Of a DNA stretch of 64,000 bases, positions 1 to 64,000 are shown one piece after another. Each line of letters opens with the position of its first letter. The first letter of the stretch is position 1. The DNA is from an uncultured Sulfitobacter sp. (lineage in GTDB: Bacteria; Pseudomonadota; Alphaproteobacteria; Rhodobacterales; Rhodobacteraceae): the NCBI GenBank assembly GCA_963933905.1, contig CAWVWS010000002.1, forward strand, positions 8,382 to 72,381, read 5' to 3'. The position numbers and the translations under genes were made by a program. Under the pieces are notes generated by a model. That model saw nothing but the letters and a program-made list of their open reading frames with translations, ran no database searches and was not told the DNA's origin.

Positions 1-23
1 TTTCGCCCATGTGGAAACGGTTG

Positions 24-55
24 AGGGGTGCCTGAAAGGGCGCCCCTTTTTCTTT
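24..55 (+). terminator. Rho-independent terminator of a gene upstream of the window
   Basis: Stem AGGGGTGCCT-GAAA-GGGCGCCCCT (10 bp including G-U pairs, GNRA loop) running into a TTTTTCTTT tract. Confidence 0.8.
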
Positions 56-97
56 GCCGTATCACGTTGCATGTTGGTGACTGAACATAAGGATCAC

Positions 98-1714
98 ATG
101 AATATGTGCTTTCTCCCTCTCGCTCTCGCCGCTTTGCCCCTCCCTGCGCTGGCTGACACATATACCGTGACCTCGGCTCCTACGGCTGTAACCGTCTACA
201 GCGGCTTTGCGATGGTAACCCGCGAGATTAGCGTCGATGTGAGCGCGGGCACCCATGAGGTTGTGCTTCCCAATTTGCCGCAGTGGATTGATGCAGGCAG
301 CTTGCGCGTCTCGCTCAGCGGTGCAGACCTCAGCGGCACGCGGTTGCGTACAGATGCGCTTCCTCCGCAGCCCAACAGCGACAGTGCAGCGGTGGTAGCT
401 GCGGAGCAACAAATCAAGACAGCAGAACGCGCTTTGCGTGACCTGAATGATGCCGCACAAGATGCGGGGTTTGGCGCAAACGCCGCAGATGCACGGGTGA
501 AATTTCTAGAGAGCCTCGCATCCAGCGATACCTTGCCCTCGGCTCCACAAGCATTGGCCGAGCTTGGCCAGATGATCGATGCCGAGATTTTAAGCGCTCT
601 TCTTGCACAAGCCCAAGCCCTTCGGAATGTCAGAGATATCGCGGAAGGGCGCGAAGCACTTGAGCGTAATCTTGCAGATGCCCGTGCAGCCCTCGCCGCG
701 CTCACCCCACCCACAGAACCAAAGACGCTCCTCGCCTTGTCTGTTGCCGCAAAGGAAGCTGGGACTGTGATTGCATCGGTAAGCTATCCCGCCCGCGCCT
801 CTTGGCAGCCCACATATGATGTGGTGCTTTCACGAGGTGATGATGACCGCATATCATTGCGCCGCGCCGCGCTGATCTATCAAAACAGTGGCGAGAATTG
901 GGAGGACGTGACACTCACGCTCTCCACTCTTGCGCCAAGCGGTAAGGTTATACCCTCCGAGCTTTATCCGCCATTGCTCCGCTTTGAAGATCCTGAGCGG
1001 CGCAAAGAACTCCAACGGTCCAGTTTGAGTGCTGATGTGGCCGGCGCACCAATGGTTGCAATGGAAGCAGCACCCGTCCCGCGACCTAACTTTGACGGAC
1101 CCGGTGTGACGTACACACTGCCCTCCCCGCTTACCATCGCGCAGGATGCCGAAGGGGTGCGGGTCGAACTGGACACACTCGAATTTGAATCCCGCGTATT
1201 CGCGCGGGCAATTCCTTCGCGCGATACAACTGCTTTCCTGATGGCAGAAGCCACAAACGAAAGCCTAGAGCCCCTGCTTGCCGCAAACAGTGCTCAGGTG
1301 TTCATTGATGGCGCCCTTATGGGTCGCAGCAGTTTTGCCGCAGTGCCGGCAGGCGGGACACTTACCCAAGCATTTGGTCCCATCGAAGATCTTCGTCTCA
1401 GCCACAAGATTATCGACTAGAGCGAAGGGGATCGCGGTCTTATCAGCAGGAGCAATGCCCAGACGCAGGAAGTGCGCATGAACATCGAAAACCTTGGCAG
1501 CGAAACTTGGGATGTCGAGTTACTAGAAGCGCGCCCCTACAGTGAACAGGACGATCTGGTGATAGACTGGAATGCCCAACCCAAGGCGAGCGTGACCGAC
1601 GTGGACGAGCGCCGCGGCCTTGTGCAACGGAACTTTTCTCTGGCCGCTCAGGCCAGCCAGCAGATCACAATCGAACAAGTTGTGCGCTGGCCCGATGGGA
1701 AGGTGCTGCGCTAG
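98..1714 (+). pseudogene. DUF4140/DUF4139 domain secreted protein interrupted by an in-frame TAG at 1418-1420
   Basis: AAGGA SD before ATG 98; signal peptide; motifs ASWQPTYD and QNSGENWEDVTLTLST. ORFs 11..1420 and 1472..1714 share a frame and read HKIID*SEGDRGLISRSN across the stop; reconstructed length 539 codons. Confidence 0.85.
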
Positions 1715-2436
1715 TCTAGCGCGGCAGGCTTAGGCATAGCATCAACGCCCTGCACTGCCTCCACAACAGGAGGGAATTGGCATGGTGCGGGTCCCCCAAA
1801 CAGCTGAACAAGTGTGGCGTAGTCTTCACCAATGTCGCCTGCATTGCACAGATGCCTGCCTGTGGTTGCCATATGCACACCAAGATCAGCACCTGCAGAC
1901 CGCAGTTCCATCCCCTCACATGCGAGGCGGTTGATAAGATCAGGCCAGCTTTTCGCCACGCCAAAGAGGGCCGCGAGGACAGCGCGCCGCGTTGGATCAA
2001 TCTGGCCAGCAGGCATGACGGCTAAATGCGTTTTTGCATGGGGGTGACCGGGCAAGTCTGCGCCAAACTGTTTCACCAGCTTTGCATAGGCAAAACCCAG
2101 TTCCGACCCTTTACAAATCCGCGTGCCGCAACTCGATTTTATCAGGTCAATGCCACCCCCCGCTGCACGCACCACATATCCATGAGGGCGCAGGCGTTGC
2201 GCCAAATCATCCCACCCAGACGCCTCGGCAAAATCACGTGCGAGGAGCGCCTGTAAGGCAGCGAGGAGGCGCGCATCCGTACCCTCAGTTCGCTCACTAT
2301 TAAGCTGGCGATCAACCTCACGCTTGAGCAGTTGGCGCACCATATGCCCAATGGTCACGTCCCGCGCTGTGGCGACACGCTGAGCCCCAGACAACAGGTT
2401 GCGCGGTAGTTTGAGAGTGACTGATTCTAATTCCAT
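1711..2436 (-). CDS. Hypothetical DNA-binding protein: N-terminal ribbon-helix-helix plus two tandem ~60 aa relaxase-middle-like repeats
   Basis: MELESVTLKLPRNLL...TIGHMVRQLLKREV fits a CopG/RHH pattern; internal repeats ASGWDDLAQRLRPHGY...YAKLVKQFG and AKSWPDLINRLACEGM...YATLVQLFG; start placed at ATG 2436. Confidence 0.75.
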   Translation of the reverse strand: MELESVTLKLPRNLLSGAQRVATARDVTIGHMVRQLLKREVDRQLNSERTEGTDARLLAALQALLARDFAEASGWDDLAQRLRPHGYVVRAAGGGIDLIKSSCGTRICKGSELGFAYAKLVKQFGADLPGHPHAKTHLAVMPAGQIDPTRRAVLAALFGVAKSWPDLINRLACEGMELRSAGADLGVHMATTGRHLCNAGDIGEDYATLVQLFGGPAPCQFPPVVEAVQGVDAMPKPAALD

Positions 2437-2459
2437 ACCCAAGCCTGACTCAGGTACGG

Positions 2460-2474
2460 TTAACGCTTTGTTAA
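2460..2474 (-). promoter_or_regulatory. CtrA-binding box (TTAA-N7-TTAAC)
   Basis: Minus strand reads TTAA-CAAAGCG-TTAAC, about 24 nt upstream of ATG 2436; overlaps the sbtB stop codon. Confidence 0.65.
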
Positions 2475-2782
2475 AACCGTTCAGCCCGCAGGACATCGCA
2501 ATCCACGATGCTCACCACACCGATATGACGCTCGACCACGGCAAAGGCAGCATCCAAGAGAGCGTCAAGACGCTCGGGTTTGATGATACAGACAACCTGC
2601 ACCATACCCTGTGCGCGGCTTACTTGCCCCGACCGTGTCCAGGCCCCCGACCGCCCCGACCCGCCCAAAACAGGCAGGACTGAATATCCCGTAACTCCCG
2701 TCTTGCGGAGCGCATCGGTAAGGCGGGATTCCATCACATTTTCGATGGTGATTTCCACCCGCTTTGCCTTGTGAGTTTCCAT
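2471..2782 (-). CDS. sbtB: PII-like regulator SbtB
   Basis: 103 aa; KRVEITIE...GVTGYSVLPVLGGSGRSG PII-like pattern; starts 3 nt after the sbtA stop. Confidence 0.8.
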   Translation of the reverse strand: METHKAKRVEITIENVMESRLTDALRKTGVTGYSVLPVLGGSGRSGAWTRSGQVSRAQGMVQVVCIIKPERLDALLDAAFAVVERHIGVVSIVDCDVLRAERF

Positions 2783-2785
2783 AGT

Positions 2786-3769
2786 TCAACCTCCGCTAAC
2801 GGCCATGGCGACACCGACATAAAGCGGAATACCAATGGTCAGATTAAAGGGAAAAGTAACACCCAGCGACAGGGTGAGATAAAGAGACGGGTTCGCCTCG
2901 GGCAATGCAACGCGTATCGCCGCAGGCACGGCGATATAGGAGGCCGAAGCAGACAGCACCATCATCAGGGCCACACCGCCAGCGCTCAGCCCCAACAGCA
3001 AACCAGCACCCAGTCCAAACATGGAGCCGACAAGCGGCATCAACACACCAAATGCGAACACACCGCGGGTCAGCACACCGCCACCTCCGCGCAAACCCCG
3101 TCCGGCGACCAACCCCATATCCAACAGGAAGAGGCACAGCACCCCTTTGAGCGGATTGACGATAAAGCTTTCGATCTCCTTGAGACCCTGCTCACCCGTG
3201 ACCCAGCCGATTGCAAAAGCACCAACCAGCAAAACGATTGAACCATTGAGCATGATCTCCCGCAGGAGCGCGCTGTCCATCCCTTTGGACTCCGCACCGC
3301 CGCCGCGTGAAACAAGCCAGAGCGCCGAAAGGATCGCAGGCGCTTCCATGGCTGCGGCAACCGCGACCATATAGCCCTCGGACGGGATGCCCCGCCCTTC
3401 CAACACCGAAGTCGCGGCAACAAAGGTCACAATCGAGATAGAGCCATAGTGCGCCGCAACTGCCGCTGCATCCAAACGGCTCATTCCTGTCATAACCTTC
3501 AGCAGACCAAATGCGATGATCGGCAAAAGGGCAGACAGGATTATTCCCGCAAGTAAAGAAAAGCCGAGCCGCGCATCAAGCCCGTAGGAAGCAACACTTG
3601 CGCCACCCTTAAATCCAATGGCGAATAGCAAATATATCGACATGCCCTTTGCCACTGCTTCAGGGATGTTCAAATCAGAACGCGCAAGTGCTGCCAGAAG
3701 GCCCAGCACAAAGCTCAGAATAATGGGGGAGAGCAAGTTCTGCCCTGCGAGGCTCAGGAAGTCAGACAT
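2786..3769 (-). CDS. sbtA: Sodium-dependent bicarbonate transporter, SbtA family
   Basis: Multi-TM protein with SbtA motifs SIYLLFAIGFKGG, AAHYGSISIVTF, SASYIAVPAA and SLGVTFPFN. Confidence 0.9.
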   Translation of the reverse strand: MSDFLSLAGQNLLSPIILSFVLGLLAALARSDLNIPEAVAKGMSIYLLFAIGFKGGASVASYGLDARLGFSLLAGIILSALLPIIAFGLLKVMTGMSRLDAAAVAAHYGSISIVTFVAATSVLEGRGIPSEGYMVAVAAAMEAPAILSALWLVSRGGGAESKGMDSALLREIMLNGSIVLLVGAFAIGWVTGEQGLKEIESFIVNPLKGVLCLFLLDMGLVAGRGLRGGGGVLTRGVFAFGVLMPLVGSMFGLGAGLLLGLSAGGVALMMVLSASASYIAVPAAIRVALPEANPSLYLTLSLGVTFPFNLTIGIPLYVGVAMAVSGG

Positions 3770-3807
3770 TCAAACACCTTGTTTAGAAGAACCGATCACA
3801 CGCTAGC

Positions 3808-4458
3808 CTATACGGGCTCGAACAAGTGCGTTTCGGGGCTGTAAAACTCCAGACCACCTTCGGCAATATCGGTCCACATGCCATGTATCGTCAAATCACC
3901 TGAGTTGACCTTCTCCGCAAGCCACGGAAACGTCATCAGATTTTCAAGCGAGATCATGACCGAATGCTTTTCCAGCTGGCGAACCTGCTCGGCGGGATCG
4001 GCAATATCTTTGACCAACTCGTACTTGGGCCGCAGTATATCCATCCACCGGCCGACAAAGCTCTCTTTTTCGTCGAGGTCGGGGGCATGGCCTGTGCACA
4101 TGTCCAGACACCCTTGTACACCGCCACAGTTCGAATGACCCAATACAATTAGATGCGCAACTTTCAGCACACGCACTGCGTATTCAACGGCAGCAGAGGT
4201 CCCGTGCTGCGCCCCGTCAGGTTTATAGGCCGGTACAAGATTGGCGACATTCCGGTGGATAAAGAACTCTCCCTGATCCGCGCCAAAAATAGATGTGACA
4301 TGCACGCGGCTATCACAGCAGGAAATGACCATGGCGCGGGGATGTTGCCCCCCTGTCGCGAGCTTGCGATACCATGCGCTGTTTTCGGCGTAAGTGGTTG
4401 CTTTCCAACCGTGATAGCGCTGCAGTAAATAGCTTGGTAAGGGCTTTGCCTCGTTCAT
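3808..4458 (-). CDS. Beta-class carbonic anhydrase
   Basis: Zn-ligand motifs CCDSRV and GHSNCGG, plus HRNVANLVP; start placed at MNEAKPLP (4458). Confidence 0.93.
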   Translation of the reverse strand: MNEAKPLPSYLLQRYHGWKATTYAENSAWYRKLATGGQHPRAMVISCCDSRVHVTSIFGADQGEFFIHRNVANLVPAYKPDGAQHGTSAAVEYAVRVLKVAHLIVLGHSNCGGVQGCLDMCTGHAPDLDEKESFVGRWMDILRPKYELVKDIADPAEQVRQLEKHSVMISLENLMTFPWLAEKVNSGDLTIHGMWTDIAEGGLEFYSPETHLFEPV

Positions 4459-4605
4459 GGAAAGCGGGCTCCTGATGATTGTTCGCCCACAGTTAGACTG
4501 AATTATCGCCGAATTCGAGCGAAAACACCGCTTGGCGGCAACCATTTGAAAACCCCTGCCCCTCATAAGGATCCCAGCCGTGGGGGCATAATTTAGGGGT
4601 GAGAG

Positions 4606-4986
4606 ATGAACGACGTTGTAAATATCCGTGTTGCCGAACAAATCCAGTTGGATCAGGTCAGGCTGGGAACACTATATGCGCAGTTGGGGGAGGCAGGTGC
4701 AGGAAATGTTATCTCGCGGGCAATGGAAGAGCTGGCCGTGCGTTTGGCACAGTGTGATGCGCTGTGGCGTGCCAAAAACAGCGTGCAGCTGCGCAAACAT
4801 GCGCGGTCACTAATTGCGATTGCTGACCAGATCGGGATGCACCGCCTTGCGCAGGTCGCAGCTGATGTAACCGTTTGCCTTGATTCCGACGATGACGTTG
4901 CCGTTGCCGCCACATTGTCACGGATGCTGCGGATTGGAGAGCGATCATTGTCGGCTATTTGGTCGATGGAAGATCTGAGCATCTGA
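4606..4986 (+). CDS. Hpt-fold-like protein apparently lacking the phosphoacceptor His
   Basis: 126 aa helical protein; LRKHARSLIAIADQIGMHRL aligns with the Hpt consensus aH.LKGsa..lG..rL, with Arg at the His position. Confidence 0.65.
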   Translation: MNDVVNIRVAEQIQLDQVRLGTLYAQLGEAGAGNVISRAMEELAVRLAQCDALWRAKNSVQLRKHARSLIAIADQIGMHRLAQVAADVTVCLDSDDDVAVAATLSRMLRIGERSLSAIWSMEDLSI

Positions 4987-5054
4987 GCCGCTTGCAGCGG
5001 GGGCAGGATTGTCTAGGCTGGCAGATGTAATTCATCTGAAAGGTCTACATCCCC

Positions 5055-6437
5055 ATGACGTTAAGTTTCGCCACCGCCACATCTGATGTGATTGATCTGC
5101 ATGTCGTGCCTCAAAATGGTGCGGATGCGTGGCTTGCTTCGTTGCCCGCTGCCACTGCTGAATGGGCACGGGCCAGCGGATTTACCGGTGCAATCGGTCA
5201 GGCACTCACGCTGCCTGCCACTTACAAGTATCCAGCCCTTGCCGTGGTTGGGTACGGCAGTGACACGACACGGAAACGGGGGAGGTTCCACCTTGCGGCT
5301 GCGGCGGTGAAACTGCCTGCGGGCACGTACCGCATCGCAGGCGGGGTGCCAGAGGACCAGTTGGAAATCGAAGCGCTCGGATGGTTGCTGAGCAGTTACC
5401 GCTTTGACCGCTATAAGACCATTCCGGCCATGACCGCACATCTGATTGCACCCACAGGCATCGATGCTGCACGCATCGAAGCGATTGCCAATGGCGAAGC
5501 GCTGACCCGCACTTTGATCAATACGCCTGCTTCGGACATGGGCCCGCCCGATCTGGAGCAAGCCGCCCGCGACCTCGCTGATACGCATGGCGCAAAGATT
5601 GAAGTCACTGTGGGAGAGGATCTGCTGAAAGCAAACCTGCCGATGATCCACACCGTGGGCCGTGCCGCTGATCGCGCACCCCGTTTGATTGACATGCGCT
5701 GGGGTGAGACCGGTCCAACGCTGACGTTGGTGGGTAAGGGGGTCTGCTTTGATACAGGCGGGCTCAACCTCAAACCGGGCGCTTCCATGGGGCTAATGAA
5801 AAAGGATATGGGCGGTGCTGCCGCCGTCCTAGGCCTTGCGCATATGATCATGGCAACTGGCGCAAAGGTCCAGCTTCGCGTGTTGATCCCTGCCGTTGAA
5901 AACTCGGTTTCGGGCAATGCCTTCCGCCCACAAGATATCCTGACATCCCGCAAGGGCCTGACCGTTGAGATCAACAACACCGATGCCGAGGGTCGTTTGG
6001 TGCTTGCCGATGCGCTGGCGCTGGCGGATGAGGAGAAGCCGGATCAGATCATCTCGATGGCGACCCTGACGGGCGCTGCGCGTGTGGCAGTTGGTCCCGA
6101 CCTCGCGCCCTATTTCAGCGATGATGCGCATTTTGTCGCCGCTCTTGAGGCATCTGCCGCATCTGTCGCTGACCCTGTCTGGCGCCTGCCCTTCCATGAT
6201 CCCTATGAAAGCATGATCGAGCCTGCGGTTGCCGACCTCGATAATGCACCCGCTGGCGGCTTTGCCGGGTGCATCATCGCAGCCCTTTTCCTGCGACGGT
6301 TCGTGACTGCTAGCAACTATGCGCACTTCGACATATACGGCTGGCAACCCGTCGCCGCACCTGCGCGCGCCAAAGGGGGTGTGGGGCAAGGCACCCGCGC
6401 ATTGCTAGACGCTCTCGACAGGATATTGACCGAATGA
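5055..6437 (+). CDS. Leucyl aminopeptidase family protein (M17)
   Basis: VGKGVCFDTGG, MKKDMGGAA and NTDAEGRLVLAD motifs. Confidence 0.95.
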   Translation: MTLSFATATSDVIDLHVVPQNGADAWLASLPAATAEWARASGFTGAIGQALTLPATYKYPALAVVGYGSDTTRKRGRFHLAAAAVKLPAGTYRIAGGVPEDQLEIEALGWLLSSYRFDRYKTIPAMTAHLIAPTGIDAARIEAIANGEALTRTLINTPASDMGPPDLEQAARDLADTHGAKIEVTVGEDLLKANLPMIHTVGRAADRAPRLIDMRWGETGPTLTLVGKGVCFDTGGLNLKPGASMGLMKKDMGGAAAVLGLAHMIMATGAKVQLRVLIPAVENSVSGNAFRPQDILTSRKGLTVEINNTDAEGRLVLADALALADEEKPDQIISMATLTGAARVAVGPDLAPYFSDDAHFVAALEASAASVADPVWRLPFHDPYESMIEPAVADLDNAPAGGFAGCIIAALFLRRFVTASNYAHFDIYGWQPVAAPARAKGGVGQGTRALLDALDRILTE

Positions 6438-7225
6438 CCCATGCCCGACTGACCCCTGATCCCGAATTTTCCGGCCTGAACGAAGACGCTCAGATCGGTC
6501 GCGGAGTAGTGAATCTGCTGCGCAAACCGAATGGCGCGCGGGATCGCCAGCTTTTGCTGGGTGCGGAGGTCAAGGTCCTGTGGCGGCATGAAGGCTGGGC
6601 CTACGTCCAAGCGGTCGCGGATGGCTATTGCGGATTTGTTGGTGTTGCATCGCTGACCAAACCGCAAACACTGACCCATAAGGTCAGCGCACCCGCCAGC
6701 CATGGATATCAAAACGCGGCGTTCAAATCCATTGACCGAAGTGCGATGAGCCATGGCAGCCTCCTTGCCTCCTTGGGCGAGAAGGACGGATTTATTCAGA
6801 CTTCCCATGGATTTGTGCCGATGCAGCACATCACTGCCATTGATGATTTTGCTGACGATCCTGCCGATATTGCATCCCTTTATGCAGGCACACCCTATCT
6901 GTGGGGCGGCAACAGCCGTTGGGGAATTGATTGTTCGGGATTGGTGCAGGCGGCCTGTGCGGCATGCAACATCCCCTGCTCAGGCGACAGCGATATGCAG
7001 GAGGCCGAACTAGGCGAACTGCTGGATGATACGGCTGTGCCGGAACGCAATGACCTGCTGTTCTGGAAAGGGCATGTGGCAATGGTCTGGGACGAAGAGA
7101 CGCTCATTCACGCCAATGCACATGCGATGGCAGTTGTGTTCGAGCCGATCCAGGAAGCCATTGACCGTATTGCTCAAACCGACGGGGCGATCACCGCACA
7201 CCGCAGGCTGACTATTCCTGCTTGA
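6434..7225 (+). CDS. NlpC/P60 (C40) peptidase with SH3-like N-terminus
   Basis: PYLWGG...GIDCSGLVQ, GHVA and IHAN; ATGA coupling to the M17 gene. Confidence 0.92.
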   Translation: MTHARLTPDPEFSGLNEDAQIGRGVVNLLRKPNGARDRQLLLGAEVKVLWRHEGWAYVQAVADGYCGFVGVASLTKPQTLTHKVSAPASHGYQNAAFKSIDRSAMSHGSLLASLGEKDGFIQTSHGFVPMQHITAIDDFADDPADIASLYAGTPYLWGGNSRWGIDCSGLVQAACAACNIPCSGDSDMQEAELGELLDDTAVPERNDLLFWKGHVAMVWDEETLIHANAHAMAVVFEPIQEAIDRIAQTDGAITAHRRLTIPA

Positions 7226-8195
7226 ACTGAGCAAAGCTCTTTTTGTTACGCCCTGCGATATGCTCGCCTGCTTTAACGGGCGGGTAAAGGCAGTCTTCAT
7301 TAGCAACGCCTAAATCACGAGGATCCACGACCGTATCAGTATGCGGATCGAAAAAGATAGGAATGGAGTACCGTGCGCGCCCCGAGCGGTTAATCACGCG
7401 GTGCAGGGTTGAGGCAAAGCGGTCATTGCTCCACCGCGCCAGCAAATCACCGATATTGCAGACCAATGTGCCGGCGATCGGCGGAGCTTCGACCCATTCC
7501 CCCGACCTGAGTTTCACCTGCAAGCCGCCGTTCGAATCCTGTAGCAGGAATGTCAGCACTCCGAAGTCCGTATGGGCCGCGACGCCAAAACGCTCTTCCG
7601 CCTCGTCCGCCGCAGTTGAGGGCGGATAATAAACCAGCTGGCCGCGCGCCATTGGTTTTTCGTAAGCCTTGGCAAAGAAATCCGCTGGACAGTCAAGACT
7701 GCGCACCAAGGCCGACATCACCTGCCGCGCTATACCGCAGACTGCATCATAGTATGGCGTCAAATCACGACGCAAGCGGGGATAGGCCGCCTCAGGCCAT
7801 TGATTGACCGCGACCAAAGGTTTGCCAGCAAGTACATCCTTGTCATCCCCCGCAGTTTCGGCACCCCAGAAAAAAACCTCCTTTAGGTCGTGGGTTTTGG
7901 CACCCTGAAGTGTGGACATGCCAGTAGCCATCCACCCCCGCTGGTCTGTGTTCACGGCAACGGTTTCTTTTATGCTCACTGGTTGAGTAAAAAAATCCTC
8001 TGCCACAGAAAAGGCCGCATCCATCACATCCCCGGCGATGCCATGGCCGCTGATGTAGAAAAACCCTGTCTCGGTTGCGGCGCGGTGAATTTGTGCGGCC
8101 ACCTCCTCAACGTCCGATCCATTCAAGGCCGGAGCCACATCAATAACGGGGATAGCGCTCTGCGCGACCCGTCCCGAAGATGCAAAATCACTCAT
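7212..8195 (-). CDS. Isopenicillin N synthase-family 2OG-Fe(II) oxygenase
   Basis: IPVIDV, GFFYISGHGI, HTDFG, HRV and RYSIPIFF. Confidence 0.92.
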   Translation of the reverse strand: MSDFASSGRVAQSAIPVIDVAPALNGSDVEEVAAQIHRAATETGFFYISGHGIAGDVMDAAFSVAEDFFTQPVSIKETVAVNTDQRGWMATGMSTLQGAKTHDLKEVFFWGAETAGDDKDVLAGKPLVAVNQWPEAAYPRLRRDLTPYYDAVCGIARQVMSALVRSLDCPADFFAKAYEKPMARGQLVYYPPSTAADEAEERFGVAAHTDFGVLTFLLQDSNGGLQVKLRSGEWVEAPPIAGTLVCNIGDLLARWSNDRFASTLHRVINRSGRARYSIPIFFDPHTDTVVDPRDLGVANEDCLYPPVKAGEHIAGRNKKSFAQFKQE

Positions 8196-8207
8196 GGTTA
8201 TCGTCCT

Positions 8208-8558
8208 TTAATCAACGGCGCGGATCAGCTTACGCTCAAGCACGCGCAAGACTGATTTGAGATCGTGACCGCGTTTGAGGATTTGACCATTCAGACCAAC
8301 GACAGAGTATTCACCCTGCTTTGTTCGCAGCTTGGGTCGCTTTTCAATGCGGTACAGCGGCATCTCGGCGGTACGACGAAAGACCGAGAAAACTGCAACT
8401 TCGCGCAGACAAGAGATGCCGTAATCACGCCATTCACCCGCTGCCACCATGCGGCCGTAAAGGGACAGGATCACAGACAATTCGGTACGGTGGAATGCAA
8501 CCTGTTCGACAGCTTTTTGCGGCGCTGCATTGGCGGATGGAAGCGTAGGTATATTCAT
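8208..8558 (-). CDS. DUF2794 domain protein
   Basis: FHRTELSVILSLYGRMVAAGEWRDY...PLYRIEKRP; start placed at MNIPT. Confidence 0.85.
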   Translation of the reverse strand: MNIPTLPSANAAPQKAVEQVAFHRTELSVILSLYGRMVAAGEWRDYGISCLREVAVFSVFRRTAEMPLYRIEKRPKLRTKQGEYSVVGLNGQILKRGHDLKSVLRVLERKLIRAVD

Positions 8559-8672
8559 GGGATTAGATTTGCCCCACATGGCATGCAAATCAAGCCCTCA
8601 CTATCAAATTGCTTGATTGCGTTACAAATGACGATATTGTTCAAAAATTATGAAACGTATTAAGGCTGATCC

Positions 8673-9113
8673 ATGACCCCACAGGCGCGTGCAAAAAAAG
8701 CGGCAAAAGCGATGTTTGCTGCGGATAAGGCCAGCAGCAGTCTGGGAATGGAAATCATCGCAATCGCACCCGGAGCGGCGACACTTACCATGCGGGTGCG
8801 CGATGGGATGTTGAACGGCCACAGAATTTGTCATGGCGGCTATATCTTTACGCTCGCCGACAGCGCTTTTGCCTTTGCGTGCAACAGCTACAACAAACTG
8901 ACCCTCGCCCAGCAAAACCAGATTACCTATATCGCCCCAGGCAAAGCGGGTGAGTTGCTTACGGCCACCGCATCCGAGACGGCGCTCAGCGGGCGCTCTG
9001 GCGTTTATGATGTTATGGTAACGGGAGAAGACGGGCGAATTGTTGCCACGATGCGCGGCCTATCGCGAACAATTAAGGGGCATCTGTTCCCCGAAGACGG
9101 AGAAGACGCATGA
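8673..9113 (+). CDS. paaI: Hydroxyphenylacetyl-CoA thioesterase PaaI
   Basis: Hotdog motif NGHRICHGGYIFTLADSAFAFACNS; coupled to paaK. Confidence 0.92.
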   Translation: MTPQARAKKAAKAMFAADKASSSLGMEIIAIAPGAATLTMRVRDGMLNGHRICHGGYIFTLADSAFAFACNSYNKLTLAQQNQITYIAPGKAGELLTATASETALSGRSGVYDVMVTGEDGRIVATMRGLSRTIKGHLFPEDGEDA

Positions 9114-10420
9114 AAGATCTTACCCCCGATCTCAGCACACTTGATCCTATCGAAATTGCAAGCCGCGACGAGATCCAAGCGCTCCAACTGGAGCGGCTGA
9201 AGTGGTCCGTGCGCCATGCCTATGACAATGTGCCGTTCTACAAAAACAGCTTTGACGCGGCGGGGGTGCATCCTGACGACATCAAAGAGTTGAGCGATCT
9301 GGCGAAGTTCCCTTTCACCGTCAAGACAGACCTGCGCGACAACTACCCTTTTGGCATGTTCGCCGTTCCTCAGGATCAGGTGAAGCGTATCCATGCCTCC
9401 TCTGGCACAACGGGTCAGCCGACTGTTGTTGGCTATACCGAAAATGACCTGAAAAATTGGGGCAATGTGGTTGCACGATCCTTGCGCGCAGCAGGTATGT
9501 GCCCCGGTGACATGCTGCACAACGCGTATGGATATGGTCTGTTCACAGGAGGGATGGGCATCCACCTCGGGGCAGATGCACTGGGCCTGTCTACGATCCC
9601 GATTTCGGGCGGGATGACACCGCGTCAGGTGCGCCTGATTGAGGATTTCAAGCCGAAGGGCATCACTGTCACGCCCTCTTATGCACTCTCCATTCTGGAT
9701 GAGTTCAACGCCCAAGGATTGGACCCGCGGGACTGCTCGCTGCAAGTAGGTATCTTTGGTGCCGAACCATGGACGAATGCCATGCGCCTCGAGATCGAGC
9801 AGGCGTTTGATATGCACGCGGTCGATATCTATGGCCTCTCCGAAGTCATGGGGCCAGGGGTCTCAATGGAATGTGTCGAGAGCAAGGATGGCCTGCACAT
9901 TTGGGAAGACCATTTTTACCCCGAGATCATTAATCCCGAAACTGGCGAAGTCGTCGCCGAAGGGGAGCAGGGCGAGTTGGTGTTTACATCACTCACCAAA
10001 GAAGCGTTCCCCATTATCCGCTACCGTACCCGCGATCTGACGCGGCTGTTGGCAGGCACCGCACGCAGCATGCGCCGGATGGAGAAGGTCACAGGGCGCA
10101 GTGACGATATGATTATCCTGCGCGGGGTAAATGTATTCCCGACGCAGATTGAAGAGCTGATTATGCAGCAGCCCGCCTTGGCGCCGCACTTCCAGATTGA
10201 GTTGGCGCGTCCGGATCGCATGGATCAGATGCGTATTCTTACCGAAGCCTCGGACACGAGCGCAAATGAGGCTACCCGCGCTGAAGCCACTGCCATGCTG
10301 TCGGCGGCGGTGAAACAAGCGGTCGGTATAAGCGTGAAGGTCGAGGTCGGCGCAAGTGGCTCTGTCCCCCGTTCGGAAGGCAAAGCCGTTCGCATCGTGG
10401 ACAACCGTCCAAAATCCTAG
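9110..10420 (+). CDS. paaK: Phenylacetate-CoA ligase
   Basis: DLRDNYPFG, HASSGTTG, DIYGLSE, RYRTRD and GRSDDM. Confidence 0.95.
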   Translation: MKDLTPDLSTLDPIEIASRDEIQALQLERLKWSVRHAYDNVPFYKNSFDAAGVHPDDIKELSDLAKFPFTVKTDLRDNYPFGMFAVPQDQVKRIHASSGTTGQPTVVGYTENDLKNWGNVVARSLRAAGMCPGDMLHNAYGYGLFTGGMGIHLGADALGLSTIPISGGMTPRQVRLIEDFKPKGITVTPSYALSILDEFNAQGLDPRDCSLQVGIFGAEPWTNAMRLEIEQAFDMHAVDIYGLSEVMGPGVSMECVESKDGLHIWEDHFYPEIINPETGEVVAEGEQGELVFTSLTKEAFPIIRYRTRDLTRLLAGTARSMRRMEKVTGRSDDMIILRGVNVFPTQIEELIMQQPALAPHFQIELARPDRMDQMRILTEASDTSANEATRAEATAMLSAAVKQAVGISVKVEVGASGSVPRSEGKAVRIVDNRPKS

Positions 10421-10695
10421 CCGCAGGTGATAGCGATGATGTTGTCGGTCTCGTTCAGCTGAACATTCAGCCGCCCTGCGTTGAATTCGGTGGTGACTGC
10501 ATCATTCGGGCCGACAAGCCGCTTTGGTTCTGGCAAAGCCAGCGATAAGGCGGCGTCCATTCCGACCAAACCCTGATGGGCCGCTGCATTACATGTGTCT
10601 GGCCCGCTCGCAGGGGCAGCGCCTGTGCGCGATGTGGTGGTTGGGAGTGCGCCGCAACCTGCCACGAACAACGCTGCCAAAACTGTGTATTTCAT
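10417..10695 (-). CDS. Peptidase inhibitor I78 family lipoprotein
   Basis: Lipobox FVAGC; DTCNA...VTTEFNAGRLNV...ITCG. Confidence 0.82.
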   Translation of the reverse strand: MKYTVLAALFVAGCGALPTTTSRTGAAPASGPDTCNAAAHQGLVGMDAALSLALPEPKRLVGPNDAVTTEFNAGRLNVQLNETDNIIAITCG

Positions 10696-10853
10696 CTACC
10701 GATCCTCATAAAAACTTACGTTGCAGCACTATCACCTAACTAGGCTCTGTTCGCCAGTGCTGCTTGGGACGATCTGTGGTCACCCGATGCGCCGTCACCC
10801 TCATGGGCCAGTTTCCACTAGCGCAAGAACCATCACCAAGCTATCTGTCAGGC

Positions 10854-11783
10854 ATGCTGGCGATCTTCCTCAAAACCCTGCCCTTTTTTGCACTCATCGG
10901 TCTGGGGTACTGGGCCGGTAGGACGCGGTTTTTTACTGCGGAGGCAACCGCCTATCTGACAAAATTTGTTTTTTACTTTGCGCTGTCCGCCATGCTGTTC
11001 CGGTTCTCCGCAAACCTGTCATTGGCTGAAGTCTGGGACGGGCGTCTGGTTGCTGCCTATCTTTGGGGCACTGCCTTTGTCTATGGCATCGCGATGCTTG
11101 TCAGCTATCTGCGCGGGCTCAATGTAGAAATCACAGCAATTGAGGCGCAATGCGCTGCCATCGGAAATGTAGGATTTCTTGGCGTTCCCATGCTTGTGCT
11201 TTTGCTGGGACCCCAAGCGATTGGCCCCGTTATGCTAGCCTTGGCAGTGGATTTGATTGTCTTTTCATCGCTGATCACAATCCTTATCACCGGATCACGC
11301 GATGGCAGGATGAGTTTTTCCATTTTGCGCACTGTCGGCCTTGGACTGGTGCGTAATCCAATGATTGTGGCTATTACCCTCGGCCTTCTTTGGTCAGGTC
11401 TGGAAATTCCGATCCCTGCCCCCATGAACGAGTTTTTGACCCTGCTCGGCGCAGCCGCAACACCCGGTGCGTTGTTTGCGATTGGTGCATCGCTCGCCTC
11501 CAAGTCGGCAGAGCATATTTCAGTTGCGGGCTGGCTCAGCTTTTGCAAGCTGGTCTTGCACCCTCTGCTGGTCGCTTTTGCCTGTTTTGTGTTGTTTAAA
11601 GTGGATCCCTATCAGGCCACTGTCGTCATTTCCGCAGCTGCCCTCCCCGTGGCAGGCAATGTCTATATCCTCGCCCAACACTACGGCGTAGCGCCCCAGC
11701 GCGTTTCAGCGACGATCCTTGTCTCGACCGCGCTGAGCATTGTAACCGTTAGCCTCTGGATCGGATGGCTTACAGGCAGCTAA
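10854..11783 (+). CDS. AEC family transporter
   Basis: About 10 TM segments; GNVGFLGVP, KLVLHP and AALPVAGNVY; start placed at MLAIFLK. Confidence 0.88.
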   Translation: MLAIFLKTLPFFALIGLGYWAGRTRFFTAEATAYLTKFVFYFALSAMLFRFSANLSLAEVWDGRLVAAYLWGTAFVYGIAMLVSYLRGLNVEITAIEAQCAAIGNVGFLGVPMLVLLLGPQAIGPVMLALAVDLIVFSSLITILITGSRDGRMSFSILRTVGLGLVRNPMIVAITLGLLWSGLEIPIPAPMNEFLTLLGAAATPGALFAIGASLASKSAEHISVAGWLSFCKLVLHPLLVAFACFVLFKVDPYQATVVISAAALPVAGNVYILAQHYGVAPQRVSATILVSTALSIVTVSLWIGWLTGS

Positions 11784-11841
11784 CACTTGCCCCTGCGCCC
11801 CCCGCTCGGTAGCCATGGGTGATCTCGCAATAGGAGCCCCC

Positions 11842-12675
11842 ATGGAAACCCTCTCGTCCTACGCCTGCTTTAGTGGCACGCAACATGTCATCAAACACGC
11901 ATCCACCACCTGCGCGTGCGATATGACCTTTGCACTTTTCCTGCCCGCAGAGGCGCAAGACGGTCCTGTACCCCTCCTTTGGTTCTTGTCAGGGCTTACC
12001 TGCACCCATGAGAATGCCATGGTCAAAGCAGGCGCACAGGCATGGGCCGCCGAGCAAGGTATCGCGCTTGTCTTCCCCGACACCTCGCCCCGCGGTGACG
12101 TTGTCGCCAACGACGAAGCATACGATCTGGGTCAAGGTGCGGGTTTCTATGTGAACGCAACCCAGGACCCATGGCAGCCGCATTTCCAAATGTGGTCTTA
12201 TATCGCTGAGGAATTGCCTGCCCTTCTGGCCAAGAATTATCCGCTGGATATGGAGCGCCAATCCATCACAGGCCATTCCATGGGTGGCCATGGTGCGCTC
12301 ACACTTGCGATGTCTTATCCTGAACGCTTTGCTTCAGTTTCCGCCTTTGCGCCCATCGCGCACCCCACGGCAAGTGACTGGGGCCGCAAGCAGCTCACCG
12401 CTTATCTGGGGAGTGACGAAAGCACATGGCCCGCCCATGATGCGACTTTGCTCATGCAGGAAAAAGGCTTTGACGGGCCTGTGCTGATTGATCAGGGGAC
12501 TGATGATCAGTTTCTTGATCTGTTGCAGCCCGAAGCGCTGAGTGCTGCAATGGCCAAGCGCCGCCAGAACAGCATCTTCCGTATGCAGCCAGGATATGAC
12601 CACAGCTACTTCTTCATCGCGACCTTTATGGAAGATCACGTAACTTTCCACGCAGACGCGCTGTGGTCCGCATGA
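11842..12675 (+). CDS. fghA: S-formylglutathione hydrolase
   Basis: [23 protein letters not shown] and GYDHSYFF; AGGAG SD. Confidence 0.95.
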
Positions 12676-13127
12676 CGGCCGTCTACATTGATGCAGACGC
12701 CTGTCCGGTGAAGGACGAGGCCGAGCGCGTGATAACGCGGCATAAGATCAAGATGTATATGGTGTGCAACGGTGGCCTGCGCCCCTCGCGCAATCCCTTT
12801 GTCGAGAATATCATTGTGCCTGACGGGCCCGACGTGGCCGATATGTGGATCGCGGACCGTGCGGGCCTTGGCGATGTGGTGGTGACAGGGGACATACCAT
12901 TAGCCGCCAAATGTGTCGAAGCCAGCGCGCGGGTGATAAAGCATAACGGCGAGGCACTGACTCAAGCCAACATCGGCAACGTGCTGGCGACCCGTGATCT
13001 GATGACAGACCTGCGCGCAGCTGATCCGTTTCGCCAAGGGGGCGGCAAAGGCTTTACAAAGGCGGATCGCTCCCGCTTTCTTGAAGCGCTCGAGCGCGAA
13101 ATCAGAGCGGCAAGAAAATTAGGTTAG
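12672..13127 (+). CDS. YaiI/YqxD family protein
   Basis: [10 protein letters not shown] and VVTGDIPLA. Confidence 0.9.
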
Positions 13128-13171
13128 CCGAATTTTCAAGACGAATTCCGTCTCCCGCTGAAAGGTAGAAC

Positions 13172-13792
13172 ATGACCCCGAAGGCAGTGATCTTTGACAT
13201 CGGTAACGTGCTCATTGAATGGCAGCCCGAGAGGTATTTTGATGGCTGGCTTGGTGAAGAACGCAGACGCGCAATGTTTTCCGAAGTTGATCTGCACGGA
13301 ATGAACGACCGTGTGGACAGGGGCGAAAATTTTACCAAGGTGATTACCGAGACAGCAGATGCTTTCCCGCACTGGCAGTCCGAAATCTGGCACTGGCACG
13401 ACAACTGGCTCGATCTGGCCTCTCCCGTGATTGAACATTCTGTCCGCCTGGTGGAAGCCTTGCAGAAAAAGAATGTGCCTGTCTTCTCCCTCACCAATTT
13501 TGGGATTGAGACCTACGCTTTAGCAGCAACCAAGTACTTTTTTTTGCGCGGGTTCGACCGTGATTTTATCTCTGGTCATATGGGCGTGATCAAACCTGAT
13601 CCGCAAATTTATCAAATGCTGGAGTTTGGATCAGGCCTGTCGGGCGAAGACCTCTTGTTTGCCGATGACCGCGCAGACAACATCAAAGCAGCCTCACTAA
13701 GGGGCTGGCAAACACACCTGTTTGAAGGGCCACTGGGATGGGCCGATCGTTTAGTCGCCGCAGGGTTGCTTACAAAGGAGGAGGCTCAATGA
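13172..13792 (+). CDS. HAD-family phosphatase
   Basis: FDIGNVL, LTN, KPDPQIY and FADD. Confidence 0.9.
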   Translation: MTPKAVIFDIGNVLIEWQPERYFDGWLGEERRRAMFSEVDLHGMNDRVDRGENFTKVITETADAFPHWQSEIWHWHDNWLDLASPVIEHSVRLVEALQKKNVPVFSLTNFGIETYALAATKYFFLRGFDRDFISGHMGVIKPDPQIYQMLEFGSGLSGEDLLFADDRADNIKAASLRGWQTHLFEGPLGWADRLVAAGLLTKEEAQ

Positions 13793-14712
13793 CATCTATT
13801 CCCTTCATATCCTTCGAAGAGGGTGAAAAACTCCTCGACTGGATTGCGCTGACCGATGCCTTGGCAAAAGGGCACATGCGCCCCAAGGCCGAGATTGGCG
13901 ATACATTCCTTTACCGCGATCCTGATACGCTGCTCAGCCGTGCGGCATGGATTGACGGCATGGGTATAGCCGTGAAATCCGCCACAATATTTCCGCGCAA
14001 CAGCGATCAGGGCAAACCAAACATCAACGGTGGCGTGAGCCTCTATTCAGACACGGACGGTACGCTGGAAGCGATCATTGATTTCCATCTTGTGACGAAG
14101 TGGAAGACCGCAGGAGATAGCCTGTTGGCGGCCCGTCGCCTTGCGCGGCCCGATGCAAAACGCATCCTACTGGTGGGTGCTGGCACAGTCGCGCGGTCCT
14201 TGCATGCGGCCTATTCCGCAGCCTTTCCGGATGCTTCCTTTTCGGTCTGGAGCAGAACCCGCGCAAGTGCAGATGCCTTCGCCGCACAGCTGCCTGATGT
14301 TGCCGTTGCGGATCATTTGGAATCAGCCGTGGGTGAGGCCGAGATCATCGGCAGCGCCACAATGACGACCGAACCTGTGATAAAAGGCGCATGGCTCGAA
14401 CCAGGCCAGCACCTTGACCTCATCGGCGCATACCGCCCCGACATGCGCGAAGTAGACGACGAGGCCCTCAACCGTGCGCGTCTTTTTGTTGACAGTTTCG
14501 ATACCACTTTGGGCCATATCGGTGAGATCAAAATCCCGTTGGAGAATGGCGCCATCACACGTGAGAACATCATTGCAGACTATTATGATCTGTCCAAGTT
14601 CAAGCGTACTTCGGACGATGAAATCACCATCTGCAAGAATGGTGGCGGTGCCCATCTGGATCTGATGACCAGCCGCTACATCCTCGACCAATGGCGTAAC
14701 GCATCCTCGTGA
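13789..14712 (+). CDS. Ornithine cyclodeaminase/mu-crystallin family protein
   Basis: TKWKTAGDS, VGAGTVA, LIGAYRPDMRE and KNGGGAHLDL. Confidence 0.88.
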   Translation: MTSIPFISFEEGEKLLDWIALTDALAKGHMRPKAEIGDTFLYRDPDTLLSRAAWIDGMGIAVKSATIFPRNSDQGKPNINGGVSLYSDTDGTLEAIIDFHLVTKWKTAGDSLLAARRLARPDAKRILLVGAGTVARSLHAAYSAAFPDASFSVWSRTRASADAFAAQLPDVAVADHLESAVGEAEIIGSATMTTEPVIKGAWLEPGQHLDLIGAYRPDMREVDDEALNRARLFVDSFDTTLGHIGEIKIPLENGAITRENIIADYYDLSKFKRTSDDEITICKNGGGAHLDLMTSRYILDQWRNASS

Positions 14713-15656
14713 TCTGGTTCATCCTCCTCCTCGTTGCTATTGTCGCAACCCCCTTTGTGGTCGAACATTACCGTGCCGTCATGAGTGATGGACGCCGCGG
14801 CTCTGCTCCGGGGCAGTTTGTAGAGCTGTCGCAAGGGGTGACACATTTTCATCTGAGCGGCCCAGTGGAAGGTCCTCTCATTGTCTGCATACACGGCCTG
14901 ACGACCCCTAGTTTCGTTTGGGCCCCACTTTCAAAAGGCCTCATTGCGCTGGGGTTCAGGGTTCTGGTCTATGACCTGTATGGGCGCGGGTTCTCGGACC
15001 GTCCCGACGGCCCCCAAGACAAGGCGTTCTTCAACCAACAGCTTGACGATCTTTTGACGCATCTCGACGTTGAGCACCCCTTTCACCTGATCGGCTATTC
15101 CATGGGCGGCGCGATTGCGACAGGTTTCGCCGCGGCCTACCCTCAGCGGGTGCAGCGCCTTGTACTGCTTGCCTCGGCAGGGATGACATTGGGAGAAACG
15201 GCCCTGCGCAAGTTTATCCGTGATCGCGGCATTGCTGGAAAGTGGCTTATGCTGGCCGCTTATCCAAACCTGCTCCGCCGTGGTATCCGCGCAGAGCGTG
15301 AATTAGGCACAGTGAGCCCCGATATTTCCGAAGGTCAGGAGGCGCAGCTCTCGTTTTAGGGATTTGTTCCCGCAGTCTTGGCCAGTGTGCAGGGCATCCT
15401 GTCCAGACCCATGGAAGGAGAGCATATGGCGCTGAGGCGCGGTGGCTTGCCTGTCCTTGCGATCTGGGGGGCGGAGGATCATGTGATCCCTGCCAGTGCT
15501 ATGGGCCAGCTCGCTGCGTAGAACCGCGATGTCACACATGAAGTGGTAGAGGATGCAGGTCACGGCCTGCCTTACACGCATACCAATGAAGTCCTTGCGC
15601 ATATCGCCAGTTTCCTACCTGCCCCGGAAGGCGACGATTGGGGTCACGACACCTAG
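14709..15656 (+). pseudogene. Alpha/beta hydrolase with N-terminal TM, two in-frame TAG stops (15357-15359, 15519-15521)
   Basis: HG oxyanion motif and GYSMGG nucleophile; the same frame continues LSF*GFVPAVL...IWGAEDHVIP...LAA*NRD...DAGHGLP to TAG 15654-15656. The catalytic Asp and His lie beyond the first stop. Confidence 0.88.
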
Positions 15657-16285
15657 CGGAAAGCGGGGTAACAGACCCCTGACGTTTTGCTTATCTTGCA
15701 GGCGCTGCGCATATACTGTTCGTATTTTGCCTCACTCTTCCCGTCAAAGCCGCCGCTCTTGTACTCTTGGGCCGTCATGTAGCATCCCCATGCGTGACCT
15801 GCCTTGCACATGGTCGAAAAGGTCTGGAACTGGCATTGAGGGGTCGAGGCTTCGGCGGGTTTGCCAGCGCTCCAAACAGTGTTCTTGATGGCGGCACCCG
15901 CATTCACACAAGCATTCCCGTCGCCCAAAGCACACGCCCGCATATAAAGCGGATAGGTCGCGAGATTGTCGTCCGGCGAGTTCCCCGCCTCAACAATTTG
16001 GGCCGCGTCAAAGCATGCTTTTCCATTACCACTTTTACATTAGGTGATGCATTTGCGCGGATTTTTGGTGCAATCGGCCACCTCTCCCGCAATAGCCGAT
16101 CCTGTCTTGTAGACGCTCGCAGGGCAGGACTGTGGAAAGCTGCTCAACAACGGGTCCGAGCGGACAAAGCCAATCATCGCAACCGCTTTCTTCTGTTGGG
16201 CGCTGCTGCTGCCAGCATCATTAGGTTGCGCGCTGTTGCAGGCGGAAAGGCCCAACATAATCAGGAAAATGGCTATATATCTCAT
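15653..16285 (-). pseudogene. Cys-rich Sel1/Hcp-like repeat lipoprotein with an in-frame TAA at 16040-16042
   Basis: Lipobox LSAC; ORFs 16040..16285 and 15653..15943 share a frame and read KCIT*CKSGNGKACFD...RACALGDGNAC...MCKAGHAWGC. Confidence 0.78.
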
Positions 16286-16317
16286 GACACTACCAATCCC
16301 GTTTCACTGTGAAAGTG

Positions 16318-17553
16318 TCAAGCAGTTGCAAGGCGCACAGGCTGTTCCCGAACGGGCAGATGGACAACCGCACTGAACGCACCGACGGCCACGCCAATCC
16401 ACCAGACAGTGGTATAGGTGCCATAAGCATCATACATGCGCCCCCCCAGCCAGACGCCCACAAAACTGCCCAATTGGTGGCTGAAAAAGATAATCCCGTA
16501 GAGCGTGCCCATATACCGCAAACCGTAAATGTGGGCGATCAATCCAGAGGTGAGCGGCACAGTGGCAAGCCAAAGTGACCCCATCGCGACGGAAAAAATA
16601 ACCACACTCAACGGCGTAATCGGCATTAGAATAAAGATCGCAGCGATAATTGTACGGCCCGTGTATATTCCGGCGAGCAGGTACTTCTTCGAGTACCGCT
16701 TACCGGCCCAACCCGCGAGTAGCGTACCGCCAACATTAGCGGCACCGATCAGCGAAATAGCGACAGCACCAAGAGCCGAAGTGGTCGTGATGCCCATGTT
16801 GTGCAGCGCACTTCCTGCAAGGATGGGGCCGCACATCTCTGTCACAAAAGCAGGAAAATGCGCCGTGATAAACGCCAGTTGATAGCCACAAGAGAAGAAA
16901 CCGAGGAAGATGAGCGTATAACTAGGATCTTTGAAAGCGCGCAGCAGGATCGTGCCCATCGCCTCTTCCAGCTCGGCACGGTTGACCTGAACTGGTGCGC
17001 GCATGAAGGGCAGCGTGAGGATCATCGATAGAATTGCAGCGGCAAAGACGACAAACACCATTTGCCAACTCATCATACCCATCAGCCATTCCGCCAATGG
17101 TGCGCCAAATATCTGGCCCGCACTGCCCGCTGCCGTGACAACCGCCAGCGCCATGGATCGGTTGTCGTCAGACGCCGCACGCCCCACAACAGCAAGGATC
17201 ACACCAAAGCCTGTACCCGCAATGCCAAAGCCCACCAGCCAAGCATAGGTTTGATGCGCAATCGGCGTGTCAGCCCCCGCCGACAGGATAAGGCCCAGCG
17301 CATAGATCACCGCACCCAGCACAATGGCTTTGCGGTCCCCGATCTTTTCCGCCATTGCCCCGAACAGCGGCTGCCCGATCCCCCACGCGAGGTTCTGGAT
17401 CGCAATCGCCAGCGAAAATTCAGCCCGAAGCCAGCCAAACTCCTCTGCGATAGGAATCTGGAACATGCCAAAAGAGGCGCGGATGGCGAAGCTGACCATG
17501 ATAATGATGCAGCCCACGATCAAGACAGGCGAGAAAAGGGGAGATTTTTCCAA
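16318..17553 (-). CDS. MFS transporter
   Basis: About 12 TM segments; GAMAEKIGDRK motif A; FFSHQLGSF. Confidence 0.9.
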   Translation of the reverse strand: MEKSPLFSPVLIVGCIIIMVSFAIRASFGMFQIPIAEEFGWLRAEFSLAIAIQNLAWGIGQPLFGAMAEKIGDRKAIVLGAVIYALGLILSAGADTPIAHQTYAWLVGFGIAGTGFGVILAVVGRAASDDNRSMALAVVTAAGSAGQIFGAPLAEWLMGMMSWQMVFVVFAAAILSMILTLPFMRAPVQVNRAELEEAMGTILLRAFKDPSYTLIFLGFFSCGYQLAFITAHFPAFVTEMCGPILAGSALHNMGITTTSALGAVAISLIGAANVGGTLLAGWAGKRYSKKYLLAGIYTGRTIIAAIFILMPITPLSVVIFSVAMGSLWLATVPLTSGLIAHIYGLRYMGTLYGIIFFSHQLGSFVGVWLGGRMYDAYGTYTTVWWIGVAVGAFSAVVHLPVREQPVRLATA

Positions 17554-17666
17554 AATGCGGCTCCAACAACGACCAGATCAAACTGCGCGCGGCGTTACGG
17601 ATCGTCAATCCGATGATTGTATGCACACACTTCCCAAGGGCACTTCTTGGCGGTAGGGAAAGGGCC

Positions 17667-18728
17667 ATGACAAATCTGCGCACACAATACGACCGAATGA
17701 TCGCTGATGGAACTTTGCGCCCCGACCCCGCGCAAGAAGCCTTGATGCCAGAGTTTGACCGCATCCGCGACACCCTTTTGAAGCCTATGAAAAAGGGGCT
17801 GTTTCGCAAAGCGCCCGAGCCGCCAAAGGGTCTTTATCTTTGGGGCGGTGTTGGGCGCGGGAAGTCCATGTTGATGGATATGTTTGTGAACAGTCTGGAA
17901 GGTATCCCAGCGCGGCGGGTACACTTCCATGCGTTTATGCAGGAAATCCACAGCGCCATGCACGAGGCCCGCAAAACGGGTGTTGATGATGCCATTGCCC
18001 CCGTAGCAAAAGCGGTGAGCAGCTCTGTCCGTTTGCTCGCCTTTGACGAAATGCAAATTACCGACATCACCGATGCGATGATCGTCGGCCGCTTGTTCGA
18101 GGCGCTGTTCGCGGACGGTGTGGTGGTCATCACTACCTCTAACCGTATCCCCGATGACCTTTATAAACACGGGCTGAACCGCAATCTGTTTGTGCCATTT
18201 ATCGAGCTTATCAAAGAAAAAATGGTTGTGCATGAATTGGCCAGCCCGACCGATTATCGTCAGGATCGCCTGTCTGGCAGCCCCGTCTATTTTACCCCCG
18301 TCAATGCAGAAAGCCACGCGGCAATGGATGCGGTCTGGCGCGACCTCACCGGCGGCGAGGCGGGGCCACTGACCCTGCGCGTCAAAGGACGTGATGTTAT
18401 CCTGCCCGCGTTTCGCAACGGGTTGGGCCGTGCACGGTTCCATGCACTCTGCGGCCAGCCATTGGGCGCCGCTGACTACCTCGCCTTGGCTGAAGCTGTC
18501 AAAGTGCTGATGCTGGATGATATCCCCGCATTGGGGCGCTCCAATTTCAACGAGGCAAAACGCTTTGTTACGTTGATTGATGCTCTCTATGAAGCGCGTG
18601 TCAAGTTGATCTGTTCTGCGGCGGCAGCACCTGAGATGCTTTATCTCGAAGGGGAAGGCACATTTGAATTTGAGCGGACAGCCTCGCGCCTGCGCGAAAT
18701 GCAAAGTGAGGATTGGACCGAAGTCTAA
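17667..18728 (+). CDS. zapE: Cell division ATPase ZapE (AFG1 family)
   Basis: GLYLWGGVGRGKS, FDEMQITD, TTSNR and FERTASRL. Confidence 0.93.
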   Translation: MTNLRTQYDRMIADGTLRPDPAQEALMPEFDRIRDTLLKPMKKGLFRKAPEPPKGLYLWGGVGRGKSMLMDMFVNSLEGIPARRVHFHAFMQEIHSAMHEARKTGVDDAIAPVAKAVSSSVRLLAFDEMQITDITDAMIVGRLFEALFADGVVVITTSNRIPDDLYKHGLNRNLFVPFIELIKEKMVVHELASPTDYRQDRLSGSPVYFTPVNAESHAAMDAVWRDLTGGEAGPLTLRVKGRDVILPAFRNGLGRARFHALCGQPLGAADYLALAEAVKVLMLDDIPALGRSNFNEAKRFVTLIDALYEARVKLICSAAAAPEMLYLEGEGTFEFERTASRLREMQSEDWTEV

Positions 18729-18934
18729 TTGCTGTCGGTTAGCCCCGTAAGGTCCAATGTTCCGCGCGTCACTGCGTCGTCATAGGCCTCGGGATGGTAC
18801 GGCGATTTTTGCCCCAGAAGGCTCCAGGCACCCAATCCCATGATTCCCAATGCGACGGTGCATGCGATAACCTGACCAAGAATTGCCGTTTTGGAATCAG
18901 AAGTAGTGTCGGTTTTTGTTGGCTCTGTGGGCAT
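18725..18934 (-). CDS. Small hypothetical single-TM protein (69 aa)
   Basis: GAGG SD 7 nt before ATG; hydrophobic segment ILGQVIACTVALGIMGLGAWSLL; fills the zapE-folC gap. Confidence 0.55.
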   Translation of the reverse strand: MPTEPTKTDTTSDSKTAILGQVIACTVALGIMGLGAWSLLGQKSPYHPEAYDDAVTRGTLDLTGLTDSN

Positions 18935-19051
18935 GCGCGATCCTCGGAATTATCAGTACTCATGCGTTCGTTTACATGGTCTGCTATTACGAGCTTCCTA
19001 AGGCCGAATTTGACCTTAGGTCAATCTTTGCACTCTCCATTTAGTGGCTGC

Positions 19052-20326
19052 TTAACCGTTTGAGCGCAATATGTTGCCTGCAAGATACAACGAACCACAG
19101 ACCAAGATGCGCGCATGCGGGTCGACCTCCACGATCTCGCACACAGCAGTTTCAACATCCGCAGCCTCCGTTGCCACCATCCCGACACTCAAAGCCGCTT
19201 GTGCCGTCGTAGCCGCAGGCAATGTCGCCGCCTCACCAGGGATCAAGACAGCATGCAGCGCTGTTATATGAGGCGCAAGCGGGCGCAAATAGCCCGAGAT
19301 GTCCTTGGTGTTGAGCATGCCGCAAATCATATAGGTCGGCACCTTTGGCAACTCGTCCAAAACAGTCGCGAGCGCCACACCAGCTGCCGGATTGTGACCG
19401 CCGTCCAGCCAAAGTTCTGCCGTAGCGGCAGCAGCGACCAGGGGCCCGTGTTTGAGGCGTTGCATCCGCGCAGGCCATTGGGCCTTTGTCACCGCTCCTT
19501 CGCAGGCCGCATTATCAAAACCAAGTGTGCGCAGCACCGCAATCGCACCGCCTGCGTTTTGCACCTGATGCAAGCCCGGCAAATTGGGCAACGGCAAGTC
19601 AAGCAGGCCCTGCTCGTCTTGGTAGACCATCCGCCCTGCCTCACGGTGCGCATGCCAATGCTGGCCATAGACACTCAACGGAGCCATGTGACGTGCGGCA
19701 ACTGCTTCGATCACCTCAAGGCCTGATTCCTGCTGCGGGCCAACAATACAAGGCACGCGACGCTTGATTATGCCCGCCTTTTCACCTGCAATCTCGGGCA
19801 GCGTATCGCCAAGGAACTGTTGATGATCGAGGTCGACGGGCGTGATGATTGTAGCCGTGGGATCGGCGATCACATTGGTTGCATCCAACCGCCCACCAAG
19901 GCCAACTTCGAGCAGCGTATAATCCGCAGGCGTGCGCGAGAAAGCGAGCAATGCCGCACAGGTCGTAATCTCGAAATAGGTGATGTTCTCACCATTATTG
20001 GCGGCATAACATTCGTCTAAAACTTGCGTCAGATGCTCTTCGGTAATCAGTTCTCCAGCAAGCCGGATACGCTCGTGAAACCGTGCAAGATGGGGGGAGG
20101 TGTAAGCGTGAACCTTCTTGCCAGCAGTCTCTAATCCCGCGCGGATCATCGCTTGGGTAGAGCCTTTTCCGTTGGTTCCTGCGATGTGGATAACAGGCGG
20201 TAGACTGTTCTGCGGATTGCCCAGCGCATCCAGCAGCTTGAGCATACGATCCAACGTCAGATCGATGATTTTCGGGTGCAGCGCCATCATGCGCTCAAGG
20301 ATGAGGTCGGATGTCTGAGCCGTCAT
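19052..20326 (-). CDS. folC: Folylpolyglutamate synthase/dihydrofolate synthase
   Basis: HIAGTNGKGS, YTSPHL, EVGLGGRLDATN and DGGHN. Confidence 0.96.
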   Translation of the reverse strand: MTAQTSDLILERMMALHPKIIDLTLDRMLKLLDALGNPQNSLPPVIHIAGTNGKGSTQAMIRAGLETAGKKVHAYTSPHLARFHERIRLAGELITEEHLTQVLDECYAANNGENITYFEITTCAALLAFSRTPADYTLLEVGLGGRLDATNVIADPTATIITPVDLDHQQFLGDTLPEIAGEKAGIIKRRVPCIVGPQQESGLEVIEAVAARHMAPLSVYGQHWHAHREAGRMVYQDEQGLLDLPLPNLPGLHQVQNAGGAIAVLRTLGFDNAACEGAVTKAQWPARMQRLKHGPLVAAAATAELWLDGGHNPAAGVALATVLDELPKVPTYMICGMLNTKDISGYLRPLAPHITALHAVLIPGEAATLPAATTAQAALSVGMVATEAADVETAVCEIVEVDPHARILVCGSLYLAGNILRSNG

Positions 20327-20414
20327 GCGGGAATTTCACTTCTTATTTTACAAAATCAGACCTGCATATGAGGTAACGCCGATATGCAGACCAACCCTGA
20401 CTATGCTTTCAGGA

Positions 20415-21359
20415 TCACTTCTTAGGATCGGCTTGTGCCGCTGTATCCGCTTTTTGTGGTAGTTCCTGCAGAGCTTCAACAGGTGCTGGCAGATCGCCCC
20501 GGACAGCAGGGGGAAGACCCATCAACATGCGGGTGATCGTGATCAGTTCATCGCGCATCTCGGTGCGTGGCGTGACGCGGTCCAACATACCGTGTTCCAG
20601 GAGGTATTCCGCACGCTGGAAACCTTCGGGCAGTTTCTCGCGGATCGTCTGCTCAATCACGCGTGGCCCAGCAAAGCAAATAAGTGCATTCGGCTCGGCG
20701 ATGTGGACGTCACCCAGCATGGCGTAGCTGGCGGTAACGCCACCCGTGGTGGGGTGGGTCAGTACAACAATATAGGGCAGGTCAGCTTCTTTAAGCATTT
20801 GCACCGCGACCGTGGTGCGGGGCATTTGCATCAGGCTCAGAATGCCTTCTTGCATGCGCGCGCCACCAGCGGCGGAGAAGAGGATCAACGGGCGCTTGAG
20901 CTTTACTGCTTCTTCGGCTGCGGCGATAATCGCATTGCCGACGTACATACCCATGGAGCCAGCCATAAAGCTGAAGTCTTGGGCACAAGCGACGATAGGC
21001 GTACGGCCAATCTCGCCTGCGGCGACCAGCATCGCTTCATTCTCTTCGGTCAGCTTTTGCGCAGCACGCAAGCGGTCTGGATATTTCTTTTGATCGCGGA
21101 ACTGGAGCGGATCAACGGTGGGCGCAGGGACCTTCACTTCATTGAATATACCGCCATCAAACAGCGCGGCAAAACGGTCACGCGCAGTGATGTGCATGTG
21201 GTGGCCACAGTTGGTGCAAACATTGAGGTTATCGCTCACCTCGCGGTGAAACAACATCGTGCCGCATTCATCACATTTCGTCCAAAGGTTCTCTGGAGTC
21301 TCGCGGCGCGAAAAGATCGAGTTGATCCGCGGGCGGACATAGTTGTTGATCCAGTTCAT
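20415..21359 (-). CDS. accD: Acetyl-CoA carboxylase carboxyltransferase beta subunit
   Basis: Zn finger CDEC...CTNC; GGARMQEG and PTTGGVTAS. Confidence 0.97.
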
Positions 21360-21420
21360 ATCGCGGGCCTCGTACCATTACGCATACCATTCAAATAAGG
21401 GGGTCGCGCGGGAATTGCAA

Positions 21421-22320
21421 TCAGCGGCGCAAGGCCAGTCGCGCTGCCAGCCAGCTGACAATCATCATGGCGAAATCCACTGGCATCCATGCGCGTAAAT
21501 GTGCCTCGTCCTCCATTCCGAATGGGGTATGCCACAGCGACAAGCCCCCGAGACTGTCGGGCAAGGAGGTGATCAGCAGAGCGGTGACATTGTTCAAAAA
21601 ATGCACGGCAAGTGAGGGACCGATGCTGCCTGCCCTCGCAGTCAGATCAGCCATCAGCACCCCGAACAAGGTCGCCCACACGACAATCATTACGGCATTC
21701 TCACCTGCCTCTGCGGGTTGATAGTGCAGTATCCCAAACAAGATGGACGGCAGCACCATCCAGACCAGAGGTGAGGAGAAGCGCGCGCCGAGTTGCTGTT
21801 GCAGATACCCGCGAAAGAAAATCTCCTCGGCGCTGATCTGTACAAACACAGCAGAAAGCGACAGCGGCAGCAGCAGGGCCCATAGGCCAACGGCCATATT
21901 CGGCACCAAATCGCCGCCAATGCCATAAGGCGGCAGGATCATCAGAACAGCCCCCAGCAGAACTAGAATACCTGTCACACGGAAAAACTGCGGCACTGCA
22001 AGGATTGTGGGGCCGAACACTGTAAGCGCATCCCGCTTGTGCACAAACTTCACAATGGCAAGAACGCTGATGCTGATGAGCGCAAAACTTGCCAAAAGGA
22101 CATACATGGCCAGCGGCGTATCACTCGCCATCAACTCATCATGAAAGGTTGGGCGATAACGGGTCAGTTCGGAAACGGCCTGATTGAATAGCAGCGCAAG
22201 AGGCACGTAGACCGCAACCATCGCAACAATGGCAAGCAGTGTCCGCCACAGCTCGGATCGGTCTGCGGCGGCTGTGGTGTGCAGCACGTGGGCGGAATAG
22301 TCAGGCATCAGACGCATCAC
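21421..22320 (-). CDS. CPBP (Abi/CAAX) family intramembrane metalloprotease
   Basis: EEIFFRGY, FGILH and HFLNN. Confidence 0.9.
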   Translation of the reverse strand: MMRLMPDYSAHVLHTTAAADRSELWRTLLAIVAMVAVYVPLALLFNQAVSELTRYRPTFHDELMASDTPLAMYVLLASFALISISVLAIVKFVHKRDALTVFGPTILAVPQFFRVTGILVLLGAVLMILPPYGIGGDLVPNMAVGLWALLLPLSLSAVFVQISAEEIFFRGYLQQQLGARFSSPLVWMVLPSILFGILHYQPAEAGENAVMIVVWATLFGVLMADLTARAGSIGPSLAVHFLNNVTALLITSLPDSLGGLSLWHTPFGMEDEAHLRAWMPVDFAMMIVSWLAARLALRR

Positions 22321-25300
22321 GGCTCATCCTTGAACGTGTCACGGGGGATTTCGATTTGTGCATCCCGTATCACTTCGGCAGCGCCGCTCAAATGCCCCGA
22401 AACCGTCTTTAGCAAGCTCATCAAAACGGTTGTATCACTCTCGATGACCGAGCGGAATTCGTCGGCACCGATCCTCAGGAACCGCGTATCTTCGAGCGCT
22501 TTCAAACTCGCTTTTCGCGGCTCATGGATGATCACGGCGAGATCCCCGATAACGCGACCCGGTTCAACCGTCGAGACATGGTGCTCGACGCCGTCCTTAT
22601 CCAGCAACCTCACCTCGGCTTTGCCGGAGAGGCACAAATAGACCGCGTCAGCCTTTTGTCCCATGCTGAAAATGGTCGTACCCGACGGAGCATCATACCA
22701 CTGCGCCGCAAAAGCCAAAAGCCGCTGGGCCCGTGGCGCGAGTGCCCCGAATAGCTTATTGCGCTGGATCAGCTTCAGCTTGCGCCACAAGTCGTCGGAG
22801 ATATTGTCTGAACTGTCAAACCGTTCGGTGCTGTCGACCCCATCAATGCGGCCATGGTTGATTTCCACAAACATTTCATAGCTTTCAGGCGCATCAAATG
22901 CATCGTCGAGGAAAATCTGTGTCGTGTCCGGCAACAAGTCGCGCAACCGCTCGCGCGTGCGGGTCAGGTCACTCCCCGCAAGAGCTTGGTCGAAGATGAT
23001 TACGTCAGGCCGTTTGATCGCAGCTCGGGTAAATGCGGCACGCTCGTGGATCGTTTGCGGCAGGTTGGTGCCGCCAATCGCAGTGGGGATATCAAAGGCA
23101 ATACGGGCCACTTGAGCGCGCAAATCATGCTCTCTCAGTACATCGGATACGGCATCCACCACCAGATCGGCCTGCACCCCTGCGATCGCCGAAATGCGTC
23201 CATAAATCAGGTTCTCAAGCAGGGTCATCCGCGGCAGGAAGGTATCAAGTGCTACGGGTACAAACAAATCCTTGGCCAACTCCCGCAGGGTAGCGCCGCG
23301 ACTGCGCCGGATCTTGAGGATTTCATCCTTGAAAGCTTCGGGAAATGCGGGGCCAATCTGCTCTGCCGTGAGCGCAAAGGGAACGGTCAGCAGCAGGGCA
23401 AATTCATCTTGGCTCAATGCCCCATCGCCTTTGGTGCGGCGGCGAGTCGCAATATCCACAAGCTGCTCATAGAGATCTTCGTCAATGTTCAAAGAGGTGA
23501 ACAACGGATGATTGGTGCCATCCATGCCAAAGGTTTGGTGCAGGGTCTCAACCAGTGTTTGGGAGATGCCGATGCCCTGCTCTGCCAGACCGTTTTCGGC
23601 GATCATTCCGATAAACACTTTTTCTGCGGCAAGGCCCCGCTGGCTGATATCACGACGCGGTGCCGCAAACATGAGATTACCACCAAGCGGGATCGCAGGG
23701 TTGAACTTGTCAGGATCAAAACGGTGGATCGCACCGTCAAGATTGCGCTCTTTGAGCGTGTCATAAACCTGCTCTCGAAGGTCGATGATCGAACGGGCCA
23801 GCCCCGCATGCTCGGTCACGTCTATCTTGGTCCCCAACATGCCACGGATAATGGCCTCGTCGGTATTGAGCACGCGGCTCAACTCGAACCACCAGTCATA
23901 TACGTCGTCCATGGTATCCAAACCCGCCAAGGCAGGATCAATCCATCCGGCACGCAAGCTATCAAGGCTGTTGCCTGAGCAGCGCGCTTCGATCCCGACG
24001 TTATCTTTGTGATTAGGGTCCCACAAAACTGTCTTGGGCGAGGTACGCAAGGACATCAAAAGGTTGTCGCCGATGGTGCCGTGAAACAGGTAGGGTTGCG
24101 CTCGCACATAGCCGATCCGTGCAGCAATCACCGCCTGATGCAGCGTCGAGATATCAATGTCGCCCATGACCACACTGCCCCGCGTTGGTATAATTTCACG
24201 GGTCAGCAGTTCAGCAATCGCACGCCTCTCAGACATCGAAGATGTCTTGATCGCGACTTGTGAGCCTTTGGAAATATCCAGCGTGATGTCTTCCAGAACC
24301 GAGCTCCCATCAGCGCCACGTACAAATACATTCTGCAGCGCGATGGTGCCTTTTAGGTGTGGCACGGTTTCGGGTGTTCCCTCGAACAAGGCATCGTCAA
24401 TCATGCCCGCAGGCGCAAACCGTTCGGTCACAATATCCCAGCGCAAGGCCATATCCTGAGTCTGATTGTAGTAGGCGAGCAACTCTTTCCACGGGTTACT
24501 GAGGTCTTTGTAGGCCGCAAGAGCCGCGACCAATGCGCCCACCGTAATTTCACCCCGAATGGCAAGAATGCCGCCCACAAGGTAGAAAAAGAATGGCGTA
24601 AGTTGAGTGATGAAGTTGTTAAGGAACTTCATAAAGAATTTCTTTTGATAAATTTTAAAGCGGATCTCGAACAGGCGACCCAAACGGTCGGTGAACTGCG
24701 CCAGCCTGAAGCGCCACCCACCGTTGTTGCGCAAATCAGCTATGCCTGCGGCCGTTTCACCGATCTCGGCAGAGAGGAGTCGCACTTCGGTAATCCGCTC
24801 TTTGTTCAGCAGGTTGATCTGGCGTTGCAGGATGGGAATGACATAGGCCTGCAATGGAATAAGCGCGATGCCAGCGAGGCCAAACCAGAAGGATTGCAGG
24901 AACAAAAAGAACACAATCGTGATCATCTGCCCTGCCTGAAACACAGGCTGCGCAATAAAATCTCCCATCAGGCCGCCCATCGGCTCTGCCTCGGAGGTGA
25001 TCATGCTGACCAGTTCCCCCTGTGAGGTGTCCTAAAATACCGTGTCGGGAAGCGCATCATGCGCGAGATAAGCGTGTAGCGGAAACGGCGAAGAAGCCGT
25101 TCGGCTGTGACATCTTTCATCGTATTTAGCCGCATTTTAAGCAGGCCGTGAATCAAAACGGCAGCAAGATAGGCAAAGCACAAAGCCGTCAGAAACTGAA
25201 TTTGGCTCAGCTCTACACTGACAAAGCTGACCATCGGATCCTCGGCGCCAATCGCATCGTTGATGATCTGTTTTGGCAGGATCAATGTCGTATACAACAG

Positions 25301-25387
25301 CGGGAAGGTAATCAGCGTGACCGCCAATAGGACCATCTGCTCACGCTTGGAGTGCTTCCAGATAAAGGCGAACAGGCTGCGGTCCAT
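22317..25387 (-). pseudogene. ABC transporter (TMD + degenerate NBD + C-terminal cNMP-binding domain) with a -1 frameshift near 25027
   Basis: The N-terminal ORF MDRSLF...RYFRT and the C-terminal frame SQGELVSMITSEAE join if one base is restored (AGG ACA [A]CC TCA CAG), giving ~1024 codons; cNMP-domain motifs GRVIGDLA and EPRKAS. Confidence 0.85.
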
Positions 25388-25532
25388 AACAATGGCTTTC
25401 TGCGGGAAATCGAGTGTCATACTTAGTGACTTACACCATACATTGCCAGCCACCGCAGACTGCAAACGCTTGCAGCAGGCGGTTCGCACCATTATGCCGT
25501 TGTCAAAGAATTCTTCACAGGAGAGCCCTCAC

Positions 25533-27299
25533 ATGTCCAGCAACCCACGTTTCGACAAATCCAAACTGCCCAGCCGCCATGTAACCGAAGGACCGGCGCG
25601 CGCGCCGCACCGCTCGTATTACTATGCGATGGGCATGACGGAGGAGGAGATTCACCAGCCTCTGGTTGGCGTTGCGACGTGCTGGAACGAGGCAGCGCCG
25701 TGCAACATCGCGCTCAACCGTCAGGCGCAGTCGGTCAAGATCGGCGTCAAAGCCGAGCAAGGGACACCGCGGGAGTTCACAACCATCACTGTCACCGACG
25801 GCATTGCGATGGGCCATGAGGGCATGCGCTCCTCCCTTGCCTCGCGTGAGGCGATTGCCGACACCGTTGAGCTAACAATGCGCGGTCACTGCTATGACGC
25901 GATTGTGGGTTTGGCGGGTTGCGACAAATCGTTGCCCGGAATGATGATGGCGATGATCCGTCTCAACGTGCCTTCTGTATTCATGTATGGCGGCTCCATC
26001 CTACCAGGTCGCACTGCCGAAGGTGCAAACGTGCCAGAGCAATTTGCCAACCGCGACCTCACAGTTCAGGACATGTTCGAGGCTGTGGGCAACTGGCAGG
26101 GTGGCACGCTCTCTGAGGAAGCACTTGATGTACTTGAGCGCGTTGCATGCCCCTCGGCGGGTGCGTGTGGTGGCCAGTTTACGGCCAACACAATGGCATG
26201 TGTGTCCGAAGCAATCGGCCTTGCCCTTCCCAACTCGTCCGGCGCACCTGCCCCGTACAAGAGCCGCGATGAGTATGCGATTGCATCAGGCAAAGCAGTC
26301 ATGAACCTGATCGAGAAGAACATCCGCGCACGCGACATCTGCACGCGTCAAGCATTCGAGAATGCAGCGCGCATCGTTGCTTGCACAGGCGGCTCCACCA
26401 ACGCGGGTCTGCACCTTCCCGCCATGGCGCATGAAGCGGGAATTGATTTCTTTCTGGAGGACGTCTGCGAAATCTTCCGCGACACCCCCCACTTTGTTGA
26501 TATGAAGCCAGGCGGTGCCTATGTCGCCAAGGACCTTTATGAAGCTGGTGGTGTCCCTGTTGTCATGCGTGAGCTGCGTAAAGCGGGTATGATCCACGAG
26601 GATTGTATGACAGTCACAGGCTATTCCATGGGTGAGGAGCTGGACAAAGTCCAACGCGATGCAGATGGCAAAGTGATCCATGCGGTGACAAACCCGATCA
26701 GCACCACAGGCGGTGTTGTGGGTCTCAAAGGGAACCTTGCCCCTGAAGGGGCCATCGTAAAAATCGCAGGCATGAGTGACGAGGATATCGTCTTCACCGG
26801 CCCCGCGCTGGTGTTCGAATGTGAGCAGGACGCCTTTGAAGCCGTACAGAACCGCACCTACTCCGAAGGTGATGTGTTTGTGATCCGCAACGAGGGTCCA
26901 CGCGGCGGTCCCGGTATGCGCGAAATGCTGGCGACAACAGCGGCGCTCTCGGGTCAGGGCATGGGCAAGAAGGTGGCACTCATCACCGATGGTCGTTTCT
27001 CGGGTGCGACACGCGGTTTTTGTGTCGGTCACGTAGGTCCGGAAGCGGCCTTGGGCGGTCCGATCGGCCTGCTGAAGAATGGCGATATGATTACGCTTAA
27101 CGCAATCACAGGCTCCATCTCCGTTGATCTGACTGACGAGGAATTCGCCAAGCGCAAAGCGGCATGGACTGGTCCGCGCGAAACACTTTACGCATCCGGT
27201 GCGCTGTGGAAATATGCGCAGCTTGTCGGCCCGACATATCTGGGAGCAGTGACGCATCCCGGCGCCAAGAAAGAGCGTCATGACTACATGGACCTCTAA
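25533..27299 (+). CDS. ilvD: Dihydroxy-acid dehydratase
   Basis: [30 protein letters not shown] and TDGRFSG; GGAG SD before ATG 25533. Confidence 0.96.
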
Positions 27300-27885
27300 A
27301 CACCTCATCGCGCTCGGCCTCGCCTCGGTGCTGGGCGCGTGTGAAGCGATGGATACAGGCACGACACTTCTGGCGGGACTCGCACCGCTAGAAGACGCCG
27401 CCCTACCAGCAGTGCCGCTGACCCAAGCGATGATGATGCGCGGCGGCGTTACATTGGTGCCACCGTCGGGGTACTGCATTGATCCAGAAAGTCTGAGCCA
27501 TAAATTCGCGCTTATGGCACGTTGTGACAATATGGGTGCAGCGACAGGTGGGGAGGGTGCGCCAGCAGGTGTCCTAACTGTAAGCCTGACGCGCAATGTC
27601 CTGAACCCAATCCTGCCGACTGCACAAGAAGTGGCAACCGCGGCAGGTGTTGGTCCACCCGAGGACGCACGGCAGAGCGATAACGGCATCGTATTCCGCA
27701 CCAAAGGGGTTGCCCCCTCGCCTGATTTGTCCCCGACACATTGGCGGTCGATCGCAAAGGTCGGAAAATTTACAATGGGGGCTGCCCTATTTGGCCCTGA
27801 AGGGCGAAGAGCTGTTTCACCCGAAGGTGCCAGCCTGTTGGAAGAGATGATCAAAAGCACCACAAACAAGATGAACGCAGGTTAG
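27280..27885 (+). CDS. Hypothetical lipoprotein
   Basis: Lipobox LGAC; PPSGYCID...LMARC; overlaps the end of ilvD. Confidence 0.75.
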
Positions 27886-28001
27886 AATCACGATGCTTGC
27901 ACGGCCCTAGGCTTGCATGGCATCCTACTGCCAATATGCAGGCTGGGGGCATCCTTGGTTCTGTGACATAAAAAGACACCGAGAGCAGCAAGGCAGACGA
28001 T

Positions 28002-28766
28002 ATGGCCAAAATTGGCGAACATCTTTTTTGATAAGGCGGTCTTAGCCGAACGCTCGCTAAATGGGCCCGCAATGCGCGCATGGCGCGGGCGGCTGATCTC
28101 ATTTCTCTGCGACGTCAGCGCATGCGCGCCCGCCAGCTCAAGGCGCATCTGGACCAATTGATTCATGTAGCGGACGAGCGGCTTGCCCTTCCTCTCGAAG
28201 GGTCCACCAGCTTTCCAAAACCCCACAACGCAGACTGGGCATGGCGTCCAGAACTGTGGCGCGGCCCCCTGCCAAAGCCGGGCATGTCCGCAGTGCAAAC
28301 CCGCTCTATGCTGGGCAATGAAATTACGCTTTTCCACGACTGCGAGTATTCCGAGCTTACGCTGCGCCAGCTGCGTGAATAAGACCTTGCTCCCTACGGA
28401 TTGCGCATGGACGTCTTCCGTTTTGACGGGTCCTTCCTGTCGCTGGTTCTCGATCTGCCGGAAGGGGGCGTTGAAGGCCTCAAGCGCACGCACCTCATTC
28501 GCATGGATGTGATTTTCGAGCTGGAAAAACCGATCGAGATTTTTGCCCACCTCAACATCAAGAATGGCCCCAACACCGAACAGATCGTTCGTGAGCTGGA
28601 CCTTTCACAAGACCAGATCGTGGTCGAATTCGATCTGGCCTATTCAAACCTGAACGAGCGGCGGATCGAAGGCGCGTGGCTTGACCTTATCTTTGAGGGG
28701 CCAGAAATGAATCAGGTTGTCCTGCGTGACCTGACATTCTCACGCCGCCCCCGCGCCCAGATTTAA
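28002..28766 (+). pseudogene. DUF6478-type protein disrupted by TGA-TAA (28029-28034) and TAA (28380-28382)
   Basis: ATG 28002 and ORFs 28080..28382 and 28401..28766 are all in one frame: MAKIGEHLF**GGLSRTLAKW...LRQLRE*DLAPYGLRMDVFRFDGSFLSL...WLDLIFEGPEMN. Confidence 0.8.
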
Positions 28767-28807
28767 ACCCTAATTTTGTCCGCCCTCCGAGGGCGATGGA
28801 GGACGCT

Positions 28808-29182
28808 ATGACCAGCCTCATACTCACCAAGACCAGGATGCAACAGGGCGTTTGGGAGGGCCTGCTTACCGGTGCGAGCCATGACGCAGCCCCCAAGCTT
28901 GATGTCGTGCATCAAGGCAAGCAGGTGCCAGACGTCACTGTCAAAGCTCTAGAGGACAAAAGCGGATTTGCTGTGCACGTTCCGATCCCTCAGGATGCGA
29001 TTTCGGACGGTATGCAGACGATTATTATATCCGATGCAGGACAGGACGAACAACTTGCGACGATCACACTGATGGCAGGTGAAGCCTTGGGCGATGACAT
29101 GCGGGTCGAAGTAGACTTGCTGCGTGCCGAACTGGATATGCTCAAACGTGCCTTCCGCAGGCATTGCCTCGAGACTGCTTGA
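28808..29182 (+). CDS. Conserved hypothetical protein
   Basis: GGAGG SD; GVWEG...LRAELDMLKRAFRRHC C-terminus typical of Rhodobacterales. Confidence 0.8.
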   Translation: MTSLILTKTRMQQGVWEGLLTGASHDAAPKLDVVHQGKQVPDVTVKALEDKSGFAVHVPIPQDAISDGMQTIIISDAGQDEQLATITLMAGEALGDDMRVEVDLLRAELDMLKRAFRRHCLETA

Positions 29183-29214
29183 GCAACGAAATCAGGCCTC
29201 AACCAGTACCGATT

Positions 29215-29254
29215 AAAAGAAAAGGGCCGCCCTGATGAGGACGGCCCACTTTTT
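29215..29254. terminator. Bidirectional intrinsic terminator between convergent genes
   Basis: AAAAGAAAA-GGGCCGCCCT-GATG-AGGACGGCCC-ACTTTTT. Confidence 0.7.
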
Positions 29255-29272
29255 ATCTACCTATAGCTTAGG

Positions 29273-30607
29273 TTAGTTCTTTGGACCCAGAGCGGACAGG
29301 CCTTTTAGGATGTCGATGGCATAGGCAAGCTGGTAATCCTCAATGCGCAGGTCCGCAGCTTTCTCAGCCTTCTCGCGGTCGGCTTCGATCTGCTTGATCT
29401 CGTCCTCGCTCAGGCTGTCGTTGTTCAGGCTGCCGCGCAGGTCCGCCTCAGAGCGCGAGCGACGAACTGATGTCTCTTCCTCTTCGCTCTCGGTGGCGCG
29501 CGGGGGCTGTGCTACGATGATGTCTGGCGACACACCCAGCGACTGAATGGAACGGCCCGATGGCGTGTAGTATCGCGCAGTGGTCAGGCGCATCGCCCCT
29601 TCGGAACGCAGGGGCATAACCGTCTGGACCGACCCTTTGCCAAAGCTTTTGGTCCCGATGACAATGGCGCGGCGGTGATCCTGCAACGCGCCTGCCACAA
29701 TCTCGGAGGCTGAGGCGGAACCACCGTTGATCAGCACGACAATCGGTTTGCCCTCGGCCAGATCGCCCATCTTGGCGTTGAAGCGGTCCCCATCAGAGGC
29801 TTCGCGCCCGCGGGTGCTGACAATCTCGCCCTCATTGAGGAAGGCATCAGACACTTTGATCGCTTGGTTCAGCAAACCGCCCGGGTTATTGCGCAGGTCG
29901 ATGACAAAGCCGTTGATGTTGTCGATACCGCCAGCGGCTTCGACTTTCTCAGCGAGTTGCTCGGCCATCTTGGGGTATGTCTGGTCGTTGAACGTGCTCA
30001 GGCGGAGCACGACACTATCCCCCTCAGTACGGGACCGGACAACGGTCAACTCAATCGTGTCACGGGTGATGGTTATATCAAACGGCTCACCCTCTCCTTC
30101 GCGCACAACCGTTATCACGATGTCTGAACCGACAGGTCCGCGCATCAGGTCAACCGCTTCGTCGAGCACCAGACCCAACAGGCTTTCACCATCTACATGG
30201 GTAATGAAATCGCCCGCCTCGATACCCGCCTCATCCGCAGGGGTGCCGTCGATGGGCGAGACAACTTTCACAAAGCCGTCTTCCTGTGTAACTTCGATAC
30301 CCAAGCCACCGAATTCACCGCGCGTCTGTTCACGCATTTTTACAGCGTCCTTAGGCGAAAGATAGCTGGAGTGCGGATCAAGGGAAGTCAGCATCCCGTC
30401 AATCGCCGCTTCAATCAACTCACCCGAATCAACCTCCTCGACGTATTGCGCACGAATGCGTTCAAAGATGTCACCGAAGAGATCGAGCTGTTCATATACA
30501 TTCTCTGTCTTGGCTGCTTCTTGCGCCAGCAGAGGTGCTGCAATCTGGGTCGTGGCAATAACACCAAGGACCGTTCCGCCTGCTGCGGCCATCAAAAACT
30601 TTTTCAT
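29273..30607 (-). CDS. ctpA: S41 family C-terminal processing peptidase with PDZ domain
   Basis: LDPHS, GLGIEV, DLRNNPGGLL, SASASEI and FGKGSVQ. Confidence 0.93.
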   Translation of the reverse strand: MKKFLMAAAGGTVLGVIATTQIAAPLLAQEAAKTENVYEQLDLFGDIFERIRAQYVEEVDSGELIEAAIDGMLTSLDPHSSYLSPKDAVKMREQTRGEFGGLGIEVTQEDGFVKVVSPIDGTPADEAGIEAGDFITHVDGESLLGLVLDEAVDLMRGPVGSDIVITVVREGEGEPFDITITRDTIELTVVRSRTEGDSVVLRLSTFNDQTYPKMAEQLAEKVEAAGGIDNINGFVIDLRNNPGGLLNQAIKVSDAFLNEGEIVSTRGREASDGDRFNAKMGDLAEGKPIVVLINGGSASASEIVAGALQDHRRAIVIGTKSFGKGSVQTVMPLRSEGAMRLTTARYYTPSGRSIQSLGVSPDIIVAQPPRATESEEEETSVRRSRSEADLRGSLNNDSLSEDEIKQIEADREKAEKAADLRIEDYQLAYAIDILKGLSALGPKN

Positions 30608-30610
30608 CTA

Positions 30611-31738
30611 CTATCCATCCTTGTCAGTCCTGAACCAAGATGCGGGATCTTGGGGAACATTATCCTGTCTTACTTCTACATAGAGCGTTTCTGAGCGCGC
30701 AGCGCCAGTGTCATCACCATCAGTTGATAATTCACCGCCTGCTTCGGCCCCACCCATAAGTCCGATTGGCGTACCAGCAGCGATAACCTGTCCTATTTCA
30801 CCATATACCGTTTCCAGCCCTGCAAGCACAAACAAAGTATCTGCACGTGGTTCGAGGATCATGACATTCCCGAAGTCCATGAGAGGCCCTTGATACCGTA
30901 TGGTGGCGGCAGTTGGCGATGTGACAATGGCACGCGGTCGCGTAGCGAGTAAAACACCAGGGCGTTTCACACCTGCGGCATCGGCCTCGTTCATTCCGCG
31001 CAGCACAATGCTTTGTACGGGAAGGGGCAGCGCACCAATTTGCCCTTCGATACTAACGGGGACTTCCACGTTCAGGTCCTCATTCGTCACGATCTGTGAC
31101 AGTCCAGAGGCGAACCCACCCAAAGTCTCTGTCGAAGCGATGAGGATCGCAGTTGAAACAGGGTCTTCAGTAAACCGTTTTGGCAGATCGGTCCGCTCTG
31201 CCATCGCCTGATTGAGCGTGGTACGGGCATTCTGGACAGCTGTGAGGCTGGTACGCAGCCGCGCTTCAGCATTCGTTTGCAAGCTCCGCAGCGTTTGCAC
31301 ATCTTCGAGATCACGGCGCAACTGCTCCGCCCGCTGGTTCAGCGCAGGCGTCAATTCGGCCAGCAAAAGACCTGCCCGCGCCGTGCCCGTTGGCCCATCA
31401 GGGTGCAGAAACGCAGTCGGGCTGTCTGTGCCGATGCTTTGCAACACGGCAAGCAGCTGTCCCACCTCACCATCCCGCGCATCCAGCCGCGCAGAAAGCT
31501 GGGCCTCGCGGATTGCGGCCTGTCTGAGGCCTGTGCGCATGGCGGCAAGACCTGTCTCAAAGGCCTGAATAGTCTGCGTGAGAGCCTGCACACGGTCACG
31601 CGCACCGTCCGCCGCCTCTAGTTGGACGGCGGCCTCCTCAAGCATAGTCACGGCCGCACGCGCCTGCGCCGCAGCATCCCCTTGAGCCGCAGCAGGGCCT
31701 GCAAGGGCCAGAATAAAAAGCGCCGCGCGGAGTATCAC
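30611..31738 (-). CDS. envC: Murein hydrolase activator EnvC family (coiled coil + degenerate M23)
   Basis: Signal peptide, coiled coil and LYVEVR C-terminus; gpmI-envC-ctpA synteny. Confidence 0.85.
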   Translation of the reverse strand: MILRAALFILALAGPAAAQGDAAAQARAAVTMLEEAAVQLEAADGARDRVQALTQTIQAFETGLAAMRTGLRQAAIREAQLSARLDARDGEVGQLLAVLQSIGTDSPTAFLHPDGPTGTARAGLLLAELTPALNQRAEQLRRDLEDVQTLRSLQTNAEARLRTSLTAVQNARTTLNQAMAERTDLPKRFTEDPVSTAILIASTETLGGFASGLSQIVTNEDLNVEVPVSIEGQIGALPLPVQSIVLRGMNEADAAGVKRPGVLLATRPRAIVTSPTAATIRYQGPLMDFGNVMILEPRADTLFVLAGLETVYGEIGQVIAAGTPIGLMGGAEAGGELSTDGDDTGAARSETLYVEVRQDNVPQDPASWFRTDKDG

Positions 31739-33252
31739 GTGAGCAAGCTCTCCCCTGTCATCTCAGAGGGTTGGTCCAGCCCCATAAGCGCCAGAACTGT
31801 TGGCGCCAGATCAGCGAGGCGGCCTGTGCGCAGGCCAGCGCCCTCAGGTGCGCCAACCACCACAACAGGCACAGGGTTCAGTGTATGCGCCGTATGCGGC
31901 CCACCCGTTTCGGGGTCGATCATCATCTCGCAATTTCCATGATCCGCAGTCACGATCATCGCACCGCCCACTTTCCCAAGCGCATCCAGTGCGCGGCCAA
32001 GGCCCGCATCGACCACTTCGCAGGCAGCAATCGCGGCATCCAGATCACCCGTATGCCCTACCATATCGGGATTGGCATAATTCACGACGATCAGGTCATA
32101 TTGCGCTTCAATGGCTTTCACGAATTGCTCCGTCACTTGGGCAGAGGACATTTCAGGCTGCAAATCATAAGTGGCCACGTTGGGCGACAGCGGCATAAAG
32201 CGATCCTCACCCACTTCGGGCTCCTCTGCGCCACCGTTGAGAAAAAAGGTCACATGAGGATATTTTTCAGTCTCGGCCAGCCGGAACTGACGCAGCCCTT
32301 TGGCCGCTACCCATGCGCCGAGCGTGTGGATGATCGCGGGCTTCGGATACATCGTTGTCATATAAATGCTGTGCGCGCTGGAATATTCGGCCATGCCCAT
32401 AACGGCGGCCCAATCAGTCCGCGCGCCACGGTCAAAGCTGTCAAATTCGGGCGCCGCGAGTGCCATCATAATCTGACGCGCACGGTCAGCGCGAAAGTTC
32501 AGACAAAACAGTCCGTCACCATCCTGCGCACCAGTATAGTCGCCAATCACACAAGGCGTGATAAACTCGTCGGTGATGTTGTCCGCATAGGCGCCTTCCA
32601 CGGCTGCTTTCCCGCTTTCGACCTTAACGCCTTTACCCTGTGCAATCGCGCCCTGCGCCAGCGCCACGCGGTCCCAGCGGTTATCACGGTCCATAGCAAA
32701 ATACCGCCCTGTTAGGGTCACAATTTTCGCATTTTCAGGCAATGATGCTTCGAGATGCGCAAGATCGGCCAGTACCGACTGCGGGGCAACATCGCGCCCG
32801 TCCGTGAGCGCATGAATAACAACTCGAACGCCTGCATCAGAAATCGCACGCACTGCCGCGATCATATGCGAGATGTGCCCGTGCACTCCCCCCTCCGAGA
32901 CCAATCCCATGAGATGCGCAACGCCACCTGTTGCTTTGATCGCAGCAATAAAATCGCACATCGGTTCATGCGTGGCAAAGCTGCCTTGCTCAATCGCCAG
33001 ATCAATCTGACCCAGATCCATCGCAACCACACGACCTGCACCAATGTTGGTGTGGCCCACTTCGGAATTACCCATTTGCCCCTTGGGCAACCCCACGTCA
33101 GGCCCGAATGTCGTAAGCGTGGCCGAAGGACAGCGCTCTATTATACGGTCAATGTTCGGCGTCTTGGCCAAATGCGGAGCGTTTCCTTCCGGACCCGTGC
33201 CAATACCCCACCCATCAAGAATGCATAAGACGACAGGTTTAGAGACTGACAT
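31735..33252 (-). CDS. gpmI: 2,3-bisphosphoglycerate-independent phosphoglycerate mutase
   Basis: ILDGWG, GNSEVGH, AETEKYPHVTFF and TADHGN. Confidence 0.96.
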   Translation of the reverse strand: MSVSKPVVLCILDGWGIGTGPEGNAPHLAKTPNIDRIIERCPSATLTTFGPDVGLPKGQMGNSEVGHTNIGAGRVVAMDLGQIDLAIEQGSFATHEPMCDFIAAIKATGGVAHLMGLVSEGGVHGHISHMIAAVRAISDAGVRVVIHALTDGRDVAPQSVLADLAHLEASLPENAKIVTLTGRYFAMDRDNRWDRVALAQGAIAQGKGVKVESGKAAVEGAYADNITDEFITPCVIGDYTGAQDGDGLFCLNFRADRARQIMMALAAPEFDSFDRGARTDWAAVMGMAEYSSAHSIYMTTMYPKPAIIHTLGAWVAAKGLRQFRLAETEKYPHVTFFLNGGAEEPEVGEDRFMPLSPNVATYDLQPEMSSAQVTEQFVKAIEAQYDLIVVNYANPDMVGHTGDLDAAIAACEVVDAGLGRALDALGKVGGAMIVTADHGNCEMMIDPETGGPHTAHTLNPVPVVVVGAPEGAGLRTGRLADLAPTVLALMGLDQPSEMTGESLLT

Positions 33253-33458
33253 TTGGACTACGTGCTCCGGTCGGGACAAAAGTAAGTATTGCCGCCTTGT
33301 AGCCACCCAATGGGGTTACGTGAACCACTTTATCACTGCGACCAGTGATATCGGTCAGGTTATGCCGACAAACGCTCCATGCGCGCCGCCCCCTTGCCCG
33401 CACCGCCCGCATTAGCCATAACAGGCCAAACGAATTCCCCCATGCCAAAGGCAATGAC

Positions 33459-33632
33459 ATGACAGCAAACGCACCAGAGATCCGCATCGTCACGACAAAC
33501 CGCATTGCATGCGATGGCGGCGCAGGTGGTCACCCGCGCGTATGGCTGCAAATCCCTGCAGATAAGGGGTTTGTTGAGTGTGGTTATTGCGACTGCAAAT
33601 ACATCCTTGAAGGTTTCGAAGACAAAGTCTGA
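33459..33632 (+). CDS. zf-CHCC zinc-finger protein
   Basis: CDG...GHPRVWL...CGYC. Confidence 0.85.
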   Translation: MTANAPEIRIVTTNRIACDGGAGGHPRVWLQIPADKGFVECGYCDCKYILEGFEDKV

Positions 33633-33720
33633 ACCACTTGTCGCAATCCGTGCTTCCCCTCTGGTGAGCACGCCGCTGCCGTGGCAAAAGGATGCTCACC
33701 ACATTTAGGGAGCACGGCAC

Positions 33721-36510
33721 ATGGCATTTGGCAAAGGTCACCACCTTCATCTGATCGACGGTTCCGCGTTTATCTTTCGCGCCTACCACGCGCTGCCTCC
33801 GCTTACGCGCAAATCTGACGGCCTGCCCATCGGGGCAGTTTCGGGATTTTGCAACATGCTGCAACGCTATGTCGAAGGGAACGCAGGTGGGGACGTGACC
33901 CATGTCGCGGTGATTTTCGACAAAGGCTCCCATACATTCCGCAATGATATGTACGACCAGTACAAGGCCAACCGTGAGGCCATGCCAGAAGACCTGCGCC
34001 CGCAAATCCCCCTGACCCGTGACGCCACAATCGCCTTCAACATCGCCTGCGAGGAAAAAGAAGGCTTCGAGGCTGATGACATCATCGCCACGCTCGCCGT
34101 GCAAGCGCGTGAGGCGGGTGGACGTTGTACAATCATAAGCTCCGACAAGGACCTGATGCAGTTGGTCGGCGGCGGCGTCGAGATGTTTGACGCGATGAAG
34201 AATAACACCATCGACCGCGAAGAGGTGCACGCAAAATTCGGCGTCTATCCCGAGCGTGTCGTGGATGTGCAGGCACTGGCAGGCGACAGCGTTGATAACG
34301 TTCCTGGTGCGCCAGGTATCGGGATCAAAACGGCCGCCCTGCTAATCAACGAGTACGGCGATCTCGATGCCCTGCTGGAGCGTGCGTCTGAGATCAAACA
34401 GCCCAAGCGCCGCCAGACGCTGATCGACAATGCTGACCAGATCCGCCTCTCGCGGCGTCTGGTACAACTGGACGAAAAGATGGAGCTTGATTTCACCCTC
34501 GATGATCTCGAAGTTCAGGACCCCGATCCTGACAAACTGCTCAAATTCCTGACCGAAATGGAGTTCCGCACACTGACCCAGCGGATTGCGAACGCGCTCA
34601 AAGTCGAGGCGCCTGCGATGTCGACACCACCGCCCAGCGCGGACGCACCCGAAATCGAAGTTATCCCCTTCGAAAAAGCGACCTATACGCAGGTAGGCGA
34701 TGCCGAGACCCTGCAAAAGTGGATCGACCGTATCTATGCCCGCGGATATGTCGCCGTGGATACCGAGACGACGGGCCTTGATGAGATGGTCGCCGAACTG
34801 GTGGGTATCTCACTTTGTGTGGATGCAGGCGAGGCGTGTTACATTCCGCTTATTCATAAAGCCAACCGCGCTGACGACTTGTTCGGCTCTGATGATCTGG
34901 CCGAGGGTCAGATGAAAACTGAAGACGTACTACAGATGCTAACGCCCATGCTTGAGGATTCGTCGATCCTCAAGATTGGGCAGAACATGAAATATGACGC
35001 AAAGATTTTTGCACAGCTTGGCATCACAGTTGCCCCTTTTGACGATACAATGCTGATGTCCTATGCGATGAACGCTGGCCTGCATGGTCACGGCATGGAC
35101 ACCCTGTCAGAGCGGTATCTGGGGCATACTCCTCTGCCGATCAAACCCTTGCTCGGCTCAGGCAAGTCCGCCGTGACATTCGACAAAGTGCCACTGGAAG
35201 ATGCCGTGCCTTACGCAGCCGAGGATGCGGATATAACGCTGCGATTGTGGCAGATGTTCAAGCCGATGTTGCACCGCGCCCAGACCACCCGCGTCTACGA
35301 GACGCTTGAGCGTCCCCTCGTGCCAGTTCTGGCCCAAATGGAGCGGCACGGTGTCAAGGTGGATCGCGATACGCTGAGCCGCATGTCCAACGCCTTTGCC
35401 CAGAAAATGGCAGGGTTAGAGGCTGAAATTCATGAAGTTGTCGGGCATCCGTTTAATGTAGGCTCGCCTAAACAGCTGGGTGAAATCCTGTTTGACGAGA
35501 TGGGCCTTGAGGGAGGAAAGAAAGGCAAAACTGGTGCCTATGCGACAGGTGCCGACGTGCTCGAAGACCTCGCGACCGAGCATAAACTGCCTGGTCTGGT
35601 GCTGGACTGGCGACAGCTCAGCAAACTGAAATCGACCTATACAGACGCACTTCAGGATCACATCAATCCTGACACGGGCCGTGTGCATACGTCCTACTCC
35701 ATCACAGGGGCCTCGACAGGACGCCTCGCCTCTACCGATCCTAACCTGCAAAATATCCCGATCCGCAGTGAAGAAGGCCGCCGTATTCGCGAGGCCTTTG
35801 TCGCGGAAGAAGGTAAGGTGCTGGTCGCCCTCGACTACTCCCAGATTGAGTTGCGGCTACTTGCACATATTGCTGACCTGCCCGCGCTAAAACAGGCATT
35901 TGCGGACGGTTTGGACATTCACGCGATGACAGCTTCCGAGATGTTCAATGTGCCAATGGAAGAGATGACACCCGACATTCGCCGTCAGGCTAAGGCCATC
36001 AATTTTGGCGTGATCTATGGTATCTCCGGCTTCGGTCTTGCGCGTAACTTGCGCATTCCTCGCGCTGAGGCACAGGGCTTCATCGACCGCTATTTCGAGC
36101 GGTTCCCCGGCATTCGTAAATATATGGACGACACAAAGGCATTTGCGAAAGAGCACGGTTATGTTCAGACGCTATTTGGCCGCAAGATCAACACGCCAGA
36201 GATTGCCTCGAAAGGTCCACGTGCAGGGTTCGCCGCACGTGCCGCGATTAATGCCCCAATCCAAGGGACCGCCGCCGATGTGATCCGCCGCGCCATGATC
36301 CGCATGCCTGCTGCGATTGAGGGGTTGCCCGCCAGAATGCTGCTCCAAGTACATGACGAACTGCTCTTCGAAGTCGAGAAGGGCGCAGAGGATGACCTGA
36401 TCCAAGTCGCGCAGGATATTATGGAAAACGCCTCCGACCCCGTTGTGAAGCTGGATGTGAAACTCAGCGTGGATGCTGGCACGGGGGCAAACTGGGCCGA
36501 AGCGCATTGA
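33721..36510 (+). CDS. polA: DNA polymerase I
   Basis: 5'-3' exonuclease (DGSAFIFRAYHA), 3'-5' exonuclease (DTETTG), DYSQIELR, KAINFGVIYG and LQVHDEL. Confidence 0.98.
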   Translation: MAFGKGHHLHLIDGSAFIFRAYHALPPLTRKSDGLPIGAVSGFCNMLQRYVEGNAGGDVTHVAVIFDKGSHTFRNDMYDQYKANREAMPEDLRPQIPLTRDATIAFNIACEEKEGFEADDIIATLAVQAREAGGRCTIISSDKDLMQLVGGGVEMFDAMKNNTIDREEVHAKFGVYPERVVDVQALAGDSVDNVPGAPGIGIKTAALLINEYGDLDALLERASEIKQPKRRQTLIDNADQIRLSRRLVQLDEKMELDFTLDDLEVQDPDPDKLLKFLTEMEFRTLTQRIANALKVEAPAMSTPPPSADAPEIEVIPFEKATYTQVGDAETLQKWIDRIYARGYVAVDTETTGLDEMVAELVGISLCVDAGEACYIPLIHKANRADDLFGSDDLAEGQMKTEDVLQMLTPMLEDSSILKIGQNMKYDAKIFAQLGITVAPFDDTMLMSYAMNAGLHGHGMDTLSERYLGHTPLPIKPLLGSGKSAVTFDKVPLEDAVPYAAEDADITLRLWQMFKPMLHRAQTTRVYETLERPLVPVLAQMERHGVKVDRDTLSRMSNAFAQKMAGLEAEIHEVVGHPFNVGSPKQLGEILFDEMGLEGGKKGKTGAYATGADVLEDLATEHKLPGLVLDWRQLSKLKSTYTDALQDHINPDTGRVHTSYSITGASTGRLASTDPNLQNIPIRSEEGRRIREAFVAEEGKVLVALDYSQIELRLLAHIADLPALKQAFADGLDIHAMTASEMFNVPMEEMTPDIRRQAKAINFGVIYGISGFGLARNLRIPRAEAQGFIDRYFERFPGIRKYMDDTKAFAKEHGYVQTLFGRKINTPEIASKGPRAGFAARAAINAPIQGTAADVIRRAMIRMPAAIEGLPARMLLQVHDELLFEVEKGAEDDLIQVAQDIMENASDPVVKLDVKLSVDAGTGANWAEAH

Positions 36511-37166
36511 GCGATTTTGAGACCACAGGCCTCCTCTGGCTGCGCGGTGCAATTGACGCCGCAACGCTGGAGCAATTGGACCGTATGGGCGGTGCAGCTC
36601 GGGCAGGTGAACGCTTGGGCAAAACCGCTGGTCTTGCATCGCTCCTTGGTGCCGGTGGGCCGATTGCCGTGGCACTCTCTGCGCTGCTGACCGATTGCTT
36701 TCCCACGCGTGTCGTGGCGTTTGACAAATCTCCAACGGCAAACTGGGGCGTGCCGTGGCATCAGGACCGTGTCATCGCGGTGCAGGAAAAGGTTGACGTC
36801 AAAGGCTACACCAACTGGTCCAACAAGGCGGGCTTGCACCATTGTGAGCCCCCGAAGATGATCCTTGATCATATGCTTTTCGTGCGTCTGCATTTGGACA
36901 ATGAAAGCGTAGAAAGCGGACCGATGCAGATCGCGCTTGGATCGCATCTCTGCGGCTTTGTTCGGTCCGAGGATGCACAAATCCGTGCCAACGCGCATGA
37001 GGTTGAAAACTGCATCGGTAAGCGGGGCGATATCCTCGTGCTCAAAATGCTCATGCTTCACCGTTCCGCGCCTGCGGTTCAGGCGACTTCGCGGCGGGTC
37101 CTGCGCGTCGATTATGCCAATTCACCCTTGCCCCGACCTCTGGAATGGCATCGGCTGGCCGCATGA
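36507..37166 (+). CDS. Phytanoyl-CoA dioxygenase (PhyH) family 2OG-Fe(II) protein
   Basis: VPWHQDR, VRLHLD, LHRS and RRVLRVDY; TTG start overlaps the polA stop. Confidence 0.82.
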   Translation: MSDFETTGLLWLRGAIDAATLEQLDRMGGAARAGERLGKTAGLASLLGAGGPIAVALSALLTDCFPTRVVAFDKSPTANWGVPWHQDRVIAVQEKVDVKGYTNWSNKAGLHHCEPPKMILDHMLFVRLHLDNESVESGPMQIALGSHLCGFVRSEDAQIRANAHEVENCIGKRGDILVLKMLMLHRSAPAVQATSRRVLRVDYANSPLPRPLEWHRLAA

Positions 37167-37780
37167 CACCCGTCCTCTATTCCTTCCGGCGTTGCCCCTA
37201 TGCAATGCGTGCGCGTCTGGCGATTCAGGCAGCGCAGGTCCGCGTCGAGCTGCGTGAAGTTGTCTTGCGCGACAAACCGCAGGCATTTCTTGAAGTATCT
37301 CCATCAGCGACTGTTCCGTGCCTTGTCCACGTTGAGGGCGTGATCGACGAGAGCCTTGAGATCATGCGATGGGCGCTGGCGCTGAATGATCCGCTGGGAT
37401 GGCTCGACATGCGGCAGAGTGGTCTTGAGTGGATCGCGCGCAATGATGGCCCATTCAAACATGCGCTCGATCGCACAAAATACACCAGTCGGTACCCCGA
37501 TGAGGACGCAAACACCCATCGGGCGGAAGCCTGCGCATTTCTAACTGATCTTGATGCTCAGCTTTCTCCATGGATATTCGATCGCCCGACATTGGCTGAC
37601 TATGCAATCGCCCCTTTTGTGCGGCAATTCGCGTTTATCGACAAAACTTTTTTTGATACACAGCCTTGGCCGAGTTTGCACCGCTGGCTGGAGCAGTTTT
37701 TGGCGGCGCCAGAATTCGCCACCATGATGCAGAAATATCCGCAGTGGCATGCAGGTGATCCGCCTGCCTTTTTTACGTAA
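37163..37780 (+). CDS. Glutathione S-transferase
   Basis: YSFRRCPYAMRAR, TVP, ESLEIM and APFVRQFA. Confidence 0.92.
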   Translation: MTPVLYSFRRCPYAMRARLAIQAAQVRVELREVVLRDKPQAFLEVSPSATVPCLVHVEGVIDESLEIMRWALALNDPLGWLDMRQSGLEWIARNDGPFKHALDRTKYTSRYPDEDANTHRAEACAFLTDLDAQLSPWIFDRPTLADYAIAPFVRQFAFIDKTFFDTQPWPSLHRWLEQFLAAPEFATMMQKYPQWHAGDPPAFFT

Positions 37781-37782
37781 GG

Positions 37783-38538
37783 TTAGAGCATTCCCATCCA
37801 GCCAAGTGTGTCTTGTGTCGATGGGCCGGGCGTATATTCGCCACTGACCCAACCCTCATAGCCACTGATACGCATTTCCGCAAAGAGGGCTTTGAAATCC
37901 ACATCACCGCTCCCTGGTGCGCCGCGTGTCGGCGTGTCTCCGATCTGCACATGAACAATCAGATCACGGTATTTTCTGAATACTTCCAATGCATCGCCAT
38001 GGATCATCTGCGCGTGATAGCTGTCGAATTGCAGCTTTAGGTTCGGGGTATTAACCTCAGCAATAATCTCGGCGGCAAGCGCGTAATCATTAAGGAAATA
38101 GTTAGGCTGGGATTGGGGGAAAAGCGGCTCTAACGTGAGCATTAAGCCCTCATGAGCAGTGGCGGTCGCTGCTTTAAGATTGGCAATCATCGTGGCCTTG
38201 GCCGCTGGTCCTGTAGCCACCCCCGACATCACGTGAAGCATCGGCACGCTAAGCGCCTGAGCATAACGCCCTGCCCGCCGCATATCGTGGGCAAAGCGCT
38301 CTTCGCTCCCTGTAACAGCGGCAAAGCCTCGCTCCCCGCCCGTATAGTTCGGAGGCGGGGCGTTGATCAAAACCATCTGCAAACCGCCGCGCATCAGGGC
38401 GCGTTGCGTATCTTTTGCGGGCACGTCGTAGGGAAACAGGACTTCGACACCCCTAAACCCCGCTTGGGACGCCGCATCGAACCGGTCAAGGTAGGGGAGC
38501 TCGGGCCAGAGATGGCTCAGGTTAGCGGCGGCTTTCAC
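37783..38538 (-). CDS. hyi: Hydroxypyruvate isomerase family protein
   Basis: AANLS, GVEVLFPY, FDSYH, RGAPGSG and GEY; GTG start after AGGAG. Confidence 0.85.
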   Translation of the reverse strand: MKAAANLSHLWPELPYLDRFDAASQAGFRGVEVLFPYDVPAKDTQRALMRGGLQMVLINAPPPNYTGGERGFAAVTGSEERFAHDMRRAGRYAQALSVPMLHVMSGVATGPAAKATMIANLKAATATAHEGLMLTLEPLFPQSQPNYFLNDYALAAEIIAEVNTPNLKLQFDSYHAQMIHGDALEVFRKYRDLIVHVQIGDTPTRGAPGSGDVDFKALFAEMRISGYEGWVSGEYTPGPSTQDTLGWMGML

Positions 38539-38563
38539 TGATAGGCTCCTGCATCGGGTTTCA

Positions 38564-39157
38564 TTACTCCTGCGGTAGTTCCTCTGACGGGATGATGCCA
38601 AAGAAAGCGCCGCCCGACCAGACACCAAACCAGCCCTCATGATGGACGCCCAGATCAACCAAGCGGTAAAAGCTTTTGCGGTCGATCAGCGCTTCAAGGT
38701 TGCGGCGCACGCGGACGTAGGGCGATGGCTCTCCCGTATCAGGATCGCGCACAAAGCGGAGCGGCGCATCGGATCCTGCCACACTTATATCCTCAAGGTT
38801 GGTGGTAAAAGTCAGACGCTGGGCCTCCCCTTCGCCCGACGCTTCGAAGTCCACAGCGATAAAGGGCGCGTCCTGAACACGGATGCCTACCTTCTCTACG
38901 GGGGTGACGAGGAAGTAATTGTCCTCCTCCCGAATAAGAATCGAGGCAAAAAGTTTAACCAATCCGGGGCGTCCAATGGGGGTTCCCTCATAAAACCACG
39001 TGCCGTCGCGACGGATTTCCATGTCGATGTCACCACAGAACGGCGGGTTCCACGTCTCGACTGGCGGCAAACCGCGCGTTTTCGCGGCTTTTATCGACGC
39101 GGCGAGGCCTTCTGCCGATGGAGTAACAGTTTTTTGTCCGCTCATAACTTTTGCCAT
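38564..39157 (-). CDS. DUF1285 domain protein
   Basis: PPVETWNPPFCGDIDM, WFYEGTPIGR and LVTPVEKVGIRVQDAPF. Confidence 0.88.
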   Translation of the reverse strand: MAKVMSGQKTVTPSAEGLAASIKAAKTRGLPPVETWNPPFCGDIDMEIRRDGTWFYEGTPIGRPGLVKLFASILIREEDNYFLVTPVEKVGIRVQDAPFIAVDFEASGEGEAQRLTFTTNLEDISVAGSDAPLRFVRDPDTGEPSPYVRVRRNLEALIDRKSFYRLVDLGVHHEGWFGVWSGGAFFGIIPSEELPQE

Positions 39158-39215
39158 TCCCTCTAATCGAGATACACTTACATGATAACGATATAACCTG
39201 CACAGCGGAGAAGTC

Positions 39216-40241
39216 ATGACCCAAGCGGACACACAAGCCATCGAAGACATGGTCGAACAGATCGAAGCCTTGGGCGAAAAGCTGGGGGAGGCGCGTAAAT
39301 CCATCACGGCCCGCTTCATCGGCCAGGAACGCGTGGTCGAACTTACGCTTACTGCCTTGCTCTGTGGCGGGCATGGTTTGCTGGTCGGTTTGCCCGGTCT
39401 GGGCAAGACGCGATTGGTTGAGACGCTGAGCACTGTGATGGGTATGGACGGCAAGCGGGTTCAGTTTACCCCTGATCTGATGCCCGCTGATATCCTTGGC
39501 TCCGAAGTGTTGGACACCGACGAATCCGGCTCGCGTAGCTTCCGCTTTATCGAGGGGCCAGTGTTTTGCCAGCTTTTGATGGCCGATGAAATCAACCGCG
39601 CGTCACCACGTACACAATCCGCCCTCTTACAGGCGATGCAGGAAAAAACTGTGACCGTTGCGGGTCAGATCCGTCCGCTGGGCAAACCGTTCCACGTTCT
39701 GGCGACACAAAACCCGATTGAGCAGGAAGGGACATACCCCCTGCCCGAAGCACAGCTTGACCGTTTCCTTGTGCAGATCGACATCGAATACCCCGACCGC
39801 GCGACCGAGCGTGATATCCTGATCGCCACCACTGGTGAGGCCGAGGGCCAATCTGTTGAAGTATTCACTTCTGGTGAGCTGCTCGCCGCGCAACAGCTTT
39901 TGCGCCGTATGCCTGTAGGCGATTCAGTGGTCGAGGTGATCCTTGATCTGGTCCGCGCCTTCCGCCCCGATGAGGCAGAAGCAAGTGCGCGTGTGAAAGA
40001 AACCGTTGCATGGGGCCCAGGTCCACGTGCGGCACAGGCCTTGATGCTCGCCGTGAGGGCGCGAGCCTTGCTGCAAGGGCGTCTGGCACCTTCCGCCGAG
40101 GATGTGATTGATATGGCGCGGCCTGTGCTCACACACCGCATGGCGCTCAACTTCGCTGCTCGCGCACGTGGGGACAGCCTGACAGCGCTGATTGACGAAA
40201 CTGCCGCCGCACTCGCCTCGCCAAAAGCTGCCGTTGCATGA
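39216..40241 (+). CDS. MoxR family AAA+ ATPase
   Basis: GLPGLGKT, FTPDLMPADI, DEINRA and ATQNPIEQEGTYPLPEAQLDRF. Confidence 0.95.
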   Translation: MTQADTQAIEDMVEQIEALGEKLGEARKSITARFIGQERVVELTLTALLCGGHGLLVGLPGLGKTRLVETLSTVMGMDGKRVQFTPDLMPADILGSEVLDTDESGSRSFRFIEGPVFCQLLMADEINRASPRTQSALLQAMQEKTVTVAGQIRPLGKPFHVLATQNPIEQEGTYPLPEAQLDRFLVQIDIEYPDRATERDILIATTGEAEGQSVEVFTSGELLAAQQLLRRMPVGDSVVEVILDLVRAFRPDEAEASARVKETVAWGPGPRAAQALMLAVRARALLQGRLAPSAEDVIDMARPVLTHRMALNFAARARGDSLTALIDETAAALASPKAAVA

Positions 40242-41119
40242 GCAATCCCCTCACACTGCGCGCCACGTCAGAGACTGAAGCCGCGGCATTTCCCGCGCTT
40301 CTGGCACGGGCGGAGCATTTGGCTGGTGCCGTCCTTTTGGGCGCACATGGCCGCAGACGTGCAGGCGCAGGGGATGATTTCTGGCAATACCGACCTGCCC
40401 AAGTGGGCGACAGCCGCCGTGCTATCGACTACCGCCGCTCGGCCATGGGCGACACGGAATTTGTGCGCGAACGTGAATGGCAGATCGCGCAATCCGTGAT
40501 GCTTTGGGTCGATCAAGGTGCCTCTATGCGCTTCACATCGTCCGAGGAAATTCCGCAGAAAATCGAGCGTGCGCGCACGCTTGCGCTGGCCGTGGCAATT
40601 CTGCTCAACCGTGGGGGAGAACGTGTGGGTCTCACAGGCACGCAACTGCCACCCCGCGCGGGTCGACCTCAAATCCTGTCTTTGGCGGAACTGCTGTGCC
40701 GCGATGACGAGGCAGACTATGCCCCGCCCGAACACCGCGCCATGATCCCCCATGCACGGGCCGTATTCATCTCTGATTTCATGGGCGATATCGATGGGGT
40801 CCGCGCCGCGCTGACCAAAGCTGCCGATCGCGGTGTGCGCGGTGTTCTGTGCCATGTCCTTGACCCGTCCGAGGAGGCGTTTCCATTTACAGGTCGCACT
40901 ATTTTCCAATCCATAGGCGGCACGATCAGCCACGAAACGCTAAAGGCAAACGATCTGCGCGACAGATACCTCGCGCGCTTGGCCGAGAGGAAAGCAGAGC
41001 TGCAATCGCTGTGTGCGCTGACTGGATGGCGCTACGGCGTCCACCACACAGACAGCACGGCGCAGGCCGGTCTGCTCTGGCTCTATGGTGCGCTTGATGC
41101 GCGGGGAGTTGCGGCATGA
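40238..41119 (+). CDS. DUF58 domain protein
   Basis: GAHGRRRAGAGDDFWQYRP, VRERE, DQGASM and ISDF. Confidence 0.92.
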   Translation: MSNPLTLRATSETEAAAFPALLARAEHLAGAVLLGAHGRRRAGAGDDFWQYRPAQVGDSRRAIDYRRSAMGDTEFVREREWQIAQSVMLWVDQGASMRFTSSEEIPQKIERARTLALAVAILLNRGGERVGLTGTQLPPRAGRPQILSLAELLCRDDEADYAPPEHRAMIPHARAVFISDFMGDIDGVRAALTKAADRGVRGVLCHVLDPSEEAFPFTGRTIFQSIGGTISHETLKANDLRDRYLARLAERKAELQSLCALTGWRYGVHHTDSTAQAGLLWLYGALDARGVAA

Positions 41120-43881
41120 TGGTTCTGGGGGGCGTCGGGTTCACCGCGCCGTGGATTTTGCTGGCGCTTGGCGCTTTGCCCATGCTTTGGCTGCTGCTGC
41201 GTGCTGTTCCCCCCGCCCCGATCAAGCGCCACTTCCCTGGTGTGGCTCTGCTCCTCGGTCTCAAGGATGACGAGACTGTCTCCGACCGCACACCGTGGTG
41301 GCTGTTGCTGCTGCGGATGCTGGCGATTGCCGCAATTATCATCGGGCTCGCTGGCCCCGTTCTTAATCCCGAGGCCGAGCAGGCCGAAGGTGACGGCCCG
41401 ATCCTGTTTGTCCTTGATGGCTCATGGGCAGGTGCAACCCGCTGGCCCCAACAACAAGAAGCGATAGAGGCGCAGCTGACACGCGCCAGCCGCCTTGGTC
41501 GCACTGTTGGTTTCCTGACCCTGACCAGACCTGCGGAACCCGTGTTCCAGTCGGCAGATGTCTGGCGCAGCCGTCTTGCGGGCCTTGCTCCCGCCCCGTG
41601 GCAGCCCAGCCCCGAAATGCTGGAGCGTGCCCGTGTCGCAATCGCCGACGTTGGCAACTTTGATACGCTTTGGTTCAGCGATACGCTGGGCTATGAGGGG
41701 CGCGGCACATTGCTCAAAACGCTACAGCAGCGGGGAACTTTAGAGGCCTATAAGACGGCTGTGAATGTTCTCGCGATCCTTCCCGCAACGTATGAGGACG
41801 GCGCGGTTCAGCTGCGTATTCTTCGCGCCACGGCAGGGGCAGAACGTGAAGTTATCATACAGGCACAGGGTCGTGATCCTGCGGGCAATGGCCGAATCCT
41901 TGCCTCCGCCACTGCCATATTCGAGGAAGGCGCCACCGAGGCGCAAACGGCTCTTGTTCTTCCCTCCGAACTTCGTGCGCGCATCACACGGTTTGATATT
42001 GCAGGACAACGCTCCGCAGGAGCCAGCACGCTGAGCGATGACGGGTTGCGCCGCCGCGAAGTCGCCCTGATTTCCGCCCGTGAGAGCCGCGAAGGTTTGG
42101 AGCTTTTGTCACCGCTACACTACATTGAGCAGGCTTTGGCACCTACGGCTGATCTGTTGGATGGCTCTCTCGGGGATGTCCTGCCTGCCAATCCCGATGT
42201 GATTGTGCTAGCTGATATCGCGACGCTATCCGAAGCAGAAACCACCCCCCTGACCGAGTGGATCGAGAGTGGCGGGATGTTGGTGCGTTTTGCAGGACCA
42301 CGCATCGCCGCGAGTGATATTTCCCGCATTGACGAGGATCCGCTGATGCCTGTCCGCCTTCGCGCCGGTGGGCGAAGTGTAGGCGGGGCAATGAGCTGGG
42401 GGGAGCCAAAGGCACTTTCACCTTTCTCGAACGGCTCTCCCTTCTTTGGCCTGAACATACCCGACGATGTTACCGTGAGTGCTCAGGTCATGGCGCAGCC
42501 TGATCCGACACTGGCAGAGCGCGTCATCGCGTCGCTGAGTGACGGCACACCATTGGTCACGCGCAAGAATGTAGGTCAGGGCCAGATCGTTTTGTTTCAC
42601 GTAACTGCCACAGCGGAATGGTCTACGCTGCCCTTGTCAGGATTGTTTGTCGAGATGATGGAACGGTTGGCGATTTCATCCTCTGCGGCGAGCACGTCGG
42701 TCACTGCACTCGAAGGCACCACATGGATACCCCGCCGTGTGCTCAACGGATTTGGAACGCTAACCGATGCTGGCACATTGCCAGGTGTGGACGGCCCCAT
42801 TCTTGTCAAAGCGCCAACAGGACCGATGCTGCCGCCCGGACTTTATACCTCTGGCGATCGCACATTGGCGCGCAATGTACTCACTGCTGACAGCACGCTT
42901 ATGCGCGCCACATGGCCGGCAGACATTCCCGTTCGTGGCCTCGCAGTTGCTCCTGAACAGCCCGTGGCGGGATGGCTTTTGAGCCTCGCAATACTTCTGC
43001 TGTTGGCGGACGTTGTCGTGTCGCTTTCCTTGTCAGGCCGACTGCTGAGCCGCAGCAATGCCACCGCAACTGTTTTCGGGGCGCTGCTGTTGCTTGGTAT
43101 GCCTGCCGATGCGCAAACTGCCGAGGAAGAATTCGCGCTGTCCGCTACCGCAGAGCTGACATTGGGTCATGTCATTACAGGCGATGCGCAAGTCGATGAA
43201 GTAGCCCTCGCAGGACTCACAGGACTGAGCGACACATTGTTCTTTCGAACTTCGGTAGAGCCGTCTGCCCCGCTCGGCGTGAACATCGAGACGGACGAAT
43301 TGGCCTTCTTTCCAATCCTCTATTGGCCCATCACGCCGCGCCAGCCGACTCCCTCGGCCGATGCCTATGCAAAGCTCAACAACTACCTGCGCTCGGGCGG
43401 GATGATCCTATTTGATACACGCGATGCCGACACGGCCAGCTTTGGCGCCTCAAGCCCGAATGGCCGCAAGCTTCAAGAGCTGGCTGCACCCCTCGATATC
43501 CCTGCGTTAGAGCCGCTTCCCAGTGATCATGTCATCACGCGCACATTCTATCTGCTTCAGGATTTTCCAGGGCGGCACAACAGCCGTGACGTCTGGGTCG
43601 AAGCCGCTGATCCCAATGCGGAACAGATCGAAGGCATGCCATTCCGCGACCTGAACGATGGGGTCACACCCGTAGTGATTGGCGGTAATGATTGGGCCGC
43701 AGCATGGGCAGTGACTTCAAATGGTGCGCCAATGCTTCCCGTTGGGCGCGGGTTTAGTGGTGAGCGCCAGCGCGAGATCGCCTACCGCTTTGGCATCAAT
43801 CTGGTGATGCATGTGCTGACGGGCAATTATAAATCAGATCAGGTCCATGTGCCTGCTCTTTTGGATCGGTTGGGCCAATGA
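41116..43881 (+). CDS. BatA-N/vWA-like/DUF4159 membrane protein
   Basis: N-terminal FTAPWILL...TPWWLLLLR; C-terminal RFGINLVMHVLTGNYKSDQVH. Confidence 0.88.
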   Translation: MMVLGGVGFTAPWILLALGALPMLWLLLRAVPPAPIKRHFPGVALLLGLKDDETVSDRTPWWLLLLRMLAIAAIIIGLAGPVLNPEAEQAEGDGPILFVLDGSWAGATRWPQQQEAIEAQLTRASRLGRTVGFLTLTRPAEPVFQSADVWRSRLAGLAPAPWQPSPEMLERARVAIADVGNFDTLWFSDTLGYEGRGTLLKTLQQRGTLEAYKTAVNVLAILPATYEDGAVQLRILRATAGAEREVIIQAQGRDPAGNGRILASATAIFEEGATEAQTALVLPSELRARITRFDIAGQRSAGASTLSDDGLRRREVALISARESREGLELLSPLHYIEQALAPTADLLDGSLGDVLPANPDVIVLADIATLSEAETTPLTEWIESGGMLVRFAGPRIAASDISRIDEDPLMPVRLRAGGRSVGGAMSWGEPKALSPFSNGSPFFGLNIPDDVTVSAQVMAQPDPTLAERVIASLSDGTPLVTRKNVGQGQIVLFHVTATAEWSTLPLSGLFVEMMERLAISSSAASTSVTALEGTTWIPRRVLNGFGTLTDAGTLPGVDGPILVKAPTGPMLPPGLYTSGDRTLARNVLTADSTLMRATWPADIPVRGLAVAPEQPVAGWLLSLAILLLLADVVVSLSLSGRLLSRSNATATVFGALLLLGMPADAQTAEEEFALSATAELTLGHVITGDAQVDEVALAGLTGLSDTLFFRTSVEPSAPLGVNIETDELAFFPILYWPITPRQPTPSADAYAKLNNYLRSGGMILFDTRDADTASFGASSPNGRKLQELAAPLDIPALEPLPSDHVITRTFYLLQDFPGRHNSRDVWVEAADPNAEQIEGMPFRDLNDGVTPVVIGGNDWAAAWAVTSNGAPMLPVGRGFSGERQREIAYRFGINLVMHVLTGNYKSDQVHVPALLDRLGQ

Positions 43882-45920
43882 CGACGACGATAGTTTTTGA
43901 TCCCATGATCCCATGGGCGATGCTGGTGATGGTTGCCGTGATTGCAGGGCTGGGCATCTTACTTGCGCTTGTGCGCGGCCTGCACGGTTGGCCGCTACGT
44001 GCCTTGGCGGGACTGGTTGTTCTGGCCGCGCTCTCTGGCCCGTCGTTCCAACAAGAAGACCGCGCACCGCTCAGTGATATTGTCCTGATGCTGGAAGACG
44101 AAAGCGCCAGTCAGCGGCTCTCTGACCGTGCCACGCAAACTTCTGATGCTGCAAACACCCTTGCAGCACAGATCGAGGCCCGCCCCAACACAGAGTTGCG
44201 CCGCATTACCATCACCGATGGTCAAGGGGACGCCGGTACCGAATTGATGACAGCGCTGACCGAAGCCTTGGCCGAGGAGCCACGCGCACGGGTTGCGGGA
44301 ATTGTCGCGCTGACGGACGGGCGCGTGCATGACGCCGATCTCCCGATTGATCTGCCCGCCCCGTTTCACGTGCTGCTCAGCGGTAAAGAGGCAGATTGGG
44401 ACCGCCGCCTGAGTGTGATTGGCGCACCTGCCTTTGCCATTATCGGCGAGCCTGTCGTGCTCACCCTTCGGATTGACGATCTGGGCGCCGCTCCCGCGGG
44501 AGAGCCCTTCGCAGACCTTGATATCTCCATCGATGGAGAGGATGCGCAACGCTTCAGCGTGCCTATCGGTCAAGACCTCGAGCTGCCTGTCACTCTGCCC
44601 CATGGTGGGCGCAACGTTATCCGCTTCTCCCTGCCAGAGGCAGAGGGAGAGTTGACCGACAGAAACAACGCCGCCGTGATACAGATGAACGGCGTGCGGG
44701 ATCGTCTGCGCGTCCTGCTGGTAAGCGGTGAACCTCATGCAGGCGGCCGCACATGGCGCAACCTGCTCAAGTCCGACAGCTCGGTCGATCTGGTACACTT
44801 TACGATTCTGCGCCCACCAGAAAAACAGGATGGCGTACCCGTGTCAGAGCTGTCGCTCATCGCGTTTCCGACCCGCGAACTGTTTATGGAAAAGATTGAT
44901 GATTTCGATCTCATTATCTTTGACCGCTACAAACGGCGCGGCATCCTGCCGTCACTCTATCTTGAGAATATCGCCCAATATGTGCGTGCCGGCGGCGCGG
45001 TTCTGGTTTCCGCCGGCCCTGACTTTGCCAGTGCAGACAGCTTGTTCCGCTCACCCTTGGGCGCAGTGCTGCCCGCCACGCCAACCGCCCGTGTGATTGA
45101 GGAACCTTACCTGCCGCTGGTCCCCGACCTAGGTAACCGCCATCCCGTTACCGCAGATCTGCCACAAAACGGGGAGTGGGGCCGCTGGCTTCGGCAGATT
45201 GATATCACGGCCACTTCTGGAAATATCGTCATGACAGGGGTTGAGGATCGCCCCCTACTGATCCTTGACCGCGTAGACGAGGGGCGTGTTGCCCTGCTGG
45301 CGTCTGATCATGCATGGCTTTGGAACCGCGGCTATGAGGGGGGTGGGCCACAGCTCGAACTCCTCCGCCGATTGGCCCATTGGATGATGGGAGAACCAGA
45401 ACTGGAAGAAGAAGCGCTGACCGCCAATGCAATTGGCCAGACCATGCGGATTGAACGCCGCACCCTGAGTGAAGAAGTACCACCGCTCACGATTACTGGA
45501 CCTGATGGGACGGTTACCGAATTGGAGCTTTCACCCTCCGCCCCTGGTCGGTTTGAAACCACGTTCACCGGCCCCGAGATTGGGCTCTACCGTCTCGAGA
45601 ATGGTGACCAGTTGAGTGTGATCGGCCTTGGCCCTGCCGCACCACGCGACTTTGTGGAAACCATCGCGGATGCCACCGTGCTGGAGCCTGTAATCACCGC
45701 CATGCGCGGCGGTGTTGTCCGCCTTGAGGATGGCCTACCCAGTGTGCGCAACGTCCGCACAGGCCGTCCTGCTGCGGGGCGCGGCTGGATCGGGTTAACG
45801 CCCCGCGCCGCCTATGAAACCCGTGATGTACGCCAAACGCCGATTTTGCCTGCATGGCTGGTTCTGTTGCTGAGTGCAGGACTGATCACTGCCGCATGGC
45901 TGCGCGAAGGACGCCGCTAA
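43878..45920 (+). CDS. Membrane protein with vWA-like and glutamine amidotransferase-like domains (MoxR operon partner)
   Basis: DESAS MIDAS-like motif, LTDG and VDLVHFTILRPPEKQDG; terminal TM segments. Confidence 0.82.
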   Translation: MTTTIVFDPMIPWAMLVMVAVIAGLGILLALVRGLHGWPLRALAGLVVLAALSGPSFQQEDRAPLSDIVLMLEDESASQRLSDRATQTSDAANTLAAQIEARPNTELRRITITDGQGDAGTELMTALTEALAEEPRARVAGIVALTDGRVHDADLPIDLPAPFHVLLSGKEADWDRRLSVIGAPAFAIIGEPVVLTLRIDDLGAAPAGEPFADLDISIDGEDAQRFSVPIGQDLELPVTLPHGGRNVIRFSLPEAEGELTDRNNAAVIQMNGVRDRLRVLLVSGEPHAGGRTWRNLLKSDSSVDLVHFTILRPPEKQDGVPVSELSLIAFPTRELFMEKIDDFDLIIFDRYKRRGILPSLYLENIAQYVRAGGAVLVSAGPDFASADSLFRSPLGAVLPATPTARVIEEPYLPLVPDLGNRHPVTADLPQNGEWGRWLRQIDITATSGNIVMTGVEDRPLLILDRVDEGRVALLASDHAWLWNRGYEGGGPQLELLRRLAHWMMGEPELEEEALTANAIGQTMRIERRTLSEEVPPLTITGPDGTVTELELSPSAPGRFETTFTGPEIGLYRLENGDQLSVIGLGPAAPRDFVETIADATVLEPVITAMRGGVVRLEDGLPSVRNVRTGRPAAGRGWIGLTPRAAYETRDVRQTPILPAWLVLLLSAGLITAAWLREGRR

Positions 45921-45925
45921 GGGCA

Positions 45926-46068
45926 ATGATGATCCGCGATTTGCGCAGTGAAGATTTTGACGATGCGCTAGGCTCTACCGCATACTTACCCGCGATCCGG
46001 TGCCGGTCAGTGACGATCCTGATGCTTTCGATGCAGTGCTGCGCCATGATGGCACGGTCTTATCCTGA
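45926..46068 (+). pseudogene. Truncated, frameshifted GNAT acetyltransferase N-terminal remnant
   Basis: MMIRDLRSEDFDDAL / (frameshift) LYRILTRDPVPVSDDPDAFDAVLRHDGTVLS*; typical GNAT N-terminus with no acetyl-CoA-binding motif. Confidence 0.6.
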
Positions 46069-46072
46069 GGTT

Positions 46073-46984
46073 CTAAAGCAGGATATACGCCCAGAATGGT
46101 AAGGCCAGTAACGACACGACGACCTGCCATGTCATGATATCCGCATAAAGGTCCGCGTCCCCGCCCATCTGCTTGGCGATGATATACCCATTTGAAGCAG
46201 CAGGCGCGGCAAAGACCAAAACCCCCGCAAAAACCTGCGCCGCTGGCAGCCCAATCCAAAGACCGAACATCACAAAGATGCTTGAGGCCGCGATGGGCCG
46301 CATCACCACACCCAGACACACCCGCCAGTCCAGCCGCGTCAATCTGCGCAGGCTGATCCCTGCACCGACTGCCATCAGGCCGACGCCCAAAGCACCCCGC
46401 CCGATCATATCAAGCGCCTCAACCACAGGGACAGGCAGGGACATCCCGCTAAAGTTCAGCATCAGGCCAATGACACAAGCCTGCACCATTGGATTGCGAA
46501 CAAGCGTGTTCAATACTTTCGCCACACTCGCCTTTGACGGACCAAAAGCGGCCGAAACTACGATACAAGTGATGTTGATCATCGGGATCAGCACAGCAAT
46601 CGCGACAGCCAGCACTGCCAAACCACCATCCAAAAACTGCTCTGCGGCGGCAAGGGCGACAAAGGCATTCCAACGAACACCCCCCTGAAACAACGATGTG
46701 AAGGCGGGGTTGTCCAGCATCGTTTTCGGCAACAATCGAAGGGACAGCAATAGTATGGTGATGACCAGAAATGTCCCGACAAGTGCCAAACCAAAGCCGC
46801 CAAACCGCTCCAGCGACAGGTCGGATCGCGCAATGGCAAGGATAAGGGTCGCGGGGATCAACCCTCTGAAGGACAGTGTCTCAATCGCGGCCCATCCCGC
46901 GCGGGGAATCATTGATGATTTGGCAAGCACGTAACCAGCGGCAAGGATCAACAGCAGAGGAAGGACTGACAAAGCAAGAGACAT
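46073..46984 (-). CDS. AEC family transporter
   Basis: RWNAFVALA, RNPMV and AASNGYIIAKQMGGDA. Confidence 0.88.
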   Translation of the reverse strand: MSLALSVLPLLLILAAGYVLAKSSMIPRAGWAAIETLSFRGLIPATLILAIARSDLSLERFGGFGLALVGTFLVITILLLSLRLLPKTMLDNPAFTSLFQGGVRWNAFVALAAAEQFLDGGLAVLAVAIAVLIPMINITCIVVSAAFGPSKASVAKVLNTLVRNPMVQACVIGLMLNFSGMSLPVPVVEALDMIGRGALGVGLMAVGAGISLRRLTRLDWRVCLGVVMRPIAASSIFVMFGLWIGLPAAQVFAGVLVFAAPAASNGYIIAKQMGGDADLYADIMTWQVVVSLLALPFWAYILL

Positions 46985-47011
46985 GACTGTGCTGTGCCTC
47001 CCGCCTCACGC

Positions 47012-49045
47012 TTAGTCCAGACGAATTTCCACACTGTCACTGCGCCCGCGCGCATCCACAACGGAGATACGAGTAAAACCTGCCTGCTCAAGCGGAAAAA
47101 CCACATCGCGGCCGCGCAGCTCGGTCATAATAGGAAAGCCATCCACCAAAATAGTTAACGGCAATACCCCTTGGCGCAACTTGAGCGGGACACCAAATCC
47201 ACTGTTCCTCAGGACGGCACCATCCGGAGGGAAAGCCACAACAGGACTGTTAGGATCAGCGACAAACGCCGAATTTCGGCTTTGAAACGTGCGGAGCTGC
47301 TGGGGCAGATACGCCGTGCCGAGGATGAGGGCATCTGCAGGAGGTGGCGGTAACGGGACACGAAGCGCCCCAATATGGCCAAAAGCCTCAAACAGGATCG
47401 GAGCAGCCAATGCACCCCCGAACGCCCCCGGAACAGGGGTACCATCAGGACGCCCGAGCCAAACACCGACCACATGCTGGCCATCAAATCCGATCGCCCA
47501 CGCGTCACGGTGCCCGTAAGAAGTGCCCGTCTTATATGCAATTTGCCCTACGGCATCCGCACTCCCCTGCGGGGGGGCAATTCCCGACAGGATATGCCCG
47601 ACCTGCCACGCCGCTACGGGCGACATAAAACGTTTAAGCGGAGCACCATCACCTTGCTTTTGTACATGCAAAGGAACGCCGCGGCCCCCTTGTGCAATCC
47701 CTGCATAAAGCTGGACAAGGTCGGTCAAACTCATTCCCACTCCGCCAAGAGCCACGGCAAGGCCAGCCTCTCCCGATGGCAGTTGCGGCTGTGTTCCTGC
47801 ACGACGCAGACCTGACATCAACCGCGCCGCCCCCAACTCATGCGTGAGCAGGACAGGCGGGATGTTCAGAGAGAGTGTAAGGGCGTCCCGCACCGTGAGC
47901 ATGCCACGGAACTGCCCGTCAAAATTCTGTGGCGCGTAGCTGCCAAAGGCGATGGGCGCATCGTTGATTAGCGTGTCGGGATGCACAAGCCCCTCATCAA
48001 ACGCGAGACCGTAAACAAGCGGCTTGAGCGTAGACCCAGGTGAACGGAGCGCAGTCGTCATATCAACAAACCCGAGTGCGCCTTCGGCACCCGTAAAGGC
48101 AGGCGATCCCACATGTGCAATAATCTCGCCGCTCTTATGATCGGCAACTAATATCGCCGCAGAGACACCGTCTGCCTGCCCCGCAACCGCGCGGCGTGCC
48201 AATGCTTCGATCTTGCGCTGCAATTGCACATGAAGGGTTGTGTCATGGCGCAATTGAGCAGGCGATTCGCGCCTCAATACCGCCGCCAGATGCGGGGCAT
48301 GCTGTGGCAAAGGATGTATCGCGCGTGGCACATCGGATTGGTTCAAATCAGGCGGCAGATCAAGCCGCGCCAGAACCCGCGCCCGCGCCGCACGCGCCTC
48401 CTGCGGATGGCGGTCAGAGCGGCGCGCCTCGGGGGATTGTGGAAGGGCGATCAGCAGAGCGGCTTGCGCCTGAGTGAGGCGCAATGGCTCTTTCCCAAAC
48501 CAAGCATGGCTGGCGGCACGAACCCCCTCAATGGAACTGCCCTAGGGCGCATGATGCAGATACAGCGTCAGGATGTCCTCTTTGCTCAGCCGCTGCTCCA
48601 ACGCGAGTGCCACGCGAATTTGCCGCAACTTTCCCGCACGGCTGCCTGTGCCGGAGTTTTCCAACAAACGCGCAACTTGCATGGTGAGCGTGGAAGCGCC
48701 CGAAACGATTTCGCCGTGCCAGACCGCTTGTCCCGCCGCCCGCACCATGGCGCGCAGATCGATGCCCTTGTGATCAAAGAACCGCTTGTCCTCATAGGCG
48801 ATCAGCATTGCGATGAACTGGGGGTCGACCTGTTGCAACTTCACGCCGAGGCGCATGCGGCCGTTCTCAACCGCAAAGGCGCGTAGCAACGTGCCGTCAT
48901 GCGCACGTACCTCCGCCCCCACCTCTGACAGGACGGACGGAAGATCTGTCTGCGCAACCCATTGCTCGAACCTGCTATGGATCAAAAGAGCGACGCCAAG
49001 GGCAACTGCCATTACAGCCAGCGTGGTGGTGGCGCCTCGTTTCAT
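47012..49045 (-). pseudogene. pbpC: Penicillin-binding protein 1C with an in-frame TAG at 48542-48544
   Basis: Transglycosylase motifs EDKRF and GASTLTMQVARL; transpeptidase motifs STLK, SLN and KTG; both ORFs share a frame and read HAP*GSSIEGV (expected APYG); 678 codons. Confidence 0.92.
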
Positions 49046-52000
49046 TCTGTGACGGTCAGCCGCGAAGTCGCGGTATTTGCACGGTACTCAGGGCGGTACA
49101 TGTCGGTCACCAAAGCTGCGGGGTGGTGATATGTTCTCGGACTTATTGCGCGCATGACATAGGCAAGTTGGAAACGACCCGCGCCCTCATGATCCACCGC
49201 TGTCAAAAAGCGGTCACTGCGGAACTCAACATTCTGTGGCCGCGCAACCTCGAGCCAGTCGAGGGATTTCACCGCACCACTGCGCAACAGGTTAGGGTTG
49301 TCGATCTCAAAGCCGCCAGGCAGCGGATCATCAATCATCAACCGCGCCCCGATCTTCTCGAATGATTGCACCTCAAGAACAGCAACAAGCCGTGTGCCTG
49401 TCGCGACAGGACCAGCAACCTCCTGCCCCTCTATCGTGAAATACCGCCGCGTGAGGGAGTAGCCATAGCCACCAGCCTCAGGTGCAACCTCTGGCACGCC
49501 GAATGTGGTGAGCGTCACCACTGTTGGCTCTGACGCTGTGTTGCGGATCATTTGTGTCACGGGGTTACGGTCACTGATCTGGCGCACAACATTACCCTGC
49601 AGGGTGTCGCCATCAATCTCCACTGATCCCCCCGCTTGGGACGTGCCAAGCGCATGTGCCGCCAACACAACCTGGGCGGCCTCCTGAGTAGATAAGCTGC
49701 GGGCCTGCATCTGCACCGACTGGGTCAGGCTGGTGAGATTGATCACGTTGCTGCCTGCCTCTGCCGCGAGGGTAAGAACAGCAGCACGGTCACGCAATCC
49801 GCTGCCAAAATCATCGTGCCACTGGTTGCGGTCAGGCGTGTTCAACAGCAATGCATCTGCACGGGCAAACATTAGATTGGCACGCGCTGGATCACCGTAA
49901 GCGGCAAATGCAGCCCCAAGCTGGGCCACTGCCATCGGCGTGGCAAATGCACCTGCTTTGGTATCCCCATAGTAGCGTAAATCACCCATTCGGGCACCGC
50001 CTGCACGGGCCAGAACCAGCAAGGCATAGGCAATATCCTCACCTCCTGTATCAAAGTCGGGGGCAAAGTTGATGCGGTTGCGCAGGTTATCGAGCGCCAA
50101 GGACAATGCCCGCGCGGGAACAGCATGCCCTTGCGCTTGCGCCTGCCACAAGAAGTCACTGACGTAGGCATCCAGCCAAAACGCACCCGTATCCGCACGC
50201 CACATCCCAAAAGCGCCGTTCGACGACTGCCGTGCCAGAACACGGTCGATGGATTGAGAAATCTTCGCATCAATTTCGGACGGTGTTCCTACCCCTGCGT
50301 CCTGCGCAAGGCCGCTCATATACAGTAACGGCAGCGCACCCGAAGTGACCTGTTCGGTGCAGCCGTAAGGATAGCGGTCCAACTGCCGGAGCAGACCAGG
50401 CACATCAAATCGGGCAAGCCCCCCGACATTCAAAGTTGCGCGGCCTGTCCCTGCGCGAAGGCCGGAAAGAACTGCCCCGTCAAAGGTAAACGCTTCGCCT
50501 GCGCCCAATGTAAATTGGCGTGTGGTCGCCACTTCGGGATCATTGACCCGCACAGGCATCTGCAAAATACGGCGTAAACTGTCACCCTGCGGTGTGGTAA
50601 GAACAACAGTGATTTCATGGTCCCCAATCTCGCGTGCCGATACCTCCAAGAGCAAACGCAGTGTGCTGCCTTCCGTGATATTCACCTGTTCTGGCACTTG
50701 CCCCATCGCGATACCCGCATCGGCAAATACCTCCAGATCCATCACCCCGCCTTGACCGCTGGCATGCGTCATTTCCAGCAGCAGACGACTGCTGTCTTGA
50801 GGGGCCAGAAGGCGCGGCAAGCTAGCCGTGATAACGACAGGATCACGGGCGACCACATCACTTGTTGCATTGCCTACTGCCGTCTCGGACCAAGCCACCG
50901 CCATCAAACGGATGGTCCCGTTAAACGCAGGGCGCGTCACTTCGACCACTGCACGCCCGTCAGCGCCCACAGTGACTGGACCACTGAAAAACGCCATCAA
51001 TGCTTCGGTTGGCGGCGGTGATTGAAGCTGGGCCGTTGCTGCCGCGTCACCGCCAGACCGTATCGCCCCCATCGCACCGCTGAGGCCATCAATCAACCGC
51101 CCGTAGACGTCACGCATCCCGACGCCCAAGCGGCGCTGGCCGAAATAATGTTCCGACGCATCAGGCGCGTCAAAACCGGTAAGGTTTAGAATACCCACAT
51201 CAATCGCCGCGAGCGTCACATAGGCAGTCTCACCTGTTGCGATCCCGTCGACTTTTACAGGCACGCTGAGTGTTCCGGCCTGACCGCTAACCTCGGGCAC
51301 AGCACCCAAGGTAACACCAAGCTGTTTGGCCTCTGGCAGGATCGCGGCATGCACCAGCCCGAGACTGCGCGCAGGATTGAGGCCAGCATCAACATCCATC
51401 GGTCTCACAACTGAAGCCGCGACATAAGCGCTGTTGCCCCACTCCTGAGTGACAGGCAATGCGATCAGGTTCTCACCTTCTTGTATCGCGACGCTTTGCT
51501 GATCAATCACACGGTTAGACAGGACCGATACCATAGCAACGCCGTCAAAAGGAGCGACGATTCGAAATTGTGCAGTATCACCCACTACATAGCGATCACT
51601 GTCCAAAGAAACCGCAAGGAAATCAGGTGTCGCAGAAGCATCGCCGCCTCCGTACCATCCCGAAGCCAGCAATACCGAAGAAGCCGAATAGGGCGCGGCA
51701 AGCTGCTCTATCACCAGCTCGTATTGCCCCAATTGTGTTGGCTGCGTGAGGGAGGTTGGCGCAGGGCTCAGCAACATGTCACCAGTCCCCACACGGATGC
51801 GGCGTGTGATCGGCTCCCACGCCCAGCTGCCACCGTTTTGGTACCACTGATAGCGGGTCTCGACCTTGTTAAATGTCCAGCGAACAGGCATCTCGCCGTC
51901 GGTGGAGATCACGTCGAATTCTGCATCAGCCCCTTCTGACAGCACATCGTCAAAGTTTGGTTTAATCCCGATCAGCGCACCTTCGGGCGATAGTGCTTTT

Positions 52001-54462
52001 GTCATCCGACGCTCGATAGGGCGCCCCGACCCTTCTACTACCCGGGCCGTAATGGCGAGTTCGAGAGGCTGGCTTGGCACTTCGTCAATCTGCGGCAGGG
52101 TCAAAGGCAGCGTCACCACTCCCCGCGCGTCAGTGCGGGCGGGGTCAAAATACGCGGTTCGCGCATCAAACCGCGCGTCATGAAGGCCGAATAAATATCC
52201 GCTGTGCGCCGCAAGGCTTCGGGTCTTGCGCATCCGCACTTCGCCTTCCACGGCCAAATCACCAGCAGGTGCGCCAAACAAATACCGCGCTTCAATTTGA
52301 AGGGGCGGCGTATCGCCCAGCGCAATGGGTCTATCGTCAAGCGCCATGTCGAAGTCGATCCGGTCAGGCAGGAAATCCTCGACAAGTACAGTTTAGGAAG
52401 CAAGTGACCCCTGTGCAGGATCGGAAATAATGTCCAAACGCCACGCCCCGCGCGGCACTTGCGACCCGACAGGCAGAGCAAAGACGTGGCAACCTACCTT
52501 GGCATTGGCAGTCAGGGTTCTGCTGTATTCCGCACCGTCAGGACGGGTCAGCACCGCCACCAAGGGCAAGCCGTTGATCGCGCGGCCCTGTTCGTCACGC
52601 GTCAGGACGGTTGCGAAGATTGTCTCACCGACGCGGTAGGCTCCTCGGTCCGTCGTCAGAAAAGTATCAATTGCAGGCGCTGGCGGCAGCCCCTCAACAC
52701 CGCGATCCGACAGGTCAAATGCCGGATCTTTAAGCGATAGAAATGCGACGTCGCCAGAGGCATCCTGCGCCATAAGCAAAGCGGGCGCACTTGCGCCACT
52801 GCCACGGGTGAGGCCACTTGCAAACTTTGCGCGGCCCTGCACATCGGTAACAGTTTCACCCAGCAACGCATTTGCACGCGATAGCAGGGTCAGTGTCACA
52901 TCCTCGCGTGCCATCGCATCACCCAGCCCCAGAACCATCACGGACAGCCCATCATTTCCTGACATCGTGCTCAAGCCCAGATCAGTCAGAATAAACCACT
53001 GTGTTGCTGCGGGGGTCTCGTAGGGATCAGCCCCTTTTATCGCGGCCATCAGGGCATAGATGCCTGCGGGCTGATCGGCCAATGCCTCGCTCAAGGGCAG
53101 CCGCGTGGTCATCGCCATGTTGAGTGTGTTTTGCACAACACCTGTGCCCTCTCAGACATCCTGCGCGATGGTGGAGGAAAAGGCATCTTCTTCATATTTA
53201 CTCAGGGGTTTGCCGAAATATCTGTCCTGCATGGCGCGCAGCAAATTGCGGTCACTTATGCGGCGTAGTTTGAGTGTGACTGTATCCGTATTGACTGTTT
53301 CCACAGGCAAAGCAGCATCGCCCCCACGTGGCAAGACATGGGCACGGCCCGCAAAACGCACAGAAGGATCACGGTCGCGAACGTATTGAACCACTGTCAC
53401 ATCTTTATGCAGCGTTTCGCCACTTGCCGCAGGCAGGCCCACCCGAAAGGTCGCGGTATAGCGGGTGCCAAAAGTGACACCATCAATGCAGAGGGTTTGG
53501 CTGTCGGCCTCTACGACCAGCTTGGAATCTTCCAGCCGCACAAAGGTGGCGTAGTCTATGCCCGTCTCAACCAGCTTTTCGGAAAATTCCGCACATATCC
53601 GTGGCCGCGCCGTATTATTGTCAACACGCGTGTTTGTAATGCGAAAACCGTATTTCCCGATTGCTTCATCAAGTGCGGCCTCAAGCTCTGCACGCGGCTC
53701 GAGTGTCACAGCAAGGCGGAGTGGGCCGATCATATCCCGCCCACGGCGGTTCGCTTCAAGAGCACGGGCCAGAAGATCCAATGCGGTCACACGCGCGTCC
53801 ATCGTCGTTGCGCGCAGATAGGCGTTGGTTGCGGCGGCCACTGCCTCATTTGACAAGCGGCGGGCGAGATCCCGCGACGTGTCCCCCCGCGGACGCAGTC
53901 CAAGCCATGCCATACGCGCCCATAAATCGCCCCTATCTGTCAGAGCAACCACTTGTCCTGCCCAGCGCGCAGCGGCAGCAACATCGCCCCGCCCGATCGC
54001 GGCATCCATTGCAGCAACTAGATCAGGGGCGTAGTCGCCGTCTATCGGATGACGCTCGGCATTCAGACGCGCGAGTTCTGTTGCCGTATCAAAGTCCTGA
54101 GTACCCAAAAACTCAAGCTCACCCTTCCGGGTCAAAGCAAGGGTTTGCGCCTGTGCGCTCGAGACAAGCTTGCGCGCTGAAACCGCGCCTGCAAAAAACT
54201 GTTCTTCAGTCACTTCAGATTTGGGGAAACATGCGTTGGAACGGGTGTTAAACGTGAAGGCAGTGCAGGCTGCTTGTGCCGTACATGCCCTTGCGCAAGA
54301 TTCCCGTGTTGTCTCGAACAGGGGCCCAAGGTCCGCACCGTAAAAATCAGTATCGTTGCTGTAGATATATCGATGCTCGGGCAGGACCTGCTGCGCCATT
54401 GCTCCAAAAGTTCCCGCGACCAGCCAAGCCACCACACCTATTACCTGCATCGAAATACGCAT
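49042..54462 (-). pseudogene. Bacterial alpha-2-macroglobulin with N-terminal PAN/apple-like domain; in-frame TGA (53152-53154) and TAA (52393-52395)
   Basis: Three ORFs in one frame: QDV*EGTG and LAS*TVLVEDFLPDR; TDRGAYR; thioester YPYGCTEQ; C-terminal DMYRP; 1807 codons; ATGA overlap with pbpC. Confidence 0.93.
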
Positions 54463-54597
54463 GACAGAATCCTATTTTGTTTAATGACCCCAGCGTGACA
54501 TGCCGCAATGCATGCAGGCAAGGTTATTGGTTTTAAGATGATCTTTACTCGCCATGCGGCAAAAGAAGGCCTGCACCCTGCGATTAATGAGGAATGG

Positions 54598-56769
54598 ATG
54601 AGCCTACAGCAAAAACTCACCGAGGAGCGGCGTGGTCGTTTGGCGGCAGAACGAATGCTAGAGCTCAAGAAAGCAGAGCTTTTTGCCGCGAACCGCAAGC
54701 TTGGCCGCAATACACACGAGCTGAGCGATGAAATCGTCGGCACCCGTGCGCTGATGGAAAGTATGGGTGCTGAGAATCGCAAGGTGAAGTCCGACCTGAC
54801 AGCAGCCCATGAGAAAATCGCTGTGGTCGAGCGGCGGCTGTGGCACTCCATTGAGACGATCAAGGACGGGTTTGCATTTTTCGACGGGGACAACCGTCTG
54901 ATCATGGCAAATCAGGCGTACTTGGCCGTGTTTGAGGGCCTTGAGGTCATTCAAACGGGGGCCAATTTTGTGACCATTCTACAGGCGCTCACCGATGAAG
55001 GCATTGTTGATTTGGGCGGTATGGAACCAACAGCATGGCGTCAAAGGATGCTCACCCGTTTTCAGGCCCGTCATCCAGAGCCGGAGGTGATCCAGCTATG
55101 GAATGGCAACTATATCAAGATGATCGACCAGCGCGGACCAGGGGGTGATGTGGTTTCGCTCGGCCTCGATATAACGGCCACTGTCAAATACGAGCGGGAG
55201 TTGGATGCCGCGCGTGAACTTGCCGAATCGGCCAACCGGGCCAAGTCTGCCTTTTTGGCCAACATGAGCCATGAAATCCGCACACCCATGAACGGTGTCG
55301 TCGGGATGGCTGATCTGTTGGACGACACGCATCTCAACGAAGAACAACGGCTTTATGTCCAGACCATCAAAAACTCTGGTGAGGCCCTGTTGGTGATCAT
55401 CAATGACGTGCTTGATTACTCCAAGATCGAGGCTGACCGTCTTGAACTTGTGATGGCGTCCTTTGATCTGGAGCGTGCCTGTCAGGAAGTCATCATGCTG
55501 CTGCAACCGATGGCGCGTGAAAAGGGGCTTGAACTTTTGCTCGACTACGACCTGTTTTTGCCCACTGATCTCATGGGCGACGCAGGTCGTGTGCGGCAGG
55601 TTCTCACGAACCTGATCGGCAATGCGGTCAAATTTACGACCGACGGCCATGTTCTGATCCGTGTCACGGGAATCGCGGACGCGACTACTGGGAATGTTTC
55701 GGTCCATATCGCCGTTGAGGACATAGGCATCGGTTTTCCAGCGCATATGACCGACCATATTTTCGGTGAGTTCAATCAGGTCGAGAACCAGCGGAACCGC
55801 CAATTTGACGGTACCGGCCTCGGTCTCGCGATTACCAAACGGTTGGTACAGCTCATGCGAGGCGAAATTTGGGTCACCTCGGAAGAGGGAGTTGGGTCCT
55901 GTTTTGGCTTCAAAATGGAGATGTCGGCCAATGACCCTATAGACACGGCTTACCCGTCTCTACCCCGCGAGATACGCCGCGTGATGGTGGTGGATGATAT
56001 GGCCGCCAACCGCATCATCCTCGAGCGGCAACTGGCCCAGTTACGACTTCAGACTGTGGGCGTCACAAATACGGCCACTGCACTGGCTGAACTAGATGAT
56101 ACAATTGACCTGATCATTACCGATCACAAACTACCCCATCTGGACGCCCTCAACCTGATCGAAAAACTGAAAGAACGGGGGAGCGCTGTTCCTGTTCTGC
56201 TAGTGTCATCGAACCTGCTTGGGCTTACTGACGATCCTCGTGCAAACGATTTCATAGGCATGTTGCAGAAACCGTTGCCGCGCCGGGTTCTGTTTACCGC
56301 GTTGGAGAAAATCTCGCCTGCGACACACGTGCAGGAGCGCGCAACTGCGTCCCGCAAAATGCGGGTATTGGCCGCAGAAGATAACCGGACCAACCAGCTC
56401 GTCTTTAGCAAGATGGTCAAAGCGCTCAATATCGAGCTGGAGTTTGCGGCAAATGGGGAGGAGGCTGTTGATCTCTACCAATCGTTCTCGCCTGATCTGG
56501 TCTTTATGGATATCTCCATGCCCCGCATGGACGGGAAACAGGCCACCCAAAAAATACGCGAGATTGAAGCGCGCACGGGGAAGCATATTCCAGTAGTGGC
56601 AATGACCGCACACGCAATGCCCGACGACGATAAATCAATCCTCAAAGCTGGCCTAGATCATTATCTCAGCAAGCCATTGCGCCGCGCCTCAATTGAGGAG
56701 CATGTCAAGCTCGCCCAGCCCGAAGGGACGGAGCCATTGTTCGCAAACGACGCTCAGGACGCGGGATAG
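54598..56769 (+). CDS. Cytoplasmic hybrid sensor histidine kinase (coiled coil-PAS-HisKA-HATPase-REC-REC)
   Basis: [25 protein letters not shown] and GTGLGL; receivers VVDD..ITD and AED..FMDISMP; no TM segment; start uncertain (54508-54598). Confidence 0.92.
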
Positions 56770-57533
56770 GGGCGCAGAAACACAGGCGCATCAGGCTTGG
56801 ACAACTCAGGCATATGGGCATAGCCACCCGTGTCAAAATCAAGAAGACCCTCGGCCGTGTTGATCCGGTTTTGCATGACAAACCGTGCCATCGCACCGCG
56901 TGCTTTCTTTGCATAAAAGCTGACGATCTTTGGCCCCTTGCCGTCTCCTTTGTCTTCCATGAACTGCGGTGTAATCACGCGCAGGTTCAGCGCCTTTAGA
57001 TCAACCGCGCCAAAATATTCCTGACTGGCACAATTTACCAAAACATCGCTACCAGTGGACCCTGCCTGTGAGTTCAGTGCTTCAGAAAGTGCTGATCCCC
57101 AATATTCATAGAGATTCTTGCCGCGCTCCGTCTTTAGCCGGCTGCCCATTTCCAAGCGGTAAGGCTGGATCGCGTCAAGCGGACGCAACACGCCGTACAA
57201 GCCCGACAAAATGCGGAGGTGATCTTGAGCAAAGGCCATCTCGTCCGCATCGAGGCTATCTGCTTCCAAACCCTGATAGGTATCCCCTGCGAAGGCCAGC
57301 GCAGCAGGGCGTGTCAAATCAACCTCTGGAGCCTCAACATAGCTTTGAAAACGGTCACGATTGAGCGTTGCAAGGTTTTCGCTAAGTGACATAAGCGATT
57401 TCAGGTCGCTCAAACTAAGACCGCGCGCAGCTTTCACCAGCTGTGCGGCATCATCCAGAAAATCGGGGGTAGATGTGGCCACATCGCGCTCGGCCCAGTC
57501 CAGCTTTTTCGCTGGCGAAATCACAACAAGCAT
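56754..57533 (-). CDS. yaaA: Peroxide stress protein YaaA
   Basis: [26 protein letters not shown] and AKKARG. Confidence 0.93.
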
Positions 57534-57562
57534 ATTCGCTCCTCTTTGTTCTAGAATGGTAT

Positions 57563-59608
57563 CTAGTCCGCGCCCCGCAGCACGTCCAGAAATGCGGTGC
57601 CAAAACGCTCGGCCCGCTTGTCTCCCAACACCCGCTCAATGGCATTTGCATCCGCATTGTGCATCTGTGCTACCTTGGCCAACAATGATGCAGAACAACT
57701 CAGCGGCTTTTCCGTACCCAATGCGCCACGCGACAGTTCTGCCTGCACTTCGAGCAGTTGGTCATAGAGATCGCCTGCACCGCGTCCGGCAAGCTTGCGG
57801 CGCTGGGGGTGCATCATTTCGGCTTCACCGTTGATCACTTCGAGAAAGGCAGCGCCATAGCTTTCCAGCTTTTTGGCACCGATGCCGCTGATCCCTGCCA
57901 TCTGGTCAAGGTTTGCGGGCCGTGTCTCTGCCATCTCGATCAGGGTGCGGTCCGTAAAGATGATGTAGGCTGGCACTTTAGCCGCTTCCGCCAGCCCGCG
58001 ACGCTTGGCCTTGAGCGCACTGAGCAAGGGCGCGTCTTCCTCGTTCACCATCGCTTTAACGGCAGGACGGCGCGAAGAACCCGCAGCTTTGATGCTGTCA
58101 CGGCGCAGGGTTATCGTTTGTTCGTCTCGCAGGATCGGCAGTGCCGCATCCGTCATGCGCAGGGCACCGTGGCGTGTGGGATCAGGGCGCACCAGATCAC
58201 GGCCCATCATCTGGCGGAACACAGCTTGCCATTCAGGCTTGGAATACTCGGTCCCAACCCCATAGGTCGGCAGTGACTGGTGACCGCGCTGCTTCACCTT
58301 ATCCGTCTTGTTACCGAGCAGGATGTCGATCAAGTGGCCCGCGCCAAACCATTCATCCGTGCGCAGCATGGCTGACAAAGCTTTTCTCACTGCTGTGGTC
58401 CCATCAAACGTATCAACGGGGTTATCACAGAGGTCACAGCGGCTGCAGGTTACTTCGCTCTCGTCAAAATAACCGAGCAGCGTTTTACGCCGACATTCCA
58501 ATGCTTCGGCCAAACCAAGCAGCGCGTTGAGGCGGCCATGATCCGCCGCGCGGCGTTCTGGCGGGGCAAGCCCTTCGTCGATCTGGGTGCGGCGCAAACG
58601 AATGTCTTCAGGCCCGAACAAAGTGAGCGTTTCGGCAGGCGCACCGTCACGACCCGCGCGGCCAATTTCCTGATAATAGCTCTCAATACTCTTAGGCAGA
58701 TCGGCGTGGGCGACCCAGCGGATGTCAGGCTTGTCGATGCCCATACCGAAGGCAACGGTCGCCGCCACGATCAATCCGTCCTCTTGCTGGAACCTGCGCT
58801 CTGCGATGCGTCGGTCCTCCGCTTCCATTCCACCGTGGTAATGGATCGCGGTTTGTCCCGCATCATTGAGCGCCTTTGCTATGCCTTCGGTCTTGGCCCG
58901 TGTCCCGCAATAGACGATGCCGGATTGCCCCCTTCTTGCGGCAGCAAAGTTGAGGATCTGGTTGCGCGGTGAATTCTTTGACGCGAATGCCAAATGGATG
59001 TTGGGGCGGTCAAAACCACCAAGAAAGCTGCGTGGGGGCGTGCCTTCAAACAGCTTTTGCACAATCTCGTCGCGGGTTTCAGCATCGGCAGTCGCAGTAA
59101 ATGCGGCCAGCGGTACGTTCAGCGCTCTCTTCAACTCACCGATGCGCAAATAGTCAGGTCGGAAATCATGGCCCCACTGGCTCACACAATGCGCCTCATC
59201 CACGGCGATCATCTTGACCCCCACACGCTTGAGCATCCCGATAACAGAGCCAGCAGCGAGGCGTTCAGGCGCCATATAGAGAAGCTTGAGCGTACCCGCC
59301 TCAAGCCCTTCCCAAACCGCGTCGGTCTCTTCAGGGGTGTTGCCAGAGGTAAGGGCGCCTGCACCAACCCCCAATTCCTGCAAAGCGCGGACCTGATCGC
59401 GCATGAGAGCAATCAGGGGCGAGATTACAACGGTGACACCATCGCGCATCAATGCGGGCAATTGGAAACAAAGCGACTTACCACCGCCTGTGGGCATAAT
59501 GGCCAGCACGTTTTCCCCTGCGGTCACCGCCTCCACAATCTCTTCTTGTCCGGGGCGAAACCCGTCAAAACCGAATACATCTTTTAGCAGCGGTGTAGCG
59601 CCGGACAT
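57563..59608 (-). CDS. recQ: DNA helicase RecQ
   Basis: MPTGGGKS, DEAHCVSQWGHDFRP, QEIGRAGRDG, RQC Zn cysteines and HRDC. Confidence 0.97.
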   Translation of the reverse strand: MSGATPLLKDVFGFDGFRPGQEEIVEAVTAGENVLAIMPTGGGKSLCFQLPALMRDGVTVVISPLIALMRDQVRALQELGVGAGALTSGNTPEETDAVWEGLEAGTLKLLYMAPERLAAGSVIGMLKRVGVKMIAVDEAHCVSQWGHDFRPDYLRIGELKRALNVPLAAFTATADAETRDEIVQKLFEGTPPRSFLGGFDRPNIHLAFASKNSPRNQILNFAAARRGQSGIVYCGTRAKTEGIAKALNDAGQTAIHYHGGMEAEDRRIAERRFQQEDGLIVAATVAFGMGIDKPDIRWVAHADLPKSIESYYQEIGRAGRDGAPAETLTLFGPEDIRLRRTQIDEGLAPPERRAADHGRLNALLGLAEALECRRKTLLGYFDESEVTCSRCDLCDNPVDTFDGTTAVRKALSAMLRTDEWFGAGHLIDILLGNKTDKVKQRGHQSLPTYGVGTEYSKPEWQAVFRQMMGRDLVRPDPTRHGALRMTDAALPILRDEQTITLRRDSIKAAGSSRRPAVKAMVNEEDAPLLSALKAKRRGLAEAAKVPAYIIFTDRTLIEMAETRPANLDQMAGISGIGAKKLESYGAAFLEVINGEAEMMHPQRRKLAGRGAGDLYDQLLEVQAELSRGALGTEKPLSCSASLLAKVAQMHNADANAIERVLGDKRAERFGTAFLDVLRGAD

Positions 59609-59719
59609 AAGGGAACCTGAAACTTGGGAAATGCAGCGCCCGCAGAGTCACATATCACTTGGTGAGGGGCAAGGGTCTGTCAGACCGATACGCACCTTTT
59701 CCTGACCCGCACAGAAAGA

Positions 59720-60007
59720 TTAAAAGAACAGGGCCGCATTGTTAGTCAGAACGATCCGCGCGACTGCAACACCGATCAGCACCGCAAGAGGTGCAAGATC
59801 AAGCCCGCCCATATTCGGCAGAACCCGCCGGATCGGAGCATAAATAGGCTCTAGCAACCGGTTAATGCCGTACCAGATTTGTGCAACCAAAGGCTGTCGC
59901 GTGTTCAGGACCTGAAAGTTGATCAACCATGACAGCACAACATGAGCGATGATAAAGAACCACAAGATGCTGAGCAAAAGCTGCAGAATTTGATAGAGGG
60001 ATGCCAT
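59720..60007 (-). CDS. yggT: YggT family membrane protein
   Basis: LSWLINF...EPIYAPIRRVLP..GGLDLAP. Confidence 0.92.
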   Translation of the reverse strand: MASLYQILQLLLSILWFFIIAHVVLSWLINFQVLNTRQPLVAQIWYGINRLLEPIYAPIRRVLPNMGGLDLAPLAVLIGVAVARIVLTNNAALFF

Positions 60008-60137
60008 GATTGTGATCCTTTTTTAAATCGTGTGACACGCAGTTAAGCCTGCTGCGCAAAAAGGACAAGGGTGCCGCGAGGTTCATGGTTGACGCCGTGC
60101 AAAGATGGGTCAATTGAGCGGGCAAAGGAGTCCTCCC

Positions 60138-60677
60138 ATGTTCCCGTTTATCCGCCTGATAAAAGATGTCTTTCTCGCAAGTCGCCAGCCGCCGCTCAAA
60201 ACGCTGACCGACGTGCATGTGTCACAGCATATTTGCTGGCCTCAGGATCTGGATATTTTTCTGGAACTTAACAATGGGCGCGCACTGACCCTTTATGATC
60301 TGGGGCGCATTGCGATGGCCCAGCGTGCAGGGCTGGTGACTGTTCTCAAACGCAAGCGGTGGGGCCTCACGATGGCGGGGTCACATGTACGCTTTCGCCG
60401 CCGCATTCGCGGGTTCGAGAGTTTTGAAGTGCGCAGTCGGGCGGTATGTTGGGATGACAAATTCATCTATATCGAGCAATCCATGTGGAAGCGTAACGGC
60501 GAATGCACAAGCCATGTACTGTACCGTTCAGCCGTGACGGACAAGAACGGGATTGTCATACCTGCCCGCGTACTCTCCGCGATGGGCCAAGACAGCCCGT
60601 CCCCCGAAATGCCCGAATGGATTGCACATTGGACCCGAGCGGAAAGCGCACGCCCATGGCCGCCAATGCAAGATTGA
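60138..60677 (+). CDS. Acyl-CoA thioesterase (4HBT-like)
   Basis: WPQDLDIFLELNNGRALTLYDLGR; AAGGAG SD. Confidence 0.87.
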   Translation: MFPFIRLIKDVFLASRQPPLKTLTDVHVSQHICWPQDLDIFLELNNGRALTLYDLGRIAMAQRAGLVTVLKRKRWGLTMAGSHVRFRRRIRGFESFEVRSRAVCWDDKFIYIEQSMWKRNGECTSHVLYRSAVTDKNGIVIPARVLSAMGQDSPSPEMPEWIAHWTRAESARPWPPMQD

Positions 60678-60756
60678 TGACGTAACGCTTCAAAGCAATT
60701 CTTGCACCAATGCAGCTGGCCTGTTCTATGATAACCCAAACGGGGAGTCGTGTTCA

Positions 60757-62130
60757 ATGTCAGTAGTACCAAAGCGCAAACGTATCTGGGGCTGGTACTT
60801 TTTTGACTGGGCCAGCCAACCGTATAACACGCTTCTTCTGACGTTTATTTTTGGGCCATATTTTACCAGCACCGTCACTGCCAACCTGATTTCAGAGGGT
60901 ATCGCAACTGAAGCGGCACGGGCCCAAGCTCAGGCTTATTGGGGGTGGGGACTTGCTGCCGCGGGTATTTGCATCGCTGTTCTGGCGCCTGTCCTTGGTG
61001 CAATAGCCGATAACTCAGGGCGTAAACTGCCGTGGATATGGGTGTTCTCGATCATGTATTTTGTGGGCTCGGGTGCCCTCTGGTGGGCTGCACCACAGGA
61101 TTTTTCAGTCCTCTGGACGCTATTCTTCTTTGGCATGGGTCTGATTGGGATGGAGTTTGCCACCATCTTTACCAATTCATATTTGCCCGAACTGGATGAC
61201 GACCCCAACCAGTTGGGACGCATCTCGGGCTCCGGTTGGGCCTTTGGCTATGTCGGCGGGTTGGTCGCGCTGGTCATCATGTTGCTGCTGTTTCAGGCCA
61301 CTGCAAACGGAACAACATTGATCGGTCTCAAGCCGCTGTTCGGGTTGGACACCGCGACCAAGGCGGACACCCGAGTTGTCGGCCCCTTGGCTGCAATCTG
61401 GTTTGCTGTCTTTATGATCCCCTTCTTCCTCTTTATTCGTGACACACGTGTTATTGGCGCAAAGCCACTCCTCATCGGGGAGAGTATGCGTGATCTCGGC
61501 AGAACCCTCAAAGGGTTGCCGAACCATCCATCGCTTATGGCCTATCTCGGCTCGTCGATGTTTTACCGCGATGCTTTGAACGGCCTTTATACCTTTGGCG
61601 GAGTTTACGCTGTCGGTGTCCTTGGATGGTCTACTACTGAAATCGGAATATTCGGAATTGTCGCGATTATTTCCGGTGCTGTCTTTTGCTGGATATCAGG
61701 GCGGGTTGACCGCAGGTTCGGACCGATGCCCGTGATTGTGGTCTGTGTGATTGCGTTGGCGTTTGTGTCACTTCTGGTCGTGTCGATCACACCCGAAACG
61801 ATTCTGTTTATTCCCATCGCAGCAGGCTCTCCCATGCCTGATGTCACCTTCTTTATTGCAGGGGCCGTAATCGGCGCAGCGGGTGGCGCGCTCCAAGCGT
61901 CCTCACGTACCATGATGACAAGGCAAGCCAACCCCGACAGAATGACAGAGGCCTTCGGCCTTTACGCCCTTTCTGGAAAAGCAACCTCATTCCTTGCCCC
62001 CGCATTGATCGCATTGACCAGTCAGATCACAGGCAGCCAGCGTTTGGGCGTGAGCCCGCTTGTGGGGCTGTTCATCATAGGGCTCATTCTGTTAATCTGG
62101 GTGAAACCAAAAGGGGATTTCTCCAAATGA
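60757..62130 (+). CDS. MFS transporter (Atg22/UMF1-like)
   Basis: WYFFDWASQPY, GRISGSGWAFGYVGG and FGLYALSGKA. Confidence 0.88.
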   Translation: MSVVPKRKRIWGWYFFDWASQPYNTLLLTFIFGPYFTSTVTANLISEGIATEAARAQAQAYWGWGLAAAGICIAVLAPVLGAIADNSGRKLPWIWVFSIMYFVGSGALWWAAPQDFSVLWTLFFFGMGLIGMEFATIFTNSYLPELDDDPNQLGRISGSGWAFGYVGGLVALVIMLLLFQATANGTTLIGLKPLFGLDTATKADTRVVGPLAAIWFAVFMIPFFLFIRDTRVIGAKPLLIGESMRDLGRTLKGLPNHPSLMAYLGSSMFYRDALNGLYTFGGVYAVGVLGWSTTEIGIFGIVAIISGAVFCWISGRVDRRFGPMPVIVVCVIALAFVSLLVVSITPETILFIPIAAGSPMPDVTFFIAGAVIGAAGGALQASSRTMMTRQANPDRMTEAFGLYALSGKATSFLAPALIALTSQITGSQRLGVSPLVGLFIIGLILLIWVKPKGDFSK

Positions 62131-63077
62131 AGATCAAAAACCTCCTGACTGTAGTCGCCTTGGGCATGGTAATCGCCAGCTGCGGCGGCGCGCGCGATAT
62201 CAGCGGGTCAAAAGCCAAGAAGGCCGAACTCCCAACAATCGGCGAGTTGGCGGGGCCGCTGGCGAATGTACAAGCAAAAAAGCTCTTTGGCACCAAGTCT
62301 TCAGGAACAAGCCAGGCCCCCGCCCCTCATGGCAGCTACGCCAAAGGGTGTCTGGCGGGTGGTGTACAACTGCCCGAAACTGGTCCGACATGGCAGGCAA
62401 TGCGCCTGTCGCGCGGGCGGAACTGGGGGCATCCTGAACTGATTGATGTGGTAACAAAGCTGAGCCAGTTTGCCGCGCAGCAGCCCGGATGGAACGGCCT
62501 TTATATCAGTGACTTGAGCCAACCGCGCGGTGGTCCGATGCTCACTGGACACCAGAGCCACCAGATCGGTCTTGATGCGGATATCTGGATGTTGCCTCCC
62601 AATTCGCTCAGCCTGACGCGCAAACAGCGTGAGAACATCTCCTCCATCTCGACCCGCCGTGCCAGTGGTGCCTATGTGAACAGCTCTTGGACAAATTCGC
62701 ATCACAAAATTATCAAAGCCGCAGCACAAGACCCACGCGTGGAGCGGATTTTTGTTTTCCCCGGAGCAAAGGTTCAGATGTGTGATGACGAGCGTGGCAA
62801 CCGGGCTTATCTGCGAAAAATCCGTCCTTGGTACGGGCACCACTACCACTTCCATGTCCGCCTCGCATGTCCCAAGGGGGCCAGCGGATGCCGTGACCAA
62901 AACCCGCCCCCCGCAGGTGACGGCTGTGACGATGCACGCGAATGGCAGGCAAATATCCTGAACCCGCCAAAAGCAAAACCAAAGCCCACGAAACCAGCCG
63001 CGCCCGCCAAAAAGCGTCGCGAGTTGGTACTGGCCGATCTCCCAGCACAGTGTAAATCCGTGCTCGATTCAAATTGA
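62127..63077 (+). CDS. mepA: Penicillin-insensitive murein endopeptidase
   Basis: RNWGHP, PRGGP..GHQSHQIGLDADIW and RPWYGHHYHFHVR; lipobox-like IASC. Confidence 0.93.
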   Translation: MKIKNLLTVVALGMVIASCGGARDISGSKAKKAELPTIGELAGPLANVQAKKLFGTKSSGTSQAPAPHGSYAKGCLAGGVQLPETGPTWQAMRLSRGRNWGHPELIDVVTKLSQFAAQQPGWNGLYISDLSQPRGGPMLTGHQSHQIGLDADIWMLPPNSLSLTRKQRENISSISTRRASGAYVNSSWTNSHHKIIKAAAQDPRVERIFVFPGAKVQMCDDERGNRAYLRKIRPWYGHHYHFHVRLACPKGASGCRDQNPPPAGDGCDDAREWQANILNPPKAKPKPTKPAAPAKKRRELVLADLPAQCKSVLDSN

Positions 63078-63937
63078 TCCGTCTGGCCCTTGCACTGATC
63101 TGCTTATGCGGCACCGCACTGGCAGAACCGACGCTGCGCTCCAACGGTACGCTGCGCTGGCAACTTGATGCGCCATGGTTCGGTGGTTGGTCGGGGATTG
63201 AGGTTGGTGCCGATGGCAACGAGATGACTGTGATCAGTGACCGTGGCCAGATCCTTGAAGCGTCACTTCTACGCTCGAACGGGCGGCTCTCTGGTGTCAA
63301 GGTTCTGCGCAACAAGCGGTTGGGCAGATCATCGGGCGGACGGTTGCGCAAAAAGGCAAGCGACGCTGAAGGCCTCGCTATTATCGGGGATAACTTGGCC
63401 TATATCTCGTTCGAGCATCGCCACCGGATCATGCGCGTTGATCTGGCGACAGGGCGTACATATGACCGGATCAAACTTCCTTTCGAGAATACGTTGGGCG
63501 ACAATTCCGGCGTAGAAGCCATGGCGATCGGGCCTGATGGTACTCTCTATGCCATCACCGAAACTGCTCCCGCAGGGGGACAGCCCTTCCCGCTTTATGC
63601 CTATACAAACGGCCAATGGCGTGTGAGTGCGCGCATTCCCCAACGTGGGCCGTTTGTTCCTGTTGGCGCTGACATCGACAGCAAGGGGCGGCTTTGGCTT
63701 TTGGAACGTGCCACGACGCCTCTGGGGTTTCGCACCCGCGTTCGACTGTTTGTTATCGACCCACGTGCGCCGCGTGAATACACGGTACTAACGACAATTC
63801 CTGCGCGCCATGACAACCTTGAGGGGATCAGCGTCTGGGATGATCCACGCGGCCAAATGCACGTGACAATGATTTCGGACGACAACTTTTTCCAGCTACA
63901 GCGGACACAGATCGTCGAATACACTGTTCGTGAATAG
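63074..63937 (+). CDS. Esterase-like activity of phytase family protein
   Basis: FGGWSG, ISDRG, DAEGL, DNLEG and ISDDNF. Confidence 0.88.
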   Translation: MIRLALALICLCGTALAEPTLRSNGTLRWQLDAPWFGGWSGIEVGADGNEMTVISDRGQILEASLLRSNGRLSGVKVLRNKRLGRSSGGRLRKKASDAEGLAIIGDNLAYISFEHRHRIMRVDLATGRTYDRIKLPFENTLGDNSGVEAMAIGPDGTLYAITETAPAGGQPFPLYAYTNGQWRVSARIPQRGPFVPVGADIDSKGRLWLLERATTPLGFRTRVRLFVIDPRAPREYTVLTTIPARHDNLEGISVWDDPRGQMHVTMISDDNFFQLQRTQIVEYTVRE

Positions 63938-64000
63938 GGTTGCAGTGACGTCCAAAGCCACCTAAATCACGACTCGTCTGCGATCCCCGCAGGCCAAGTC

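What the first reader, a model, noticed from the sequence alone, without database searches (positions are those of the whole stretch)
1711..2474. CtrA-boxed chromosomal gene encoding RHH plus two tandem relaxase(TraI)-middle-like domains
Seen: an N-terminal RHH-like segment, then two ~60 aa repeats sharing A-x-x-W-x-D-L-x-x-R-L-x-x-x-G...G-x-x-x-C-x-x-x-[ED]-[LI]-G-x-x-Y-A-x-L-V-x-x-F-G. A perfect TTAA-N7-TTAAC box lies about 24 nt upstream. From memory, the repeat resembles the non-catalytic middle region of MOBP relaxases such as RP4 TraI (SW.DLH..L...G...R.RGNG...KAS...LE.RFG). No HUH or catalytic Tyr motif, oriT or T4SS is visible. Established: in Rhodobacterales CtrA controls gene transfer agent, motility and cell-cycle genes. 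Inference: a domesticated relaxosome-derived DNA-binding protein recruited into the CtrA regulon, possibly acting in GTA-related or incoming-DNA handling. It is uncharacterised as far as I know.
Basis: partly seen in the sequence, partly recalled or inferred. Interest (0 to 1): 0.7.

Follow-up and report, generated by a model that had tools for sequence, protein, structure and literature searches.

The report
Cell-cycle-controlled protein built from relaxase parts
A conserved chromosomal gene of marine Rhodobacteraceae joins a small DNA-binding domain to a non-catalytic piece of a plasmid-transfer enzyme, and its relative in a model roseobacter is switched on by the cell-cycle regulator CtrA; what it does is still unknown.

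Summary
Window 1711-2436 (- strand) encodes a 241-aa protein. It has an N-terminal ribbon-helix-helix (RHH) domain and two tandem ~70-aa repeats (35% identical, E 3e-13). A perfect TTAA-N7-TTAAC box starts at -38 from the ATG.

The repeat is homologous to the "middle" domain that follows the nuclease domain in MobA/VirD2/TraI-type relaxases. The family profile hits real relaxases at E 5e-13 to 2e-14. No nuclease domain, oriT, T4SS or other mobile genes are present.

The usual form in Rhodobacteraceae is about 150-180 aa with RHH plus one domain. The second domain is one lineage-specific duplication.

The box sits at the same place in 52 of 56 distinct orthologous loci with at most 2 mismatches (about 0.14 expected). 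The genome encodes CtrA.

The Dinoroseobacter shibae orthologue, Dshi_3239, was matched letter for letter. [quoted passage not shown] Its neighbours do not change. The Phaeobacter inhibens orthologue does not respond.

So the relaxosome origin and CtrA/quorum-sensing control are supported. A role in GTA or incoming-DNA handling is untested and gets no support from gene distribution. The family is uncharacterised.

The parts
2459..2474 (-). CtrA-type box TTAACAAAGCGTTAAC, starting at -38 from the ATG. Its first half (TTAACA) may double as the -35 element (inference).
   Evidence: unique in the window, expected 0.05; same place with at most 2 mismatches in 52 of 56 distinct orthologous loci.
1711..2436 (-). 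Coding sequence, 241 aa plus stop (P0001).
   Evidence: The start was chosen from the conserved N-terminus M-E-x-E-x-V-T-L-K-L-P of orthologues.
2287..2436 (-). Ribbon-helix-helix domain (about residues 1-50).
2062..2274 (-). Repeat 1, relaxase-middle-like domain (about residues 55-125).
2038..2052 (-). P-G-H-P-H motif after repeat 1 (residues 129-133). Together with Cys108 it marks the chromosomal clade.
   Evidence: Cys 94%, first His 65% and second His 53% of 497 domain instances (490 family, 7 relaxase/helicase/plasmid). All are absent from the 4 relaxases examined.
1798..1995 (-). Repeat 2 (about residues 148-213), a diverged copy of repeat 1.
   Evidence: E 3e-13. (family profile E 3.6e-16). 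(second-domain copies form one clade, 97/88). No Pfam hit on its own.
2471..2782 (-). Upstream P-II-like gene. Its TAA stop (2471-2473) lies inside the box. It is context, not shown to be part of the unit.
   Evidence: P-II E 4.2e-13. One search shows the same overlap in several orthologous loci.

Best explanation
The gene encodes a member of an uncharacterised chromosomal protein family that, in the genomes searched, was found as a free-standing protein only in Rhodobacteraceae. The family joins an N-terminal ribbon-helix-helix DNA-binding domain to a non-catalytic module descended from the domain that follows the nuclease domain in MobA/VirD2/TraI-type conjugative relaxases. In the window's Sulfitobacter-like lineage that module was duplicated in tandem.

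Shown:
- The domain composition and the homology to the relaxase middle domain.
- The absence of the nuclease domain.
- The fixed, conserved CtrA-type box at -38/-39 from the start codon.
- The presence of CtrA in the genome.
- In D. shibae, dependence of the orthologue on CtrA, CckA, ChpT and the LuxI1 autoinducer, with late induction.

Inferred:
- Phosphorylated CtrA binds the box, which overlaps the likely -35 element, and activates a promoter whose transcript starts at or close to the ATG.
- The product dimerises through the RHH and binds specific DNA.
- The relaxase-derived module is a docking surface for a partner that is not yet known. In most orthologues this module also carries an acidic-hydrophobic C-terminal tail.

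My reading is that it works as a second-tier DNA-binding regulator or adaptor of the CtrA/quorum-sensing programme, not as a nuclease or a mobile-element gene.
For: Domains:
- RHH.
- TraI_middle: 25.4 bits in the window protein. It is found in 73 of 122 aligned family members at E <= 1e-3.
- The family profile A2 hits ORFs of 333-756 aa in 9 genomes of other alphaproteobacterial families, over the domain only. The 4 I examined carry Relaxase PF03432 with TraI_middle right after it.
- ESM Atlas predicted models give TM 0.69-0.72 to relaxase clusters.

Box:
- Unique in the window.
- In 56 distinct orthologous loci the mismatch counts are 0:8, 1:25, 2:19, 3:3, 5:1. 49 of 56 boxes start at -38 or -39.
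- Background for at most 2 mismatches in those 7 positions is 0.0023 per locus.
- CtrA scores 400.9 bits against a cut-off of 350.

Expression of the orthologue:
- The 157-aa protein at L018 matched P0001 at E 1.7e-30. It is, letter for letter, the protein NCBI names Dshi_3239.
- PMC4046655 supplementary file 2, log2 fold change versus wild type. Exponential phase: -1.44 (ctrA), -1.51 (cckA), -1.32 (chpT), -0.55 (luxI1). Stationary phase: -3.06, -2.84, -2.83, -3.21, with adjusted p of 8e-6 to 5e-8.
- Neighbours Dshi_3237, 3238, 3240 and 3241 stay within |0.52| in the ctrA, cckA and chpT knockouts; in luxI1 Dshi_3243 reaches 0.57.
- PMC6473078 Table S2: Dshi_3239 is one of 243 autoinducer-responsive genes, +0.74 at 120 min and +2.11 at 180 min (adjusted p 3e-42). 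That timing matches the GTA capsid gene.

Chromosomal host gene: neighbours are carbonic anhydrase, Sbt_1 with P-II, DUF4139/4140, asd, RlmN and a fatty-acid desaturase. No mobile genes appeared among the 94 neighbour ORFs scanned from 32 of 36 loci.
Against: - The window protein's Pfam score is below the curated cut-off, and repeat 2 has no Pfam hit of its own.
- The domain has no match among solved structures (Foldseek best E 0.64; VIA best Z 3.4), so its activity cannot be read from a known fold.
- In D. shibae the first half of the box is degenerate, and the authors' PWM flagged no CtrA site for Dshi_3239 at 80% or 82.5%. Dependence there may be indirect.
- The P. inhibens orthologue, by that paper's own mapping (PGA1_c31470), did not change in the three knockouts: -0.01, -0.01, -0.04.
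- The other perfect boxes in this genome lie upstream of ordinary-looking genes. The 8 ORFs scanned gave an SNase-like nuclease, GNAT, LysR, LysE, a DAO oxidoreductase and three with no family. A perfect box alone proves nothing.
- Orthologous loci are kin, so the 52 of 56 count overstates independent support.
- DNA binding, dimerisation, the transcript start and any partner are untested.
Confidence: 0.7

Rival explanations
1. The protein belongs to the CtrA-controlled DNA-exchange programme. It would bind DNA and help package, receive or recombine DNA moved by gene transfer agents or competence proteins.
For: Dshi_3239 is induced at 120-180 min together with the GTA capsid gene and rsbV/W. 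In P. inhibens the paper says the GTA cluster is inactive and gafA and rbsVW do not respond, and the orthologue does not respond either. The module descends from a DNA-transfer enzyme.
Against: No functional data exist. GTA_TIM (PF13547) was not found in the window's genome (89.95% complete). It was also not found in G139 (99% complete), which has a strong orthologue (E 1.9e-33). GTA_TIM is in 354 of 401 family genomes, but only 105 of 401 match the protein at all, 38 of them at E <= 1e-20. Co-timing is shared by many CtrA targets.
Confidence: 0.15
2. It is a host-encoded relaxosome accessory or decoy. Through its relaxase-like module and NikA-like RHH it would plug into the relaxosomes of resident plasmids and tune or block their conjugative transfer.
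For: In MOBP systems an RHH auxiliary protein binds oriT and recruits the relaxase (PMC12857230, passages). In L079 a NikA-like gene (E 1.4e-13) sits just upstream of a relaxase that carries the domain, and the family's RHH profile hits it (E 6e-5 in a small search). In the abstract seen in the listing, PMC6473078 lists T4SS among the quorum-sensing-controlled traits of D. shibae.
Against: Most genomes with the gene showed no relaxase match to the same query. No relaxase was found in the window's genome, although plasmids are often missing from such assemblies. The chromosomal clade has diverged from relaxase domains (separate clades, 100/99) and has its own Cys and P-G-H-x-H signature. The RHH matches generic CopG and antitoxin models, and none of the 122 members matched NikA-like.
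Confidence: 0.1
3. The conserved box is not a working CtrA site. It would be the promoter itself or the operator of another regulator, perhaps the RHH protein repressing its own gene. The D. shibae dependence on CtrA would then be indirect.
For: Many orthologues carry TTTAC, TTCAC or CTAAC variants. The first half resembles a -35 hexamer. The D. shibae PWM scan called no site. RHH proteins commonly autoregulate (general knowledge).
Against: The best-kept part is TTAACCA, found in 10 of 56 loci with close variants in most others. That matches the CtrA half-site as I recall it. The two halves are one helical turn apart, as in the TTAA-N7-TTAAC consensus cited in PMC4046655. Three phosphorelay knockouts give the same loss of expression.
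Confidence: 0.15
4. It is an RHH repressor with a ligand- or metal-sensing C-terminal domain, an architecture like NikR. It would regulate the neighbouring inorganic-carbon genes (carbonic anhydrase, Sbt_1, P-II).
For: The domain has a near-invariant Cys and a P-G-H-x-H motif. The gene lies next to Pro_CA, Sbt_1/P-II or the adjoining DUF4139 gene in the window and in 14 of the 32 loci scanned.
Against: In another set of loci the neighbours are RlmN and a fatty-acid desaturase (7 loci). Dshi_3237 and Dshi_3238 are not co-regulated with Dshi_3239. No full four-ligand set is conserved: Cys with both His in 236 of 427 instances. Metal binding is pure inference.
Confidence: 0.07
5. It is the antitoxin of a toxin-antitoxin pair, or a decaying remnant of a mobile element.
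For: The best RHH structure matches are antitoxins (TacA1 Z 7.2, CopA_SO Z 7.1).
Against: There is no adjacent toxin-sized gene; the downstream gene is a convergent DUF4139 gene or asd. The frame is intact in 164 close relatives at E <= 1e-3 and the family spans 256 clusters at 50% identity. Position and promoter are conserved across genera.
Confidence: 0.03

Closest known systems
TraI/MobA(P)/VirD2-type conjugative relaxases (Pfam Relaxase PF03432 + TraI_middle PF22863; NCBIfam NF041893)
   Same: The repeat is homologous to the domain that directly follows the nuclease domain. It aligns to profile positions 203-266 of 502. Four alphaproteobacterial relaxases are hit at E 5e-13 to 2e-14. Predicted-fold TM is 0.69-0.72.
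   Different: There is no nuclease domain, so no catalytic Tyr or His triad. The NCBIfam score is 26 against a cut-off of 250. There are no oriT, coupling-protein or T4SS neighbours. The clade has its own Cys and P-G-H-x-H signature and a separate branch. The gene is chromosomal and carries a CtrA-type box.
RHH relaxosome auxiliary proteins (NikA, MobC, TraJ, PcfF)
   Same: A small N-terminal RHH. A NikA-like gene upstream of a relaxase is hit weakly by the family's RHH profile. Auxiliary proteins recruit MOBP relaxases (PMC12857230).
   Different: The gene is not next to a relaxase or an oriT. It is fused to a relaxase-derived domain instead of binding one in trans. No family member matched the NikA-like Pfam model (0 of 122).
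RHH transcription factors with a C-terminal regulatory domain (NikR, CopG, type II antitoxins)
   Same: The same overall layout: an RHH followed by a second domain. The RHH fold matches are close (rmsd 1.0-1.1 A to PutA and CopA_SO).
   Different: The C-terminal domain is of another kind, with no match among solved structures. There is no toxin partner.
CtrA/quorum-sensing regulon of Rhodobacterales (flagella, c-di-GMP genes, GTA regulators, competence genes)
   Same: A TTAA-N7-TTAAC box. [quoted passage not shown]
   Different: The gene is not discussed in the parts of those papers that I saw; it appears only in supplementary tables as a hypothetical protein. It does not respond in P. inhibens.
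Relaxase-derived domains reused in other proteins (the BID domain of Bartonella effectors; recalled, not from a call)
   Same: A non-catalytic relaxase part reused outside conjugation in Alphaproteobacteria.
   Different: A different domain, at the C-terminal secretion signal, with a different use. No secretion role is suggested here.

Membership tests
MOBP-type conjugative relaxase (TraI/MobA(P)/VirD2) | N-terminal HUH nuclease domain with catalytic Tyr and His triad (Pfam Relaxase PF03432) | tested here: not met
   No PF03432 hit in the protein at E <= 1. NCBIfam NF041893 scores 26.1 bits against a cut-off of 250. The N-terminus is an RHH instead.
MOBP-type conjugative relaxase (TraI/MobA(P)/VirD2) | TraI_middle domain after the nuclease domain | tested here: met
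   25.4 bits against a cut-off of 27.6 in the window protein. 73 of 122 family members match at E <= 1e-3. The family profile hits relaxases. Predicted-fold matches.
MOBP-type conjugative relaxase (TraI/MobA(P)/VirD2) | Genomic association with oriT, coupling protein or T4SS | tested here: not met
   Neighbours are core metabolic genes in the window and in the 32 loci scanned. oriT itself was not searched for.
Ribbon-helix-helix (CopG/Arc/MetJ) superfamily | Fold of about 45 aa: strand, helix, helix | tested here: met
   AF2 model residues 1-48 against 6iya give TM 0.88 and rmsd 1.1 A. VIA Z 6.9-7.2. Profile E 2.2e-4 to VapB26.
Ribbon-helix-helix (CopG/Arc/MetJ) superfamily | Dimerisation and sequence-specific DNA binding | not testable with these tools
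   The complex predictor was unavailable. No binding data exist.
CtrA regulon | TTAA-N7-TTAAC box in the promoter, and CtrA encoded in the genome | tested here: met
CtrA regulon | Box conserved upstream of orthologues | tested here: met
   52 of 56 distinct loci have at most 2 mismatches at -42..-36, against about 0.14 expected. Seven further loci could not be scored.
CtrA regulon | Expression depends on CtrA | tested here: inconclusive
   Yes for D. shibae Dshi_3239 in published tables. No for P. inhibens PGA1_c31470. No data for the window's organism; no RNA run is listed.
CtrA regulon | CtrA binds the promoter directly | not testable with these tools
   No ChIP or EMSA data were found. The D. 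shibae PWM flags are negative.
Type II toxin-antitoxin antitoxin | Adjacent co-transcribed toxin gene | tested here: not met
   The downstream gene is convergent: DUF4139 in the window, asd or others elsewhere.
Relaxosome auxiliary protein (NikA/MobC type) | Encoded next to its relaxase and oriT | tested here: not met
   No relaxase in the window or the genome. 0 of 122 members match the NikA-like model.

The most novel reading that the evidence does not exclude
Roseobacters and their kin keep a host-owned 'relaxosome without a nuclease'. This would be a CtrA- and quorum-sensing-timed RHH protein whose relaxase-derived docking module is shared with the C-terminus of a 1,850-aa double helicase. 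The module would recruit a common DNA-processing partner to specific chromosomal sites during the population's DNA-exchange phase. It could, for example, mark DNA for export or uptake, or let plasmid machinery act on the chromosome.
Probability: 0.12. Interest if true: 0.85.

Novelty: new variant of a known kind. Interest (0 to 1): 0.55.

Why it matters
CtrA and quorum sensing decide when roseobacters swim, divide unevenly and exchange DNA. Many of the genes they switch on have no known function. This family is conserved and carries a conserved CtrA-type box. It responds strongly in the one model organism where it has been measured as responsive, and it is built from parts of the conjugation machinery. 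That makes it a concrete, testable candidate link between cell-cycle control and DNA handling. It is also an example of a relaxase domain taken over by the host. D. shibae is genetically tractable, so a knockout of Dshi_3239 is a direct experiment.

Tried and rejected
- Solved-structure searches with the domain alone (model pLDDT 91.5) gave nothing usable: Foldseek best E 0.64, VIA-align best Z 3.4. Searches with the whole model returned only RHH proteins.
- PDB sequence search with the single protein gave only chance-level hits, E 0.38.
- PHROGs: 0 families.
I used the single protein P0130 instead.
- No RNA holder was listed for the stretch, so no reads were laid.
- The search of earlier findings returned nothing.
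- The consensus sigma-70 scan found no promoter. I would expect that for an alphaproteobacterium (my judgement), so it is not informative.
- The complex predictor was full and then unavailable. I could not test RHH dimer against domain, or NikA-like protein against the relaxase middle domain.
- A four-ligand Cys/His metal site was considered. The pattern is not consistent: 105 instances have the Cys and both His but no fourth candidate ligand. It stays a speculation.
- The CerM/CerN paper (PMC11655674, passages) did not bear on the plasmid pC paralogue.
- Literature searches found no paper naming the family: PF22863/TraI_middle, 0 papers; Dshi_3239, 0 papers in main texts; CtrA + ribbon-helix-helix + Rhodobacterales, 0 papers; relaxase + domesticated + CtrA terms, 16 papers, of which 10 were listed and none is on this family (listing only).
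- Supplements I could not see: one .ods file of PMC4046655 could not be read and may hold that paper's CtrA site list. PMC7232146 had one small file held, with no mention.
Full report
OBSERVATION

The ORF on the minus strand runs 1711..2496. Alignment with orthologues places the start at the ATG at 2436, giving 241 aa.

The sequence TTAACAAAGCGTTAAC lies at 2474..2459 on the same strand. It starts at -38 from the ATG and ends 22 nt before it. It is the only TTAA-N7-TTAAC in the 64-kb window (expected 0.05; 5 of 100 shuffles reach one). The whole 2.97-Mb assembly has 24 strand-hits against about 7 expected from composition. The TAA stop of the upstream P-II-like gene (2471-2782) lies inside the box.

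THE PROTEIN

Residues 1-50 form a ribbon-helix-helix.
- The family profile matches VapB26 and CopG chains (E 2.2e-4 to 5e-3).
- The AlphaFold model (mean pLDDT 87.5) superposes on CopA_SO, PutA and Arc at rmsd about 1 A with VIA Z up to 7.2.

Two further domains follow, at about 55-125 and 148-213. They share one fold: two helices, three strands, two short helices. They align without gaps at 35% identity (E 3e-13).

The first domain links to relaxases as follows.
- Pfam TraI_middle at E 1.7e-5, 25.4 bits against a cut-off of 27.6.
- NCBIfam TraI_MobP_relax at positions 203-266 of 502.
- 73 of 122 aligned family members match TraI_middle at E <= 1e-3.
- A profile of 21 single-domain members (A2), run over 401 genomes of the class, matched 11 at E <= 1e-5. 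In the 9 outside the window's family, only the domain part matched, inside ORFs of 333-756 aa. The four I cut out all carry the MobA/VirD2 nuclease domain with TraI_middle directly behind it.
- ESM Atlas predicted models give TM 0.69-0.72 (by query) to clusters that are 100% Relaxase.

The second repeat has no Pfam hit of its own. It is tied in through repeat 1 and the family profile (E 3.6e-16).

The domain alone (model pLDDT 91.5) has no counterpart among solved structures. That fits a review table that gives no PDB entry for the MOBP prototypes, RP4 TraI among them (PMC12857230, passages).

No nuclease domain is present in the protein. None was found in the 89.95%-complete genome.

THE FAMILY

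All are annotated as hypothetical (164 proteins at E <= 1e-3, 120 listed). An exhaustive search of 50%-identity representatives found 256 clusters at E <= 1e-3, most of them 130-200 aa.

Across 401 genomes of the family, sampled one per genus apart from the window's own genus (G000 and G111), 105 matched at E <= 1e-3 and 38 at E <= 1e-20. All but two of those 38 (G000 and G284) matched only residues 1 to about 150, in frames of about 150-270 aa. The usual form is therefore RHH plus one domain.

In a tree of 67 domain copies (71 columns, so many forks are unresolved):
- the four relaxase domains form the outgroup (100/99);
- all second-domain copies form one clade (97/88);
- the first-domain copies form one group (78/77).
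This points to a single tandem duplication in the two-domain lineage.

The chromosomal clade differs from relaxase domains in two ways. It has a near-invariant Cys (94% of 497 domain instances, 490 of them family) and a P-G-H-x-H motif (His 65% and 53%). The four relaxases lack both.

Many single-domain members end in an acidic-hydrophobic tail such as D-D-F-D-V-I-E-P-F. A strict pattern finds it in 45 of 191 single-domain members and 11 of 119 two-domain members. The window protein lacks it.

The same module (domain, P-G-H-x-H, tail) also forms the C-terminus of ORFs of about 1,850 aa that carry DEAD and UvrD helicase domains. It is also found in a 161-aa protein on plasmid pC of Cereibacter sphaeroides 2.4.1.

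THE BOX AND CtrA

The genome encodes CtrA (NF045991, 400.9 bits against a cut-off of 350).

I scored the nine defined positions of the box at starts -42 to -36 in two sets of orthologous loci: 29 and 29 of the 36. Seven loci were dropped because the match did not begin at a start codon. Two starts were moved to the next ATG. Two duplicate pairs were merged.

That left 56 distinct loci. 8 are perfect, 25 have one mismatch, 19 have two, 3 have three and 1 has five. 49 boxes start at -38 or -39. The background rate of at most 2 mismatches in seven positions is 0.0023 per locus, or 0.14 expected in the 58 loci before merging. These loci are kin, so the count is not a probability, but the element is clearly conserved in place.

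The right half, TTAACCA, is kept best.

Geometry, as inference only. The first half (TTAACA) sits where a -35 hexamer would be for a transcript starting at about the ATG. A conserved A-G-A-C-T-like stretch lies at about -14 to -10 in many loci. I therefore suspect a leaderless or nearly leaderless mRNA. That CtrA boxes overlap the -35 element in Caulobacter promoters is recalled, not from a call.

PUBLISHED EXPRESSION DATA

The 157-aa protein encoded at L018 matched the window protein at E 1.7e-30 with 41% identity over residues 6-144. By exact look-up it is the protein NCBI names Dshi_3239 of Dinoroseobacter shibae.

Wang et al. 2014 (PMC4046655; I saw passages and rows of supplementary file 2). 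[quoted passage not shown] In stationary phase the values are -3.06, -2.84, -2.83 and -3.21, with adjusted p of 8e-6, 6e-5, 2e-5 and 5e-8. Dshi_3237 (DUF897, the Sbt_1 type), 3238, 3240 (asd) and 3241 stay within |0.52| in the ctrA, cckA and chpT knockouts.

Koppenhöfer et al. 2019 (PMC6473078; passages and rows of Tables S1 and S2). Dshi_3239 is one of 243 genes responding to autoinducer added to a luxI1 mutant: +0.74 at 120 min and +2.11 at 180 min (adjusted p 1e-5 and 3e-42). By then ctrA has risen (+5.0, +5.9), and the timing matches the GTA capsid gene (+3.7, +8.1). The table's flags for a CtrA site at 80% and 82.5% are both False. This agrees with the degenerate first half-site in that locus.

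The P. inhibens study (PMC12363192; passages, section 11 and one row of Table S6). The mapped orthologue PGA1_c31470 does not change (-0.01, -0.01, -0.04). The same paper says the GTA cluster is inactive there and gafA and rbsVW do not respond. I could not check PGA1_c31470 by sequence.

No paper in the searchable library mentions Dshi_3239 in its main text.

CONTEXT

In the window the gene follows carbonic anhydrase, Sbt_1 and P-II on the same strand. It converges on a DUF4140/DUF4139 gene.

Among the 94 neighbour ORFs scanned from 32 of the 36 named loci, the recurrent neighbours are Pro_CA, Sbt_1 with P-II, DUF4139/4140 and asd. A second group of loci has RlmN and a fatty-acid desaturase. 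No relaxase, T4SS, integrase or phage gene appeared.

GTA_TIM was found in 354 of 401 family genomes. It was not found in the window's genome (89.95% complete) or in G139 (99% complete), which has a strong orthologue.

HOW IT MOST LIKELY WORKS

Shown: the architecture, the relaxase ancestry of the module, the loss of the catalytic part, the conserved box, the presence of CtrA, and dependence on CtrA and quorum sensing in D. shibae.

Inferred: CtrA~P activates the promoter directly. The protein binds DNA as an RHH dimer. The module and tail dock a partner.

I put 0.7 on this general reading. The named rivals are a specific GTA or DNA-uptake role (0.15), a plasmid relaxosome accessory or decoy (0.1), a box that is not a direct CtrA site (0.15; this bears on the control step only), a metal- or ligand-sensing repressor of the neighbouring carbon genes (0.07), and an antitoxin or remnant (0.03).

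NOVELTY

Both domains are known Pfam families, and CtrA regulons are well studied. The combination is not described in anything my searches found: its restriction to Rhodobacteraceae as a free-standing chromosomal gene in the genomes searched, its own sequence signature, its conserved promoter, and its sharing of a module with a giant helicase. I file it as a new variant of a known kind.

WHAT FAILED

Listed under Tried and rejected. In particular, the complex predictor was unavailable, no RNA run was listed, and one supplementary file of PMC4046655 could not be read.

Noticed in passing
window 11-1714 (+), stop at 1418-1420: The DUF4140/DUF4139 gene is one 567-codon frame broken by a single in-frame TAG. 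The TAG aligns with Arg in 6 of 7 orthologues, and both flanks are conserved. It could be a recent nonsense mutation, an assembly error or read-through.
   Followed up: partly
window 2471-4641 (-): A carbonic anhydrase, Sbt_1 (bicarbonate-transporter type) and P-II-like gene row lies directly upstream. The P-II stop codon is embedded in the CtrA-type box, and the same overlap is seen in several other genera.
   Followed up: partly
L076 710-6244 (+); L077 372-6029 (+): ORFs of about 1,850 aa with DEAD and UvrD helicase domains end in the same Cys/P-G-H-x-H relaxase-middle-like module (E 3.8e-22 and 5.3e-18). L077 also has an acidic tail. No CtrA-type box lies upstream. The matching search found six such ORFs.
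   Followed up: partly
L078 5749-6234 (+) (NZ_CP030275.1, C. sphaeroides 2.4.1 plasmid pC): A 161-aa family member (WP_011331414.1, annotated hypothetical) sits on a plasmid, beside a LuxR-family regulator and two response regulators and next to two ISNCY transposases.
   Followed up: partly
C-termini of single-domain orthologues (e.g. P0134, P0164, P0202, P0273): There is a recurrent acidic-hydrophobic tail, D-D-F-D-V-I-E-P-F and variants such as D-D-I-I-L-F-E-D-E. It recalls the docking tails of SSB and of F TraD (recalled, not tested). The window protein lacks it.
   Followed up: partly
G000 C20:26620-27330 (-) (L084): Another perfect TTAA-N7-TTAAC box in this genome lies 72 nt upstream of an SNase-like nuclease gene.
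   Followed up: no
The genome search family scan: About 18 genomes, among them the complete same-genus genome G111, have only a weak GTA_TIM match (E about 1e-38 to 1e-41, against about 1e-150 elsewhere). The window's genome has none. This lineage may lack a standard GTA cluster.
   Followed up: no
L079 1203-1802 (+) and 1774-3459 (+): A NikA-like RHH gene overlaps the start of a relaxase that carries the middle domain. This is the arrangement from which an RHH-middle-domain fusion could arise by loss of the nuclease part.
   Followed up: partly
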